64,000 nt of DNA from Treponemataceae bacterium. Its GTDB lineage: Bacteria; Spirochaetota; Spirochaetia; Treponematales; Rectinemataceae. Below the pieces are notes generated by a model. The model had not been told where the DNA came from, did not search any database, and saw only the letters and a program-made list of their open reading frames with translations. The translations under genes and the position numbers were made by a program. The DNA is taken from NCBI GenBank assembly GCA_963677895.2, contig CAXXGJ010000018.1, positions 480,001 through 544,000 on the forward strand, read 5' to 3'. Shown here piece after piece: positions 1 through 64,000 of the stretch (position 1 is the first letter of the stretch; the number at the start of each line of letters is the position of its first letter).

Positions 1-1676
1 GCTGGATCCAGGGCCTCCTGGCTGTCCTTTTCGGCGGAATCGGAGAGCGCGGCTGCTACGGCGGCCGCGACGGCGATCTCTGTCGCCGCTTTATAGCCAT
101 CTGATTTTTTCCATTCTTCCATTCGCTGGCCCTTGAGGAATTTCTCGGCCACGGAAGGGAAAAGCTCCAGAAGCAATTTTTCCTTCTCGTCGATCGCCAG
201 GAGGCTACCGCCCGCATCCTCCTGGATTGGATTGGGCTGTTCCTTATAATTCGAAGTGTCGTAGGGGATCTCTTCCTTCGTGCCGCAGATCTTGAAGCGG
301 AATTCCGGGTCGACCGGCCATGGCGTTTTTCCGTAGGACCCTTTCACCAGCTCGGCGAAGTTTTTCGACACATTGGCGTAGGGATCTTCGCCCTTAATTT
401 TTGAAACGACATAATTGACAGCCTGCACACCGACGATCTGGCTCGTGGGCGTCACGAGGGGCGGAACGCCCGCATCGAGCCTTACGATGGGTACTACCTT
501 CAACACCTCATTGAGGTGCTGTTCCAGTTTGGCTTCTTTCAGCTGGGCCATCATGTTGGTATACATGCCGCCAGGGATCTGCGCGGTCTGGACGATGGCA
601 TCAGGTTCGGGATAGTTGAAGGCGGCTTCGATCTGCCTGCATCGCTCGAGAGCCTTCGTGAATTTGCCGCCGACCGTGAACTCCAGCGCGTCGTCGAAGA
701 GGCTGTTGAGTTCGGGCGGGAGCCTGTCCTTGGATAGGTCCATCGCGGGAGGCAGCCTCTTGTACTGATCGAATTTGGAGAGTTCGGCCCTTATGTCGCG
801 GAGCGCCGCGTCGATTTTGGCCACGGCGGCGTTGTCGACGCCGGTTTCCATCCCCAGCTTGTCGGCGAAAATCCTGATGATCTCGTATGCGGGCGCCGCG
901 GGTCCGCCGGAGAAAGAGAGCATGGCCGTATCGACGATGTCGACGCCGTTCACCATGGCGGAGAGAAGGCTTGCCACGCCGTATCCGGGGGTGCAGTGGG
1001 TATGAAGATCGATGGGGACGCTCACCTCGTTTTTCAGGGCTTTTATAAGCCTGGCCGACTTCACCGGATCGATGAGTCCGGCCATGTCCTTGATGGTGAT
1101 CATGTCGGCGCCGACGGCTTCGAGCGTCTTGGCTTTTTTCACGAAATAGTCAATGTTGAAAATGTCGTTGGGCAGGTGCTTGCCTGATATGAAGGACCTG
1201 AATCTTTCCGTCCCCGAGAACTTCGGATCCACGGTGTAGCAGACGGCGCAATCGGCCATTCCGCCGGCTTCCTTGACGAAGTTTATGGATGATTTCATGT
1301 TTTCGATATCGTTGAGGGCGTCGAAAATACGCATGATGTCGATGCCCGAAGCGACCGCGTTCCTGCAGAAGCCGCCGATGACCGAATCGGGGTAGGGATT
1401 ATAGCCGAAAAGGTTTCTTCCCCTGGAGAGGGCGGTAAGCTTGGAGGCTCCGCCGATCCCTGCCTTGATGGACTCCAGCCGCTGCCAGGGGCTTTCATTG
1501 AGGTAGCGCATCACCGAATCGGGTACCGCTCCTCCCCATACTTCCATGGCGAAGAAATGCGCGTCGCGGTAGTCCGGGAGGACTCTGTCCACCTGGGCCT
1601 GGTTCATCCTCGTAGCGAACTGGGATTGCTGACCATCGCGCAGTGTCAGATCCCTTATCTTGAGCTGTTTCTTCAT
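1..1676 (-). CDS. Pyruvate/oxaloacetate carboxyltransferase (OadA/PycB/transcarboxylase 5S-like), runs off the window start
   Basis: Manual translation from ATG at 1676: MKKQLKIRDLTLRDGQQSQFATRM...EVWGGA...ITIKDMAG...HTHCTPG...VTPTSQIVG. Absent from the ORF track, consistent with no stop inside the window. Confidence 0.85.
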   Translation of the reverse strand, partial: MKKQLKIRDLTLRDGQQSQFATRMNQAQVDRVLPDYRDAHFFAMEVWGGAVPDSVMRYLNESPWQRLESIKAGIGGASKLTALSRGRNLFGYNPYPDSVIGGFCRNAVASGIDIMRIFDALNDIENMKSSINFVKEAGGMADCAVCYTVDPKFSGTERFRSFISGKHLPNDIFNIDYFVKKAKTLEAVGADMITIKDMAGLIDPVKSARLIKALKNEVSVPIDLHTHCTPGYGVASLLSAMVNGVDIVDTAMLSFSGGPAAPAYEIIRIFADKLGMETGVDNAAVAKIDAALRDIRAELSKFDQYKRLPPAMDLSKDRLPPELNSLFDDALEFTVGGKFTKALERCRQIEAAFNYPEPDAIVQTAQIPGGMYTNMMAQLKEAKLEQHLNEVLKVVPIVRLDAGVPPLVTPTSQIVGVQAVNYVVSKIKGEDPYANVSKNFAELVKGSYGKTPWPVDPEFRFKICGTKEEIPYDTSNYKEQPNPIQEDAGGSLLAIDEKEKLLLELFPSVAEKFLKGQRMEEWKKSDGYKAATEIAVAAAVAAALSDSAEKDSQEALDP

Positions 1677-1939
1677 ATCGAAAGTCCTCCGATAAATTAT
1701 GCCGTTATTTTTATCAAATAAGTATACATCCTGAAAAGAGGATCGAGAAGTGGGCCAGCGGTCGGGTACTATTCTTTTGACAGAATCCCTTTATTCGGCT
1801 ATAATAACGGATATGCCGCATTCCTAGACTAGCCTCGAACAAATTTTATCCAAGCTATTTCTGTCTTGTTCCTGGCGCCTTGGAAAAAATTCCGACCTGT
1901 ATAGGCCGGGAGCGGCGCAAACATCGTTGAGCAGGGTAT

Positions 1940-2215
1940 ATGGCTGAACAAAAAAAAGGCTATTATCATGTGATCCGCGAGAAGTACTGCAAAGGCTGCG
2001 GCATATGTGTCGCATTCTGCCCCAAACATCTTCTCGTGCTGAAAAACGGCAAGGTTTTCCCCGAGAAACCTGAAATCTGCATCGGGTGCCGCATGTGCGA
2101 ATTCAGGTGCCCGGACTATGCGATCGAGGTAAAGCCGCTCGAAAAAGAGCCCAACCACGGACACAACGTGGATGCCTACGATCTCAGTCTGCCGCCGGAG
2201 GCGCACAATGGCTAA
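1940..2215 (+). CDS. korD: 2[4Fe-4S] ferredoxin, delta subunit of 2-oxoacid:ferredoxin oxidoreductase
   Basis: Two CxxCxxCxxxCP motifs (CKGCGICVAFCP, CIGCRMCEFRCP); first gene of the operon. Confidence 0.85.
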   Translation: MAEQKKGYYHVIREKYCKGCGICVAFCPKHLLVLKNGKVFPEKPEICIGCRMCEFRCPDYAIEVKPLEKEPNHGHNVDAYDLSLPPEAHNG

Positions 2216-3341
2216 TATCGTCAAACTCATGCAGGGAAATGAAGCGTGCACTATGGGCGCGCTCGCCGCCGGACTCCAGTTCTTCGGCGGCTACCCGATT
2301 ACCCCTTCCACCGAGATAGCCGAGATGTGCTCCGAGGAGCTGCCCAAGGTCGGCGGTAAATTCATTCAGATGGAAGACGAGATCGGCTCCATCGCCGCGT
2401 GCATCGGCGCTTCCCTCACCGGGAAGAAGGCCATGACCGCCACGTCGGGTCCCGGATTCTCCTTGATGCAGGAAAACATCGGCTATGCCTGTCTCTGCGA
2501 AATTCCCGTCGTCATCATCAATGTTCAGCGAATGGGCCCTTCCACGGGCATGCCTACCAGCCCCGCCCAGGGCGATGTAATGCAGGCGCGCTGGGGCACC
2601 CATGGCGATCATTCCATCATCGTCCTCACTCCGGGTAACGTGAAGGAATGTTTCGAACTCACCTTCAAGGCCTTCGTCCTCTCGGAAAAATACAGGATTC
2701 CCGTCATCGTCCTGGCCGACGAGGTCATCTGCCATATGAGGGAAAAGGTGGTTCTGCCCGATCCCAAAACCTACAAGATTCCCATGCGCGCCATGCCGGA
2801 ATCCCCGGCCGGGTACAAGCCATACGCGGCCGATCCCGATGGCGGCGTGCCTCTCATGGCGCCCTTCGGCAAGGGTTACCGCTGGCACTGCACTGGTCTG
2901 TTCCACGACGAAACGGGAGCCCCATCGGGCAAGCCCGCCGTCGCCAACACTCTTTTGCGGCGGCTCGATCGAAAAATCGAGAAGAACAAGGCCGAATTCG
3001 AGGATTATTTCGCCGAAAACCTGGATGACTGCGACGTCGCTGTCGTTTCCTTCGGTTCCTCGGCCATGGCCGCCCTGTCGGCGGTGAGGCGGGCGCGCGC
3101 GGAAGGCTTGAAGGCCGGCATGCTCAGGCTCAAGACCATGTGGCCTTTCCCCGACGAAACCGTGCGAAGATTGACTTCCAGCGCGAAAACGATAATCGTT
3201 CCCGAGATGAATCTTGGCCAGGTCGCCCTCGAAGTGGAGCGCGTGATCCACGGCAAGGCGGATGTCGTAAAGCTCGGGAAGGTGAACGGCGAACTTTTCC
3301 ACCCCGACGAAGTGTACGCGGCCCTCAAGGAGGCCTTCTGA
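2208..3341 (+). CDS. korA: 2-oxoacid:ferredoxin oxidoreductase alpha subunit
   Basis: GNEA, YPITPSTE, QMEDE and ATSGPGFSLMQE motifs; ATG 2208 after GGAGG. Confidence 0.92.
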   Translation: MANIVKLMQGNEACTMGALAAGLQFFGGYPITPSTEIAEMCSEELPKVGGKFIQMEDEIGSIAACIGASLTGKKAMTATSGPGFSLMQENIGYACLCEIPVVIINVQRMGPSTGMPTSPAQGDVMQARWGTHGDHSIIVLTPGNVKECFELTFKAFVLSEKYRIPVIVLADEVICHMREKVVLPDPKTYKIPMRAMPESPAGYKPYAADPDGGVPLMAPFGKGYRWHCTGLFHDETGAPSGKPAVANTLLRRLDRKIEKNKAEFEDYFAENLDDCDVAVVSFGSSAMAALSAVRRARAEGLKAGMLRLKTMWPFPDETVRRLTSSAKTIIVPEMNLGQVALEVERVIHGKADVVKLGKVNGELFHPDEVYAALKEAF

Positions 3342-4201
3342 TGGCTGAACTACTCGACTATTTCCGCAAGGAAAGGCTTCCCCATATCTGGTGCCCCGGC
3401 TGCGGCCATGGAACGATCACGGGAGCCCTTGTCCGGGCCATCGACAAGCTTGGACTCGATAAGAACAACATCGTCCTCGTCTCCGGCATCGGCTGCTCGA
3501 GCCGCGCCGTCGGTTACCTCGATTTCGACACGGTGCATACGACACACGGACGGGCGCTCGCCTTCGCGACGGGCATCAAGCACGCGAGGCCCAATCTCAA
3601 GGTGATTGTCATGACCGGCGACGGAGACTGCACGGCCATTGGCGGCAACCATTTCATCCACGCCGCCCGCCGCAACATCGACATCACGACGATCATCATG
3701 AACAACAATATCTACGGCATGACTTCGGGGCAGTATTCCCCGACAACGCCGCATGACATGATGGCAACGACCGCCCCCTATGGCAACGTCGACTATCCGT
3801 TCGACGTCTGCGAACTCGCGAAGGCCGCCGGCGCGACCTATGTGGCGAGGGCGACGTCCTACCATGTTACCCTCCTCACCGAGCTTATCGAAAAAGCTCT
3901 ACAGCACAAAGGCTTCTCTGTAGTGGAAGCTTTCGGCCAATGCCCCACGTATTTCGGCAGAAAAAATAAGCTGGGCGGGGCGGTGGAACTGATGAACTGG
4001 ATCAAGGACGGCACGGTCAATGTAAAGGCCGCCGCCGCGCTTCCTCCGGAAAAGCTAGAGGGCAAATTCCTCATCGGCGAACTTTTCACGCACGACAGGC
4101 CCGAGTATACGGCCAGCTACGCAGAAATGACGGCGAAAGTCCAGAGAACATACAACGATTACAAGGGAGGTAACCGGGGATGCGAGTTGAATTCAGACTA
4201 A
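3341..4201 (+). CDS. korB: 2-oxoacid:ferredoxin oxidoreductase beta subunit (TPP-binding)
   Basis: WCPGCG, SGIGCSSR, GDGD...NNNIYGMT; start overlaps korA stop (TGATG). Confidence 0.92.
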   Translation: MAELLDYFRKERLPHIWCPGCGHGTITGALVRAIDKLGLDKNNIVLVSGIGCSSRAVGYLDFDTVHTTHGRALAFATGIKHARPNLKVIVMTGDGDCTAIGGNHFIHAARRNIDITTIIMNNNIYGMTSGQYSPTTPHDMMATTAPYGNVDYPFDVCELAKAAGATYVARATSYHVTLLTELIEKALQHKGFSVVEAFGQCPTYFGRKNKLGGAVELMNWIKDGTVNVKAAAALPPEKLEGKFLIGELFTHDRPEYTASYAEMTAKVQRTYNDYKGGNRGCELNSD

Positions 4202-4731
4202 GCGGCTCCGGTGGCCAGGGCCTTTTGCTCGCGGGCATCACGCTCGCCGAAGCGGCCATCGATGAGGGCAAGAACGCGGTACAGACACAGAGTTACGGAC
4301 CTGAGGCGAGAGGCGGCTCAAGCAAGGCGGAAGTCGTGATCTCCGACGAGGAAATCGATTACCCGAAGGCGACCGATCCCGATTTCCTTCTCGCGCTCAC
4401 CACGGATGCGTATAAAACCTATGGACCCCTGATGAAGAAGGGACTGATCATCACCGATACGTCGGTGACGCTCGATCCGGCCATCGTGGCGAGAACTGTC
4501 GCCCTGCCGATTCTGGCTTCGGCCGTGGAGAAGGTGGGCAAGAAAGTCGTCGCCAATATGGTGGCCCTGGGTGTCCTCGGCGGCATTTCCGGCGTCGCGA
4601 GCCGCGAAGTGCTGCGAAAAGCGGTCAAAGCCAGGGTTCCGAAGGGAACCGACGAGCTGAACCTTAAGGCGCTCGATGTGGGCCTCGAGCTGGCGGCCGA
4701 GTCCGGAGCTTCCGGTTCGAAGACCAAGTAA
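4180..4731 (+). CDS. korC: 2-oxoacid:ferredoxin oxidoreductase gamma subunit
   Basis: GSGGQG and QSYGPEARGG motifs. Confidence 0.9.
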   Translation: MRVEFRLSGSGGQGLLLAGITLAEAAIDEGKNAVQTQSYGPEARGGSSKAEVVISDEEIDYPKATDPDFLLALTTDAYKTYGPLMKKGLIITDTSVTLDPAIVARTVALPILASAVEKVGKKVVANMVALGVLGGISGVASREVLRKAVKARVPKGTDELNLKALDVGLELAAESGASGSKTK

Positions 4732-4743
4732 GGAGAATCAACA

Positions 4744-6411
4744 ATGAGCGAAAGCGAAAAGCTCGAGAAAGCGCTCCAGGACTGGAACGCCAAAGTCGAG
4801 AAGTCCATCGCCAAATATCCTGAAAGGAAGGCCGCATTCGTCACAGGCTCCAATAGTCCCGTCAAGCGTATCTATACGCCGATCGATGCCGGGAACAAGG
4901 ATAAACTTGAGACGGTGGGCCTGCCTGGAGAGTTTCCCTATACCAGAGGCGTCCAGTCGACCATGTATCGCGGACGTCTTTGGACCATGAGGCAGTACGC
5001 GGGTTTCGGCAACGCCGAAGAATCCAACGCCCGCTACAAGTTCCTCCTGGCCCAGGGGCAGACGGGTCTGTCCATCGCCTTCGACCTTCCCACCCAGATC
5101 GGCTACGATTCGGATCATCCGCTCGCCGCCGGCGAGGTGGGCAAGGTGGGCGTGGCGATCGACTCCCTGGAGGACATGGAAACCCTTTTCGGCGGCATTC
5201 CGCTGGACAAGGTTTCCACGAGCATGACCATCAACGCTCCCGCTTCGGTTCTCCTCGCGATGTACATCGCGGTGGCCGAAAAGCAGGGCGTGTCGGCCGA
5301 CAAGCTCGACGGCACGATCCAGAACGACATCCTCAAGGAATACGTCGCCCGCGGCACCTATATCTTTCCGCCGACGCCTTCCATGAGGCTCATCACCGAC
5401 ATTTTTTCTTATTGTTCGAAAGAGGTGCCCAGCTGGAATACGATTTCCATCTCCGGCTACCATATCCGCGAGGCGGGCGCCACGGCCGTCCAGGAAGTGG
5501 CCTTCACCCTGGCCGACGGCATCGCCTATGTCGACGCGGCCATCAAGGCCGGCCTCGACGTGGACGAGTTCGCGCCTCGCCTTTCTTTCTTCTTCAACGC
5601 GCACAACGATCTTTTCGAGGAAGCGGCCAAGTTCCGCGCGGCTCGCCGCGTCTGGGCCCATATCATGAAAGAACGTTTCGGCGCCAAGAACCCCAAGAGC
5701 CTCATGCTGCGCTTCCATACGCAGACGGCGGGCTCGACGCTCACGGCGCAGCAGCCCGAGAACAATGTCGTGCGCGTCACGATCCAGGCGCTCGCGGCCG
5801 TGCTCGGCGGAACCCAGTCCCTGCACACGAATTCCAGGGATGAGGCCCTCGCCCTGCCGACCGAAGCTTCCGTGCGCATCGCGCTCCGGACCCAGCAGAT
5901 TCTCGCTTACGAGTCAGGTGTCGCCGAGACGCCCGACCCGCTGGCCGGTTCCTACTACGTGGAAACCCTCACCGACTCCATCGAGGAGGGCGTCCTCGCC
6001 TACATCAAGCGCATCGACGATCTGGGCGGTGCGGTAAAGGCCATCGAACAGGGCTACATCCAGCAGGAAATCCAGGATTCGGCCTATGCCTGGCAGATGG
6101 ATGTCGAAAAGAATGAACGCGTGGTGGTCGGGCTCAACAAGTTCCAGGTGAAGGAGGGCCCGCCCAAGGGACTCCTGCGCGTGGATCCCGCCGTCGGCGA
6201 AAATCAGGTCGCGAAGCTGCGGGCCCTCAGGGCGCGCCGCGACAACGCGGCCGTCACGGCGGCGCTGGAAGCCCTGAAAGTCGCCGCCATGGGCTCGGAC
6301 AATCTCATGCCTTACATCCTTACCGCGGTCAAGACCTACGCGACATTGGGCGAGGTCTGCGATGTGCTGAGGGGCGTCTTCGGCGAATATCGCCCCAGCG
6401 TCATGTTCTAA
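4744..6411 (+). CDS. Methylmalonyl-CoA mutase, large (substrate-binding) subunit
   Basis: [48 protein letters not shown]. The Tyr in RQYAG fits dicarboxyl-CoA substrates. Confidence 0.93.
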
Positions 6412-6427
6412 TCGAGGGAGTCACAGC

Positions 6428-6826
6428 ATGGAACGTAAAATACGCGTTATCGTCGCGAAACCCGGCCTCGACGGCCATGACAGGGGCGCCAAGGTCATAG
6501 CCCGAGCCCTGCGCGACGCGGGCATGGAAGTAATCTATACAGGACTGCGCCAGACTCCCGAACAGATCGTCCAGGCGGCCATTCAGGAAGATGCCGACGT
6601 GATCGCCCTTTCCATTCTTTCGGGGGCGCACAACCATCTCTTTCCCCGCGTCGTGGACCTTCTCAAGGAAAAGGGCGCCGATGACATTCTCGTGTTCGGA
6701 GGCGGTGTCATACCCGAGGAGGATATTCCTTTCCTCAAATCCAAGGGCATCGCGGAAGTCTTCGGACCGGGCACGCCCACTTCGGTGACCGTGGATTTCA
6801 TCAAGACACATCTAAAAAGAGAGTAG
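6428..6826 (+). CDS. Methylmalonyl-CoA mutase cobalamin-binding subunit
   Basis: DGHDRG (DxHxxG) B12-binding motif, SILSG, GG. Confidence 0.93.
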
Positions 6827-6835
6827 CGTTCATAC

Positions 6836-7905
6836 ATGATTGATACCCTCGCGCGCCGCTGCCTCGATGGCGACCTGCGTGCCGTGGCGAGGCTGATCAG
6901 CCTGCTCGAGGACGGCGACAAGGATGCTTTCGGCACCCTCGCCGCCCTCAAACAGCGCTCTGGCCAAGCCCATGTCATAGGCATCACTGGTCCCCCCGGC
7001 TCGGGCAAAAGCACATTGACGGACAAGCTCATCGGCGAATTCCGCGCGAGCGGGAAGAAGGTGGGCGTCATCGCCGTCGATCCGTCGAGTCCCTTCTCCG
7101 GCGGCGCCATCCTGGGCGACCGCCTTCGCATGCAGGGGCACGCGACCGATCCCGGCGTTTTCATACGCAGTCTCGCCTCGCGGGGCCGCCTCGGCGGGCT
7201 CTCGAAGGCGACGGCCTTCGCCGTGCGCGCCCTGGAAGCCGCCGGCTACGATATCGTGATCATCGAAACGGTAGGAGTAGGCCAGTCGGAAATCGATATA
7301 GTCAAGGTGGCCGATACGGTGGTTCTCATCTCCGTTCCAGGCTTGGGTGACGACATACAGGTCATCAAGGCGGGAATCATGGAGATTGGCGACATCTTCG
7401 TCGTGAACAAATCGGACAGGGATGGAGCCGACAGGGTGGTGAGGGAAATACGCGCCATGCTAGAAACCCAGGCGATGCTCAAGCGGGGAAGAAGCGTGGA
7501 AGCGGGGCCCGACACTCTCTCCGCGAGAAATATGGAAATACTGCATCATGGCCAGAATGACCTCCGTCCCGAAACCATGCCCGAGAGGGCGGATCCCTTC
7601 GCCCTGCCTCCCGTGATGAAGACGATAGCCGAAACGGGGGAGGGCGTGCCCGAACTCTGCCGGAAAATCCTTTCGCGTTTCGAAGACGGCGAAGGCTTCG
7701 GGCGAACTCGAGACGAGACGTCGGGCTTCCATAAAATCCCAGCTCAAGGATCTGGTCGGATGGCAGGTCATGGACTATTTCGTCGATCACGAGGAAAACG
7801 GCCAGCCTGGAAAACCTGGCGCGCGCCGTCCTGAAAAGGGAGATCGACGTCTATACCGCGGCGCGGGAACTTTTTTCAGCGCTCATCAAAGGAGAAAGAC
7901 AATGA
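6836..7905 (+). CDS. meaB: MeaB/ArgK GTPase chaperone; two apparent +1 frameshifts in the 3' end
   Basis: GPPGSGKST, DPSSPFSGGAILGDR, ETVGVGQSE, NKSD. Removing one base near 7684 and one near 7797 restores ...ASGELETRRRASIKSQLKDLV...SLENLARAVLKREIDVYTAARELFSALIKGERQ*, ending in an ATGA overlap with mce. Confidence 0.85.
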
Positions 7906-8306
7906 AACTCGAAAGACTGGATCATATCGGCATCGCCGTGGAAAAGATCGACGAAGCGCTGCCCATCTGGGAAGGATTTCTCGGTCTTCCCCTCCATGGA
8001 ACGGAGGAAGTGAAGGAGCAGAAAGTCCGCACCGCCTTTTTGCCCATAGGCGAATCGGAGGTCGAGCTCCTGGAGTCCACGGATCCTGAAGGGGCGATAG
8101 CGAAGTTCATCGCCGCGAAGGGCCAAGGCATCCAGCATGTCGCTTTCAGAGTGGAGGACATCGATGCGGCGCTCGCGGAACTCAAGGAAAAAGGCGTTCG
8201 CCTGATCGATCAGACGCCGCGCGCCGGCGCTGGCGGAGCGAGGATAGCCTTCCTCCATCCCAAGGCCACCGGCGGCGTCCTGATCGAACTCTGCGAAAGG
8301 AAGTAG
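7902..8306 (+). CDS. mce: Methylmalonyl-CoA epimerase
   Basis: LDHIGIAV, VELLES, GIQHVAFRV, FLHPKATGGVLIEL; ATG 7902 after AGGAG. Confidence 0.93.
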   Translation: MKLERLDHIGIAVEKIDEALPIWEGFLGLPLHGTEEVKEQKVRTAFLPIGESEVELLESTDPEGAIAKFIAAKGQGIQHVAFRVEDIDAALAELKEKGVRLIDQTPRAGAGGARIAFLHPKATGGVLIELCERK

Positions 8307-8538
8307 CGAATAAGGGTTCTAAGAAAAATTATATATATTGTAGAAATAATATTAAATATATAAGATATAGTTATATATCTATATATAACAATGTATATTA
8401 ACAATTTTTAAGGTATAGATATTTTTTTAGTCAGGGACTATAATATTTCTCGGTACTTTATCAATCATTAGCTTTCCGGGACTGTTTCGTATGGATTCGC
8501 AACAGCCCGGCGGGCGGATGCAAGGATGGTCGGCGCAT

Positions 8539-10083
8539 ATGGATGAAAAGCTTAAAGAGCTTGAAGAGCGGCGCGCCAAGGTGCTTGCGGGCGGTGGCCC
8601 CAAGCGCATTGCGGCCCAGCACGCGAAAGGCAAGAAGACGGCGCGAGAAAGGATTGAGGCTCTTCTTGACCAGGGATCCTTTGTCGAACTGGATGCCTTT
8701 GTCGAGCATCGCTGCACTGATTTGGGGATGAACGAAGTTCAGGCTCCCGGAGAGGGTGTGGTGATCGGTTACGGAACCATCAATGGCAGAACCGTCTATG
8801 TATTCGCCCAGGATTTTACCGTCATCGGTGGATCCCTTGGCGAGATGCACGCGGCGAAGATCTGCAAAGCCATGGATATGGCGGTAAAAGTCGGTTGCCC
8901 CTGCATTGGGATCAACGATTCCGGCGGAGCGAGAATCCAGGAAGGCGTGGACGCCCTATCCGGATACGGCGACATTTTCTACCGCAACACATTAGCTTCT
9001 GGTGTAGTGCCGCAGATTTCCGTGATAATGGGACCCTGCGCGGGCGGCGCCGTCTATTCCCCAGCGCTCACGGACTTTGTCTTTATGACCGAGGGCTCCT
9101 CGAACATGTTCATCACCGGTCCCCAGGTCATTAAGGCCGTTACCGGCGAAGACGTCTCCGCGGAAGATCTCGGCGGCGCTCGTGTCCATACCGAAATCTC
9201 GGGCGTATCCCAGTTCCGCTTCAAGGACGAGGATGCGACCATCGAAGGCATCAGGAAACTCCTCTCCTTCCTGCCCCAGAACAACATCGAGGACGCGCCT
9301 CTCGTAAAGAATGGCGACGAACCTTTCAGGGCAGATCCCGAACTCGCCAATATCATGCCCGATTCGCCCAATAAACCCTACGATGTCCGCAGCGTCATCG
9401 AGCGCGTTGTCGACCTGGGCGATTATCTTGAGGTTCAGCCCGATTATGCCAGGAATATCGTCACCTGCTTTGCCCGCCTGGGCGGTAGATCGGTAGGCAT
9501 CATCGCCAATCAGCCCGCCGTCATGGCAGGCGTTCTCGATATCAACGCTTCGGATAAAGCCTCTCGCTTCATCCGTTTCTGCGACTCCTTCAACATTCCC
9601 CTCGTGACCTTCACCGACACCGCGGGATACCTCCCCGGCGTGGGACAGGAACACGGCGGCGTCATCAGGCACGGAGCCAAGCTCCTCTACGCTTATTCGG
9701 AAGCCACCGTCCCGAAGCTGACCGTCATCCTGAGGAAGGCTTACGGCGGCGCCTATATAGCCATGTGCTCCCGCCACCTCGGGGCCGATCAGGTTCTAGC
9801 TTGGCCGACGGCGGAAATCGCGGTCATGGGTCCGGACGGAGCGGCCAACATCATCTTCAAGAAAGAGATCGATGAGGCGGCCGATCCCGCCGCGGCCAGG
9901 AAGGAAAAAATCGCCGAGTACAAGACAAGCTTCGCCAACCCTTATAAGGCGGCGGTGAGAGGCTATGTCGACGACGTGATCGATCCGGCCCAGACCAGGG
10001 CCCGGCTCTGCTCGGCGCTGACCATGTTGCTCGGCAAACGGCAGACGCTCCCCGCGCGCAAGCACGGGAACATGCCCGTCTGA
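8539..10083 (+). CDS. mmdA: Methylmalonyl-CoA decarboxylase alpha (carboxyltransferase) subunit
   Basis: QDFTVIGGSLG, DSGGARIQEG, GPCAGGAVY, RKAYGGAY, RKHGNMP; clustered with delta, gamma and beta subunits. Confidence 0.88.
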   Translation: MDEKLKELEERRAKVLAGGGPKRIAAQHAKGKKTARERIEALLDQGSFVELDAFVEHRCTDLGMNEVQAPGEGVVIGYGTINGRTVYVFAQDFTVIGGSLGEMHAAKICKAMDMAVKVGCPCIGINDSGGARIQEGVDALSGYGDIFYRNTLASGVVPQISVIMGPCAGGAVYSPALTDFVFMTEGSSNMFITGPQVIKAVTGEDVSAEDLGGARVHTEISGVSQFRFKDEDATIEGIRKLLSFLPQNNIEDAPLVKNGDEPFRADPELANIMPDSPNKPYDVRSVIERVVDLGDYLEVQPDYARNIVTCFARLGGRSVGIIANQPAVMAGVLDINASDKASRFIRFCDSFNIPLVTFTDTAGYLPGVGQEHGGVIRHGAKLLYAYSEATVPKLTVILRKAYGGAYIAMCSRHLGADQVLAWPTAEIAVMGPDGAANIIFKKEIDEAADPAAARKEKIAEYKTSFANPYKAAVRGYVDDVIDPAQTRARLCSALTMLLGKRQTLPARKHGNMPV

Positions 10084-10097
10084 CCGGGGGAGGCAGC

Positions 10098-10457
10098 ATG
10101 TACAATCAATGGATGATAATGTTCGCTGGCGTAGCCACTGTATTCGTGGCACTTGTCGTCATTATCGCAATGCTCGAAGTATTCCATATTGTTTTCGGAA
10201 AACGTCTCGAAAAAAAGCGGCCGGATTTGGCGCCTCTTCCCGAAATCCACAGTCATGCCGCGCCGCCGGCGCACAGCCCTGCCCAAACATCGCAGCCCGG
10301 CGGTGAACTCGTGGCCGTTATAACCGCTGCCATCTCTGCAGCTACAGGCAAGGCTCCAACGGCTTTTCTTATCAACTCAATCAGCGCTTCATCCGAAGCG
10401 GGAAGCGGTTTCAATACCCCGATATGGGGCCAGATCGAGCGACTCGCTCGCAAATGA
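10098..10457 (+). CDS. mmdD: Na+-decarboxylase delta (OadG-like) membrane anchor subunit
   Basis: Single N-terminal TM helix, Pro/Ala linker, [10 protein letters not shown], and W..IERL near the C-terminus. Confidence 0.8.
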
Positions 10458-10476
10458 GCATTACAAGGAGAATACT

Positions 10477-10887
10477 ATGAAACAGTATAAAGTAACCGTG
10501 AATGGCCAGAACTATGATGTGATCGTCGAGGAAGTCGGCGTTGCCGGAATTTCCGCCCCAAGAGCCGCCGCTCCGGCAGCCCCAGTCGCCCCTGCCCCAG
10601 TAGCGGCAGCTGCACCCGCCGCCGCCCCCGCCGCGGCACCTGCCGCCACCTCGACTTACGTCCCATCCGCGGGAGCCATCACCGTCAAATCGCCGATGCC
10701 GGGCACCGTCCTGTCTTTCAAGGTAATCGAAGGCCAAGAAGTGAAGCGCGGCGACGTGCTCCTTATCCTCGAAGCCATGAAAATGGAAAACGAGATCGTT
10801 GCTCCCCAGGCGGGTAAAGTCGCCGCACTTAGGGTTCCCGTCAGCGCTTCTGTCAATACCGGCGATCCACTCGTCGATCTCACCTAA
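10477..10887 (+). CDS. mmdC: Biotin carboxyl carrier (gamma) subunit
   Basis: YKVTVNG N-terminus, Ala/Pro linker, EAMKMENEI biotinylation motif. Confidence 0.92.
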
Positions 10888-10902
10888 AGGGGAGGCGTCC
10901 CC

Positions 10903-12033
10903 ATGCTTGAATTTTTGACAGAGTTCGTTCAGTCGACCGGATTCGCCAATCTAGACCTCGGTCAGCTTCTTATGCTGATTGTCAGCTGTATTCTCCTCTA
11001 CCTTGGGATCTACAGGAAATATGAACCACTGCTTCTGGTTCCCATCGCTTTCGGCATGCTTCTCGCCAACCTTCCTCTCTCAGGCATCACCGACGGCCCG
11101 ATAGGAAACCAGCCCGGCGGCCTCATCTATTATCTCTACCAGGGCGTAAAGTTAGGCATATATCCGCCTCTCATCTTCCTGGGCATCGGAGCGATGACCG
11201 ATTTTGGCCCTCTCATTGCGAATCCTTCCAGCCTTCTCCTGGGAGCGGCCGCCCAGATCGGCATTTTCATCCCCTTCATTCTTGCAACCTACCTGGGTTT
11301 CGATCTTAAGGCCGCGGCGAGTATTGGCATCATTGGCGGAGCGGACGGCCCGACAGCTATCTACCTGACATCCCGCCTCAAGCCGGAAATGCTGGGGCCT
11401 ATAGCGATCGCCGCTTACTCCTACATGGCTCTTGTTCCCCTCATTCAGCCGCCCATAATGAGAGCGCTCACCACTCCCAAGGAAAGAGCGGTCAAGATGG
11501 CCCAGCTACGCGAGGTTACAAAGACCGAAAAAATCGTGTTTCCCATTGCGGTGACGCTTTTCGTCGGCCTACTTCTTCCCTCCGCCGTCCCTCTTGTCGG
11601 CGCCTTGATGCTTGGAAACCTTTTCAAGGAGACCGGCTCGACCGGCAGGCTTTCCGAAACCGCCCAACATGAGCTGATCAACATCCTTACGATTTTCCTC
11701 GGCGTCGCGGTCGGCTCCACGGCAACCGCAGAACGCTTCCTGAATCCCGAAACATTGAAGATCATCGTTCTCGGACTCTTCGCCTTCTCCTGCGGTACGG
11801 CAGGCGGCGTCCTTTTCGGGAAATTGATGTATCTGGTAACGGGGGGTAAGGTCAACCCGCTCATCGGCTCGGCGGGTGTATCTGCGGTTCCGATGGCCGC
11901 TCGTGTTTCCCAGGTTGTCGGCGCGGAAACCGATCCGACAAACTTCCTGCTCATGCACGCCATGGGACCCAATGTCTCAGGCGTCATTGGCTCCGCCGTG
12001 GCTGCCGGCGTTTTACTGACGATACTTGGATAA
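10903..12033 (+). CDS. mmdB: Na+-translocating decarboxylase beta subunit
   Basis: [41 protein letters not shown]; multi-TM. Confidence 0.93.
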
Positions 12034-12050
12034 GAAACAAGAATCGGCGC

Positions 12051-12079
12051 AAGCGGTCCCTTCAGGGACCGCTTTTTTT
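12051..12079 (+). terminator. Intrinsic terminator of the mmd operon
   Basis: AAGCGGTCCCT-TC-AGGGACCGCTT followed by a T-run. Confidence 0.85.
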
Positions 12080-12247
12080 ATGCTGTTTAATCAAAAATTT
12101 TGAATTTTATGTTTCTATCTATAAGATTGAGACCAAAAATTGCCGCCTTTCTCTTTCCCGGCATAGACTGACATGCTATAGTTCTCGAAATTCTGGTATA
12201 TTTATACTTTTTCGATGGGTTTTTCCATCGCAACCTGGAGAATAGTG

Positions 12248-14686
12248 ATGAATGTGCTTAAATTCGGCGGCGCTTCGGTAGGAAGCGTCGAAGCGATCGG
12301 AAACCTGGTCGAGATTGTCAGGGCGGGTAACGAGAAGATCATCGTCGTTTCGGCTTTCGCCGGCGTCACGGACGAGTTGATCCGCGCCGCGAAACGAGCC
12401 GAGAAACGCGCCGATTACCTGCCTGTTCTCGAAACGCTTCGCTCCAGGCACAAAACCGTGGCCGAGCATTTCCTGAGGGACAAAGCGGCTACCGCCGCTC
12501 TCTCCGAGATAGACGCCCATTTTATGGAGTTGAGCGACTTCCTGCGGGGCATAGAACTCCTGAGGGATCTGACGAAGCGCAGCCTCGACCAGATCATGAG
12601 CGTCGGCGAACGCCTCTCCGCCGCCCTGATCGCCCGAATCCTGACGGCGGGGGAGATACCGGCCCGGTACGTCGACGCGCGCGAACTAATCAGGACCGAC
12701 GCCAATTTCGGCTCGGCCCGCTATCTCGAGGGTGAAACCCGCCAGCTTGTCGCGGCGAGGCTGCCCGCAATCGACGCCGCGGCCGTCATACCCGGATTCA
12801 TCGGCTCGACGACGGAAGGTTTCACCACGACGCTGGGGAGGGGAGGCTCCGATTTCACGGCCAGCATCATTGGCTCCTGCCTCGGCGCCGACGAGATAAG
12901 GATATGGTCCGATGTGGACGGCATGCTCACGGCCGATCCCCAGCTGGTGGCCGACGCCTTCCTGATCCATGAAATTTCCTATGAAGAAGCCCTCGAAATG
13001 ACCCATTTCGGGGCGAAGGTAGTGAATCCCCCGGCCCTTCTGCCGGCCATGGAGTCGGGCATCCCCATCAGGATACTCAACGCCTTCAATACTTCGGGCA
13101 AGGGCACGCTGATCGTGAAACAGGCAGGGAAGAGCGACTATCCCGTCCGTGGGCTGGCGTCCATACCCGCGGTCAGCTTGCTCAGCATTCGCGGCATCGG
13201 GATGCCCGGCGTGACCGGCATCGCCGGCCGGATGTTCGGCGCCCTGGCCCGCTCCAGGATAAACGTGATACTCATAACGCAGGCATCGAGCGAGCTCTCG
13301 ATCTGCTGCGCGATAGATCCAGAGGACGCGATCGACGGCCGGCGGGCGCTCAGGGAGGAATTCGCCCTTGAGATAGCCGCCGGATTCATCGGCGAGCCGT
13401 CGATAGAGAGCGAACTGTGCGTCATCGCCGTCGTGGGCGAGCAGATGAAGCAGAGAACGGGCATAGCCGGAAGGGTCTTCTCCGCGCTGGGGAGGAATGG
13501 CGTCAACGTCGTGGCCATCGCCCAGGGCTCTTCCGAGCTCAATATCTCCATCGTGACTTCCGCCCAGAACAGGGCGAAAGCGCTGAACGTCATCCACGAT
13601 TCCTTCTTCCTCGCCGGAATCAGGACGGTCAACCTCTTCATGGTCGGCACCGGCCTGATAGGCGGAACCCTTCTCGCCCAGATCGCCGACCAGAGAGAGC
13701 GGCTCCTCAGGGAACATTCCATTCGGATCAACCTCGTGGGGCTCGCCAATTCCAGGAAGATGATCATCGACCCGAGGGGCATCGACGAGACCGACTGGAA
13801 GAAAAGCCTTTCCGAAGGCAGGGCGGCGGATTTCGGCCGCTACGTGGATGCGATCAAGGCCCTCAACCTGCCCTCGGCCTGCTTCTGCGACTGCACGGCC
13901 AGCGAGCTGCCCCCCGATCACTACAAGGAGCTCTTCGAAGCCTCCATTTCCGTCGTCACGCCCAACAAGCGCGCCAATGCCGGTCCGTTCGAGCGTTACC
14001 ACGCCCTGAAGGAAGCCGCCCGCCAGATGGACGTCGCGTACGGCTATGAGACCACCGTGGGCGCCGGCCTGCCCGTCATCGGCACCCTCCACGACCTCGT
14101 GGCCTGCGGCGACAGCATCGCCAGGATAGAAGCCGTCCTTTCGGGGACCGTCAGTTTTATCTTCAATCAGCTAGGCAGGGGCAAGAGCTTTTCCTCCCTC
14201 GTCCTCGAAGCCAAGGAAAAGGGCTATACCGAGCCCGATCCCCGGGACGACCTGGGCGCCATCGATATCGCGCGAAAGACGCTGATCCTCATACGGGAAG
14301 CGGGATTCCGTCTCGACTACAAGGATATAGCCATACAGCCTCTCCTCCCGGAGAGCCTGACGAAGGCGCCCAGCGTGGAAAAGTTCCTGTCGATGCTGCC
14401 CGAAGCCGACGAAACGATCGACGGGATGGCGAAGGATGCCGCTTCGCGAGGCAAAGTGCTGCGTTACGTAGCTACGATCCAGCCCGATTCAGCCTCGCTT
14501 TCCCTGCGGGAATACGGCCCCGAGAGCCCCTTCTACAACCTGAGCGGCACCGACAATCTCGTCATGTTCACGACGGCCCGCTACTCGGCCAATCCGCTCG
14601 TGGTGCGCGGTCCCGGCGCCGGCGCCGCGGTTACGGCCGGCGGCGTCTTCGCGGACATTCTGAAGACGGCTCAGTCCTATCTGTAA
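12248..14686 (+). CDS. thrA: Bifunctional aspartokinase/homoserine dehydrogenase
   Basis: LKFGGAS, TTLGRGGSD, two ACT domains, GTGLIG, YETTVGAGLP, EPDPRDDL, GPGAG. Confidence 0.95.
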   Translation: MNVLKFGGASVGSVEAIGNLVEIVRAGNEKIIVVSAFAGVTDELIRAAKRAEKRADYLPVLETLRSRHKTVAEHFLRDKAATAALSEIDAHFMELSDFLRGIELLRDLTKRSLDQIMSVGERLSAALIARILTAGEIPARYVDARELIRTDANFGSARYLEGETRQLVAARLPAIDAAAVIPGFIGSTTEGFTTTLGRGGSDFTASIIGSCLGADEIRIWSDVDGMLTADPQLVADAFLIHEISYEEALEMTHFGAKVVNPPALLPAMESGIPIRILNAFNTSGKGTLIVKQAGKSDYPVRGLASIPAVSLLSIRGIGMPGVTGIAGRMFGALARSRINVILITQASSELSICCAIDPEDAIDGRRALREEFALEIAAGFIGEPSIESELCVIAVVGEQMKQRTGIAGRVFSALGRNGVNVVAIAQGSSELNISIVTSAQNRAKALNVIHDSFFLAGIRTVNLFMVGTGLIGGTLLAQIADQRERLLREHSIRINLVGLANSRKMIIDPRGIDETDWKKSLSEGRAADFGRYVDAIKALNLPSACFCDCTASELPPDHYKELFEASISVVTPNKRANAGPFERYHALKEAARQMDVAYGYETTVGAGLPVIGTLHDLVACGDSIARIEAVLSGTVSFIFNQLGRGKSFSSLVLEAKEKGYTEPDPRDDLGAIDIARKTLILIREAGFRLDYKDIAIQPLLPESLTKAPSVEKFLSMLPEADETIDGMAKDAASRGKVLRYVATIQPDSASLSLREYGPESPFYNLSGTDNLVMFTTARYSANPLVVRGPGAGAAVTAGGVFADILKTAQSYL

Positions 14687-14740
14687 AGAACGATTCTGTT
14701 TCCGTCGCGTATCAAATCGTGGTGCCATATATATGAAGAA

Positions 14741-14772
14741 ACCCAGCGGTTCAGTTACATGAACCGCTGGGT
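14741..14772. terminator. Hairpin between convergent thrA and TRAP permease
   Basis: ACCCAGCGGTTCA-GTTACA-TGAACCGCTGGGT, a perfect 13-bp stem. Confidence 0.75.
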
Positions 14773-14834
14773 CTCTGATCTATTGAGCCGTTGGCGCCCC
14801 GCTGATTTTTATCTGCAGCCGCTACCTGCTATAC

Positions 14835-16871
14835 TCAGGCGACCACACTTGGGCTGGCTGTCTTTTTCGCTTTTGATATCTGCAAAAGGACGACTGCCAG
14901 GAGTAGGACAGCGCCGATAGAATCGGTCAGGAGCCCTGGTGTGACCAGACCGAGTCCCCCCAAAAACGCCAGAATTCTTTCATACCACTTCATGTTCGTG
15001 AGCATATATCCTTCAGCGCCCATCGCGACACCGATGATGCCGATAATGGATGAGATAATCATCCAGATCATCTGCACGGGATGATCAGATACGCCGAAAA
15101 GAAGCATTTGGGGATTAAAGACGAAAATGAACGGGATGATGAAGGCCGCGATGCCCAGCTTTGTCGCCTGAATGCCAGTCTTTATCGGATCGCATTTGGC
15201 GATCGCCGCGCCGGCGAAAGCTGCCAGGCAGACTGGCGGCGTGATATCGGCCAGTACGCCAAAATAAAAAGCGAACATGTTGGCGGAAAGTACAATGGCC
15301 GCTGAATCTGGCGGGAAGGCATATCCTGCCGTATGGTTGAGAATCATGATGATCGCCGGAGCGGCTATCGTGGAGGTGATGACATAGTTGGCCGTAGTGG
15401 GGACGCCCATGCCGAGAATAAGGGAAGTAAACATGGTGAAGATGAGCGTCAGCATGAGATTGTTGTGTGCGGCGGCGACCAGGACTTCGCCGAGTTTCAG
15501 GCCGAGACCGGTCTTCGTCACTACGCCAGTGATGATGCCGGCGCATGCGCAGGCCGCGATAATACCAAGGGCGCCCCTGGCTCCGGATTCGAGCGAGTTG
15601 ACTATGTCCATGAAGACAAACGTCGCCTTTTGACCTCTGATTAAATTGACGACCGAGACGATGCCTGCGACTGCCACGGAGATGATGATCGCCCACAAGG
15701 CCGCCTTCATTGGGGTTGCGCCCGAGGTGAGAAGGTAGATGATCGCGACCAAAGGAAGCATCAGATAGCCCTTTTTAAAAAGGAGATCCTTGGCTTTGGG
15801 CAATTCTTCGCGCTTCAGGCCTTTGAGACCTAGCTTTTTGGCTTCGAAATGAACTTGCGTGAATACGGCAAAGAAATAGAGCAGGGCGGGAATCGCGGCG
15901 GCGAGGGCAATTCGCCCATAGGGGACACCCGTGAATTCCGCCATGAGGAAGGCTGCGGCGCCCATGATGGGGGGCATTAGCTGTCCGCCAGTCGAGGCTG
16001 TGGCTTCGACTGCGCCTGCAAATTCAGGTTTGTAGCCTAGCTTTTTCATCATTGGAATGGTGAAGGATCCCGTTCCTACGACGTTGCCGACAGATGAGCC
16101 GGAGACTGTTCCCATGAGAGCGCTGGAGATGACCGCTACTTTCGCGGGGCCTCCTGATGCCCACCCTGCGAGGGAGTTGGCGATGTCAATGAAGAATTGG
16201 CCAAGACCCGTTTTCTCGAGGAATGAGCCAAAGAGGATGAACAGGAATATAAAGGTACTCGACACGCCTATTGGCGTACCAAATATGCCTTCCGTCGTGA
16301 ACCAGAGGTGCTCGATCAATCCATCGACCGTAACGCCCCTGTGCGCCATCTTGCCTGGAATATAGGGACCAGCGAATGCGTAGGCGATGAAGACGAGGGC
16401 AACGATGACCATCGGGAGTCCGACGACGCGGCGAGTCGCCTCAAGCACGAGCAGGACGCCGACGATTCCTATCGCGATGTCGAGCGGGGTCGGAGTTCCC
16501 GAACGCTGTGACAGCGTATTCGTCCACAATATGGTTATATAGAGAGGAGCCGCCGCGCCCAACACCGAGAGGACCGCATCGAGGGGATGTAATTTTTTCC
16601 TGGACCATTTCTTGCTCGTCGGGTAGAAAAGAAAGATGAGGCAAAACGCGAAGCCTACATGGATCGAACGCTGCATCATGGCGTCGAGTACACCAAAGCC
16701 GGCCGTATACAGCTGAAAAACTGAAAAGACGATACAGAGCGCGGCTATCATCTTGCCAAAGAATCCCGCAAACTGCCGGTAATCCGATTCCTTATCGAAT
16801 TTTCGCATTATCTCCTGGGCATCGACGGGTGTGTCAGTAGCCTTTGCTTCGACTTCTGGTTTTTCACTCAT
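14835..16871 (-). CDS. TRAP transporter fused (4TM/12TM) permease
   Basis: GGPAKVAV, EATASTGGQLMPPIMGAAAF, LGMGVPTTANY, DITPPV. Confidence 0.92.
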   Translation of the reverse strand: MSEKPEVEAKATDTPVDAQEIMRKFDKESDYRQFAGFFGKMIAALCIVFSVFQLYTAGFGVLDAMMQRSIHVGFAFCLIFLFYPTSKKWSRKKLHPLDAVLSVLGAAAPLYITILWTNTLSQRSGTPTPLDIAIGIVGVLLVLEATRRVVGLPMVIVALVFIAYAFAGPYIPGKMAHRGVTVDGLIEHLWFTTEGIFGTPIGVSSTFIFLFILFGSFLEKTGLGQFFIDIANSLAGWASGGPAKVAVISSALMGTVSGSSVGNVVGTGSFTIPMMKKLGYKPEFAGAVEATASTGGQLMPPIMGAAAFLMAEFTGVPYGRIALAAAIPALLYFFAVFTQVHFEAKKLGLKGLKREELPKAKDLLFKKGYLMLPLVAIIYLLTSGATPMKAALWAIIISVAVAGIVSVVNLIRGQKATFVFMDIVNSLESGARGALGIIAACACAGIITGVVTKTGLGLKLGEVLVAAAHNNLMLTLIFTMFTSLILGMGVPTTANYVITSTIAAPAIIMILNHTAGYAFPPDSAAIVLSANMFAFYFGVLADITPPVCLAAFAGAAIAKCDPIKTGIQATKLGIAAFIIPFIFVFNPQMLLFGVSDHPVQMIWMIISSIIGIIGVAMGAEGYMLTNMKWYERILAFLGGLGLVTPGLLTDSIGAVLLLAVVLLQISKAKKTASPSVVA

Positions 16872-16891
16872 GCGGATGGTCCCTCCTGGTT

Positions 16892-17404
16892 TTATTGTAT
16901 TGATGTCGCCTTAGCGACCAAAAACAACTGGGTTTCCTGGGGAACCCAGTTGGTGAAAGGATAGAAATGATCATCAACGGCGATTCCGTGCCCTTCGACG
17001 ATAGAAACCATCACGGGGATGACAGCGAAATCGCGCGACATGTCCAAAATGAATTTGCCGCCGACGAGGTGATATCCACCTTCGGCGTCGGCCGGCATGC
17101 CCACTCCCGAACTCTCATACTCCAGCTCGAACAGATGCAAAATTAGCGTTCCGTCCGGGCCGGCGACAACCGTAAAGCGTTCTACCACGGGTGTCAGGTG
17201 GTAAGAATGCACGAAGACGTGGTCGAAGCGATTATTACGCAGAGGAATTTCTGCGATGATTCGTGATTCGCGGTCCGATACGATCAAAATAATAGGGCCG
17301 GCCGTCGATCCGATCTGCTGCGATGTGTCCTGCGCGAAAACGGGTGGAATGCGGACCGCCAGCGACAAGAACGCGGCGATTACCGCAAATATTGCCCGTT
17401 TCAT
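16892..17404 (-). CDS. DUF1850-like TAXI-TRAP accessory protein
   Basis: FVHSYHLTPVVERF...ESSGVGMP; typical position between the TAXI binding protein and the permease. Confidence 0.75.
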   Translation of the reverse strand: MKRAIFAVIAAFLSLAVRIPPVFAQDTSQQIGSTAGPIILIVSDRESRIIAEIPLRNNRFDHVFVHSYHLTPVVERFTVVAGPDGTLILHLFELEYESSGVGMPADAEGGYHLVGGKFILDMSRDFAVIPVMVSIVEGHGIAVDDHFYPFTNWVPQETQLFLVAKATSIQ

Positions 17405-17415
17405 TTTGTTGCTCC

Positions 17416-17448
17416 AAAAACAGGCGCTAGCATGATTACTAGCGCCCG
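17416..17448 (-). terminator. Intra-operon terminator/stabilising hairpin after the TAXI binding-protein gene
   Basis: Minus strand GGCGCTAG-TAATCATG-CTAGCGCC followed by TGTTTTT. Confidence 0.6.
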
Positions 17449-17506
17449 CTTACTTGAATTCTTTCAATAAATCTGAAAAACATGGTAACGGGAAGCGAGA
17501 ATAAAA

Positions 17507-18442
17507 TTATTTATTCTCCTTGAAGAACTTCTCGGCACCTGGATGCAGCGGGATGGACATTCCATCGGTTCCCGTGGCGATGGTGGCGTCGGCGCCTTTC
17601 TTATGCGACGCGGCAAGGCGTTCCCTGTTGGCATACATGGTCTTGAGAAGGTCATAGACGAGCTGGGCGTCGAGCTTGGAGCTGACGGCGAGCATGGACT
17701 TCACGGAGACAGTCCAGACATCGGAAGTCTGGCCCATGTAGGTGCCGGCGGCGAGTTTTTCGGGCGTATAGAACTGATATTTTCCCATGAGTTTCTTCGC
17801 CACTTCTCCGTCGATCGCGACGATCGTGATTTTCTTGGAAGCGCCGAGGTCCTGGATGGCCGCGGTCGGGGCTCCGGCGGTGTTGAATGCCGCGTCGATG
17901 TTCCCGTCTTTCAGGTTGGATGCGGATTCGGCGAAGGACAGATACTGAACCTTGATGTCGGCATAGGAAAGTCCGGCCGCTTCGAGCACCTGGCGAGCGT
18001 TGAGTTCGACGCCCGATCCGGCCGCGCCCACTGAGACTCTCTTGCCTTTGAGATCGGCGACGGTTTTGATGCCGGAATCCTGGAGGGCGATGAGCTGGAC
18101 CGTCTCGTTGTAGATGCAGGCGAGTCCGCGGATGTTCTTGGTGCCCTTGCCCTTGTAGATTTCGAGATCGTTGAGAGCGTAATAAGCGGCGTCGTTCTGC
18201 ACGAAGATGACATCGACTTCGCCCTTGGCGAGCATGGCGATGTTGGCGGCGGAAGCGCCCGTCGCGGTGGCGTTGGCGTTCATCTTGGGGATATTCTTGT
18301 TCCAGATCTCGGCGAGAGCTCCGCCGAGGGGGAAGTAGGTTCCGGCAGTACCACCGGTCGCGATGGTGAGGAACTTCTGCTGAGCGGAAACGCTGCCTAC
18401 GATAGCCAGCAAGCAGAACAACATTGCCAATAGCTTCTTCAT
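17507..18442 (-). CDS. TAXI-family TRAP solute-binding protein
   Basis: Signal peptide, IATGGTAGTYFPLG, DLKGKRVSVGAAGSG, PLHPGA. Confidence 0.92.
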   Translation of the reverse strand: MKKLLAMLFCLLAIVGSVSAQQKFLTIATGGTAGTYFPLGGALAEIWNKNIPKMNANATATGASAANIAMLAKGEVDVIFVQNDAAYYALNDLEIYKGKGTKNIRGLACIYNETVQLIALQDSGIKTVADLKGKRVSVGAAGSGVELNARQVLEAAGLSYADIKVQYLSFAESASNLKDGNIDAAFNTAGAPTAAIQDLGASKKITIVAIDGEVAKKLMGKYQFYTPEKLAAGTYMGQTSDVWTVSVKSMLAVSSKLDAQLVYDLLKTMYANRERLAASHKKGADATIATGTDGMSIPLHPGAEKFFKENK

Positions 18443-18578
18443 TGAAACCTCCATAAATAACATTGACCTTAGCCAGCCTTAGAGCGCTGTCCTAACGTCA
18501 TCAGTATAGAATGGAATTGGCTATCCGGCAATCGGCAATTTCTGATTTAGGCTTTAAGGAGTGGATGCGGCAATTAAT

Positions 18579-18660
18579 AAAAAGAAGGCTTCCGAAGAAG
18601 GAGGCACAACCCGGAAACCTTCATATCCGATACTTGGGCTTAGCCTGCGTAAAGGGATAC
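18579..18660 (-). ncRNA. Candidate small RNA with its own promoter and terminator
   Basis: TTGACC-N18-TATATT at 18694-18665. 3' hairpin GAAGGTTTCCG...CGGAAGCCTTC then TTTTT, with CCTCCTT in the loop. No ORF seen. Confidence 0.5.
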
Positions 18661-18821
18661 CAAGAATATAGCGAAAAGCGAAAATGATGGTCAATACTTT
18701 ATCGATAAAAAAAGCTCTTTAGATTCTGTTTTTAGGCCCTAGGGCGTGACTCATCTGGGCTGTCATGAGATTGCGCTTTGTCCTTTCCTCGTGTATTGTA
18801 CCTGCGTTTGGAGGTCTGTCC

Positions 18822-20144
18822 GTGATTTCTTTCGAACACTGGAAAGATGGTTTCGTGATGACGATTGAAGGCAGGCGGGTCCTGCGGCACTCCTCCGCTT
18901 CCCCGGTCATCTTCCTGGGCATTCCGGATAAAAGAACGGCGGAAAGCCAAGCCGTAAAATCCGGAAAATTCACCTGGCAGCATCTCGGCATTCCCCGCAT
19001 CGTCAACGAGGGTCCCGAACTCACCGTGCTGGACTTCGGTCCGGCTTGCACGATAAGACTCTTCTATGGCGAAAGAGTGCTCCATATAGGCTTTTCCTCG
19101 TCGAGCGCGAAACCGGGAGCGGTCAGGCTGCGTTTCGGCGCCGTCCCCGGAGAAATGCTGTTCGGCGCCGGCCCTTCCGCCGGCTGCGACATGAAAGGCA
19201 GGAAAGTCGCGCTTTCGCCTGACGGCTCGGATGAAGCCTCGCGACAGGAGCCTTCGGTCATGTCCAACTCCGGCACCTGGATTCATGTGGACGGCGGGGG
19301 ATCTACCGATTGGGACTTCCGCGGCTCCATCACCGAGCTTTCCTGTTCGACCATGCCTAGGGAAATCGCCCTTGGTTTCGGGAAGACCGTCGCCGCCGGC
19401 ATGGAACTTTTAACAAGACACAAGGCCGGAAAGCGGGCAAGGCTGCCCGATTGGATGCTGGCCGGTCCAATATTCGAGGAAAAGGGGAGAGGTTTTCGGA
19501 TCGAAGCCGCCGCGGACGGCGAAGAAAGCCGCTTTATCGGCGGGGAGGAGTGGGCGAAAATTCTGGCCGCTGCCTCGGCGAGGGCTCTTCCTCTCCAGGC
19601 GGCCGGGATGAAAAGCGCCGGCGGTCTCGTCGGCACGATTCTGTCGCTCTCTTTCTCCGGATATGGCCAGATATTCATGCGCGATGGTCTTGAGCTGGCG
19701 GCTTTCGGTCCGCTTTTCGTGGCGAGCGCCCTACCCGACGGACAGGACGAGGCAAAAGACCGCAGGTTCGCGACATCGGCCGCGATATACGCGATCCTGA
19801 AGCCCTATCGGGAGCGCTGTTCGGCGGAATGGGTGGAGAAGGGCATCCCCTCTCTGGTTCATCCCGCGCTGTTGTATCCTAATGAAGACGCGTTGTGGAA
19901 ATTCTGCGACCAGTACCTGTACGGATCCGATGTCTTCATCGCCCCGACGCCGGAAGGAGGGCAAGGTCCGCGCCGCCTATACCTGCCCGACGATGAATGG
20001 ATTCATATCTGGACATCGCGCCGCTATCGGGGGGGAGTAACCATCGTCGACGCCCCCGAAGGGAAACCGGCGATCTTCTACAGGAGCCGCAGTCCCTTTG
20101 CCAGGCTCTTCGACGATCTGAGGCTGAAGGCCACTAGACTCTAG
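18822..20144 (+). CDS. GH31/YihQ-like protein with a shortened, degenerate catalytic barrel
   Basis: C-terminal DQYLYGSDVFIAP...LYLPDDEWIHIWT...VDAPEGKPAIFYR is typical of GH31; only about 440 aa; GTG start after GGAGG. Confidence 0.6.
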   Translation: MISFEHWKDGFVMTIEGRRVLRHSSASPVIFLGIPDKRTAESQAVKSGKFTWQHLGIPRIVNEGPELTVLDFGPACTIRLFYGERVLHIGFSSSSAKPGAVRLRFGAVPGEMLFGAGPSAGCDMKGRKVALSPDGSDEASRQEPSVMSNSGTWIHVDGGGSTDWDFRGSITELSCSTMPREIALGFGKTVAAGMELLTRHKAGKRARLPDWMLAGPIFEEKGRGFRIEAAADGEESRFIGGEEWAKILAAASARALPLQAAGMKSAGGLVGTILSLSFSGYGQIFMRDGLELAAFGPLFVASALPDGQDEAKDRRFATSAAIYAILKPYRERCSAEWVEKGIPSLVHPALLYPNEDALWKFCDQYLYGSDVFIAPTPEGGQGPRRLYLPDDEWIHIWTSRRYRGGVTIVDAPEGKPAIFYRSRSPFARLFDDLRLKATRL

Positions 20145-20162
20145 GCGTAAGCCTTCCAGGTT

Positions 20163-21458
20163 CTAGACGCGCGTCACGCGCTTGCGGGAGAGGAGGGCGA
20201 CGGCCCGCGCCTCTATGGCATTCCCCGATCCGATCTCCCCGAAGCCTTCGTTGGTTTTAGCCTTGACGGATACGGCGGAACGCGGCAATCCCAGCGTCTC
20301 GGCTATGGAGGCGCGGATGGCTTCGCGGTATGGTCCCAGCCTCGGCTTCTCAAGGATGACGGTGCAGTCGATGTTGCCCAGCTTCCAGCCCGCATCGCGG
20401 ACTTCGTCAGCCGCGATGCGCGCCAGGTGCCCCGAATCCGCATCCTTCCAGCGCGGATCGGAGGGCGGGAAATGGGAACCGATATCGCCCAAGGCCGCCG
20501 CGCCGATGAGCGCGTCGATGATGGCATGCCAGAGAACGTCGCCGTCCGAATGGCCGACTTCACCCTTGTCGTGTTCGATCCCGATTCCCCCGAGGAGGAG
20601 CCTGCGGCCGGATACGAGGGCGTGGATGTCCCAGCCTTCGCCGATCCTGAAGGTGATGCTGTCTTCTTCGGCGGGCAAATCTTCCCTGAAGGTTATCTTT
20701 CTGTTCTTCCTGTCGCCGGGGACGGAGGCTACTTTCCCGACATAGCGATCCCATATCGAGGCGTCATCCGTACAGGTCCAGCCTTCGGTGGCGGCGGCGC
20801 CGTGGGCGGCGGCGAGGGCCGCGAGGGCGAATCCCTGGGGCGTCTGAGCGGCCTTTACCGAATCGCGCTCAAGGTGGGTTTCGATGAAGCCGTCGGCCGA
20901 TATCGCTTTGGGGGTGTCGGGAAGATCGCTCAAAGGAATGCAGGCGCCGTTGGCTCTGGCCGAGGCGAGGACAGCGTCGATGGTATCGGCCGCCACCCAG
21001 GGGCGTGCCGCGTCATGAACGAGGACGACTGCCCCGGCCGGATCGATGGCGGTGTCGGGAAGAGCGGTGCCGGGAAGAGCGGCGCCACAGGCTTCGACGA
21101 GCGCGTCGAGTCCGCTTTTCACCGAGGCTTGTCTCGTTTCGCCGCCCTGGACGAAATGAAGACCGCATGCCAGCGCGGCCAGCTTTACGGCCAGCACCTC
21201 GTCGACGCTCGCCCGTATCTCGTCGAGCCGGCCGGCGGGGTAGGTGATGACGACGCCGGCGAGATCCCTGAGGTGGAGGAAGGCCTCCAGCGAATGCTGA
21301 AGTATGCTTTTGCCTTCCAGCGAAAGGAGTTCTTTTTTAGTGCCGCCGAACCGCGAACTGGAGCCGGCCGCGGTCAGAAGGAGAAACACTCCATGGCCGA
21401 GGGGTAGGCGAGGAGCTTCCAGGCAGCGATGAGCATCCAGCGGGTCTGTGCCGGACAT
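20163..21458 (-). CDS. ispDF: Bifunctional IspD/IspF (MEP pathway)
   Basis: AAGSSSRFG, GGETRQASV, HDAARP, QTPQGF; then RIGEGWDIH, GHSDGDVLWHAIIDAL, VKAKT. Confidence 0.93.
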   Translation of the reverse strand: MSGTDPLDAHRCLEAPRLPLGHGVFLLLTAAGSSSRFGGTKKELLSLEGKSILQHSLEAFLHLRDLAGVVITYPAGRLDEIRASVDEVLAVKLAALACGLHFVQGGETRQASVKSGLDALVEACGAALPGTALPDTAIDPAGAVVLVHDAARPWVAADTIDAVLASARANGACIPLSDLPDTPKAISADGFIETHLERDSVKAAQTPQGFALAALAAAHGAAATEGWTCTDDASIWDRYVGKVASVPGDRKNRKITFREDLPAEEDSITFRIGEGWDIHALVSGRRLLLGGIGIEHDKGEVGHSDGDVLWHAIIDALIGAAALGDIGSHFPPSDPRWKDADSGHLARIAADEVRDAGWKLGNIDCTVILEKPRLGPYREAIRASIAETLGLPRSAVSVKAKTNEGFGEIGSGNAIEARAVALLSRKRVTRV

Positions 21459-21464
21459 CGGATT

Positions 21465-21965
21465 TCAGCTCTCGAGGCGCGCGTGGATGAGCTCGGCGAT
21501 TTCTTCCTTCGGCTTTCCGAGCGAGAAGGATATCTCGTCCTGAAGGAGGTTGATCGCCGAATCGTAGAGTTTCCGCTCGAGGATGGGGAGTTCCTTGATC
21601 TTCGAGCGATGATAGAGAGAGCGTACGACAGAGGCTATATCCATGATGGAACCTTTCTTGAGGAGATCCAGGTTCATCTGGTAGCGAAGTTTCCAATCGG
21701 ATGGTATGGGGGCGTAGTCCTCCGAGATGAAGGTCAGCGCCAGTTCTGCCTCGGTCTGGGGAACGATGGGGCGCAGTCCAAGGAATTCCGCCTTGTCCAC
21801 GGGCACCATGACGGTCATGTCGGAAAACTCGAGATAGATGATGTAGTAGAGAATCTTGGAATCCTTGAAGGATTTTTCCCTGATCTCGAGGATGCGTCCG
21901 ACACCCTGGCTGGGATAGACGACGCGCTGATCTATTTTATAGGCGGGGACCGTTTTGTTCTCCAT
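21465..21965 (-). CDS. carD: CarD-family transcription factor
   Basis: VVYPSQGVGRI, WKLRY; directly upstream of ispDF. Confidence 0.9.
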   Translation of the reverse strand: MENKTVPAYKIDQRVVYPSQGVGRILEIREKSFKDSKILYYIIYLEFSDMTVMVPVDKAEFLGLRPIVPQTEAELALTFISEDYAPIPSDWKLRYQMNLDLLKKGSIMDIASVVRSLYHRSKIKELPILERKLYDSAINLLQDEISFSLGKPKEEIAELIHARLES

Positions 21966-22072
21966 AGAAGGCCATTGTATCAAAAAAAAGGGCTTTCGTC
22001 AAAGCATTGACATCGTAATGACGATTTCCATGCTTGCGGGGATCAAATCCGAAGTGTATCGTTCAGCCTGGT

Positions 22073-22777
22073 ATGAAAAAGGTCAGACCGCTGCCCCCTG
22101 AAGCCTGGGCTTTCCCCTTCATAATCGCCGCCGTCGCCCTTGCCGGCATTGTCTTCAGGGCGGAAATAGCCGATGTCTACAGGAACAGGGAGACCGTCAG
22201 GGCATGGATGGAAGGGCTTGGCGTTCTGGGCCCCCTCGTTTTCATAGGCATACAGATACTCCAAGTCGTCGTCTTCGTGATCCCCGGCGAGCTCACCCAG
22301 GCTTCGGGCGGTTTCATTTTCGGTTTCTGGGGAGGCGCTATCCTCAGCCTGGTCGGGATAGCGGCAGGGTCTCTCGTCAACTATGGAATAGGCCGATTTT
22401 CCGGCCGCCCCTTTATCCGCGGCATTTTAGGCGAAGAACGCCTTGAAAAGGCGGAAAAAGCCCTGACAGAAAACAGAAGGGCTGAAGCGGGATATTTCCT
22501 CCTCTTTCTCGTGCCGGGCATCCCTAAGGATATTCTCTGCTACATCGCCGGCATGGCGAAAACACCTCTCGTCGAGTTCCTGGCGGCATCCATGACGGCT
22601 CGCCTCCCCGGGATCGCGGGCAGCACGCTCATCGGAATGGCCGCCTATTCCGGCCGGATAGCCCTTGCCCTTTGGCTCTTCGCCGCGGCCGTTATCCTTT
22701 TCATCGCCGGGCTTGTCTGGCGCAAGCCGCTCGAAGTCTGGCTCGCCAGGCGCTTCGGCGGGCTGAGGAATCGCTGA
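22073..22777 (+). CDS. TVP38/TMEM64 (VTT/DedA-like) membrane protein
   Basis: QVVVFVIPGE...GGFIFG, FLVPGIPKDILCYIAG. Confidence 0.85.
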   Translation: MKKVRPLPPEAWAFPFIIAAVALAGIVFRAEIADVYRNRETVRAWMEGLGVLGPLVFIGIQILQVVVFVIPGELTQASGGFIFGFWGGAILSLVGIAAGSLVNYGIGRFSGRPFIRGILGEERLEKAEKALTENRRAEAGYFLLFLVPGIPKDILCYIAGMAKTPLVEFLAASMTARLPGIAGSTLIGMAAYSGRIALALWLFAAAVILFIAGLVWRKPLEVWLARRFGGLRNR

Positions 22778-22791
22778 AACTGGAGGAAACC

Positions 22792-24420
22792 ATGGGCGGA
22801 GCCTGGTGGACAGAAGCCGTTTTCTATCAAATCTATCCCCGGAGTTTCAGGGACGCGAACGGCGATGGGACAGGGGACCTGGCCGGCATAGCGGAAAAAA
22901 TGGAGTATCTCGAGTGGCTGGGCGTCGATGCCCTCTGGATATCGCCCTTCTTTCCGAGCCCCATGAAGGACTTCGGCTACGATGTGGCCGACTATAGGGG
23001 CATAGATCCGCTCTTCGGGAGCGCCGAAGATTTCAGGCTGCTTGTAGAGAAAGCCAAACAGCGCGGGATCAGGATTGTCCTCGACCTCGTCGCCAACCAT
23101 AGCTCGGACGAGCATCCCTGGTTCAGGGAGGCGAGGACTTCGCGAGCGTCGCCGAAGCATGGATGGTATCTCTGGGCGCCCGATACAGGGAGACCTCCCA
23201 ACAACTGGAAGGCGATCTTCGAGCTGGGTACGGCCTGGCACTCCAACCCCGCGACAGGCGAACGCTATCTCGGGACCTTTACCCGGCACCAGCCGGAATT
23301 CGACTGGCGGAACCCGGAAGTCCGGGAAGCCTTCTATGACATCATGCGATACTGGTACGATCTGGGCGTGGACGGATTCAGGCTCGACGTCGCCACCGCG
23401 TACATGAAGGATCCCGAGCTGCGCTCCAATCCGTTCTCCTTCAAGGCCGTCCCGGATTTCTTCCAGAACCATATCCACGACCGCAATCATCCCGATTTTC
23501 ATAGAGTGTTCAAGGAGATGCGGCGCGTCGCCGACGAATGGGAATCCGCTTGCCCCGGGGCGAGCGGACCCGGCGAGCGCGTGCTTATCGGGGAGACCCA
23601 CGGCGAGAACCCGACTCTCGCCGCGTCCTGCCATGGCGAACGGGGCGACGAGCTGCATATGGCGTTCAATTTCGATTTCCTGAACCAGCCCTGGAAGGCC
23701 GAAGCCTTTCGGCGTTCGGCGGAGCGCTGGTATTCTCTTCTGCCCGCCGGGGCATGGCCCAATTTCACCTTGAGCAATCACGACAGGCCGCGCCATGCCT
23801 GGCGCTACCGCTCGCGCTACCCGAAAATTACCGAGGCGAGAGCGAAGATCGCCGCCGCTATGCTCCTTACGCTCAAAGGGACTCCCTTCCTTTACTATGG
23901 GGAAGAGATCGGCATGACCTGTTACAGGCTACCCCGCGCCGCCCTCCGCGACCCCCTCGGGATCAAAACCTGGCCTCTGACCTCCCTCGGCCGCGATCCT
24001 GAGCGCGGACCCATGCAATGGGACGCGAGTCCCGGCGGCGGATTCGGTTCCGAAAAGCCATGGCTTCCTCTCGGTCCCGACTGGCGCGAGCGCAACGTGG
24101 AAGCCCAGCGCGGGCGGCCTGACTCCATTCTCGCATGGTACAGGGACCTCATCGCGCTCAGGCGGACAAGCGTCGCCCTGAGCGGCGGCTCCCTGCGTTT
24201 CCTCGATGCCGCGCCCGGCGTCCTCGCTTTTGAAAGGAAGGACGAAGCTTCCGGGGAAAATATCGCGATTTTTCTCAATTTCGCGTCGCGCGCGAGGAAG
24301 ATCGAACTAAAGGAAAATCTAGCCGTCCTGCTTGGGACCGCCCGCCCCGGGGGCGCTGTCCTGGCCGCCGGCGGCAGCCTTCTCGGTCCATGCGAAGCGC
24401 TCATCGCCCGCCAAGGCTGA
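22792..24420 (+). CDS. GH13 alpha-glucosidase/oligo-1,6-glucosidase
   Basis: YQIYPRSFRDANGDGTGDL, DLVANH, GFRLDVA, IGE, NHD, YYGEEIGM. Confidence 0.92.
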   Translation: MGGAWWTEAVFYQIYPRSFRDANGDGTGDLAGIAEKMEYLEWLGVDALWISPFFPSPMKDFGYDVADYRGIDPLFGSAEDFRLLVEKAKQRGIRIVLDLVANHSSDEHPWFREARTSRASPKHGWYLWAPDTGRPPNNWKAIFELGTAWHSNPATGERYLGTFTRHQPEFDWRNPEVREAFYDIMRYWYDLGVDGFRLDVATAYMKDPELRSNPFSFKAVPDFFQNHIHDRNHPDFHRVFKEMRRVADEWESACPGASGPGERVLIGETHGENPTLAASCHGERGDELHMAFNFDFLNQPWKAEAFRRSAERWYSLLPAGAWPNFTLSNHDRPRHAWRYRSRYPKITEARAKIAAAMLLTLKGTPFLYYGEEIGMTCYRLPRAALRDPLGIKTWPLTSLGRDPERGPMQWDASPGGGFGSEKPWLPLGPDWRERNVEAQRGRPDSILAWYRDLIALRRTSVALSGGSLRFLDAAPGVLAFERKDEASGENIAIFLNFASRARKIELKENLAVLLGTARPGGAVLAAGGSLLGPCEALIARQG

Positions 24421-25071
24421 ATCCGCGCGCCTGGGGAGGTGGCGGGGCTTGCCGCCGGCCGAGGCCCGCTCTAGCTGGTATTCCTGCATGCGCGAAAAAG
24501 CGTCGAGAAGCCTCCGCTTGTCGGGGTAATTCTCCAATCCAGCCGATTCCAGGGTACAGAGCAGTTCGTGCACCGTCTCCAGGGTGGAAAGGCAGAGAGG
24601 GCCGGGCTGTCGCTTGATAAGCCACCGGCTCGGCGTTCGTGGCGTGAACATCAGCCTGGGAAGCCTCATCAGTCCCGGGCTCTCGCGGAGGACGGCCTTG
24701 GAGCAGGCCCAGGTAGCGTCGACAAGGAAGGCGATGACCCTCCGCCCTGAAACCTCGCCCGCGAACCGTTCCGCCATTCCTGGGTTGGAGAGATCGAAGG
24801 AGCCGCGGCCGGGGTAGAGGAGGACGGGAAAATTCCCGGGATCGTCGATGAGTTCCCTGACCCGCTTATGCTCGTCGAAGGCGATTCCCGGCAGCAATTC
24901 CGCGTCGGCTATATTCAGACAGGTCAGCCGCCCCGTGCCGCAGCGCTCGCGCCGCCATTCCTTGGGGTGCATGAGAAGGACGATCTTCGTTCGCAGGACC
25001 ATCGGAGGTTCGACAGGGCAGAGGCAGGATTCCAGAGGACGGCGGCAACGGGGACAAACATTCCGAAACAA
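24319..25071 (-). CDS. DTW-domain tRNA-uridine aminocarboxypropyltransferase (TapT-like)
   Basis: CxxC...CxC zinc motif, MHPKE, LLYPG, DATW, LSTLE. Confidence 0.85.
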   Translation of the reverse strand: MFRNVCPRCRRPLESCLCPVEPPMVLRTKIVLLMHPKEWRRERCGTGRLTCLNIADAELLPGIAFDEHKRVRELIDDPGNFPVLLYPGRGSFDLSNPGMAERFAGEVSGRRVIAFLVDATWACSKAVLRESPGLMRLPRLMFTPRTPSRWLIKRQPGPLCLSTLETVHELLCTLESAGLENYPDKRRLLDAFSRMQEYQLERASAGGKPRHLPRRADSALAGDERFAWTEKAAAGGQDSAPGAGGPKQDG

Positions 25072-25235
25072 TCTTTATCGCTCCTGGCGAGTACTATACA
25101 ATAAATCGAACATCCTGGGGATAGAGGAGCGGATGAGGTATGGCTTTTGGCCTTTGGCTCCGGAGCGTTTTTTTATTATTATAAAAGAGAACGATCGCGA
25201 ACATAAAATCCCCGATATAGCCAGGAGCGATACTC

Positions 25236-27074
<1,839 letters not shown>

Positions 27075-27123
27075 GCTTTTGGCGATGAGGGACTCCACGA
27101 TTATCGAAGAAAAGGGGTGATGC

Positions 27124-28662
27124 TTGAAGCGGCTGCAGAAGATTCTATCGAGTAAAGCGAACCTGGTGTTCTTCGCGATGCTCATTCAGCTGGCGATCCT
27201 TGTAGGCGGCCTCATCGCGTTCATGGATTCCTTCTATATTTTTTACAGCTTGAGCATCGTGTTGAGCTTCGCCGTGGTCCTATGGATTCTCAACGACACG
27301 AGCAATCCCGCGTATAAGATAGCGTGGCTCATTCCGATTCTTGTCTTCCCCATCTTTGGAGGTATCTTCTATCTCTTTTTCGGCAAGATTCGCCTGAGCG
27401 GGAAAATGAAACAGCAGATCAAGGAAGGCGAAAAATGGGTGCGTCCGCTGACGACGCGGGGGAGCGAAAACCTCGGGAAACTGGAATCCCTGAATATTGA
27501 CGCCGCCATGCAGTCGCGCTATCTCAGCGTCCACGCCAGGAACCCGGTCTGGACCAATACGGCCACCGAATATCTTCCCTCCGGTGAAATAGCCTTCGAA
27601 CGCATAACCGAAGCGTTGAAAAAGGCCGAACATTTCATATTCGTCGAATTCTTCATCATCGGGGAAGGCCGGATGTGGGAAACCATCCTCGCCATCCTCG
27701 AGGAGAAGGCGAAGCAGGGCGTCGACGTGCGCGTCATGTACGACGATTTCGGCTGCATCGGGCGATTGCCGTCCAACTATGAGAAGCGACTGGAGGCCAT
27801 GGGCATCAAATGCGCGGTCTTCAATCTGCTCAAGCCCCTCCTCTCCGCCAGCTACAATCACCGCGATCACCGGAAGATTCTGGTGATAGACGGCAGGGTG
27901 GGATTTACCGGCGGCATAAATCTGGCCGACGAGTATATCAATGAATTCCCCCGATTCGGTCACTGGAAGGACAATGCCATTAGGCTGGAAGGGGATGCCG
28001 TGGCCAGCTTCACGTCGATGTTCCTCAAGTTGTGGAGCTTCGCGAGACGGAAGCATGATGACGACCTGCGGTACGAAATTTTCCCCCAGGAAGGATGGCC
28101 CGTCTCGGAATCCGACGGATTCGTCCAGCCCTACGAGGATAGCCCCCTGGACTCGGAGCTTGTCGGCGAAAATGTCTACCTGAACATCATCGGCAAGGCA
28201 AAACGGTATCTCTACATCACGACACCTTACCTCATCATCGACAACGAAATGCTGATGGCGCTCACCCTGGCCGCGAAGAACGGACTGGATGTCCGCATCA
28301 TAACCCCTCACATCCCCGACAAATGGTATGTCCATGCCGTCACCCGCGCCAACTATCGCGCGCTCGTCGCCGGCGGCGTGCGGATCTTCGAGTATATGCC
28401 CGGCTTCATCCATTCGAAGACCTTCGTGGCGGACGATATCTTCGGGACGGTGGGCACCATAAACCTGGATTTCAGGAGCCTCTACCTCCATTTTGAGTGC
28501 GGCGTCTGGCTTTACGGCTGCAAAAGCCTTCTGGCCATGCGCGACGACTTCCTCGCCACCCTGGGGAAATGCCAGGAAGTGACCATCGCCGAGCTCGATG
28601 CCATTAAAATCCATCGCAAGGTTGCCGGCTGGCTGCTGAAGGTCTTTTCGCCCCTTCTCTGA
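27124..28662 (+). CDS. cls: Cardiolipin synthase
   Basis: Two HKD motifs (HRKILVID, HSKTFVAD) and N-terminal TM helices. Confidence 0.92.
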   Translation: MKRLQKILSSKANLVFFAMLIQLAILVGGLIAFMDSFYIFYSLSIVLSFAVVLWILNDTSNPAYKIAWLIPILVFPIFGGIFYLFFGKIRLSGKMKQQIKEGEKWVRPLTTRGSENLGKLESLNIDAAMQSRYLSVHARNPVWTNTATEYLPSGEIAFERITEALKKAEHFIFVEFFIIGEGRMWETILAILEEKAKQGVDVRVMYDDFGCIGRLPSNYEKRLEAMGIKCAVFNLLKPLLSASYNHRDHRKILVIDGRVGFTGGINLADEYINEFPRFGHWKDNAIRLEGDAVASFTSMFLKLWSFARRKHDDDLRYEIFPQEGWPVSESDGFVQPYEDSPLDSELVGENVYLNIIGKAKRYLYITTPYLIIDNEMLMALTLAAKNGLDVRIITPHIPDKWYVHAVTRANYRALVAGGVRIFEYMPGFIHSKTFVADDIFGTVGTINLDFRSLYLHFECGVWLYGCKSLLAMRDDFLATLGKCQEVTIAELDAIKIHRKVAGWLLKVFSPLL

Positions 28663-28811
28663 ATATCCCGCCGCCGCTCCGTTCTTTTAAATAGTCGTCC
28701 AAGCCTCCGCCAAATTATATCGCTTGCCTGGCGCAAACTCATGAGCTACAGTAAAAGTCCGGAAATGGCCGCGCGATGCCCTAAGGCGAAGAGGCGGTGA
28801 AGGATGCGACG

Positions 28812-30764
28812 ATGATCTCCAATATCTTCGCGCCGCTCGTGGCGGGGCTGTTTTTCCTTCTCTATTTCATATACTTCATCATAGCCAACCCCTCGAAAGC
28901 CGCATCCTACCGGTATTTCGTCATATTCCTCATCAGCATGAGCGTCTTCACCCTCGGGAGGCCTCTCCAGTTGATGCTGGGACCGCACCCCCTTCCTCTG
29001 ATCATCGTCAATATACGTGTCTTCATTCTCTGCGCGGTGATAGCGCCTATCATAATCCTCGCCTCGGATCTATTCGCGAAGCGAAGAAAAAAGACCTTCC
29101 AGGCCATCATTGTTTCGGTATGCGTCCTCCTCGGCCTCACCTATGTGGTGTTCAACACGCTGGGTACCGGTGCGAGCAAGGTTCTTTTCGGATTCGCCGG
29201 CATGATAGCGCGCGACAACGATACGCCATCGGGAATGGCTCCTTTTTATGGACGGGAAGTCACCATCGCGGTTCAGGTAGTCATCGGCCTCATCCTTCTT
29301 TTATTCTCCCTGGTCAAGCTTGTGGCGCTGATGCGAGAGACATCGCTCAAGGGGTTTCTCAAGAGCCAGGTTTTTCTGTTCAACGGGGGAGTCTTCATAT
29401 TCGCCGCCTCCTTCATCATGGGATCTCTCCTGAAACAGTGGGGCATCTACTATGCCGCGTCGGTGGCGAGCGCTCTCCTCTTCGGCGCGAGCGTCATGAT
29501 CGACGCGAAGGAAGTGCATCGCGGCTACGAGAAGCTGATTCCTTTCATAAAAGAGGACATCGTCGACAATGTCGCTTTCAGCGAGTTCACCAAGCCCAAG
29601 CTGACGGAGATGCTCGGCTGTCTCGGCAAAGGCGACCTGAACACCGTCGTCGTGATGAAAATGATGACCGGCCGGCCCGAAGCCCTGAGGGACCTGAGTT
29701 CGATGGACGAGGTTATGAGGATCGCGGGCAAAGCCTTCGAAAACGCCTTCAGCGAGGAGTGTTTTCTCCTCATTCCCCTCTCCAGGGGGAGGATAATGGC
29801 GGTCCTCAGACTTACCGAGGATACGGTCGCCGGCAGAAAAAGAGCTATCCTCTGGGATGCCCTGGAGGGCATCCAGACCGAAGCGCGACGAGGCCTGAAG
29901 TGCGGGCTCGCCATCGGGATAGGAAGGAGCTGCGGACGCATGGAGGACCTGCGCCTCTCCTATCATGAGGCGCTCAAGGCGCAGGAATACGCCGAGCGAC
30001 TTGAGACCTCGAGCATTATCCACGTCGAGACCCTCGATGGCCTCGATAGGCGCGAAAGCCGCTATCCCGTCAAGGAAAAGGAGACGCTTCTCTCCCTGAT
30101 CGAGGCGGGCGAAGCGGAAAAAGCCGGGAAGGCTTGCGCCGAATTCATGGTGAAATTCGCGCCCTTCGTTGCGGAGCGGCCCGAGGTCCTGAAAGTCCGG
30201 CTGTACGAGTTTGTCGGTTCCTTGATCGACGCGGCGATGCTTGGGGGAGGGGACGAAAACAAGTTGAACGAACTCGTCGCCGGCTATTTTGGCGACATTG
30301 ACCACGCCAAGGATCCCGAAATGGTCGGAAAGTGGATGGAAAAGGTAGCGCGGGAGGTGGCCGAATCGGTAGCCCACGTCCATGAAAACCGTTCCAAGTC
30401 CCTGGTCAAGCGCGCGATGAAATACGTTGAGGAGCATTCCGAATTGCCCCTGAGCTACCGCGATGTGGCCAAGGAAGTCTTCGTCAGCCCCTCCTATTTT
30501 CTCTTTCTCTTCAAGCGCGAGATGGGGCTCACTTTCGTGGATTTCCTGACCGCGGTGAGGGTGGAGAAGGCCAAGCTCCTTCTCGCCACCACGGAGAAGA
30601 ACGTCACTGAGATCGCTTTCGAGGTTGGCTTCAATAACCCGAATTATTTCTCGAGCACCTTCAGGAAGCTCGTCGGAATGAGCCCGAAGGAGTATCGAGG
30701 AGGAGAAATCTCCGAGATCGCCGCGAAACAGAGTGTTTCGTCATATTTTGTAGAAAAAAAATAA
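28812..30764 (+). CDS. Membrane-anchored AraC-family regulator
   Basis: About 7 hydrophobic segments in the first 230 aa; IGIG...LRLSYHEA middle domain; C-terminal AraC HTH (VTEIAFEVGFNNPNYFSSTFRKLVGMSPKEYR). Confidence 0.85.
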   Translation: MISNIFAPLVAGLFFLLYFIYFIIANPSKAASYRYFVIFLISMSVFTLGRPLQLMLGPHPLPLIIVNIRVFILCAVIAPIIILASDLFAKRRKKTFQAIIVSVCVLLGLTYVVFNTLGTGASKVLFGFAGMIARDNDTPSGMAPFYGREVTIAVQVVIGLILLLFSLVKLVALMRETSLKGFLKSQVFLFNGGVFIFAASFIMGSLLKQWGIYYAASVASALLFGASVMIDAKEVHRGYEKLIPFIKEDIVDNVAFSEFTKPKLTEMLGCLGKGDLNTVVVMKMMTGRPEALRDLSSMDEVMRIAGKAFENAFSEECFLLIPLSRGRIMAVLRLTEDTVAGRKRAILWDALEGIQTEARRGLKCGLAIGIGRSCGRMEDLRLSYHEALKAQEYAERLETSSIIHVETLDGLDRRESRYPVKEKETLLSLIEAGEAEKAGKACAEFMVKFAPFVAERPEVLKVRLYEFVGSLIDAAMLGGGDENKLNELVAGYFGDIDHAKDPEMVGKWMEKVAREVAESVAHVHENRSKSLVKRAMKYVEEHSELPLSYRDVAKEVFVSPSYFLFLFKREMGLTFVDFLTAVRVEKAKLLLATTEKNVTEIAFEVGFNNPNYFSSTFRKLVGMSPKEYRGGEISEIAAKQSVSSYFVEKK

Positions 30765-30874
30765 GATTTTTAATGCGCCCGGCCTCGTCGTGGTCCCCAA
30801 TGAAGAGCGAAGGGGACGCGGCGTCGGGTGTCGAATCTCCTTCACATCGCCATCAATGTAAAGGAGAGCCATCG

Positions 30875-31867
30875 ATGAACGTGAAGAAAGCATTCGGGAT
30901 TCTCGCCGTCCTTCTGCTTCTCTGCCCCGCACTCGTTTTCTCGCAGGCCAAGGCCAAGGTGAAGTACCGCCTGAACGTAGGCATGGTGGTCACCGAGACC
31001 GATCCAATGTTCATAGGAGCGCAGGAGTTCAAGAAGAATGTCGAGGCGCGGACGAAAGGCGAAATCGCCATCGGCGTCTATCCCAACTCCCTCCTTGGAG
31101 ACACCAAGGATATGCAGGAACAGGTGAAGGCCGGCGCGAACATCGCCGTCATCACCGACGCCGCCCGCCTTGCGGAAAGCGTTCCCGCCATCGGCATTCT
31201 GGGCGCGCCCTATATCGTCGACAGCGCAGAAGAAGCCAAAAAGCTCACGACCTCAACCCTCTTCAAGGGCTGGACGGACGAACTCGCCGACAAGTACGAC
31301 TACAGGGTTCTTTCCTTCAACTGGTACCAGGGAGCCCGCCACTTCTGGACCAACAAACCCATTAAAGTGCCGGCTGACCTGAAGGGATTGCGCATCAGGA
31401 CGCCGGGCGCCACGGTCTGGCAGGCTACCATCAAGGCCATGGGCGCCGAGCCCACATCCCTGGGCTGGGCCGAAGTCTATCCCGGCATCCAGCAGAAGGT
31501 CATAGACGGCGCCGAAGCCCAGCATCCCGCTTCCTCCGGAATCAGGATGTACGAGGTCGCCAAGTATTTGGCCAAGACCTACCACTTCCAGCTCGTGACC
31601 CCCCTCGTCTGCTCCGAGTCGTGGTTCCAAACCCTGCCCAAGGCTTATCAGGAAATTCTTCTCGAGGAAGCCCTGAAGGCCGGCGACTACGCCACCAAAC
31701 TGACCATCGACGGGCTCGCGGCCAACGAAGCCGAGTTCAAGTCCAAGGGCGTCATCATCTCCGAACCCGATCTCGCGCCTTTCAAGAAAGCCTGCGAAGC
31801 CGTCTACGATCAGATCCCCGGCTATAGGGATCTGAAGAACCAGGTCAACAAATTGCTCGGGAAGTAA
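30875..31867 (+). CDS. dctP: TRAP DctP solute-binding protein
   Basis: Signal peptide, YQGARH, DLKGLRIRTP (conserved Arg), IDGAE. Confidence 0.9.
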   Translation: MNVKKAFGILAVLLLLCPALVFSQAKAKVKYRLNVGMVVTETDPMFIGAQEFKKNVEARTKGEIAIGVYPNSLLGDTKDMQEQVKAGANIAVITDAARLAESVPAIGILGAPYIVDSAEEAKKLTTSTLFKGWTDELADKYDYRVLSFNWYQGARHFWTNKPIKVPADLKGLRIRTPGATVWQATIKAMGAEPTSLGWAEVYPGIQQKVIDGAEAQHPASSGIRMYEVAKYLAKTYHFQLVTPLVCSESWFQTLPKAYQEILLEEALKAGDYATKLTIDGLAANEAEFKSKGVIISEPDLAPFKKACEAVYDQIPGYRDLKNQVNKLLGK

Positions 31868-31883
31868 GCCTGAGTATCTTCGG

Positions 31884-31928
31884 GAGGAAGCCCCTGGCCG
31901 AACCTCGGTTCGCGGGCTTCCTCTTTTT
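31884..31928 (+). terminator. Hairpin/terminator after dctP
   Basis: GAGGAAGCCC...GGGCTTCCTC then TTTTT. Confidence 0.65.
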
Positions 31929-31958
31929 ACACACCCTAAGGGGAAGGCTGGAAAAACC

Positions 31959-32489
31959 ATGAAAACGTTGCGCGCCATCGATAACTACATTATAAAATCC
32001 GAGAAGATCATCTCGGAAATATTGCTGGGAGCCATCATCATCCTTGTCTTTACGGCTGCCGCCCTGCGGGTGATCCGAAAACCCATCGTCTGGTCGGTTG
32101 ACTTCGCCCAACTTCTCTTCGTCTGGGTATGCTTCATCGGCGCCGACCTCGCGATGGAAAAGGACAAGCACATCGGTGTCGATCTTGTCACCAACCTCCT
32201 GCCCAAGTATGTCCAAAAAAACTTCAGGCTCATCGCCAATCTGCTGGCGATCGCCTTTTTATGCATCATCGCCATTTATGGAACGCGCCTGGCCATCATC
32301 AACAGCAAGGACCAGTTCAGCGGCATGGAGCTCAGCCATTCCTGGGCGACGATGAGCGCGCCGATCGGCTGCGCCTTGATGATCCGCACTCTGGCCAAGA
32401 AAACCTTTGGGCTTGTCCGCGGAGGCGCCGATCCGACTTCAGGGAAAGACGTCGGCACAGCCGCCGGGACGGCAAAGGAAGCGCTATGA
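31959..32489 (+). CDS. dctQ: TRAP small permease
   Basis: Four TM segments; W..DFAQLLFVW, HIGVD. Confidence 0.88.
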   Translation: MKTLRAIDNYIIKSEKIISEILLGAIIILVFTAAALRVIRKPIVWSVDFAQLLFVWVCFIGADLAMEKDKHIGVDLVTNLLPKYVQKNFRLIANLLAIAFLCIIAIYGTRLAIINSKDQFSGMELSHSWATMSAPIGCALMIRTLAKKTFGLVRGGADPTSGKDVGTAAGTAKEAL

Positions 32490-33769
32490 TACTCCTCGTC
32501 GTTCTTTTCGTCCTGCTTCTCTGCATGAACGTGCCCCTGGCTTTCGTGGTCGGCATTTCCTCCTTGAGCTATTTCATCGGCAATCCCGACATGCCCCTGA
32601 TGGTGCCAGTCACCAAGATGATCTATTCGACCCAGTCCTTCCCCCTCCTGGCGGTACCTTTCTTCCTTCTGGCCGGCAACATCATGACGGAATGCGGCAT
32701 AACGAGGCGGCTTTTCGACTTCTGCAATATAGCCACCGGACACATGAGGGGAGGGCTCGCCCACGTCAACATCCTCCTCTCCACCCTCATGGGCGGCATC
32801 TCCGGGTCGGCCGCCTCCGACGCGGCGATGGACTGCAGAATGACGGCACCCGAGATGATCAAACGAGGCTATTCCAAGGGATTCACCGCCGCCGTCACCG
32901 CGTATTCCTCGCTGATCACCGCTACCATACCTCCCGGCATCGGCCTCATACTCTTCGGATTCATCGGATCCGTATCCATCGGACGGCTCTTCGCCGGCGG
33001 CATTATGCCCGGTTTATTGATGTGCGCCATCATGATGTTCACAGCCTGGATAATTTCCGCGAAACGAGGCTACGGCCGCTCCCGGGAAAAACGGGCGACG
33101 CCCAGGGAATTCTTCAGGTCCTTCCTCGACAATATCTGGGCGATCATATTCCCCATCATCTTGATCGTCGGCATCCGGTTCGGCATTTTTACCCCATCGG
33201 AAGCCGGAGCCTTCGCCGTCGTCTACGCCATCGTCATAGGCAAGTTCGTGTACAAGGAGCTGACCAACGAGAAGATCGTGGAAGCCCTGCGCCAGACGGT
33301 GATGGACAACGGCATGATCATGCTCATCATCATCTGCTCATCCATATTCGGCCACGTGATCATCATCAACCAGGCGCCCCAGGCTATCGCCACAGCCCTG
33401 GTTTCCATCACCACGAATCCGGTCCTGCTCGTCTTCATCATCGTCGTCTTCCTCGTCATCGCGGGAATGTTCATGGAGCCCACGGTGAATACCCTCCTCC
33501 TGACGCCGATCTTCCTGCCCATCGTCAAGGCGGTCGGCGTGGATCCCGTGCATTTCGGCCTCATCATGATGACGACGATCACCCTTGGAAGCTTCACGCC
33601 GCCCGTGGGCGTCGTGATCTACGCGGTCTGTTCGATACTGGAAGTCCCCTTGAAGGATTATCTCAAGGAATCACTGCCCTTCCTCGCCAGCGTCCTCGTC
33701 CTCATCGCCCTCATGATCATTTTCCCGCAGATAGTGCTCTTCCTGCCGAACCTCATCTACGGAAAATGA
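32486..33769 (+). CDS. dctM: TRAP large permease
   Basis: LLAVPFFLLAGNIM, GGISGSAASD, IPPGI, TPSEAG, FTPPVG. Confidence 0.92.
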   Translation: MILLVVLFVLLLCMNVPLAFVVGISSLSYFIGNPDMPLMVPVTKMIYSTQSFPLLAVPFFLLAGNIMTECGITRRLFDFCNIATGHMRGGLAHVNILLSTLMGGISGSAASDAAMDCRMTAPEMIKRGYSKGFTAAVTAYSSLITATIPPGIGLILFGFIGSVSIGRLFAGGIMPGLLMCAIMMFTAWIISAKRGYGRSREKRATPREFFRSFLDNIWAIIFPIILIVGIRFGIFTPSEAGAFAVVYAIVIGKFVYKELTNEKIVEALRQTVMDNGMIMLIIICSSIFGHVIIINQAPQAIATALVSITTNPVLLVFIIVVFLVIAGMFMEPTVNTLLLTPIFLPIVKAVGVDPVHFGLIMMTTITLGSFTPPVGVVIYAVCSILEVPLKDYLKESLPFLASVLVLIALMIIFPQIVLFLPNLIYGK

Positions 33770-33824
33770 TTCATGGTGGCGCGAATGCGTTTTTAATATT
33801 ATTCTTTGCGGAAGGAGAGTCCGG

Positions 33825-35879
33825 ATGAAAAATGCCTACGTGCCCCAAAACCCCGATCACGATATCAGCCCCTTCACGGGCATGACGAGGCAGCACTACA
33901 TCGACCTGGCCAAGCATCTTCTGGAACGGGCTTTCGAGCACGTGGCCAGCTTCGATTCGCCTTTCGCCTTTCCCATCGTGCCGGGGAAGTCCTATCCCCA
34001 GGCCGATTCGCCGCCCTGGAGATTCCGCGCTCACGAATTCGAGTCCCTGGAACGCAGCCTTACCCTGGCCGCTCCCCTTATGCATGTGGAACCAGATGTC
34101 GAGATAAAGGGCTGGAAGCTGCGAGATTATTACTGCAACCAACTCTACAAGGCTTTGACGCCGGGCAACCCCCAGTCTCTGCCCCTGCCGGATGACTTGC
34201 CCGACGCCACCTATCAGTTCACCTGTGAATTCGGCGGATTGCTCAAGACCCTCCTCCTGCTGCCCGACGTGCTCTGGCCGTACTTTACGCAGAAGCAGAA
34301 AGACGAAATGGCCATTGCCATATCCAAATGGGCGCACCACCGGACCACCCAGAACAACTGGCGCATCTTCAATATGGTGGCGCTTTCCTTCCTCAAGAAG
34401 CAAGGATACCGGATAGACGACGAGCTCCTCAAAAGCCACCTTCTCTGGGTAGTTTCCTATCATTCGGGCGAGGGTTGGTATCTGGAGCAGACCTACAACT
34501 ACTACACGATAAGTCTTTTCATCGTGTATGGGACGGTCTGGGCCAGGACCTTCGGCGATGAACATTACCCGGAGATAGCGGCCACCATCGAACGCTCGGC
34601 CCGTGAAATGATGGCGACCTATCCCAATTTCTTCGCCCGGGACGGCTACATAAACATGTGGGCCCGCTCCATCTGCTATCGCACCTGGATCTCGGGCGGC
34701 TTCCCCGTTTCCTTCATGCTGAAGGATGGCTCGCCGCTGGACCCGGGCTGGGCGCGGCGTCTCTGCTCGGGCTCGCTTCTGCAGTTCGTGTCGCGGGAAG
34801 ACTTCTACTTTAACGACATACCGGCCTTGGGTTTCTATGGCCATAAGGAGTACATGGTTCAGGACTATTCCTGCCCCGGAAGCCCCTTCCTTATGTTCCT
34901 GCCCTTCATCGCCCTGGCTCTGCCCGAGGATTCGCCCTTCTGGACGGCCAAGGAGAATGAGGGCATATGGGAAGGCATGGGCGACAGGACGGAGCGCCAT
35001 GCCCTGGACAAACCTGGTCTGGTCCTCGTAAACCATGGCCTGACGGGGACATCGGAGATTCTCCCGGGCAAGGTGTACTATGACGACCCCAACTATTCGA
35101 AACTGACTTACAACACGCACTTTCCCTGGGAGGACCATGACCCGGCCGGAGGGACGGCCATGGAATACGCCTTCCGCAGCCTGGACCCCCGCGATGTCAG
35201 GGGGGAGGATATTAACTTCTACCTGACGGGCAAGAAGATCGCCAATGACGCGAAAAGGAATGCCGACTTCAGCATACTGCAGAGCATGGTGTACAACGGC
35301 ATCCGCGACGACGTCCTCTACAGGCAAGCCCTCATGCGCAAGCCGCCCAACAACGGCGTCGGCTACATCGTGGATCTGGCCGAGATAACCCTGCCGGGCG
35401 GCGTGCTGCGCGTCGATCGCTCGCGCATGGCTTTCGAGCACGAACTCACCCTCGGGCACTTCGGGCTGCCTCACTACGACGGTGTCCCTGCCAAAGTCGT
35501 ACGCTTCTCGGACGGGCGCAGGGAAGTCGTCACCGCTTCCATTCCCGGTCGCCGCGTCGCTCTCGTCGCCTACGCGGGCTGGGATGGTCTCGAGGTCCTG
35601 ACCCACGCGAACCGCAACGCCGAAACCGATGAGAGCACGGTAATCTACGCCCGCCGGAGGCGGACGCAGAAGAACCCGCCTATGGAACTCATGATTCTGG
35701 CCATGCTCCATAGGACGGACGACGCTCCCTGGACGGAGGAAGAGCTGGATCCGCTCGCTTCTTGGGAGGTCTGGGACATCATGCCTTCGGGATCGGCCCT
35801 GGGAGCCTTCCTGAAACTGCGCGATGGCCGAAACTTTACCGTGGACTTCGCGGGCATCGACGGTTACCGAGCCTGCTGA
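33825..35879 (+). CDS. DUF2264-family protein (possible GH154-related glycosidase)
   Basis: SPFTGMTR, NNWRIF, GEGWY, WARSICYR and YSCPGSPF match recalled DUF2264 motifs. Confidence 0.7.
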   Translation: MKNAYVPQNPDHDISPFTGMTRQHYIDLAKHLLERAFEHVASFDSPFAFPIVPGKSYPQADSPPWRFRAHEFESLERSLTLAAPLMHVEPDVEIKGWKLRDYYCNQLYKALTPGNPQSLPLPDDLPDATYQFTCEFGGLLKTLLLLPDVLWPYFTQKQKDEMAIAISKWAHHRTTQNNWRIFNMVALSFLKKQGYRIDDELLKSHLLWVVSYHSGEGWYLEQTYNYYTISLFIVYGTVWARTFGDEHYPEIAATIERSAREMMATYPNFFARDGYINMWARSICYRTWISGGFPVSFMLKDGSPLDPGWARRLCSGSLLQFVSREDFYFNDIPALGFYGHKEYMVQDYSCPGSPFLMFLPFIALALPEDSPFWTAKENEGIWEGMGDRTERHALDKPGLVLVNHGLTGTSEILPGKVYYDDPNYSKLTYNTHFPWEDHDPAGGTAMEYAFRSLDPRDVRGEDINFYLTGKKIANDAKRNADFSILQSMVYNGIRDDVLYRQALMRKPPNNGVGYIVDLAEITLPGGVLRVDRSRMAFEHELTLGHFGLPHYDGVPAKVVRFSDGRREVVTASIPGRRVALVAYAGWDGLEVLTHANRNAETDESTVIYARRRRTQKNPPMELMILAMLHRTDDAPWTEEELDPLASWEVWDIMPSGSALGAFLKLRDGRNFTVDFAGIDGYRAC

Positions 35880-36001
35880 GGCCCGCCGCCTGGCTGGACT
35901 GCCCATTATTCGCTTTTTCCCTTGGCTCATGTCGCATTTATCGATATCTTTGACATATAAGTATTCCTGAATATAGGAAAAACTTATTTAAGGAGTGTTA
36001 T

Positions 36002-36616
36002 ATGTCATTTACCGTACCCGCATTGAAATATTCTTTTGACGCCCTCGAGCCGCACATCGACGCGGAGACCATGCGCATCCATCACGACAAGCATCATGCC
36101 GCCTATGTCGCGAATCTCAACAAGGCAATCGAAGGGACCGATTATGCGGCCTGGAATCTCGAAGCTCTCGTCCGCGACTGGAAGGAACTTCCCGCCTCGA
36201 TCCAGACCGCCGTGCGGAACAACGGCGGCGGTCATTACAATCACAGCTTTTTCTGGGAAAGCATCGCCCCGAACGCCGGCGGCAAACCCTCGGGCGTTCT
36301 TGCCGCCGCCATGGAAAAAGAGTTGGGCGGCTTCGACGCCTTCAAGGCCGAATTCAGCAAGGCGGCCATGGGACGATTCGGATCGGGCTGGGCCTGGCTG
36401 TCATTCGACGGAAAATCCAGGAAGCTCGTCATCGGATCCACAGCCAACCAGGACAGTCCGCTGGCTGAAGGCTTGATTCCTCTTCTCGGCGTGGATGTAT
36501 GGGAACATGCCTATTACCTGAAGTACCAGAATCGCAGGGCGGATTATCTGGAGGCATTCTTCAACGTCATCGACTGGAGAAAGGTCGAGGAACGATTCGA
36601 GAGGGCGGCGGGCTGA
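36002..36616 (+). CDS. sodA: Fe/Mn superoxide dismutase
   Basis: HHDKHH, NNGGGHYNH, FGSGWAWL, DVWEHAYY. Confidence 0.95.
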   Translation: MSFTVPALKYSFDALEPHIDAETMRIHHDKHHAAYVANLNKAIEGTDYAAWNLEALVRDWKELPASIQTAVRNNGGGHYNHSFFWESIAPNAGGKPSGVLAAAMEKELGGFDAFKAEFSKAAMGRFGSGWAWLSFDGKSRKLVIGSTANQDSPLAEGLIPLLGVDVWEHAYYLKYQNRRADYLEAFFNVIDWRKVEERFERAAG

Positions 36617-36702
36617 GGCCGAAGTCCAGCCGCGGTCACGGTCACACAATCATGGCCGCGGTCACACTCACGGTCATATTCGCGACCGCAGGCCTTGAAC
36701 GA

Positions 36703-36740
36703 AAAGAGCTCCTTGCATGTCAGGGAGCTCTTTGCTTTTT
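36703..36740 (+). terminator. Intrinsic terminator after sod
   Basis: AAAGAGCTCCTTG...CAGGGAGCTCTTT then GCTTTTT. Confidence 0.7.
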
Positions 36741-36790
36741 AGCTCATAAAGCCATAAAATAACGCAAAGATCGTTCACTGGAGACAGCAT

Positions 36791-37237
36791 ATGAATATCA
36801 GCCTGATGACAACCGATGATTATGAAGCCGTGTATTCGTTATGGATAAACACAGCCGGCATGGGGCTAAACAGCCTGGATGATTCGAGGGAAGGAATTGA
36901 AATCTACCTGAAGAGAAATCCCGGTACCTGTTTTGTGGCCAAAGAAGAAAAAAGAGTGGTCGGCGTCATTCTCAGCGGTCACGATGGACGAAGAGGGTAC
37001 ATTTATCATACAGCGGTGGATATGGATGAAAGAGGGAAGGGCATAGGGAAGCGATTGGTTGAGAAAGCCATAGAGGCGTTAAGGCAAGAAGGGATACATA
37101 AGGTAGGACTTGTCGTCTTCGGGAAGAATGAGACCGGCAATAAATTTTGGGAAAGCATCGGATTTGAGGAGAGGAAAGATTTAATCTATAGAAGCAAGAT
37201 AATCACGTCGAGGAATATGGAAAGAATCGATACATGA
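36791..37237 (+). CDS. GNAT acetyltransferase (YpeA-like)
   Basis: GHDGRRGYIYH, RGKGIG, N...FWESIGF. Confidence 0.88.
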   Translation: MNISLMTTDDYEAVYSLWINTAGMGLNSLDDSREGIEIYLKRNPGTCFVAKEEKRVVGVILSGHDGRRGYIYHTAVDMDERGKGIGKRLVEKAIEALRQEGIHKVGLVVFGKNETGNKFWESIGFEERKDLIYRSKIITSRNMERIDT

Positions 37238-37311
37238 TTTAGCGGGCAGAAGCGATCGCCCAACGACCGCTCCTTCCTTGCTCACGAAATGAGGACTATT
37301 TTATTTTCACC

Positions 37312-38583
37312 CTAAGCGGCTGAAATGCTTTTATCCGCTTCCTCGGGTAATGTCGCGCAACCTTCTGCGTAAAAATTCCCGGATAGGAAGATGCTCAGGC
37401 CAAGAAGAATCATGAATACGGCGCATACGATCACAAGCGTCTGAATTCGAACAACGTCAGCCAGCGGTCCGAAGATCACCATGCCAAGAGGCATGAAGCC
37501 CGTAAACATCACGTTGACCAGGCTGAAAACCCTGCCCATCATGGACGGAGCGGTTTTTTCCTGAACCAGCGTAAACACCGCGGTTTGAGCCGCCGGTATG
37601 GTCATGCCGATAAAGAACATGAGACTGGCGAAAAGCCAGAACGCGTTGGTGATGCCGACGGCCAAAGAAGCGGCGCCATTGATCATGACTCCCAGAAACA
37701 ATGTCTTGTTCCGATTCTTGAAACCTCCGGTCGCGCCAAGCAGAAGGCCGCCGGCCAAAGCCCCCGCGAAACCCACCGTCTCATTGATAGTCAGCAACAG
37801 CACATTGTCGCCGAAAGTCCTTCCGATCATGAGCGCCGTCAGGAATCCTGAAGGCACGCAGAGAAAAATGTACGCTCCGTACGTCATGAGCAGCTTTCTC
37901 AAGAATTGGTGATTCCACGTAAACACGAAACCCTCCTTCATTTCCTTGAATACGGAAGTGGGTTCCGTCCTTTCGGTCGGTCGATGCTTTGGCGTTTTTA
38001 TCAATGCCAATATGCCGATGCCGATGACCGCGGTAGCTACGTCAATGAACATAATGTTGTGGATCGGGCCGACAGACATCAGCGTTCCCGCGGCGATGGG
38101 AGAAACGAACTGGACAAAAGACTGAATGCTTCCGTTGATTCCGTTCACCCACATGAGCTTGTCTTCGGGAACGAGCTGCGGAATCATGGCATTCATGGCA
38201 GGCGTCTGAATGCCGCTGCCGAGAGAACGGATGGTGGAGGCGATAATTATCGCAGGGAGAACTGTTGCGCCAAGGTTGCCGGACATCATGTAAACCGCGA
38301 GCAGCAGGGTCGTCGCGGCGATGGCCGCGTCGGCGATCAGGATTATGCTTTTTCTGTTGTAGCGATCCGCCCAGACCCCCGCGAAAAGAGACATGATCAT
38401 CTGGGGCAAAAACGCCGCCAGCGTCAGCACAGTAACCCAGCCGCCCGATGATGTTTCCAGAGCCACATGCCAGATGATCGCCATTTGCACGATTTGCGAT
38501 CCGAAAAGCGAAATTCCCTGGCCCGCGAGGAACGCTATTATCTTTCCCCGCCATTTTGGCTCGCGCCGATTATCCGAATCCAT
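37312..38583 (-). CDS. MFS efflux permease (DHA3/Mef-like)
   Basis: GQGISLFGS, GVWADRYNRK, GRVFS, GPLAD; 12 TM. Confidence 0.85.
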   Translation of the reverse strand: MDSDNRREPKWRGKIIAFLAGQGISLFGSQIVQMAIIWHVALETSSGGWVTVLTLAAFLPQMIMSLFAGVWADRYNRKSIILIADAAIAATTLLLAVYMMSGNLGATVLPAIIIASTIRSLGSGIQTPAMNAMIPQLVPEDKLMWVNGINGSIQSFVQFVSPIAAGTLMSVGPIHNIMFIDVATAVIGIGILALIKTPKHRPTERTEPTSVFKEMKEGFVFTWNHQFLRKLLMTYGAYIFLCVPSGFLTALMIGRTFGDNVLLLTINETVGFAGALAGGLLLGATGGFKNRNKTLFLGVMINGAASLAVGITNAFWLFASLMFFIGMTIPAAQTAVFTLVQEKTAPSMMGRVFSLVNVMFTGFMPLGMVIFGPLADVVRIQTLVIVCAVFMILLGLSIFLSGNFYAEGCATLPEEADKSISAA

Positions 38584-38614
38584 GATGCCCCTCCGGTATA
38601 TCTTTGATGAAAAA

Positions 38615-38645
38615 AGCTTACCATCCGGTTTTTGACTGGTGGCAT
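38615..38645 (-). promoter_or_regulatory. MerR-type promoter (19-bp spacer) for the MFS gene
   Basis: Minus strand ATGCCA-N19-TAAGCT with an imperfect dyad in the spacer. Confidence 0.5.
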
Positions 38646-38679
38646 ACTGGAGGCTTAATTATTTTATTTATTCGCGGCC

Positions 38680-39420
38680 TTAGCTTTCCCTCATGGCATC
38701 GAGAATGGACAACATTTCCAGCGCGTCATTTTCCGCCATGCTCAGCGCGGTGATATATCGGTCGGCGGCGCAAACGATATCCTCGTCCTCATTGGGCGTA
38801 TCGATCGCTTTCCTTACATTCGTATCGCCTCTGTCCAGGCGATTCAACATTCTAAGTATGGACATCATGGAATAGTGAGCGTTTCGAAGCGTTCGGATGA
38901 TTTTCAGCCTATTCATTTCCATCAATCCGAATTTCCTGCGTCCGTTTGCGCTTCGCGGCACCCGGATCAAGCCGTTTCTTTCCCAATCGCGCAAAACATC
39001 GATAGTGATGCCGAGAATGTCCGCCGCCATGAGTCTGCCGCTGAACATTACCGCTTTATCCGATTTTTCGTTTTTTTCAACGATGCTTAAGGCGATAAGG
39101 ATTGCCTCTTCCGCTCTGGCCCTCTCTTCTCTCAGATGCTCCAAATACTTCCTTGTGCCTCGATATGCCGCGTCGATATCGTTCGCTGCCGCGGTCTTCA
39201 CGATGTCATAGACTTCCTGCCTGAGCCTGTCCCCGATTATCTCCGCGTGAAAAGCCCTGCGCAGCAGCCTAAGCTGCCTAAGATGGGCGTCGCTGAAAAT
39301 TCGGTATCCGCTTTCCGTTCTGGGTATCGAGGGAAGCAGTTTCATCGATTCGTAAAACCTTATGGTATTGGGATGAACTCCGATAAGCTTCGCTATCTGG
39401 GAGGTTTTATAGGTGCTCAC
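38680..39420 (-). CDS. MerR-family regulator with two MerR HTH domains
   Basis: IAKLIGVHPNTIRFYE...RTESGYRIF and AADILGITIDVLRDWERNGLI...NGRRKF. Confidence 0.88.
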   Translation of the reverse strand: MSTYKTSQIAKLIGVHPNTIRFYESMKLLPSIPRTESGYRIFSDAHLRQLRLLRRAFHAEIIGDRLRQEVYDIVKTAAANDIDAAYRGTRKYLEHLREERARAEEAILIALSIVEKNEKSDKAVMFSGRLMAADILGITIDVLRDWERNGLIRVPRSANGRRKFGLMEMNRLKIIRTLRNAHYSMMSILRMLNRLDRGDTNVRKAIDTPNEDEDIVCAADRYITALSMAENDALEMLSILDAMRES

Positions 39421-39483
39421 GGAACCGCCTCCTCTTTTTTTATTGTTTTTTCTGGATTCGGTCTACAAAATTTTCTGCTAATA

Positions 39484-39534
39484 AAAAAGAGAAGGGCAAT
39501 TCCTTTTATTATAAGGAATTGCCCTTCTCTTTTT
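39484..39534. terminator. Long hairpin next to the left att copy
   Basis: AAAAAGAGAAGGGCAATTCCTT...AAGGAATTGCCCTTCTCTTTTT. Confidence 0.75.
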
Positions 39535-39545
39535 AGCCCCTAGGG
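39530..39545 (-). repeat. att direct repeat (duplicated tRNA-Glu 3' end)
   Basis: 16-bp identity with 51848-51863. Confidence 0.8.
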
Positions 39546-40019
39546 CTACAAAACAGCTTGTATTTGATCATTTTACCCAATCTTTTATTAGGTTTTTCCT
39601 CATTGGGTATGGGCCTGAAATGGTACTTTACCCGAGTAAACACATACGGGTATGTGTTTACTATCTCCCTGCAGGGAAGTTTTGCTGGCAGGAAGAATTC
39701 AATCACATATTAGCTTTTTTCAATATTCAAGATGGCGCATATAAAATACACTGAGCAAACTCAGAATAGACAATATAACCAAATGTGGCTTCAGCTTTTA
39801 AGGGAACGGCAATGTCTATTACGCTTGGTCTCGAACTGAGTTTTGGAAAAAGCGGAAAAAAGTATTCTATGAAAACTATATTCTATAATGACTTAACACT
39901 TACATATCGTGGCAGGGTTTTTGCTCCTTACCCAGTTTTGTGCACAGTAGTGAAGCTATTTTTCTATCTTTACTACACGCGTTAAGTTAAGGACAATAAT
40001 TTTATATTTTTAAAATACT

Positions 40020-40047
40020 TTGACAAACTGCATGACGGCAGTATGTT
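40020..40047 (+). promoter_or_regulatory. Candidate sigma70 promoter of rhs
   Basis: TTGACA-N16-TATGTT, about 120 bp upstream of AAGGAG/ATG. Confidence 0.45.
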
Positions 40048-40167
40048 AGGAATAGAATTTAAGAATAAATAGGAAGCTATGTTTCAGAGTTTTATGAGTA
40101 ACTCAATCAAGTATTAACCGCAAGACATGATTCAAAAGCAATAAAATAATCACAAAAGGAGCATTGT

Positions 40168-43100
40168 ATGAAAAAAGGACTGGGATTAATAGCGGCGGTA
40201 ACGCCGATCGTAAACGACGATGGAATGCTAAGTGGTGTGCCCAATGCTCGGGGGAATCTTGTCATAGACAAGAAGGGCGATGTGCAATACATGCCACTCG
40301 AGGCGGGAGTCCACAATATAGGATTTGGAGAACGAGGGCATCTTGCCTTCGATACGGCAAAGGTCTTAACGGCAAGGGTGGCGACATCGAAGTTGTGGGC
40401 GACTGAAGCAGCAAGAAAGTCGGTCTTCGGCGCCTCGATCGAGGTGACGGAGCGTATAGTGAACCAGGTGAGCTTTCCTACGGGACAGCAGGGATTCGAG
40501 GCGCGGGGGAAAGCGTATCACTTCGAACCCGAAGGGCTCATCTTCGAGAGTTCCGCGACACTGACACTTCCCTATGAAAGCATTGAAGGAAAAGACGACT
40601 CATGGATCAACATCTACTACTACGACAAAGAACTTTTAATGTGGGAAGTTATACCGAAGTTGTCACAGAATAGGGAGAATAAGACGATTACGGTGGAAAT
40701 CAGTCATTTCAGTGATTACGTGGCTGGTTTGTCGTCATTTCGGATCGACGAGGGAGGAAGTATTAACGGAGGAAGACAACTGGGGTATAGCGTGGATCCA
40801 TACTATGGAACGCTAATAATAAAGAGCGGGGAAGTATCGGTACAAGCTCGGGGTGTGAACCTCGAGCTTCAAGCGATGTTTAATTCTGACTATCTTTATA
40901 CAAAGTACCTTCCGACGTTTACAGGCAGTGAAACAACAGCGGGACAGAGTCTGGTACAAACCCCCAACATGAAGTATCCGTTTCTGGGGGTGGACATAAG
41001 TTCCGGCTGGTCATATGAGCTTCCTTCCTGCCAGTTTAGTGTGAATAACATGCTTACGCTGATACTCCCGGACGGGAAGAAGTACGACTTATCGCAAGCG
41101 TTGATCTGGTGGGTAGGGAAGAGTGCAGGAAGCAGCACGACAACAACACTAGCGTCGTGCCAGATCGAAAAGCCGACGGTAAATAGTATACGAATTTTGA
41201 TTCCCGAGATAGGGTATGGGATTGAGGCTTCAGTGGAGGATACCTCCTCCTATTTCATAGTTCGGTGGAACACTCTGGCAAAAGCATCGAATGTACGGAT
41301 CTATCCAGCAGACGGAAAGAAGATAATGTTTATGGCCGACGGATCGGGGAACATACAATATCTTTATGACGCAAGCGGAAAGAATTGGTTGCACTATGTG
41401 TACTCCGGGACCAAACTGCAGGCGGTAGAACACAACGACGGACGGGCGATAAAGATCTATTCGTACATGAACTCAAACAACACAAAGTCCCTCGTCTATG
41501 TCCTGTCGAGCTCGACGAACATGACAACCTTGAATGCAGAAGATCAGTTTCTCTCCCGGCGGGTGTTCGATAGCTCTGGGAGGCTTCAATACGCAGACAA
41601 GCTTGGAACGCTGTCGGGATTTTCTGCAAGCACGAGCTGGGAAGGGGTGACTGCATCGAACGAATCGATATATTTTATGGTGCTGCAGCGGACGGGCTAC
41701 AGCTACACCATGCATTCGGCGGTGGCTGGGAACACTCTTCAGGTGACAGAGCCTGGAGGTGGGTACAAGGTGTATACGTTCACGGTTTCGTTCTTTCCAG
41801 GGGGCGTCTCAACAAAAACAGCAGAACGAATTGTCGGTCAAGGAGAGGAGTCTGATACGGTCATTGATTATACCTATCTTTATCATAATAAACCAAAAGT
41901 AATGAACTATAAAGTTGCTAGGAACATCAATGAGATTCAGTCGCTAGCAGAGGTCCTCAGATACAATTATGCGAGTTCGTGTGGACGGACTTCATTTAGT
42001 ACAAACTCGTACCAGACGCAAGAGGGATCATATCCAACCCTGTGGAACACGATGCCTGCGATGACGGTGCGGGAGCAGTCGGAGTTCAATGGAGCTACTA
42101 TCTCGCAGGTGACTGAGGAAGTGCTGACCTATTCGCATACGGGAAGCACAACCGATACATATAGAGGGCTGGGTGAAGATGTAACATACTACTACGTATC
42201 CGGCACCAAGACCTTCCACGACAAGATGACACGGACCTTCACAGATGTAATATACAATGCATACTACCCATCGGTTGAAAGTTATTACGTGGGAGACTCA
42301 GCGAGCGCGAAATGGACGGTATCGTATGTCTATGACAGCTACGGCAGGAAGGTGAAGGTTACCGATAGTAGAGCGGGAAGAATGTACTATCGGTATCTGT
42401 ATGGAGGACAGAACACCGACTCAGTGTTTTCAGACAATCCCTACACCGATCCGACTGATCGGCTTTTATACACAAGCTTCGGGGTTGTACGGGGGGAGGC
42501 CGCCGAACAGAGTATCGGGGTGTATGCGAAGACGTACTTCCAATACGACAGTCTCCTGAACGCGACGACGAAACGAGTATACGACACGAGATCAGGGGCA
42601 GCAGTGACGCTAGATACAGGGTACACTTACGATGGGACGACGAATGTACTAACGGGAATCACGTACCCTTTAGGGAATGTACTGGCCTTGAGCTACGGAA
42701 CAGGGTGGAAGGGTTCATACATTATTAAGGACTCTCGGACCATGGATAATGTAACGAAGTTAGTGAACGAATTCGATTATGATTTTAGGGGCCGGAGGAC
42801 AAGCGCGACACCGAAGCTTGAGAATGGCGCGGGAAATGCGATTGTAGATGCTTCGGCACCGATCACGACGACAAGATATGTATATGATGGGCTTAGTAGG
42901 GTGACATCGAAAACGAGAATGGTAGGTGGGGAAACGACAGAGTTGTACCGGAGGGTTTACAACGATACGAATCTGACGGTGACGACTACGGATGCAAAGG
43001 GATACAGGACTTTTGCGATATATGACATATTCTTCAGGAAAATAGTAGAGGAGAGTTTTCGTCCGAACACGGAGAATCAAGGTGTGAGCTATGATGGAGT

Positions 43101-45606
43101 AGGGCAGGTGTCGGTGGGTAAGCTGAGTTGGAACTACAATTGGGTGTACCGGGATAGGGTAATAACTGACTGGGTACGAGGCTCTCCAACTGGGCCGGAG
43201 TATTACAGGATCGAAAACGGGTATGACTATCTGGGACGGCTGACAAAGGTCTCTCGTGGAGACCAGAGCGGCGTCTTGTACCAGATAAAGACGTTTAGCT
43301 ACACGGATACGGCGAATACGGTTGTGGAGAAGAACTATCGTGATATGACAAACTACACACAGACCATGACGGTGAAAGATTGGCTTGATCGGGTGACGTC
43401 GGTTACCCAGTACGCTGGTATAGGAGGAACGGGGACAACGTCGGTGACGAGCATGGGCTACAACTACGCGGGACAGGTGACGAGTAGAACGTTGGCAAAC
43501 GGGGAAACGTACACCTATGGCTACTCGCGGTCGGGACTGCTTGAGAGCATGGTGTATCCCCAGGGCAGAGGGACAGAAACCTACACGTACGATTACAACG
43601 GGCGTCTGACGACGAAGACAGACGTTGGTGGCAACACGACGACCTATGAGTACAATTTAGCCGACCTTGAGACACAGCGGAAGTCAACCGCAACCGCAAC
43701 AGAAAAGGAGTGGGTGTGGGTGGTGGCTACCTATTCACAGTACGGGCCGAAAGAAGTGACTAAGTATTCTGGTCTTGTAGGAGAACTCCATGATGAGTAC
43801 TCGTATGCGTATAACTCAGGTGCGCTAACGACGACCGAGACGAGATGGATTGGTGGAACAGGTATGTCGGGTATGTCGTCGGTGTCGCATGGGTATGATG
43901 TAGCGGGGAACTTACGGACGCTGTCGGTGACGGGGTTTGACGGGAGCTTTTCGAAAACGCTCAACTACTCGCTGCCCTACTTTGGGGGAGACGGGAGCTC
44001 CAGTGATCGATCGATGAAGGTATCCACAGGGAGCACGGCGCTAGGGACGATCTCGACGAACTATGCAGGGACGAGGAATACCACGACCTATGGCTCTGGA
44101 CTTACTACTGCCTATACGAATTATGATGTGTTTATGCGTCCATGGCTTATTGACAATCCGGGGAGTGAGTACGATCAGAGTTACGTCTATGACTGGCAGG
44201 GGAACACAACGAGCTGGAACGGGACGAGCTACGCGTACGATGGGATGAACCGGCTTACGACGGGTGGATACAACTACGACATCATAGGGAACCAGAGTGC
44301 GGCGCCGGGAAGCGTAAGCTACTCATATGTGGCGAACTCAGGACAACCCACGATGCGCCTTGACTACAAGACGGTGAGCGGAGTGACGACGGACTATACG
44401 GACGATGAGAACCTCGCGAACCTTGTGTCGGTGGCGGGGAAGTATACCAACCTCGCTTATGATCCGACCAACCGGCTTATCTCGCTGTATGATGTGATCC
44501 GGGGAGTAACGGACAGCTATCGGTACGGGCCTGAAGGGTTGCGGTATAAGGAAACCGAAGGAGCGATGAGTGGGAGCTCTAAGACGACCTACTACCTGTA
44601 TGAGGGGAACGATATCCTGTACGAGGAAGGGTACGAAGGAAGCACGAAGACCTTCTCGAAGCTAAATATATATGTAGGAGGAGTCAACATCGGGAGGATC
44701 AGAAAGGTAGGGAGTACGGAGAGTGTTCAGTACTTCTACAATGACCTCCTTGGTTCACGGCGTGCGGTGACGGACAGTACGGGTGTGGTGCAGGCGAAGA
44801 TCGACTACAGCGTATGGGGAGTGCCTACGGTAACGAACTACAACGGGTACGACGGAAGCCTCGATGTGTCGTACACGGGGAAGGAGCGGGATGCGATGGG
44901 GTTGTACTACTTCAATGCGAGGTATTATGACCCGAGTATTGGAAGGTTCATCACAGAGGACCCAGCTAGGAATGACATGAATTGGTTCGTATATTGCGGA
45001 AACAATCCATTATCTTTCATAGATCCCTCGGGGTTACTGAATGAACATACTTTAGTGATGCAAGAAAATATGCGTTACCGTTACGATGTAGCAAAAAAGG
45101 AAGCCGAAGATACAACATTAAAACAGCAAAATGACAAGATAGCCTATCAAGAATGGGAGAAAGATGTAACCGACAAATGCAAGGATGCATACGATGCCTT
45201 TAATAAAGGCGATGAAGCAACCGCGAATTCGCTACTGATCCACGCGAGTAATGTGACTTCGTGGAATAACAGGCAATCGACTGCTACAGGGGCGTCGTTT
45301 GGAGATGTAGTTAAAAGTTGGTGGCAAAAAAGCAACGGCGCACCCTTAACTCCGCAAGAAGCTAATATTCAAAAGGTAGTGGGAGTATCGGAAATGGGTA
45401 TTGGCGGAGCTGGAATGATAGTAACTGTTGTTCCAACACACGGGATTGGAATATTTGGTTCATTATATGTAATGGCCGATGGAGGTTATTTGCTATCGCA
45501 AGGCATGAATAACATAAAAGCGAATCCAGGCTCCATGTATATCGTCTTGGCTAATCCTATTGTTTCAGCCGTCAATAGCTTTACATTTGCTGTTCCATTC
45601 CCATAA
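40168..45606 (+). CDS. rhs: Rhs/YD-repeat polymorphic toxin, 1812 aa
   Basis: Many YD repeats (YDSYGR, YDGLSR, YDYLGR, YDYNGR); core YTGKERDAMGLYYFNARYYDPSIGRFITEDP...YCGNNPLSFIDPSG; about 190-aa C-terminal extension. Confidence 0.93.
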   Translation: MKKGLGLIAAVTPIVNDDGMLSGVPNARGNLVIDKKGDVQYMPLEAGVHNIGFGERGHLAFDTAKVLTARVATSKLWATEAARKSVFGASIEVTERIVNQVSFPTGQQGFEARGKAYHFEPEGLIFESSATLTLPYESIEGKDDSWINIYYYDKELLMWEVIPKLSQNRENKTITVEISHFSDYVAGLSSFRIDEGGSINGGRQLGYSVDPYYGTLIIKSGEVSVQARGVNLELQAMFNSDYLYTKYLPTFTGSETTAGQSLVQTPNMKYPFLGVDISSGWSYELPSCQFSVNNMLTLILPDGKKYDLSQALIWWVGKSAGSSTTTTLASCQIEKPTVNSIRILIPEIGYGIEASVEDTSSYFIVRWNTLAKASNVRIYPADGKKIMFMADGSGNIQYLYDASGKNWLHYVYSGTKLQAVEHNDGRAIKIYSYMNSNNTKSLVYVLSSSTNMTTLNAEDQFLSRRVFDSSGRLQYADKLGTLSGFSASTSWEGVTASNESIYFMVLQRTGYSYTMHSAVAGNTLQVTEPGGGYKVYTFTVSFFPGGVSTKTAERIVGQGEESDTVIDYTYLYHNKPKVMNYKVARNINEIQSLAEVLRYNYASSCGRTSFSTNSYQTQEGSYPTLWNTMPAMTVREQSEFNGATISQVTEEVLTYSHTGSTTDTYRGLGEDVTYYYVSGTKTFHDKMTRTFTDVIYNAYYPSVESYYVGDSASAKWTVSYVYDSYGRKVKVTDSRAGRMYYRYLYGGQNTDSVFSDNPYTDPTDRLLYTSFGVVRGEAAEQSIGVYAKTYFQYDSLLNATTKRVYDTRSGAAVTLDTGYTYDGTTNVLTGITYPLGNVLALSYGTGWKGSYIIKDSRTMDNVTKLVNEFDYDFRGRRTSATPKLENGAGNAIVDASAPITTTRYVYDGLSRVTSKTRMVGGETTELYRRVYNDTNLTVTTTDAKGYRTFAIYDIFFRKIVEESFRPNTENQGVSYDGVGQVSVGKLSWNYNWVYRDRVITDWVRGSPTGPEYYRIENGYDYLGRLTKVSRGDQSGVLYQIKTFSYTDTANTVVEKNYRDMTNYTQTMTVKDWLDRVTSVTQYAGIGGTGTTSVTSMGYNYAGQVTSRTLANGETYTYGYSRSGLLESMVYPQGRGTETYTYDYNGRLTTKTDVGGNTTTYEYNLADLETQRKSTATATEKEWVWVVATYSQYGPKEVTKYSGLVGELHDEYSYAYNSGALTTTETRWIGGTGMSGMSSVSHGYDVAGNLRTLSVTGFDGSFSKTLNYSLPYFGGDGSSSDRSMKVSTGSTALGTISTNYAGTRNTTTYGSGLTTAYTNYDVFMRPWLIDNPGSEYDQSYVYDWQGNTTSWNGTSYAYDGMNRLTTGGYNYDIIGNQSAAPGSVSYSYVANSGQPTMRLDYKTVSGVTTDYTDDENLANLVSVAGKYTNLAYDPTNRLISLYDVIRGVTDSYRYGPEGLRYKETEGAMSGSSKTTYYLYEGNDILYEEGYEGSTKTFSKLNIYVGGVNIGRIRKVGSTESVQYFYNDLLGSRRAVTDSTGVVQAKIDYSVWGVPTVTNYNGYDGSLDVSYTGKERDAMGLYYFNARYYDPSIGRFITEDPARNDMNWFVYCGNNPLSFIDPSGLLNEHTLVMQENMRYRYDVAKKEAEDTTLKQQNDKIAYQEWEKDVTDKCKDAYDAFNKGDEATANSLLIHASNVTSWNNRQSTATGASFGDVVKSWWQKSNGAPLTPQEANIQKVVGVSEMGIGGAGMIVTVVPTHGIGIFGSLYVMADGGYLLSQGMNNIKANPGSMYIVLANPIVSAVNSFTFAVPFP

Positions 45607-45621
45607 TATTGGAGAGTAGTC

Positions 45622-45843
45622 ATGGACTATATTGGTTTGTTGCTTATTATACTTTTTTCGCTATTTATTGATGCTATATCAGTCAAAAATATAATGATCG
45701 GTAAGGGCAAGGTGGTTCATTCTGACTTACTGTTGGAGCGGAAACAAAAGGCTATTTATAAAAGAGGAATAGTTGGCCTAGTACTTTCGCTTGTTTGCGG
45801 TGCATTTTTAAGCTATATATTCATTATTATATTATTAAAATAA
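45622..45843 (+). CDS. Small 2-TM protein, candidate cognate immunity protein
   Basis: Starts 15 bp after the rhs stop, has a GGAG RBS, two hydrophobic helices, AT-rich. Confidence 0.7.
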   Translation: MDYIGLLLIILFSLFIDAISVKNIMIGKGKVVHSDLLLERKQKAIYKRGIVGLVLSLVCGAFLSYIFIIILLK

Positions 45844-45914
45844 TTAGGTCAATCGAATATTTTGCTGACCTAACCAGTATTAAAGAGTGGCGAATCTTGG
45901 TATCAGTCACTTTT

Positions 45915-45975
45915 GTCTAACGCGGCTTCAACCTGACGCCACCTTTGGCGGCGCAGGTTAAGCGAAAGGTTAGGC
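45915..45975 (+). other. Integron attC site (apparently intact)
   Basis: R'' GTCTAAC, L'' TTCAACCTG (extra C), stem CGCC...GGCG, L' CAGGTTAA, R' GTTAGGC; 61 bp. Confidence 0.8.
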
Positions 45976-46036
45976 TAAGCCAATGAAATATAGCGGCCGC
46001 TTTGGTACTCACCAGGGCGGCCGTTCTATTGTCGAG

Positions 46037-46118
46037 CCAATAAAAGATCCCGGTTAACCTGCGAGCGTCGTGTTCCAAAGGAACAGACGCGAGTTAGGTT
46101 GAACCGTTTTTTTTATTG
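46037..46118 (-). other. Degenerate attC-like site in opposite orientation
   Basis: Minus strand CAATAAA...CGGTTCAACCTAACTCGCGTC...GACGCTCGCAGGTTAACCG...TTTATTG. Confidence 0.55.
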
Positions 46119-46229
46119 CTCGAAGAGTTCTGCCACACCAATGAAGAGCTGCCACGGGGGCTGTGCCACCTTGGCTTACTGAAGAAGGCTACGAGAATCC
46201 CGGCGCTTTTTAGCTATAAAGTGAAAGGT

Positions 46230-46604
46230 AATCTCATTCATCACTCGGAACGTGGTTCTCAATATCTATCTATTCGCTACAGTGAACGCTTGACTGAAGC
46301 AGGCATTGAAGCGTCGGTCAGCAGCGTGGGTGATGGCTACAACAATGCTCTGGCGGAAACGATCAATGGCCTTTTTAAGACGGAGGTTATTCATCGTAGC
46401 GTTGCGGACCATGGAGAGGATTGGACGCTGTGGAATACGCTACACTCGAATGGGGTCGACTGGTTCAACAACCGAAGGCTGCTCGAACCAATCGGTAATA
46501 TTCCACCAGCGGAGTTCGAAGAATTATATTATACTGAACAAGAAGTCTTGGCTTAAGGAGCCGGACTCACATAATCAGGACTCCGATAAACCCTGGGCGG
46601 TTCA
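46230..46604 (+). mobile_element. IS3-family (IS51/IS629-like) remnant: transposase C-terminus and right inverted repeat
   Basis: LIHHSERGSQYLSIRY, NNALAETINGLFKTE, DWFNNRRLLEPIGNIPPAEFE; ends ...AAACCCTGGGCGGTTCA. Confidence 0.88.
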
Positions 46605-46732
46605 GGTGGGCCAGAGAACGATATTAACAATCCTGGGATCATTGAATTTATAGAGGTAGTCCTCCTAAAACAGGTGAACTACGGCAATATAATTGGAATG
46701 CCCTCAATATATGGCAATAGTGAGGAGAAAAA

Positions 46733-47221
46733 ATGCGACGTACTTTTTTCGTAGTACTTTTTTGTGCCCTATTTTGTTTTCCAGCGATGTCTCAAAGCTC
46801 TACAACATTGCTCAATATATTTTTTGGGGGGAATGGATATACAGATGAAAAAATGGGAATCACCACAAAAGACGGAATGGAACTTTATCTTGCCCGCCAA
46901 ATCGAAAGTGTGAATACCACAAACTCAAAGAAAGTATTAGTATATGGCAGTTCTCAAAATGGTATCAGGATTTTTCTTCAAATACTGGGGCCAATGATTG
47001 TCGATAGCTCAGGAAGGGTGATCGCAGATGTTTCATCTATTCCAGGTGCTTTTTGGGCATGGCGAATTGAACTGTTGCGAAAAAGTCACAGCACGGATGT
47101 TGGTTTATCTATAGATTGTATATCAAATTCTGGCAAAAGCATTACCGATTATCCGAGCATTGTTTGGGATGAAACGAAAAATGCTTTTTACCTCGATACT
47201 GTTGATCGCAGTCAGTTTTAA
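46733..47221 (+). CDS. Hypothetical exported protein
   Basis: GAGGAG RBS; Sec-type signal peptide MRRTFFVVLFCALFCFPAMS. Confidence 0.7.
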   Translation: MRRTFFVVLFCALFCFPAMSQSSTTLLNIFFGGNGYTDEKMGITTKDGMELYLARQIESVNTTNSKKVLVYGSSQNGIRIFLQILGPMIVDSSGRVIADVSSIPGAFWAWRIELLRKSHSTDVGLSIDCISNSGKSITDYPSIVWDETKNAFYLDTVDRSQF

Positions 47222-47289
47222 AATAGTTCAGATCCAATATGAACGAAGCATATGTAGTGCTGTAAAGTTCAAGCTGTATGCCTATTCAA

Positions 47290-47510
47290 GGCGAGGTAAT
47301 GATACCTCAAAGACGTTTGATCGCATTCAGATGACTAAAAGCATGACCTCAGATTATACAACCAAAATGGAAATTTATCGTTTTGATGATGTTTTCGATG
47401 TTAAAGCGTTTGATGGTCCTCCAACTCGGAGGGGGACTGCTAACGCTTTGAGTGATCATTGCTCAGTTTGGGTAGACTTATATATCGACAGAGATAATGA
47501 TACCGAGTAA
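47290..47510 (+). pseudogene. C-terminal fragment of an endonuclease/exonuclease/phosphatase (DNase I-like) gene
   Basis: TFDRI...LSDHCSVW resembles the EEP YDRI/SDHxPV motifs; N-terminal two-thirds absent. Confidence 0.6.
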
Positions 47511-47989
47511 GCACCCTATATGCAAAACTTGGAAATAATTATTCGGTATACAATTCTATCTTGTTTTGATGAAAGGCTTATCTTTCATGCAGAGTCTAGC
47601 AACATAGAGCGATCAAGAAATTCCTCTGTCATTATGATTAGGCGAGCTATATGTGAAAGGCGAATCATGTCTTGTGCATTCTGGAACGCATTCTATGCTA
47701 CACTCCAGAAGTTGATGTTATTCTCGATTATACAACATACCAGAAATCTTTTTTCTATTCTTGGCAATGCTTGGATTACAATCTGTTTGTTTGGAAATTG
47801 AAGCTTATTCGAGATTTTTTACCGTGACCCCCTTACCCCCTGAATCCGTAGAGTGGGAGTCAGCCGAAACGCTGCGGTTTACACTAAATAGCCATAGAGA
47901 TTGCACCCCCCCTCCCCATGGGTAAGAAGCTGCAGGAGGCGCCAGTCGACGCGAATGCATCGGCTTCAATCTGCTGTGGTCCGTGTCCT

Positions 47990-48172
47990 TCAGGTCGATA
48001 TTGTTGGAGTATGCACGACGATCCTGTCTTTCCTGGCCATAACGCGCTTCTTCACAGTGGTCACGGCGATCGAGATGAAGCTCCCATCATGAATCTGTAT
48101 CTCCTGCTTGCCGAATCCTCGCTTTCGAGCGACTACTCTTAGTTCCTCGATACCCTCGTATTCCGGGGGGAT
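47990..48172 (-). pseudogene. Diverged paralog of the small ORF at 51072-51251; start codon is ATC
   Basis: IPPEYEGIEELRVVARKRGFGKQEIQIHDGSFISIAVTTVKKRVMARKDRIVVHTPTIST*; same upstream GATTGAGGTACAGC. Confidence 0.6.
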
Positions 48173-48399
48173 CGCTGTACCTCAATCAATGTATGCGTAA
48201 TAGTTCGCCGGCAGAGACAACCGTCTCATTATGCCCAGATTCTGCAAGAAATTCAGAAATTTTCGAGCATTTCTGGCCTATTCGTCTTCAGAAAGGTTTT
48301 GTTTTTTGAAGGGAATTCCTGTTGGGTACTAAGCCAATGTCATGCTGACACTTCGCACCAAGAAAAGATTAATTGAATGTGGTGTAAAATCTGTGAAAA

Positions 48400-48480
48400 T
48401 GGTACATAAATCGATTACATGTACCAAAAATAAAAGATATGGTACAAATCCTTGACAAGTGTACCAAATAGATCAATACT
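48400..48480 (+). promoter_or_regulatory. fic promoter with four 20-bp-phased TGGTACA/TGTACCA half-sites
   Basis: Half-sites start at 48400, 48420, 48440 and 48460; TTGACA(48452)-N17-AATACT. Confidence 0.75.
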
Positions 48481-48487
48481 GGGATAT

Positions 48488-49570
48488 ATGAAGTCCTTTG
48501 ATCCCAGTAAACCGTATGATGCCCTTCCTCTTTTACCTCCCGATCGCTCTAGAGTTGAGACTATTGCAGTATTGCGCCAGGAAAATAAGGCTATAGCTGC
48601 ATTAGCAGAGTTAAAGGGTTTAGCTAATATTATACCTAATCAGTCGATACTGATAAATGCGATTGTGCTTCAAGAAGCTAAAGATAGTTCAGAAATAGAA
48701 AACATCATTACGACAAAGGATGAATTGTATAAAGCTATTTCTTCAACTACAAAAAAGTATGATCCAGCAACAAAAGAAGTAATGTTTTATAGGGAAGCAT
48801 TATATGAAGGATTTAAGAAAATAAAAGAAAGAGATCTTTTATCCATGAATGATATTATTATTTTACAGGGAATACTGGTACAAAATAATGCTGGCATAAG
48901 GAAGTTACCTGGTACTACATTAGCCAATGATAAGACAGGCGAGATTATCTATACGCCTCCTCAGAGTGAAGAAGCTATCAATTCGTTGACGGCCAACTTG
49001 GTTAAGTATCTTAATGATGGTGAAGTAACCTTAATAAAGATGGCAATTTTGCATTACCAGTTTGAATCGATACATCCTTTTTATGATGGAAATGGAAGAA
49101 CAGGACGGATAGTAAATATACTATATTTACTATTAAAGCAATATTTAGATATACCAATACTTTACCTAAGTTCATATATAATAAAAAATAAGGAATTATA
49201 TTACAAACTTTTGCTTGGTGTCACTAAAGATGAGAAATGGGAAGACTGGATTATTTATATATTAAAAGGAGTTGAAGAAACTTCCAGAGAGACTATTGTC
49301 AAAATAAAGCAAATAAAGAATCTATTAGATAGAACGATAGAGAGAGTAAAAGAACAAGCTCCCAAAATATATTCTAAAGAGCTTGTTGAGACATTATTTG
49401 TAAATCCGTATTGTAAAGTCGAGTTTATAACCAGTTCGATTGGCGTAGAGCGAAAAGCAGCTTCAAGATACCTACATCAGTTAGTAGAAGTTGGAATACT
49501 CGAAGAATATAAGGTTGGAAAAGAAAATATTTTTATTAATAAGGATTTACTGGAAATCCTGAAAAAGTAA
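48488..49570 (+). CDS. fic: Fic-family protein (class II, C-terminal wHTH)
   Basis: HPFYDGNGRTGR catalytic motif, SSEIEN inhibitory motif, RKAASRYLHQLVEVGIL HTH. Confidence 0.92.
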   Translation: MKSFDPSKPYDALPLLPPDRSRVETIAVLRQENKAIAALAELKGLANIIPNQSILINAIVLQEAKDSSEIENIITTKDELYKAISSTTKKYDPATKEVMFYREALYEGFKKIKERDLLSMNDIIILQGILVQNNAGIRKLPGTTLANDKTGEIIYTPPQSEEAINSLTANLVKYLNDGEVTLIKMAILHYQFESIHPFYDGNGRTGRIVNILYLLLKQYLDIPILYLSSYIIKNKELYYKLLLGVTKDEKWEDWIIYILKGVEETSRETIVKIKQIKNLLDRTIERVKEQAPKIYSKELVETLFVNPYCKVEFITSSIGVERKAASRYLHQLVEVGILEEYKVGKENIFINKDLLEILKK

Positions 49571-49573
49571 AAA

Positions 49574-49687
49574 ACATGACACACGCTTCAACCTTATAAT
49601 GCTCTTTGTCACGCATCTTGCGGGAAGAGTTCACAAGAAGCGCGCCAATCCCTCGCTTCGCTCGGGAGCGAGTGGTAAAGGTTATGC
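49574..49687 (+). other. Degenerate attC site after fic
   Basis: ACATGAC-ACACGC-TTCAACCT begins 3 bp after the stop; ends AAAG-GTTATGC; L' eroded. Confidence 0.6.
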
Positions 49688-49892
49688 CAACGATAGACCG
49701 ATAGCCGCCTTAAAAAACAGAAAGATTGAAATAACCTCTCCAATATTCAATCAAAATCGAGAAAGCACGATGTTTCTCATATAGCTGTCAATTTTTAAAA
49801 TTATTTTAAAATAGGTCTTGCAAAGCATTTTTAATCAATATATCCCTTGCTTTAAGGATATCCCCTACATCTTAACAAAGGAAGTTGATTGT

Positions 49893-50870
49893 ATGAATCA
49901 GGAAAAAATCAAAGAGCTTGAAAAGACGATAAACAGTGACTACAGCAATATTGCTGGCATTATTGTTCAAAAATGCGGCGTAAAATTATTTGAAAACTAC
50001 TTTAATGGATATACCGCCGATAAGGCCGTTCATATGTATTCGGTGACTAAAAGCGTTATTTCCGCGTTGATCGGTATCGCCATCGATAAAGGTTATATAA
50101 AAAGCGTAGACCAAAAGGTATTGGACTTTTTTCCCGATTACGTTGTCGTAACAGGTGAAAAAACAATACAGCACGTTACGGTCAAAAATCTTCTTACCAT
50201 GACGGCCCCCTATAAATATAAGACGGAACCATACGTGGAGTTTTTCGCAAGCCAGACCCCGATTCTAGATGCACTCAATTTATTGGGCGGGGATGGAGTC
50301 ATCGGGGAATTTAATTATTCTGCCATCGGAGGAACCCATATTTTGTCAGGTATCCTTGTGAGGTCGACGGGACAGTCCATACTTGATTTCGCTACGAAAA
50401 ACTTATTTTCTCCACTGGGAATCAACGTTACACACAATCTGGTGTTGCGTAGTAAAGAAGAACATTTTGCCGTTATGAATGATAAAAACACAAGTGGCTG
50501 GGTTGTTGACCCACAAGGAATAAACACGGCTAGCTGGGGCCTTTTTTTAACGCCTGCGGATATGACAAAAATTGGTCAATTGTACTTAAATGATGGAACG
50601 TGGGGTGGTAACCAAATTATACCGACCGCGTGGATAAATGAGAGTACAAGAGAACATAGCCGATGCGTCCAATGGGGCAATCTAGCTTATGGCTATCTTT
50701 GGTGGATCATTGACGGGGATAGCTATGCGGCTCTGGGCGATGGCGGTAATGTTATCTATGTCAATTCAAAGAAAGAAATTATTGTTTCCATCGCTTCGCT
50801 TTTCTTGCCAGAGGCCAAGGATAGAATAGAGTTTATTAAAAAATATATCGAACCAGTTTTTAAGGATTGA
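49893..50870 (+). CDS. Serine hydrolase, beta-lactamase/NylB-like family
   Basis: SVTK (SxxK), LLTMT, FNYS, DMTKIGQLYL, YGYLWW, ALGDGGN; no signal peptide. Confidence 0.88.
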   Translation: MNQEKIKELEKTINSDYSNIAGIIVQKCGVKLFENYFNGYTADKAVHMYSVTKSVISALIGIAIDKGYIKSVDQKVLDFFPDYVVVTGEKTIQHVTVKNLLTMTAPYKYKTEPYVEFFASQTPILDALNLLGGDGVIGEFNYSAIGGTHILSGILVRSTGQSILDFATKNLFSPLGINVTHNLVLRSKEEHFAVMNDKNTSGWVVDPQGINTASWGLFLTPADMTKIGQLYLNDGTWGGNQIIPTAWINESTREHSRCVQWGNLAYGYLWWIIDGDSYAALGDGGNVIYVNSKKEIIVSIASLFLPEAKDRIEFIKKYIEPVFKD

Positions 50871-50963
50871 GAATAACGAATCCTTATTTACCGGGGAGAT
50901 TGAAAGTATTATACGAAGCAGGCGAGTTTAAATTTCATTATTGGTTTGTAGAAGTGTATTGAT

Positions 50964-51077
50964 TTTCAGCGGGTAGATTCAACCTGACTCGGCTATTGTC
51001 ACAGTTTGTGCTTTTGGGTTATGCCCAGCACAAACTGTGCCAATGTACGCCTCACAGGTTAAGCGAATATGCTATGC
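50964..51077 (+). other. Degenerate attC site after the serine hydrolase
   Basis: TTCAACCTGACTC...CACAGTTTGTGCT/AGCACAAACTGTG stem...CTCACAGGTTAAGCG...GCTATGC. Confidence 0.65.
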
Positions 51078-51251
51078 TTTCAATAGCGTATGCACTACAA
51101 TTCGATTCTTCTTGGGTACTGGTTTCTTCTTTACGGTTGTCACCGTCATCGAGATGATGGCTCCTTCATGAATCTGAACCTCCACCTTGTCGAATTCCAC
51201 GTTTGCGAGCGCCTTCCTCAGCTCTTCGATATCTTCGTATTCCAGGGGCAT
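51072..51251 (-). CDS. Small 59-aa protein, YezD/DUF2292-like (missed by the ORF track)
   Basis: MPLEYEDIEELRKALANVEFDKVEVQIHEGAIISMTVTTVKKKPVPKKNRIVVHTLLKA*; GAGG RBS. Confidence 0.65.
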   Translation of the reverse strand: MPLEYEDIEELRKALANVEFDKVEVQIHEGAIISMTVTTVKKKPVPKKNRIVVHTLLKA

Positions 51252-51275
51252 TGCTGTACCTCAATCGATGTATGA

Positions 51276-51758
51276 CTATGCGTTCGCCGGTAGTGACACC
51301 CACTTGGCCATGCTCAGTTTCTGCATGAATCCGGCCAGTTTCTTCGAGTTTTCAGCACGTTCTTCCTCGGAAATCTCAGGTTGATTGAAGGAGATTCCCG
51401 AGCTCCAGCGTTCCGGAATACTTCGCTCCTGGGAGGGCGATGACTGCATGAGCGAGAGTATCTCCTGGATGTTCTTCGCGAAGCTCGAGAAGGCGAAAGA
51501 CCACTGGCGTTTCTCCAGAGGCGTCTCTTTTGGCATTCGCTTGTAGGCGAACCAGAGATCCCGCCAGTTGTCGAAGTAGTAGTCGACGGCGCGCAGTCCA
51601 AGCTTGATGTCTTTCCCGAGGACTTCGAAGAGTTCCTTCGCCGCAAGGTTTGCCCGTTCGTCCGGAAGGATGGTAAGGCTCGTGATCTTGTTGAATTTCT
51701 GAAACCAATAGCCGACGATCTGGAATTGCGGGAGCTCATATTCTGAGGCTTTGGGCAA
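51276..51758 (-). CDS. Hypothetical phage/ICE-like protein, possibly 5'-truncated
   Basis: Open 160-codon frame, co-oriented with the small ORF and next to att; function not recognised. Confidence 0.55.
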   Translation of the reverse strand: MPKASEYELPQFQIVGYWFQKFNKITSLTILPDERANLAAKELFEVLGKDIKLGLRAVDYYFDNWRDLWFAYKRMPKETPLEKRQWSFAFSSFAKNIQEILSLMQSSPSQERSIPERWSSGISFNQPEISEEERAENSKKLAGFMQKLSMAKWVSLPANA

Positions 51759-51797
51759 ATATTTGTCAATATAAACACATACTTTTTCACATACCCT

Positions 51798-51852
51798 AAA
51801 AAAAGAGGCTGGTAAATCCTTATAATAAAAGGATTTACCAGCCTCTTTTTTT
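51798..51852 (-). terminator. Terminator after tRNA-Glu
   Basis: AAAAAAAGAGGCTGGTAAATCCTT...AAGGATTTACCAGCCTCTTTTTTT. Confidence 0.8.
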
Positions 51853-51923
51853 AGCCCCTAGGGGAGTCGAACCCCTCTTTAAAGATTGAGAATCTTTTGT
51901 CCTAACCGATAGACGAAGGGGCC
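51852..51923 (-). tRNA. tRNA-Glu (CUC), CCA not encoded
   Basis: GGCCCCTTCGTCTATCGGTTAGGAC-AAAAGATT-CTC-AATCTTT-AAAGAGGGGTTCGACTCCCCTAGGGGCTA folds as a cloverleaf. Confidence 0.95.
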
Positions 51924-52025
51924 TCGTGAAAGAAATGGCTCTCTGTTCGAGAGCCATTTCTTTCACAAGCGAGATTTTCGCCCGCGGCTCAAATCTCGCA
52001 TCGCATCCGATCGGTAAAACCCGAG

Positions 52026-52096
52026 TTCCCCAGGGAGGATTTGAACCCCCACAAGCAGATCCAGAGTCTGCCGTGCTACCATTACACAACCGGGGA
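52026..52096 (-). tRNA. tRNA-Gln (CUG), CCA not encoded
   Basis: TCCCCGGTTGTGTAATGGTAGCAC-GGCAGACT-CTG-GATCTGC-TTGTGGGGGTTCAAATCCTCCCTGGGGAA. Confidence 0.95.
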
Positions 52097-52114
52097 ATGA
52101 CGTCAACGGCAGAT

Positions 52115-52143
52115 AAAATAGCGCAGCTGGCGCCCTTAGTCAA
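52115..52143 (-). promoter_or_regulatory. tRNA operon promoter
   Basis: TTGACT-N17-TATTTT on the minus strand. Confidence 0.6.
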
Positions 52144-52189
52144 TACCTCGGGAAGTTCAAAAAATAATCGTGCTGGTGAAAAATCTTCA

Positions 52190-52249
52190 TTGACAAGTCG
52201 CCATAAGGGATTTATTCTTAAAGAGAAAAAGATATGCACAAATGTGCAT
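52190..52249 (+). promoter_or_regulatory. Sugar-operon promoter and palindromic operator
   Basis: TTGACA-N17-TATTCT; ATGCACA-AA-TGTGCAT at 52234-52249. Confidence 0.7.
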
Positions 52250-52295
52250 TATGAATCGACAGGAATCCCAGTTTAGCCCTGGAGAGGAGAGAAGG

Positions 52296-53024
52296 ATGAC
52301 AGGTGGAATCGCGCGCGGAACGGAGCGACTTTTCGACGACAAGGGGCATCTCTTTCTTCTCGCCCTCGACCACGCGCAGAGCGGCGTGATGCCGGGGCTG
52401 GAAAACTCTGGCGGACTCATGACGAAACTAGCCTCTTCCGCCCTGGATGGCTTCATCCTCAACATAGGCATGAGCGGGCGGATGGCCGCGCCGCCTTTCC
52501 TCAGGAAGAAACTCGTGCTGCGCACATCCTTCGGAGGATCCATGCTCGCGAGCGATTACTCGACCGTGCACGCCAACCACGTGAGTCCGGAAACCGCACT
52601 CTCCGTCGGCGCCGACGCCGTCCTCATGATGGCGGTGATAGGCGGCACGGATTACAAGAGCCTTCAGAAGGTTGCCGCCGATATAGACCGGTTTCACCAG
52701 CTTTCCATTCCCGTAATCGTGGAGATCCTCGCCGCCGACTTCACCAAGACCAGCAGTTTCGATATTCAATATAATGGGGCACGCATCGCAGCCGAGCTGG
52801 GTGCCGACGTCGTGAAAGCCTTCTTCGTGGAGGGTTTCGATAAAGTGACGGCATGCTGTCCTGTGCCGGTCATCCTCGCCGGCGGACCCAAGGACCGCGA
52901 CATCGCCGCCGTGGCGGCTCAGGCGCTCTCCGAGGGAGCGAGGGGCTTCGCTTTTGGCCGCAACATCTTCCAGGCGGCAGATCCCGAAGCTGTCGTGGAA
53001 AAGCTGGGCGGACTTCTGAAATGA
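52296..53024 (+). CDS. Class I aldolase (DhnA/FbaB/LsrF family)
   Basis: LALDH, ARIAAELGADVVK (Schiff-base Lys), PVILAGG, FGRNIFQ. Confidence 0.88.
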   Translation: MTGGIARGTERLFDDKGHLFLLALDHAQSGVMPGLENSGGLMTKLASSALDGFILNIGMSGRMAAPPFLRKKLVLRTSFGGSMLASDYSTVHANHVSPETALSVGADAVLMMAVIGGTDYKSLQKVAADIDRFHQLSIPVIVEILAADFTKTSSFDIQYNGARIAAELGADVVKAFFVEGFDKVTACCPVPVILAGGPKDRDIAAVAAQALSEGARGFAFGRNIFQAADPEAVVEKLGGLLK

Positions 53025-54037
53025 AGGCCGGGCCTGATGCTTCGACAATCTACAGGATCGCGCGATATTACTATGTCGAGGGATTGTCACAGGAGGAGAT
53101 AGGAGCCAAGGAAGGATTTTCCCGCTCCCAGATCTCGAGACTCCTCGAAAGGGCGAAGGATCTCGGTCTGGTGAAGATCACCGTCCTTCCGCCGGCCGAT
53201 CTGCGCACCGAAGAGCTGGCCAGGATCCTCGTGGACAGCTTACGCCTGCGCACCGCGATCGTGGTCCCCGTGAGGAAGAACGCCGACGCCGACGACATAG
53301 CGCTGGCCATCGCCACGCGGGCGGCGGACTGTCTCCCCGGATTATTGTCGAACTTCGGTGTAGTGGGGCTTGGCTGGGGCCACACTCTGTACCGGACGGC
53401 CGAGCTTCTGCCCAGGAATTCCGACAAGACGGGCAAGCCTCTTTTCGTGCCTCTCATCGGAACTTCAGGCGACGACAATCCCGATCTGCAGATAAACACG
53501 ATCATCGATAGATTCAGCTCCTCATTTAGGTCCAAAGGCCTCTTCGTGAACATGCCTTCGGTGCGCGAAAAAGGCAGGCCGCTCTCGAAAATCGAGGAGA
53601 AGAGGATCGCGAGCCTCGAGGAATACTGGAACGCGATGGAAGCCGTGGTGGTCGGGCTGGGCGTTCCCCCCTCGGAATCCCCGAACCTGATAGCCGAACT
53701 CCCCATGGAATACAGGGACGAGCTCAAGAAAAGCGCGTCCTGCGGGGATATTTTGGCCCATTATTTCGACGCCGACGGAAAGATATTCCAGCCCGAGAAC
53801 AGCTGTGATCTTCTGGCCTTCGACATCACGAAGCTCCCCGGAATCAGGCAATCGATCTGTCTTGCCGGGGGGCGCAACAAGCACAGGGGAATCTTGGCCG
53901 CGGCACGCTCCGGGTACATCACCGATCTCGTCACGGACGAATGGACCGCGCTCGCGGTCCTGGAACTCCTGGGCGAGGGGGGCAGGCTGCCGGCGGGTGC
54001 CCTTCACAAACCCGGACAGAAAGGGAGCGGCGCATGA
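53021..54037 (+). CDS. SorC/LsrR/DeoR-type sugar-binding regulator
   Basis: IARYYYVEGLSQEEIG...SRSQISRLL, GLGWGHT, GDIL, LVTDE. Confidence 0.9.
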   Translation: MKAGPDASTIYRIARYYYVEGLSQEEIGAKEGFSRSQISRLLERAKDLGLVKITVLPPADLRTEELARILVDSLRLRTAIVVPVRKNADADDIALAIATRAADCLPGLLSNFGVVGLGWGHTLYRTAELLPRNSDKTGKPLFVPLIGTSGDDNPDLQINTIIDRFSSSFRSKGLFVNMPSVREKGRPLSKIEEKRIASLEEYWNAMEAVVVGLGVPPSESPNLIAELPMEYRDELKKSASCGDILAHYFDADGKIFQPENSCDLLAFDITKLPGIRQSICLAGGRNKHRGILAAARSGYITDLVTDEWTALAVLELLGEGGRLPAGALHKPGQKGSGA

Positions 54038-55002
54038 AAGCACTCGTCTATACGGGCATTGGATGCCTGGAAATGCGTGACATCCCCAAACCGGATGCCG
54101 ATTTTATCGTGAAAGTCTCCGGTTGCGGCATTTGCGGAACCGATCTTAAGACCTATCTCAAGGGGCACCATTTTTTCCCGCCTCCCGCGGTTCTGGGACA
54201 CGAGTTTTTCGGCGTGGTGGACAAGACTTTCCCAGGAAGCGGATACGAGGTTGGAGATCCCGTGGTCGTCGCGCCCTACGCGGAGTGCGGCGTCTGCTCG
54301 CTGTGCCGCGTGGGCGCGGGAACGCTCTGCAGGCATAAGATGTTCGTGGACGGAGGCGCGTTCTGCGAATATGTGGGAATACCCGCCGGCTATGTCGGCA
54401 CGGGGGTATTCCGAATTCCCGCGGCCGATGACAGCTTTACCCTCGTGGAACCGCTCGCCTGCGTCCTGAACGGCATCGAGCACCTGAGGCTAAGGGAAGG
54501 AAGCAAGGCCCTCGTGGTGGGCTCAGGTCCGATGGGCGCGCTCTTCGCCCTGGTGTTCAAGGCCAAGGGAATACCCGTCACCGTGGTCGAACCCGGAATC
54601 CTGCGCAGGGAAAAAGTGGCGTCTTGGGGCATCGACGCGAGGGAGCCCGGAGCCGTTACCGTCGCGGACTACGACAATATTGTCATCGCCGTGAATAAAA
54701 AGGAACTGGTGGCCGATTACGCCAAAGCCGTGGGGGACGCCGGCACCATACTCATGTTCGCCGGCCTCGGGAAGGAAGAGTCGGTCGCGATAGACGCCTA
54801 CTCCATCCATTACAGGGAAGTGGCGCTCGTGGGCTGCTCGGGATACGCGATACGGCATTTCAGGCAGGCGCTCGCCCTCATCATAGAACACAGGGAGGAA
54901 TTTTCCCGCGTCATAACGCACAGGATGCCTCTCGCGGAAGGGGCCGCGGCCTTCAATCTGCTCTCCGGCGGTCAGGCCTTCAAGATAGTCCTGAAACCAT
55001 AG
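54034..55002 (+). CDS. Zn-dependent polyol/sugar dehydrogenase
   Basis: CGICGTD, LGHE, CxxCxxC...C, EPLAC, GSGPMG. Confidence 0.9.
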   Translation: MKALVYTGIGCLEMRDIPKPDADFIVKVSGCGICGTDLKTYLKGHHFFPPPAVLGHEFFGVVDKTFPGSGYEVGDPVVVAPYAECGVCSLCRVGAGTLCRHKMFVDGGAFCEYVGIPAGYVGTGVFRIPAADDSFTLVEPLACVLNGIEHLRLREGSKALVVGSGPMGALFALVFKAKGIPVTVVEPGILRREKVASWGIDAREPGAVTVADYDNIVIAVNKKELVADYAKAVGDAGTILMFAGLGKEESVAIDAYSIHYREVALVGCSGYAIRHFRQALALIIEHREEFSRVITHRMPLAEGAAAFNLLSGGQAFKIVLKP

Positions 55003-55014
55003 GAGCGGCGAACC

Positions 55015-56037
55015 ATGAAGCTTGGAATACTTTTCGGACCGGGCTCAGGCGACGGCGGTTCGATCCGCGCCGAGAAACTGCTCGCGCGGAGGCTTGAGGG
55101 GCAGAGCGTGGCCGTCTGCCAAGGCCTCTTCGGGGGAAGCAGGCGGCCGGGAGATTCCGGGGGCTCCGAGGCCACGGCTCTCTGGGAGAGACTCGCCGTC
55201 GCGCCTTCTGGTCATCCTGATGGCTACGTGGGAGAACTACGCGCCGCGGTTGCCGCGCTCTCCGCCTGGGAGGCCGAACTCCTCGTATGCGTGGGCGGGG
55301 ACGGGCTTGCCTCCTACGCCGCTGACGCCATGCTCGCGGGGCTCAAGCCCGTGCCGCTTCTGGGCATCGCCGCGGGCACGATAAACGTGGGGCCGATCGT
55401 CTCGCTGGGACTGGACGGTATCGCCGACCTCGATCCGGAAAAGCTGAAGATAGAAAAGGTCGGCGCCGTCGAGGTATCGCTGGATGGCGTCCACCTCGCC
55501 TATGGGTTCAACGACATCGTCATCGGCGACACCTTTCTCGGCATGATGGACGGCGCGGCGAAAAGCCTTTCGGTCCGGGCAATGCTGGAGAAAGGCGAGA
55601 AAAGAGAAGCTTCGCCTTCCCCCGACATCGTCGGTCCGGCCTTCACGGTGAGGAAAAACGGGATCGGCATCGAACCCGGCATGCGCAGGCCGGCCCAGAT
55701 CATCGTTTCGCCGCTCGGGAAGCGCGAATTCTACGCCAGGGCGATCGCGGGAGTCCTCTGCGACGCCGCCTACATGAAAGGCGCGGCGGCCATGGCGCTT
55801 TTCGATTCGGTCATCGTGAGAGCCGGAAGCCCGGAACGCGGCATCTCCGATTTTTCCGCGACCGAACAGCTTCTTTTCGGCCCGGGGGACTGGGTGGAAA
55901 TAAGCGGTCTCGCCGCCGCCGGACAGATCGTCGTCGATGGAAATCCCTTCGCCCGTACGGGCGATCGCGTTCGGTTCAGGTCGATGCCGGACCTGGTCGA
56001 CGTAGCCAAGCTGCATCATTTCGGTATGGAGGCATAG
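55015..56037 (+). CDS. NAD-kinase/diacylglycerol-kinase-fold protein
   Basis: CVGGDG, LLGIAAGTIN, FNDIVI, IVVDG. Confidence 0.65.
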   Translation: MKLGILFGPGSGDGGSIRAEKLLARRLEGQSVAVCQGLFGGSRRPGDSGGSEATALWERLAVAPSGHPDGYVGELRAAVAALSAWEAELLVCVGGDGLASYAADAMLAGLKPVPLLGIAAGTINVGPIVSLGLDGIADLDPEKLKIEKVGAVEVSLDGVHLAYGFNDIVIGDTFLGMMDGAAKSLSVRAMLEKGEKREASPSPDIVGPAFTVRKNGIGIEPGMRRPAQIIVSPLGKREFYARAIAGVLCDAAYMKGAAAMALFDSVIVRAGSPERGISDFSATEQLLFGPGDWVEISGLAAAGQIVVDGNPFARTGDRVRFRSMPDLVDVAKLHHFGMEA

Positions 56038-56038
56038 G

Positions 56039-56956
56039 ATGGATTCCGGCAGAAGCATGCCCAGGATGAAGAACAATCTCCAGGCCAGGGAACAGAGGAG
56101 GGCCGCCGCGGTGATGATGACGCCGCTTCTCCTCACGCTGTTTTTCCTCTTCCTCCTGCCGGTGGCCTTCGTCGTCATGATGAGCTTCACCAACTGGAGC
56201 CTTACGACGCCGACGCGCGCCTTCGTGGGACTGAAGAACTTCCTCTTCGTCCTCAAGGATGAGCGATTCTGGAAGGCGCTCGGCAACACGGTTTTCTATA
56301 CGGCGATAAAGCTCGTGGCCGACACCGGCCTCGCTCTCTTCATAGCCACCCTCCTGGACAGGAAACTGCATCTGCGGCGTTTTTTCAGAATCGCGCATTT
56401 CGCGCCCGTCGTGGTCCCCATCACGGCATCGAGCCTGATCTGGCTCTGGTTCTACGACCCCGGCATCGGCCCCCTCAACCAGATCCTCGTAAGCCTCGGC
56501 CTTCCGGCCATGCAATGGCTCTACAGCGAAAAGACGGCCTTGCTTTCGGTGATCCTGTTCTCCGTCTGGAAAGGACTGGGCTACAACGTCATCCTCTTCC
56601 TCGCCGGACTCCAGAGCATCCCCGAATCCTATCTCGAGGCGGCACGCATCGATGGAGCGAGCGAGAAGCAGGTGTTCTTCAAGATAAAGCTGCCTCTTCT
56701 CGCGCCCGTCACCTCCTTCGTGATCATGATGGGCGTCATCAACTGCCTGAAAGTATTCACGGAGGTGGACGTGATGACGCCCAATCACGGGCCGCTGGAA
56801 TCGACGCTCCTCCTCGTCTCGTACATCTACGACCAGTCATTCACGAGGGGGAGGATGGGCCGCGGAGCCGCGACGGCCCTCCTTTTGTTCCTGCTGATAT
56901 TCGGGTTCACCCTGCTGCAGAGAGCCTTCGGGCGTAAAAACGTAAGTTACGACTGA
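56039..56956 (+). CDS. Carbohydrate ABC transporter permease 1
   Basis: FVGLKNF, GLQSIPESYLEAARIDGAS (EAA loop). Confidence 0.92.
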   Translation: MDSGRSMPRMKNNLQAREQRRAAAVMMTPLLLTLFFLFLLPVAFVVMMSFTNWSLTTPTRAFVGLKNFLFVLKDERFWKALGNTVFYTAIKLVADTGLALFIATLLDRKLHLRRFFRIAHFAPVVVPITASSLIWLWFYDPGIGPLNQILVSLGLPAMQWLYSEKTALLSVILFSVWKGLGYNVILFLAGLQSIPESYLEAARIDGASEKQVFFKIKLPLLAPVTSFVIMMGVINCLKVFTEVDVMTPNHGPLESTLLLVSYIYDQSFTRGRMGRGAATALLLFLLIFGFTLLQRAFGRKNVSYD

Positions 56957-56967
56957 GGGAGGAAAGC

Positions 56968-57796
56968 ATGAACAAAAAAAAAGCGCAAGCGCTATCCGGC
57001 CGTCTTCATATTCCTGACATTGAGCTCCCTGCTCATGATTTTTCCCTTCGTTTGGATGTTCCTGTCCTCTTTCAAGACCTCGGCCGATGTCTACAGCTAC
57101 CCGCCCAAGTGGATCCCGAGCTCTTTCCAGCTGACCAATTTTTTCGAAGTGTTCAAGAAGATTCCCTTCCTGAGATTTTACGCGAACAGCATCGTCATCG
57201 CCATCGTGCAGACCTTCCTGCAGATACTCATCTCGGCGATGGGCGCCTTCGCCCTCACGAAGCTGGAATTTCCGGGGCGGAAAAAGATGTTCACCTTCAT
57301 GCAGAGCAGCATGTATGTCCCCGAAGTGGTGACGATGATACCGCTCTTTCTCCTCGCCTCCTGGGCGGGGCTGGTGGACACCTACGCGGGACTCATCCTG
57401 GGGGGCCTCACCTGCGCCTTCACGACGATACTCCTGATGTCCTTCTTCGAGATCATCCCGAACGACCTCCTGGACGCGGCCAAGATCGACGGCTGCGGCT
57501 ATTACAGGATTTTCCTCCAGGTGGTCATACCCAACTCGAGGACCGCTATCGGGACGGCTTCCCTCTTCGCCTTCCTCACGCATTGGCGAAGCTACATGTG
57601 GCCGTTGATCATCACGAACAACGTGAAGCTGAGGACGCTGCCCATCGGGCTGAAATACCTGGTTCAGGAGACCTCCTCCGAATACCAGGTTCTCATGGCC
57701 GCCTCCCTCATGGCGATAATACCTGTGCTTCTGGTGTACATGCTGATGGAAAAGGAGTTCGTGCAGTCCATAACGCTGACCGGACTCAAGTCATAG
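56968..57796 (+). CDS. Carbohydrate ABC transporter permease 2; apparent +1 in an A9 run at 56974-56982
   Basis: GGAGG RBS + ATG 56968; with A8 it reads MNKKKRKRYPAVFIFLTLSSLLMIFPF; IPNDLLDAAKIDG. Confidence 0.88.
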
Positions 57797-57863
57797 CTCG
57801 AGATACGGAGCCGACCTGCGCGCGGCTCGATACGGGAAGGAAAACCTTCCAGGAGGTAGGGGA

Positions 57864-59108
57864 ATGAAACGAACGGTATTGGTGCTGGCTGCTCTGCTCG
57901 CCCTATGCGCGGCGGTGATCCCCGTCGCGGCCCAGACGAAGCTCAAGGTATGGTACGCCATTTCGGGAGATTCGGGCGAAGCGTTCAAGGCGATGCTGGA
58001 AAAATACGACGCGGCGAACGACGACGTCGCGCTCGAGTATTCCTATTCGGGCAACTACGGCGACACGGCCACGAAGGTCAGCGCCGCCCTGGTATCCAAC
58101 ACGGCCCCCGACGTCGCGCTGATGGCGGCGGGACCTCTCTACACGGGCGCCCGCAACGACTTCTTCATCGAAGAGAAAATCAACGAGCCCGATTTCCAGA
58201 AGAACGACATATACCCCGGCGTGTGGGACTACGCCAAATTCAACGGCAGGATATGCGCGGTTCCCTACGGCATCTCCACGCCTGTTCTCTACTACAACAA
58301 GGCCGTCATCGAAAAGGCCGGAATCAGCCTCAAGAATCCGCCCAAGACATGGGCCGAATTCGTCCCGATCGCCAAGGCCGCCCAGGCCAAGGGCAATATC
58401 AACGGCGGCGCCGATTTCTGGGGCTTCGATGTCACGGACGTGGGCTGGCTCTTCAAGACAATGCTCAACCAGAACGGGAACGGCGTCATCTCGGTGAAAG
58501 GCACTAAAATCGCGCCCGCCTTCGACGACGAAAAAGCCGTCGAAGTGGCCACCTTCTGGGAAAAGCTCACCGCCGATAAGCTGATGGCGGTTGGACAGCA
58601 TTCCAACGCCGAGAAGAAGTTCCTCGCCGGGAACCTGGCTTTCCTCGTGGCCACATCGGCCAGGATAGCCCGCTGGTCGGCCGACCCCACGCTGAAGATC
58701 GGCGCCATCCCGATGCCCTATTTCCAGAAACCCTCGGTAGCCTTAGGCGGCAATGTCCTCATCATCCTCAGCAAGGATCAGAAGATGAAGGAAGCTTCCT
58801 GGAAGCTCGTGAAGTACCTCGCCAGCAAGGAAAACCAGACCACCTTCGCCTTGAAGACCGGCTATCTGCCGATACGCAAATCGGGTCTCAGCCTTCCGGC
58901 GGCAGCGGCGGCGGTCGAAAAGAACGCGATGTTCTCGGTCGCCTTCGATCAGCTCGACAACAGCTGGTCATACTGGCATTTCGACCAGATGGGTACCATG
59001 GACCAGATTCTGGCGCAGACGATAGACACCATCGAGCGAAAGGTCCGCGATCCGAAGGCGGCGCTCGAGAAAGCCGCGGCCGAACTCCAAGCCGAAATCG
59101 ACGGCTGA
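57864..59108 (+). CDS. ABC solute-binding protein (UgpB-like)
   Basis: Signal peptide, PDVA, VPYGISTPVLYYNK, PKTW, TGYLPIRKS. Confidence 0.9.
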   Translation: MKRTVLVLAALLALCAAVIPVAAQTKLKVWYAISGDSGEAFKAMLEKYDAANDDVALEYSYSGNYGDTATKVSAALVSNTAPDVALMAAGPLYTGARNDFFIEEKINEPDFQKNDIYPGVWDYAKFNGRICAVPYGISTPVLYYNKAVIEKAGISLKNPPKTWAEFVPIAKAAQAKGNINGGADFWGFDVTDVGWLFKTMLNQNGNGVISVKGTKIAPAFDDEKAVEVATFWEKLTADKLMAVGQHSNAEKKFLAGNLAFLVATSARIARWSADPTLKIGAIPMPYFQKPSVALGGNVLIILSKDQKMKEASWKLVKYLASKENQTTFALKTGYLPIRKSGLSLPAAAAAVEKNAMFSVAFDQLDNSWSYWHFDQMGTMDQILAQTIDTIERKVRDPKAALEKAAAELQAEIDG

Positions 59109-59112
59109 TTCG

Positions 59113-59901
59113 ATGAACAAGTATTCCTTTTCCACGGCCGCGCTCTATCCGAGAAGCGCGGCCGAGAGCCTGCGCCTCATCAGGGGCGCGGGCTTCTCTC
59201 ACGCCGAGCTGATGCCCCAGTGCTTTTCCGAAGCCCGCGAAACCTTCGCCCTGGACGCCGAGAAGTGCGGGATACATGTCGCCTCCGTCCATTATCCCCT
59301 CGCCATGTTCTCCATGCTCTACAACGCGGGGGAGGGCATGACAGCCGAGGCGCGGAGCTTCGGAACCGGACTCGTGCGGCTCTGTTCGCGGCTCGGGGCA
59401 GAGGTCCTCGTCGTCCATCCCCATGAGCCGCAGAAAGATCCCGCGCTCCGGCTCCTCCTCGAGGAGCCGATACGGCGGAACCTCCAGCTTCTGGGCGAAG
59501 CCTGCGAAGCGGCGGGCCTGACGCTCGCGATAGAGAACAACCCCAAGGGGCCGGGCAGGACGCCCTCCGGCCTGCTCTCCTATATCGCTTCCCTGGGAGC
59601 GGGACCGGCGGCCTGGCCGATGGTGGATACCACCGAAGCCTGCGAGGCGGAGGAAGATCCCGCGGCCTTCATTTCGGCTGTGAAACCGCGGCATATGCAC
59701 TTAAGCGACCACGCGGGCGATAAAAAACATATTCCCGCCGGCGAGGGGGAGAACGATTGGGCCGCGATCAAGAAAGCCCTCGCGGACTATGAAGGCTACT
59801 ACACGCTCGAACCCCTCTACCGCTTCTATATCGACGAGCCGGAAAAGAAACTCGCGAAGGCATACGACTTCATCGCCGGGCTCATGGAGGCCGGCGCGTG
59901 A
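59113..59901 (+). CDS. Sugar-phosphate isomerase/epimerase (xylose-isomerase-like TIM barrel)
   Basis: LAIEN, DTTE, HMHLSD, HIPAGEG, TLE metal-ligand pattern. Confidence 0.8.
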   Translation: MNKYSFSTAALYPRSAAESLRLIRGAGFSHAELMPQCFSEARETFALDAEKCGIHVASVHYPLAMFSMLYNAGEGMTAEARSFGTGLVRLCSRLGAEVLVVHPHEPQKDPALRLLLEEPIRRNLQLLGEACEAAGLTLAIENNPKGPGRTPSGLLSYIASLGAGPAAWPMVDTTEACEAEEDPAAFISAVKPRHMHLSDHAGDKKHIPAGEGENDWAAIKKALADYEGYYTLEPLYRFYIDEPEKKLAKAYDFIAGLMEAGA

Positions 59902-60911
59902 GCGGAGGCAGGTATCCCGCGGCCGGCATCCGGTCCATGCTCGAGGCCTTCGCCGTAGGGGATGCCCTGGGCATGGCCACCGAATTCATGACGCGACAGG
60001 AGATCCGCGACCGTTTTGGCTTCGTGGAGGGGCTAATCGCGCCTGAATTGTCGAAAAACCACGCCGATCTGCGCAGAGGCCAGGTGACCGACGACACGGA
60101 ACAGGTTCTGGCCCTCCTGGACGAGTACCTCCTCCGCGGGAGGATAGACCCGCGCGAGACGGCCGAAAGGCTCCTGCGCTGGGTACGGGAGAGCGGCGCC
60201 ATCGAAAAGCGCTATATCGGTCCCAGCTCGAAAGCCGCCCTTCAGGCGATATCCGGCGGGGCGGATCCCGCCGTCACCGGACTCGGCGGAACCACCTGCG
60301 GGGGCGTGATGCGCAGCCCCGCCGCCATTCTTTTCGCGCTTTGCGCCGGACTGTCCATCGAAAAAAGCGTCCATGACTGTCTTCTGCCCACGCATAATAC
60401 GAGGCCAGCCCTGGAAGCGGCCACCGCGTACGCCTACGCGCTGCGGGAAGCTCTCGGCGGCGGGGATATACCGGAAATCATGGCGGCCGCCGGCGTGGGA
60501 GCCGAGGCTGGGGTAGCCCTCGCTCCCTGGAATACCTGCGGTCCGTCGCTGCGGGCGCGCCTGGAGCATTTCGCGGCGGCCGAACCAGGATTCGCGAGCC
60601 CCGACGATGCCCTGGACTTCCTCTACTACGTGTACGGAACGGGACTGGAATCCGTCGACGTAGCTTCCGCGGCCCTCTGCGTCTTTTCCCGCGCTCCTCA
60701 GGATACGTGGCTCTGCCTGCGGATGGGTGCTTCCGTCGGAGGCGACACCGACACCATTGCGGCCCTGGCGGGCATGCTTTCGGCGGCTTATCTTGCGGCC
60801 CGCGGGAAAAGCCACGATATCCCTGCCGAGGTGCTGGACGACGTGATGCAATGCAACGGGCTGGATCTTGTTTCCTTGACCGACAGGCTCGCGGTTGTCG
60901 ATGAGCGCTAA
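59898..60911 (+). CDS. ADP-ribosylglycohydrolase family protein
   Basis: GDALGMATEF, TDDTEQ, THNT, GGDTDTIAA. Confidence 0.92.
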   Translation: MSGGRYPAAGIRSMLEAFAVGDALGMATEFMTRQEIRDRFGFVEGLIAPELSKNHADLRRGQVTDDTEQVLALLDEYLLRGRIDPRETAERLLRWVRESGAIEKRYIGPSSKAALQAISGGADPAVTGLGGTTCGGVMRSPAAILFALCAGLSIEKSVHDCLLPTHNTRPALEAATAYAYALREALGGGDIPEIMAAAGVGAEAGVALAPWNTCGPSLRARLEHFAAAEPGFASPDDALDFLYYVYGTGLESVDVASAALCVFSRAPQDTWLCLRMGASVGGDTDTIAALAGMLSAAYLAARGKSHDIPAEVLDDVMQCNGLDLVSLTDRLAVVDER

Positions 60912-62193
60912 AAGAAAGATTCTCCATAAAAACGCATTCGCCTGCCTCGTCTTTCTTCCTTTCTGGGGCATTTCCTATTCTTTGAGCTTTTTCTACCTTG
61001 GCCTCTACTTCAGGGAGTTCGGCGTGAGCGACGCTCAGCTGGGCTTCCTCGTGACGGCCGGCGCCGGCGCTTCCATCATCTTCTCCTTCCTCGCCGCGCC
61101 CATCGTGGACAGATTGGGCCGCAGGAGAGCCACGCTCATTTTCGACATCCTGGGCACGGCCCTGCCTTTCCTCATCTACGCGCTGCACGGAAGCTTCGTC
61201 TTCGCCCTGGCGGGCACGATTCTGTCCAACGCGAGCAAGGTGACGAACATCGGCTATTATCTTCTGATGACCGAGGATTCGGGAAACGGGGAAAGAGCGG
61301 ACGCGTTTAACATTTTCAACATAATCATCATCGCCTCGGGTCTTCTCGTGCCCGTGGCGGGTAGTTTCGTCGCGCGCGCCGGCCTGGTGCGGGCCGAACG
61401 CGTTTTCCTTTTCGTGTCGGCCGCGGTGATCGCCGGGGCGGCCTTCGGCCGGAATCATTTCGCCGTCGAAACGGCCGCGGGCAAGGCCATGATCGAGAAA
61501 GCCAAGACCGGGAAGCGTCGCGTGGCGATACTGGGCTCCTATGAGGCCGCCCTGCGCTTCATCCGCGCGAACAGGGCCGCGGCGGCCGCCGTCGCCGCGA
61601 ATGTGCTTTTCTATGTGTACTATCTCGTGGGCACGAACAGCAGCCTCTATTTCGCGCCGTTTTTCGCCGACGCCCTCGGCATGGACGCGTCGCTGGTGAG
61701 TCTCGTCGGCGCCCTGTATTCAGGCGGCACGCTCTTCGCGATGCTCTTCCTCAACCCGCCCCTGTTCCGGCGCCTGGGGCCGGCGCGATGCTCGATCTTC
61801 GGCGCCGCGCTCAACATGGCGGGCTTCATACCCCTGGTTTTCCTGCGGCGCGCGGCGCCCGTCTGGGCCATGGGAGCGGTACTGGTCTCGTCGGTCGGGT
61901 TCGGGATGCTCAAGTCGGCCATCGACGCGGCGCTCGCGACCTGCACCGGCGACATCTCTTCAGGGGAGAGATTGTCGGCAGGCGAAGAGGCGAGGGCGGG
62001 CATTTATTCCATCGCGAACCTCGCCTCTTCCGCGCTCGGCATGGGGGCGGGGGCGCTCTGCGGCCTCTTCTATCCTTCCCTGCCGCAGTTCATACCTTTG
62101 ATTTCAATCGCGATTCTGGCCCTCATCGCCGGATTGCTTCTGCGGGCGAATCGCCCGGCTTCTCAGTCCGCCTTTTCCCGCCGGATATCATAG
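60901..62193 (+). CDS. MFS transporter
   Basis: DRLGRR motif A; about 12 TM. Confidence 0.85.
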   Translation: MSAKRKILHKNAFACLVFLPFWGISYSLSFFYLGLYFREFGVSDAQLGFLVTAGAGASIIFSFLAAPIVDRLGRRRATLIFDILGTALPFLIYALHGSFVFALAGTILSNASKVTNIGYYLLMTEDSGNGERADAFNIFNIIIIASGLLVPVAGSFVARAGLVRAERVFLFVSAAVIAGAAFGRNHFAVETAAGKAMIEKAKTGKRRVAILGSYEAALRFIRANRAAAAAVAANVLFYVYYLVGTNSSLYFAPFFADALGMDASLVSLVGALYSGGTLFAMLFLNPPLFRRLGPARCSIFGAALNMAGFIPLVFLRRAAPVWAMGAVLVSSVGFGMLKSAIDAALATCTGDISSGERLSAGEEARAGIYSIANLASSALGMGAGALCGLFYPSLPQFIPLISIAILALIAGLLLRANRPASQSAFSRRIS

Positions 62194-64000
62194 AGTTCCA
62201 GCTGAGGTTTCTCCTCACCGTTCCACTTGTTGAGCGTCACCTTGAAGAGCAGATCGACGCGGTCTTTCGCCTTGAAGGAAAAATCCCTCTCCAGGCGCTC
62301 AGCGCCGTCCCAGAGAAGGGCCGGCCATTTGTAGCTGCCGAAGTCGAGGGTGAGTTTGAGGTGGCTCTTGGCCGATTTGCCCACGATCTGGGCGTCTACC
62401 ATCGGAACGCCGCGGGCGAGGAACACGAGAGGCCGGTTTTCCTCCCCGAAGGGTTCGAAACGCGAATAGACCTTCTGGAGTTCGGGGCGCAGGTAGCTGT
62501 GTGGCAGTTCGGCGTCGACGGTGATGGTCTCCTCGGCGCTCGCCATCTCGGCGGCTTTGAGATGGGATGAAGCGATCGAAACGAAGGATTCCCAGTTTTC
62601 CGGAGGCATGGAGAAACCGGCGGCCGCGTCGTGCCCGCCATAGTCGATGAAAAGATCGGCGCAGGCGGCGAGAAGGCCCGATATCCTGAAGTTGTTGGCC
62701 GTGCGGACGGATCCGACGACGCTTCCGTCTTCCTTGAAGGCCGCGACTATGGCGGGCACCTTGAAGGTCCCCACCATGCGGGAGGCGAGGAGACCCGTGA
62801 TGCCGGGCTTCACGAGGGGCGAACCCAGGAGGATGAAGCGGCTGTCGTTCTTCTCGAAGCTTTCGCGCGCCAGGGGATAGACCGCTTCCCAGGTATCCGA
62901 GCCCATCTTCTTGCGTTCGTTGTTCGCCTGGATGATGTCCTCGACGGCCTTCGTCCTCGCGGCGGGTCGTCGGAGATGAGGAGGTCGAGGGCTATGTCGG
63001 GCTTTCCTATCCTTCCCGCGGCATTCAGCAGGGGCGTGACCTGCCAGGCGATTTCCGTGGAACTAAGGCCCTTACCGAGCCCCTGGACCTGGAGAAGTTC
63101 CCTCAGGCCCTTGCGCGGCGTCGAAGCTATCGCTTCGACGCCGCGCTTCACGATGATCCTGTTCTCGTCGCGGAGCGGCATGAGATCGGCTATCGTCCCG
63201 AGCGCGGCGAGCTGGATCAGCGCCTCTCCTTCCTCGGACTGGGAACCCAGCCTGCGCTGGGCCAGGACGGTGAAAAGCGTCTTCAGGACATCGATGTCGC
63301 CCGTTTCGGAGGAGGAATAGCGGGCAATCCTCAGGACCGAGGTAAGCTCGGAGAGCGACTTCCCCGCGAAATGCGGAAACAAAGCCGTGATCTCGTCGGC
63401 GATATCGTAGCTTTCGATATCCACGTTGGGCCCGAAAATGCCGCGCGAGACGCGGTTCTGGATCGCCTTCTGCCAGACGAAAATCGAACGTCCCTGGAGG
63501 AAGCGGGCGATTTTTTCGAGCACGGCCGAAGTCCTGGGCGAACCTTCCTCCAGCAGCTCCGAGAAACGCGCCGTCTCGACGAGATTGTGAAGCTTTACGA
63601 TTTCGATCTTGTAGCGCCTGACCCCGCTGTCGAGATCGCCGGCGCCCTCTTCCGGCTTGAAGGCGACGGCGCCCTCGGCCGCCTGGGTCCGGCCGGCCGG
63701 ACCCGCCGCGCTCGTGATGGAGAGCAGGGCCACGGGCTGTTTGTAGAGACCTGTTTTCGCGAATGAAAGGGCTCTCGCGACCTTGTAGGCGACGCCGGCT
63801 CCCGCGAGATCGCGGAAGGGGTAGCCACAGCCTTCGATTTTCGGATCGATGACGGCCACGGCTTCGGGCGGAAATTCAGCCTGCAGCTTGTGATGGTCGC
63901 AGATGATGACATCGACGCCCAATTCGGCGGCGTGAGCCACTTCCTTGTGGTTCGAGATGCCGCAGTCGACTGTGATGATGAGGCTTCCGCCTTCCCCGGC
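62163..64000 (-). CDS. recJ: ssDNA exonuclease RecJ, 5'-truncated by the window; apparent 1-bp deletion near 62965
   Basis: ITVDCG, ICDHH, LGTIAD, PLLNAAGR, GSVR, YGGHDAAAG, FEPFGEEN; one added C joins the two ORFs. Confidence 0.92.

Follow-up and report, generated by a model that had tools for sequence, protein, structure and literature searches.

Recombination sites that punctuate interbacterial defence genes are known from the rAID-1 arrays of Bacteroidales, which have their own adjacent tyrosine recombinase and collect orphan immunity genes, whereas in the locus described here the unit contains a toxin tip and no recombinase adjoins it in the island. The attC sites of integron cassettes, including those of the Treponema chromosomal integrons in the accessible text of PMC3607928, share with our sites the R''/L''/L'/R' layout, the bottom-strand hairpin with extrahelical G and T, the placement at a gene's stop codon, and L boxes like those of spirochaete array sites. 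The short sites reported here differ from them in being solitary or head-to-head, mainly non-GTT, paired between R' and their own R'', and linked to toxin tips. Single attC sites distant from intI also occur as SALINs formed by attG insertion, which according to the accessible part of bioRxiv 10.1101/2022.09.11.507474 leaves host-derived bases after G↓WT; here, in contrast, R' is conserved and covaries with R'', and the unit forms an in-frame fusion with a resident gene.

Rhs orphan-tip displacement likewise combines a constant core, a variable tip with its immunity gene, orphan modules and core–core recombination (accessible text of PMC3967940 and PMC5361080). Homologous recombination in the Rhs core was demonstrated for Salmonella orphans (PMC3967940), and effector insertion has been likened to integrons, yet with integrase evidence stated as lacking (PMC5361080). 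These papers, in the portions available, invoke homologous or illegitimate recombination, whereas the loci below have a defined attC-fold site at the right-hand joint. As to the integron reaction, the available text of PMC2811028 reports that IntI1 cuts at the R' crossover point, that only the first triplet base must match between partners, and that a first-base mismatch lowers recombination 1,000- to 10,000-fold. Its engineered attC and attI mutants share with our sites that the first triplet base is free when partners match; GTT was common to all integrons then known, and the sites reported here look like natural A and C versions (PMC2811028, in part). In the literature outside subscription journals and supplements we found neither a description of Rhs modules followed by attC sites nor one of non-GTT attC families in nature. 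Non-canonical attC cores are reportedly described in papers by Ghaly. Word searches of PMC9668308, PMC9176274 and PMC8352920 gave no mention of such cores. The locus described here brings together features of integron attC sites and of Rhs tip modules.

The Rhs locus and its genomic island

The window, i.e. the whole 64-kb stretch of DNA analysed, contains the following features in and around the Rhs locus:

39526–39545: left copy of a 20-bp direct repeat derived from the 3' end of tRNA-Glu, where a low-GC island of 12.3 kb begins
40168–45606, plus strand: full-length Rhs protein, 1812 aa, TIGR03696 at residues 1547–1623
44806–45036, plus strand: Rhs associated core within the preceding gene, DPSG at residue 1619, followed by a variable tip of ~185 aa
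45622–45843, plus strand: ORF of 73 aa with two hydrophobic segments, a putative immunity protein judged solely from its position
45915–45975, plus strand: site 1, short attC-fold site (R'' 45915–45921, L'' 45926–45933, L' 45956–45962, R' 45969–45975)
45976–46039, plus strand: downstream flank with a GC-rich terminator-like hairpin (45993–46023), homologous to the flank behind Rhs-linked sites of genome G019
46040–46116, minus strand: site 2, the inverted partner of site 1, a hairpin that folds like attC at its L boxes and has R boxes other than GTT, 38.7 bits with the covariance model
46120–46600, plus strand: broken IS3-like transposase remnant, probably of the IS3 family by a sequence motif; no Pfam match
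46733–47510, plus strand: two overlapping ORFs of 162 and 116 aa
48331–48345, plus strand: right-hand remnant of an array-type attC, core G↓TCATGC with G at 48339, starting the Fic cassette
48488–49570, plus strand: SoFic-like gene in an ordinary integron cassette, common to congener G001 and independent of Rhs
49574–49698, plus strand: site 3, attC of the long array type, its R boxes non-canonical, 77.3 bits with an HMM of the genome's own array
49893–50870, plus strand: beta-lactamase-fold serine hydrolase, PF00144, far under class C beta-lactamase cut-offs
50965–51077, plus strand: site 4, attC of the array type whose R boxes have decayed, 26.6 bits with the same array HMM
51090–51790, minus strand: broken phage-type replication gene remnant, its 3' part duplicated at 48047–48250
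51844–51923, minus strand: right direct repeat (51844–51863) and tRNA-Glu(CTC) (51852–51923), the integration site of the island

The Rhs gene has the YD repeats, the associated core ending in DPxG and the variable tip by which Rhs polymorphic toxins are recognized, and a single Rhs core was found in G000, the genome to which the window (G000:C18:480001-544000) belongs. Close homologues align over residues 37–1623 and differ in their tips. Residues 1–36 (40168–40280) found no alignment among the homologues, whose N-termini differ; the Rhs copies of G019 have a longer, signal-like N-terminus. Homologues of the tip were absent among longer proteins, with weak atlas leads only (≤0.90), and its structure model was poor (pLDDT 48.7); Pfam and NCBIfam searches with the 73-aa ORF were without match. 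On the sole basis of position, we infer that tip and ORF form a putative toxin–immunity pair. The order given in an earlier sequence-only reading, namely an Rhs gene and a small membrane ORF followed after a 71-bp gap by a site at 45915–45975, was recovered in full.

The congener G001 has, at the same tRNA, a prophage-like island of ~40 kb in which positions 47825–51061 of the window are matched at 98.8% identity and four different genes stand instead of the Rhs block; the island in the window resembles a decayed version of it. This tRNA-Glu island (G001:C3:494900-534200; L324, L325) contains several array-type cassettes. At both ends of the window island, adjoining the direct repeats, there are near-perfect, mutually related hairpins of 52–59 bp (39483–39534, 51796–51854). 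An assembly chimera was ruled out by an X3 contig that covers 39400–46482 with zero differences, X3 being possibly the source sample; an X12 contig connects 39528 to 51846, and its short side of only 32 letters is too little to use. A search of genome contigs for loci related to the window gave just three distant, unrelated matches. The spirochaete sheath protein FlaA was without match in G000 or G019 and present in relatives of the same order and class, for which reason the host is treated as a presumed spirochaete.

The attC-type sites of the window

The R'' (GTCTAAC) and R' (GTTAGGC) boxes of site 1 correspond to RYYYAAC and GTTRRRY, and its bottom strand forms a hairpin with paired L boxes and extrahelical G and T (folding z −3.67, equalled by 0 of 200 shuffles). 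The spacers between R and L boxes, typically 5 nt and 5–6 nt in attC sites, are 4 and 6 nt long, as in several relatives, most others having 5 and 6. The short-site detector returned site 1 as its sole match in the 64-kb window and 0 matches in 1.05 Mb of two other contigs. With a covariance model of our own, trained without it, site 1 scores 54.4 bits. We conclude that site 1 is a genuine attC-fold hairpin, with a predicted crossover at 45969/45970, and, given the recurrence of such sites in relatives described below, no chance neighbour of the Rhs pair. The TTAGAC core complementary to its R'' is absent across 39000–52500, which bears out the earlier remark that an upstream core delimiting a cassette was missing, and because of this absence the tip/immunity unit is not a plain cassette in the window.

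All three further attC-like sites proposed downstream were detected, but site 2 lies on the opposite strand without a GTT core and site 3 ends at 49698, not at 49687. Close relatives of site 2 were found in G397, G377 and L175, and its type recurs inverted behind other tips. Sites 1, 3 and 4 are co-oriented and close together, site 2 is inverted, and intI was not found nearby. The proposal that one CALIN of four sites gathers cargo behind the toxin was abandoned: in addition to the inversion of site 2, R' of site 1 mismatches R'' of site 3, and G001 has sites 3 and 4 with their Fic/beta-lactamase-fold block but without the Rhs block. Since G001 has that block at the identity given above in the absence of the Rhs block, sites 3 and 4 are unrelated to Rhs. 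The Fic unit is a true cassette, GTCATGC at 48339 matching ACATGAC at 49574 (R'' of site 3) in 6 of 7 bases, and sites 3 and 4 are ordinary decayed cassettes.

A family of short sites behind toxin and immunity genes

Starting from Rhs cores, at least 19 of 141, in 10 of 53 related genomes, had a site of ≥25 bits inside 3 kb (81 regions, drawn from 150 of 443 class-level matches plus two additional searches); this is a lower bound, as two further sites in G229 were missed and recovered by a model-free scan. The covariance model comprised 27 Rhs-linked sites, the window site left out, and 5 of the 19 had been in this training set. Cores with <2 kb of downstream sequence and no match were dropped from the count, and the G258 and G180:C71 regions were included for their already-known sites. 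An attC behind homologous Rhs loci, which the sequence-only reading proposed to score, is recurrent but confined to a minority: 122 of the 141 cores, with regions from 150 of 443 matches, had no detected site, and the closest homologues among the matches listed, G012 and G031 (76% in the core region), lacked one. Both observations count against the exchange model developed below. In G019 a site lies behind one of two full-length Rhs genes and behind two orphan tips.

A pattern search starting from the site gave 5 matches outside G000 among 301 genomes and 16 metagenome loci, the latter including two near-duplicate pairs. In 4 of the 5 and 11 of the 16, respectively, the site came after a Rhs core motif or a toxin/immunity gene with a Pfam label, the labels (two of them weak) being Imm40, SMI1, Imm26, Imm8, barstar, Tox-GHH, Tox-SHH and GH-E; the remaining matches followed unlabelled gene pairs or were truncated, and none was inside an ordinary array. 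Viral contigs had no match to the site pattern. Of 27 new loci inspected from an order-wide model search, 20 had GTT cores and were of the ordinary cassette type, mostly in arrays, and seven were non-GTT beside tips or immunity-like genes, one (L268) unlabelled. Furthermore, 32 of 38 measurable forward sites begin ≤71 nt from the upstream stop codon. Taken as sequence comparisons, these data make an association of short attC-type sites with Rhs toxin–immunity pairs in spirochaetes highly probable. At L173, a single site and its downstream element lie between two convergent Rhs loci.

The family fold covaries, with 96.6% of cells paired and two-sided changes in 14 of 21 pairs (0 of 500 shuffles). 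Among forward sites (n=40), 36 have AAT/ATT, 3 AAC/GTT and 1 AAG/CTT, and among inverted sites (n=32) 14 have AAG/CTT and 11 AAT/ATT, shares that are inflated by the discovery route; the 8 finds from the Rhs side comprise 6 ATT and 2 GTT. The first base of the triplet varies with pairing intact in 40/40 forward sites, and AA/TT is retained in 40/40 forward and 31/32 inverted sites. Site 1 is a GTT version in a family most of whose members depart from RYYYAAC/GTTRRRY. R' pairs with its own R'' in 35 of 40 forward sites, a partly selection-biased figure: 19 of the 40 were retrieved with a pattern in which the R boxes were preset, so that both the AAT/ATT share and self-complementarity are overstated. 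Early detectors demanded G or A cores and so missed inverted C-core sites, which the covariance model recovered. In this group, almost all sites of IntI-associated arrays are GTT and have an R' that matches R'' of the next site, as do the true arrays of C39 (41/48) and G001 (7/7, 11/12 and 12/12).

Forward and inverted sites often stand head-to-head across a terminator-like hairpin, like sites 1 and 2, and inverted ones frequently end a convergent toxin–antitoxin-like, PD-(D/E)XK or YhgA-like gene. At the inverted-only loci G161, G139, G125 and G168 the site ends a convergent gene, which speaks against a simple exchange model. In G161 (L094-L096), a Rhs fragment, tip, immunity gene, inverted site and convergent PD-(D/E)XK (PF13366) gene are found at three chromosomal positions. 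G139:C1:1016000-1046000 (L235, L236) has tandem non-Rhs tip modules with a common pre-tip domain lacking a Pfam match, each closed by an AAG/CTT site in inverted orientation; genes resembling YhgA or HicAB lie between the modules. A second inverted-repeat element of ~100 bp lies in the flank behind each tip module of G019 (L038:13300-13460, L039:16773-16872), with AAT/ATT end boxes as in the short sites and different inner boxes.

Site bodies and flanks switch within R'

Pairs of sites with a common flank have unrelated bodies, and pairs with a common body have unrelated flanks. A common flank was found in 12 of 741 pairs, 9 of these 12 stemming from two genomes; identity directly past R' was 0.78 (background 0.29), and before R' the same 12 pairs were at background level in spacer (0.47 vs 0.40) and loop (0.49 vs 0.47). 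In addition, a contig from another metagenome, run X11, corresponds to window positions 45970–46021 and in the upstream direction passes into the right arm of a different, A-type site, with the junction at 45969/45970. The sequence comparisons place the apparent switch within the R' heptamer, where IntI cuts. Identical flanks occur with both G-type and A-type bodies (in G019, between the window and X11, and in L285), so that any insulation of non-GTT sites is not strict. Homologous immunity genes with different site bodies (L176 vs L186) count against the exchange model.

The absence of an integrase from the window, noted previously, extends to the whole bin, where none scored above the TIGR02249 cut-off. 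Contig C39 (G000; L041, L042) carries a 46-kb superintegron-type array of 33% GC with 47–49 co-oriented sites, its integrase end lying outside the bin. The suggestion that IntI be sought elsewhere was rewarded in both congeners, G001 (three genes) and G019, and in 9 of the 13 further genomes with sites that were checked, all above the cut-off, but not in the window's own bin. Against the exchange model, this bin, G040, G258 and G194 lack IntI, G137 has pieces only, and neither 10 regions around IntI genes nor 40 kb of C39 contain a Rhs core. Three of five genomes chosen as site-negative carry IntI too, one of which, G229, was later found with sites, and IntI presence is therefore non-discriminating. 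In G050:C1:1458000-1500000 (L282, L283, L100) an integron array stops a few kb before a same-strand Rhs orphan array, among whose tips no sites were found. In G019, L038:8556-12810 is a repeated 8.8-kb unit with two tyrosine recombinases ahead of orphan tips, one of which matches Pfam TNT.

A proposed two-joint exchange and its alternatives

We lean, with some reserve, towards site 1 being a member of a class-wide short attC-derived family that marks the 3' end of tip/immunity modules and serves as the right-hand joint for tip exchange. Tips would be swapped, at a chance we put slightly above even, by integrase-type exchange at the site together with homologous recombination in the Rhs core. 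Supplied in trans, an integron integrase would attach the incoming module (leader, core fragment, tip, immunity gene, site body) at N↓TT to the flank already in place. The Rhs core present there and that of the module would then recombine, so that the full-length gene receives the new tip and the former tip, its immunity gene and the former site leave on a circle that is itself a new cassette. The end state would be that of the window, a full Rhs gene with tip, immunity gene and a single site, the upstream core being absent. Sites with an A or C core would mostly find partners among themselves and be kept in part separate from the GTT superintegron. Site-bounded modules containing a core fragment do occur (L285, L171, G229). 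A two-joint exchange accounts for the solitary site, the absent upstream core and the reassortment of bodies and flanks; it leaves unexplained the inverted-only loci, the occurrence of one flank with G as well as A bodies, and the first acquisition of a site by a new tip. The proposed tie between tip/immunity unit and attC recombination is supported, in that the Rhs–immunity–site order recurs in relatives far more often than chance would give and bodies reassort, but not as a plain cassette in the window.

The same sites could play the same role with another enzyme, a rAID-like, non-IntI tyrosine recombinase on Rhs-island elements. The G019 orphan modules preceded by two phage-integrase-family genes, an integrase fragment in the G258 tip array, the four site-bearing genomes without an intact IntI match and the non-GTT majority of cores fit this reading, which we consider unlikely, as no such gene lies in the window island or at most site loci, and the fold retains the two extrahelical bases of the IntI type and looks like the array sites of the hosts themselves. 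If, on the other hand, the sites were fixed attC-derived hairpins acting as terminators or RNA stabilisers, tips would change by homologous or homology-facilitated illegitimate recombination, with brief motifs in common at R' giving the mosaics. That 35 of 40 forward sites are self-complementary, as though never broken, that both orientations are found, that a terminator-like hairpin comes next, and that variable sequence in G161 begins directly beyond the hairpin would all be expected; yet the extrahelical bases and unpaired spacer are conserved on one strand across families, the flank already has its own terminator-like hairpin, and a breakpoint in a 7-nt box is short for RecA, so that we judge this rather unlikely.

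Lastly, stray cassettes (SALIN or CALIN) might accumulate in Rhs-bearing islands by chance or as in any hotspot, site 1 being a relic. This accounts for sites 3 and 4, the island being a tRNA hotspot with ordinary cassettes (more of them in G001), and agrees with the majority of Rhs loci having no site, but searches starting from the site arrive behind toxin/immunity genes, with the narrow spacing to the stop codon in 32 of 38 forward sites. Moreover, attG insertion (SALIN), rejected for site 1, predicts host-derived bases past the cut, where R' covaries with its own R'' instead. For site 1 this origin, which we hold to be quite improbable, is largely refuted by the site-first, Rhs-first and X11 junction results.

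Implications

The family links two questions, that of the entry of new tips into Rhs loci and that of the origin of integron cassettes. Our data suggest that spirochaetes borrow integron-type recombination for swapping antibacterial toxin tips. The sites are short and clonable, and the prediction is that recombination depends on the integrase and on a matching first base. If true, they would be natural examples of non-GTT attC, otherwise known to us only as engineered mutants, and may be missed by GTT-trained detection. More tentatively, and with clear doubt on our part, the A/C-crossover attC may form a second, partly insulated integron channel that lets the chromosomal integrase shuffle tips and immunity genes outside the GTT superintegron, each replacement freeing a new cassette; were this so, tip replacement would be a visible route of cassette genesis.
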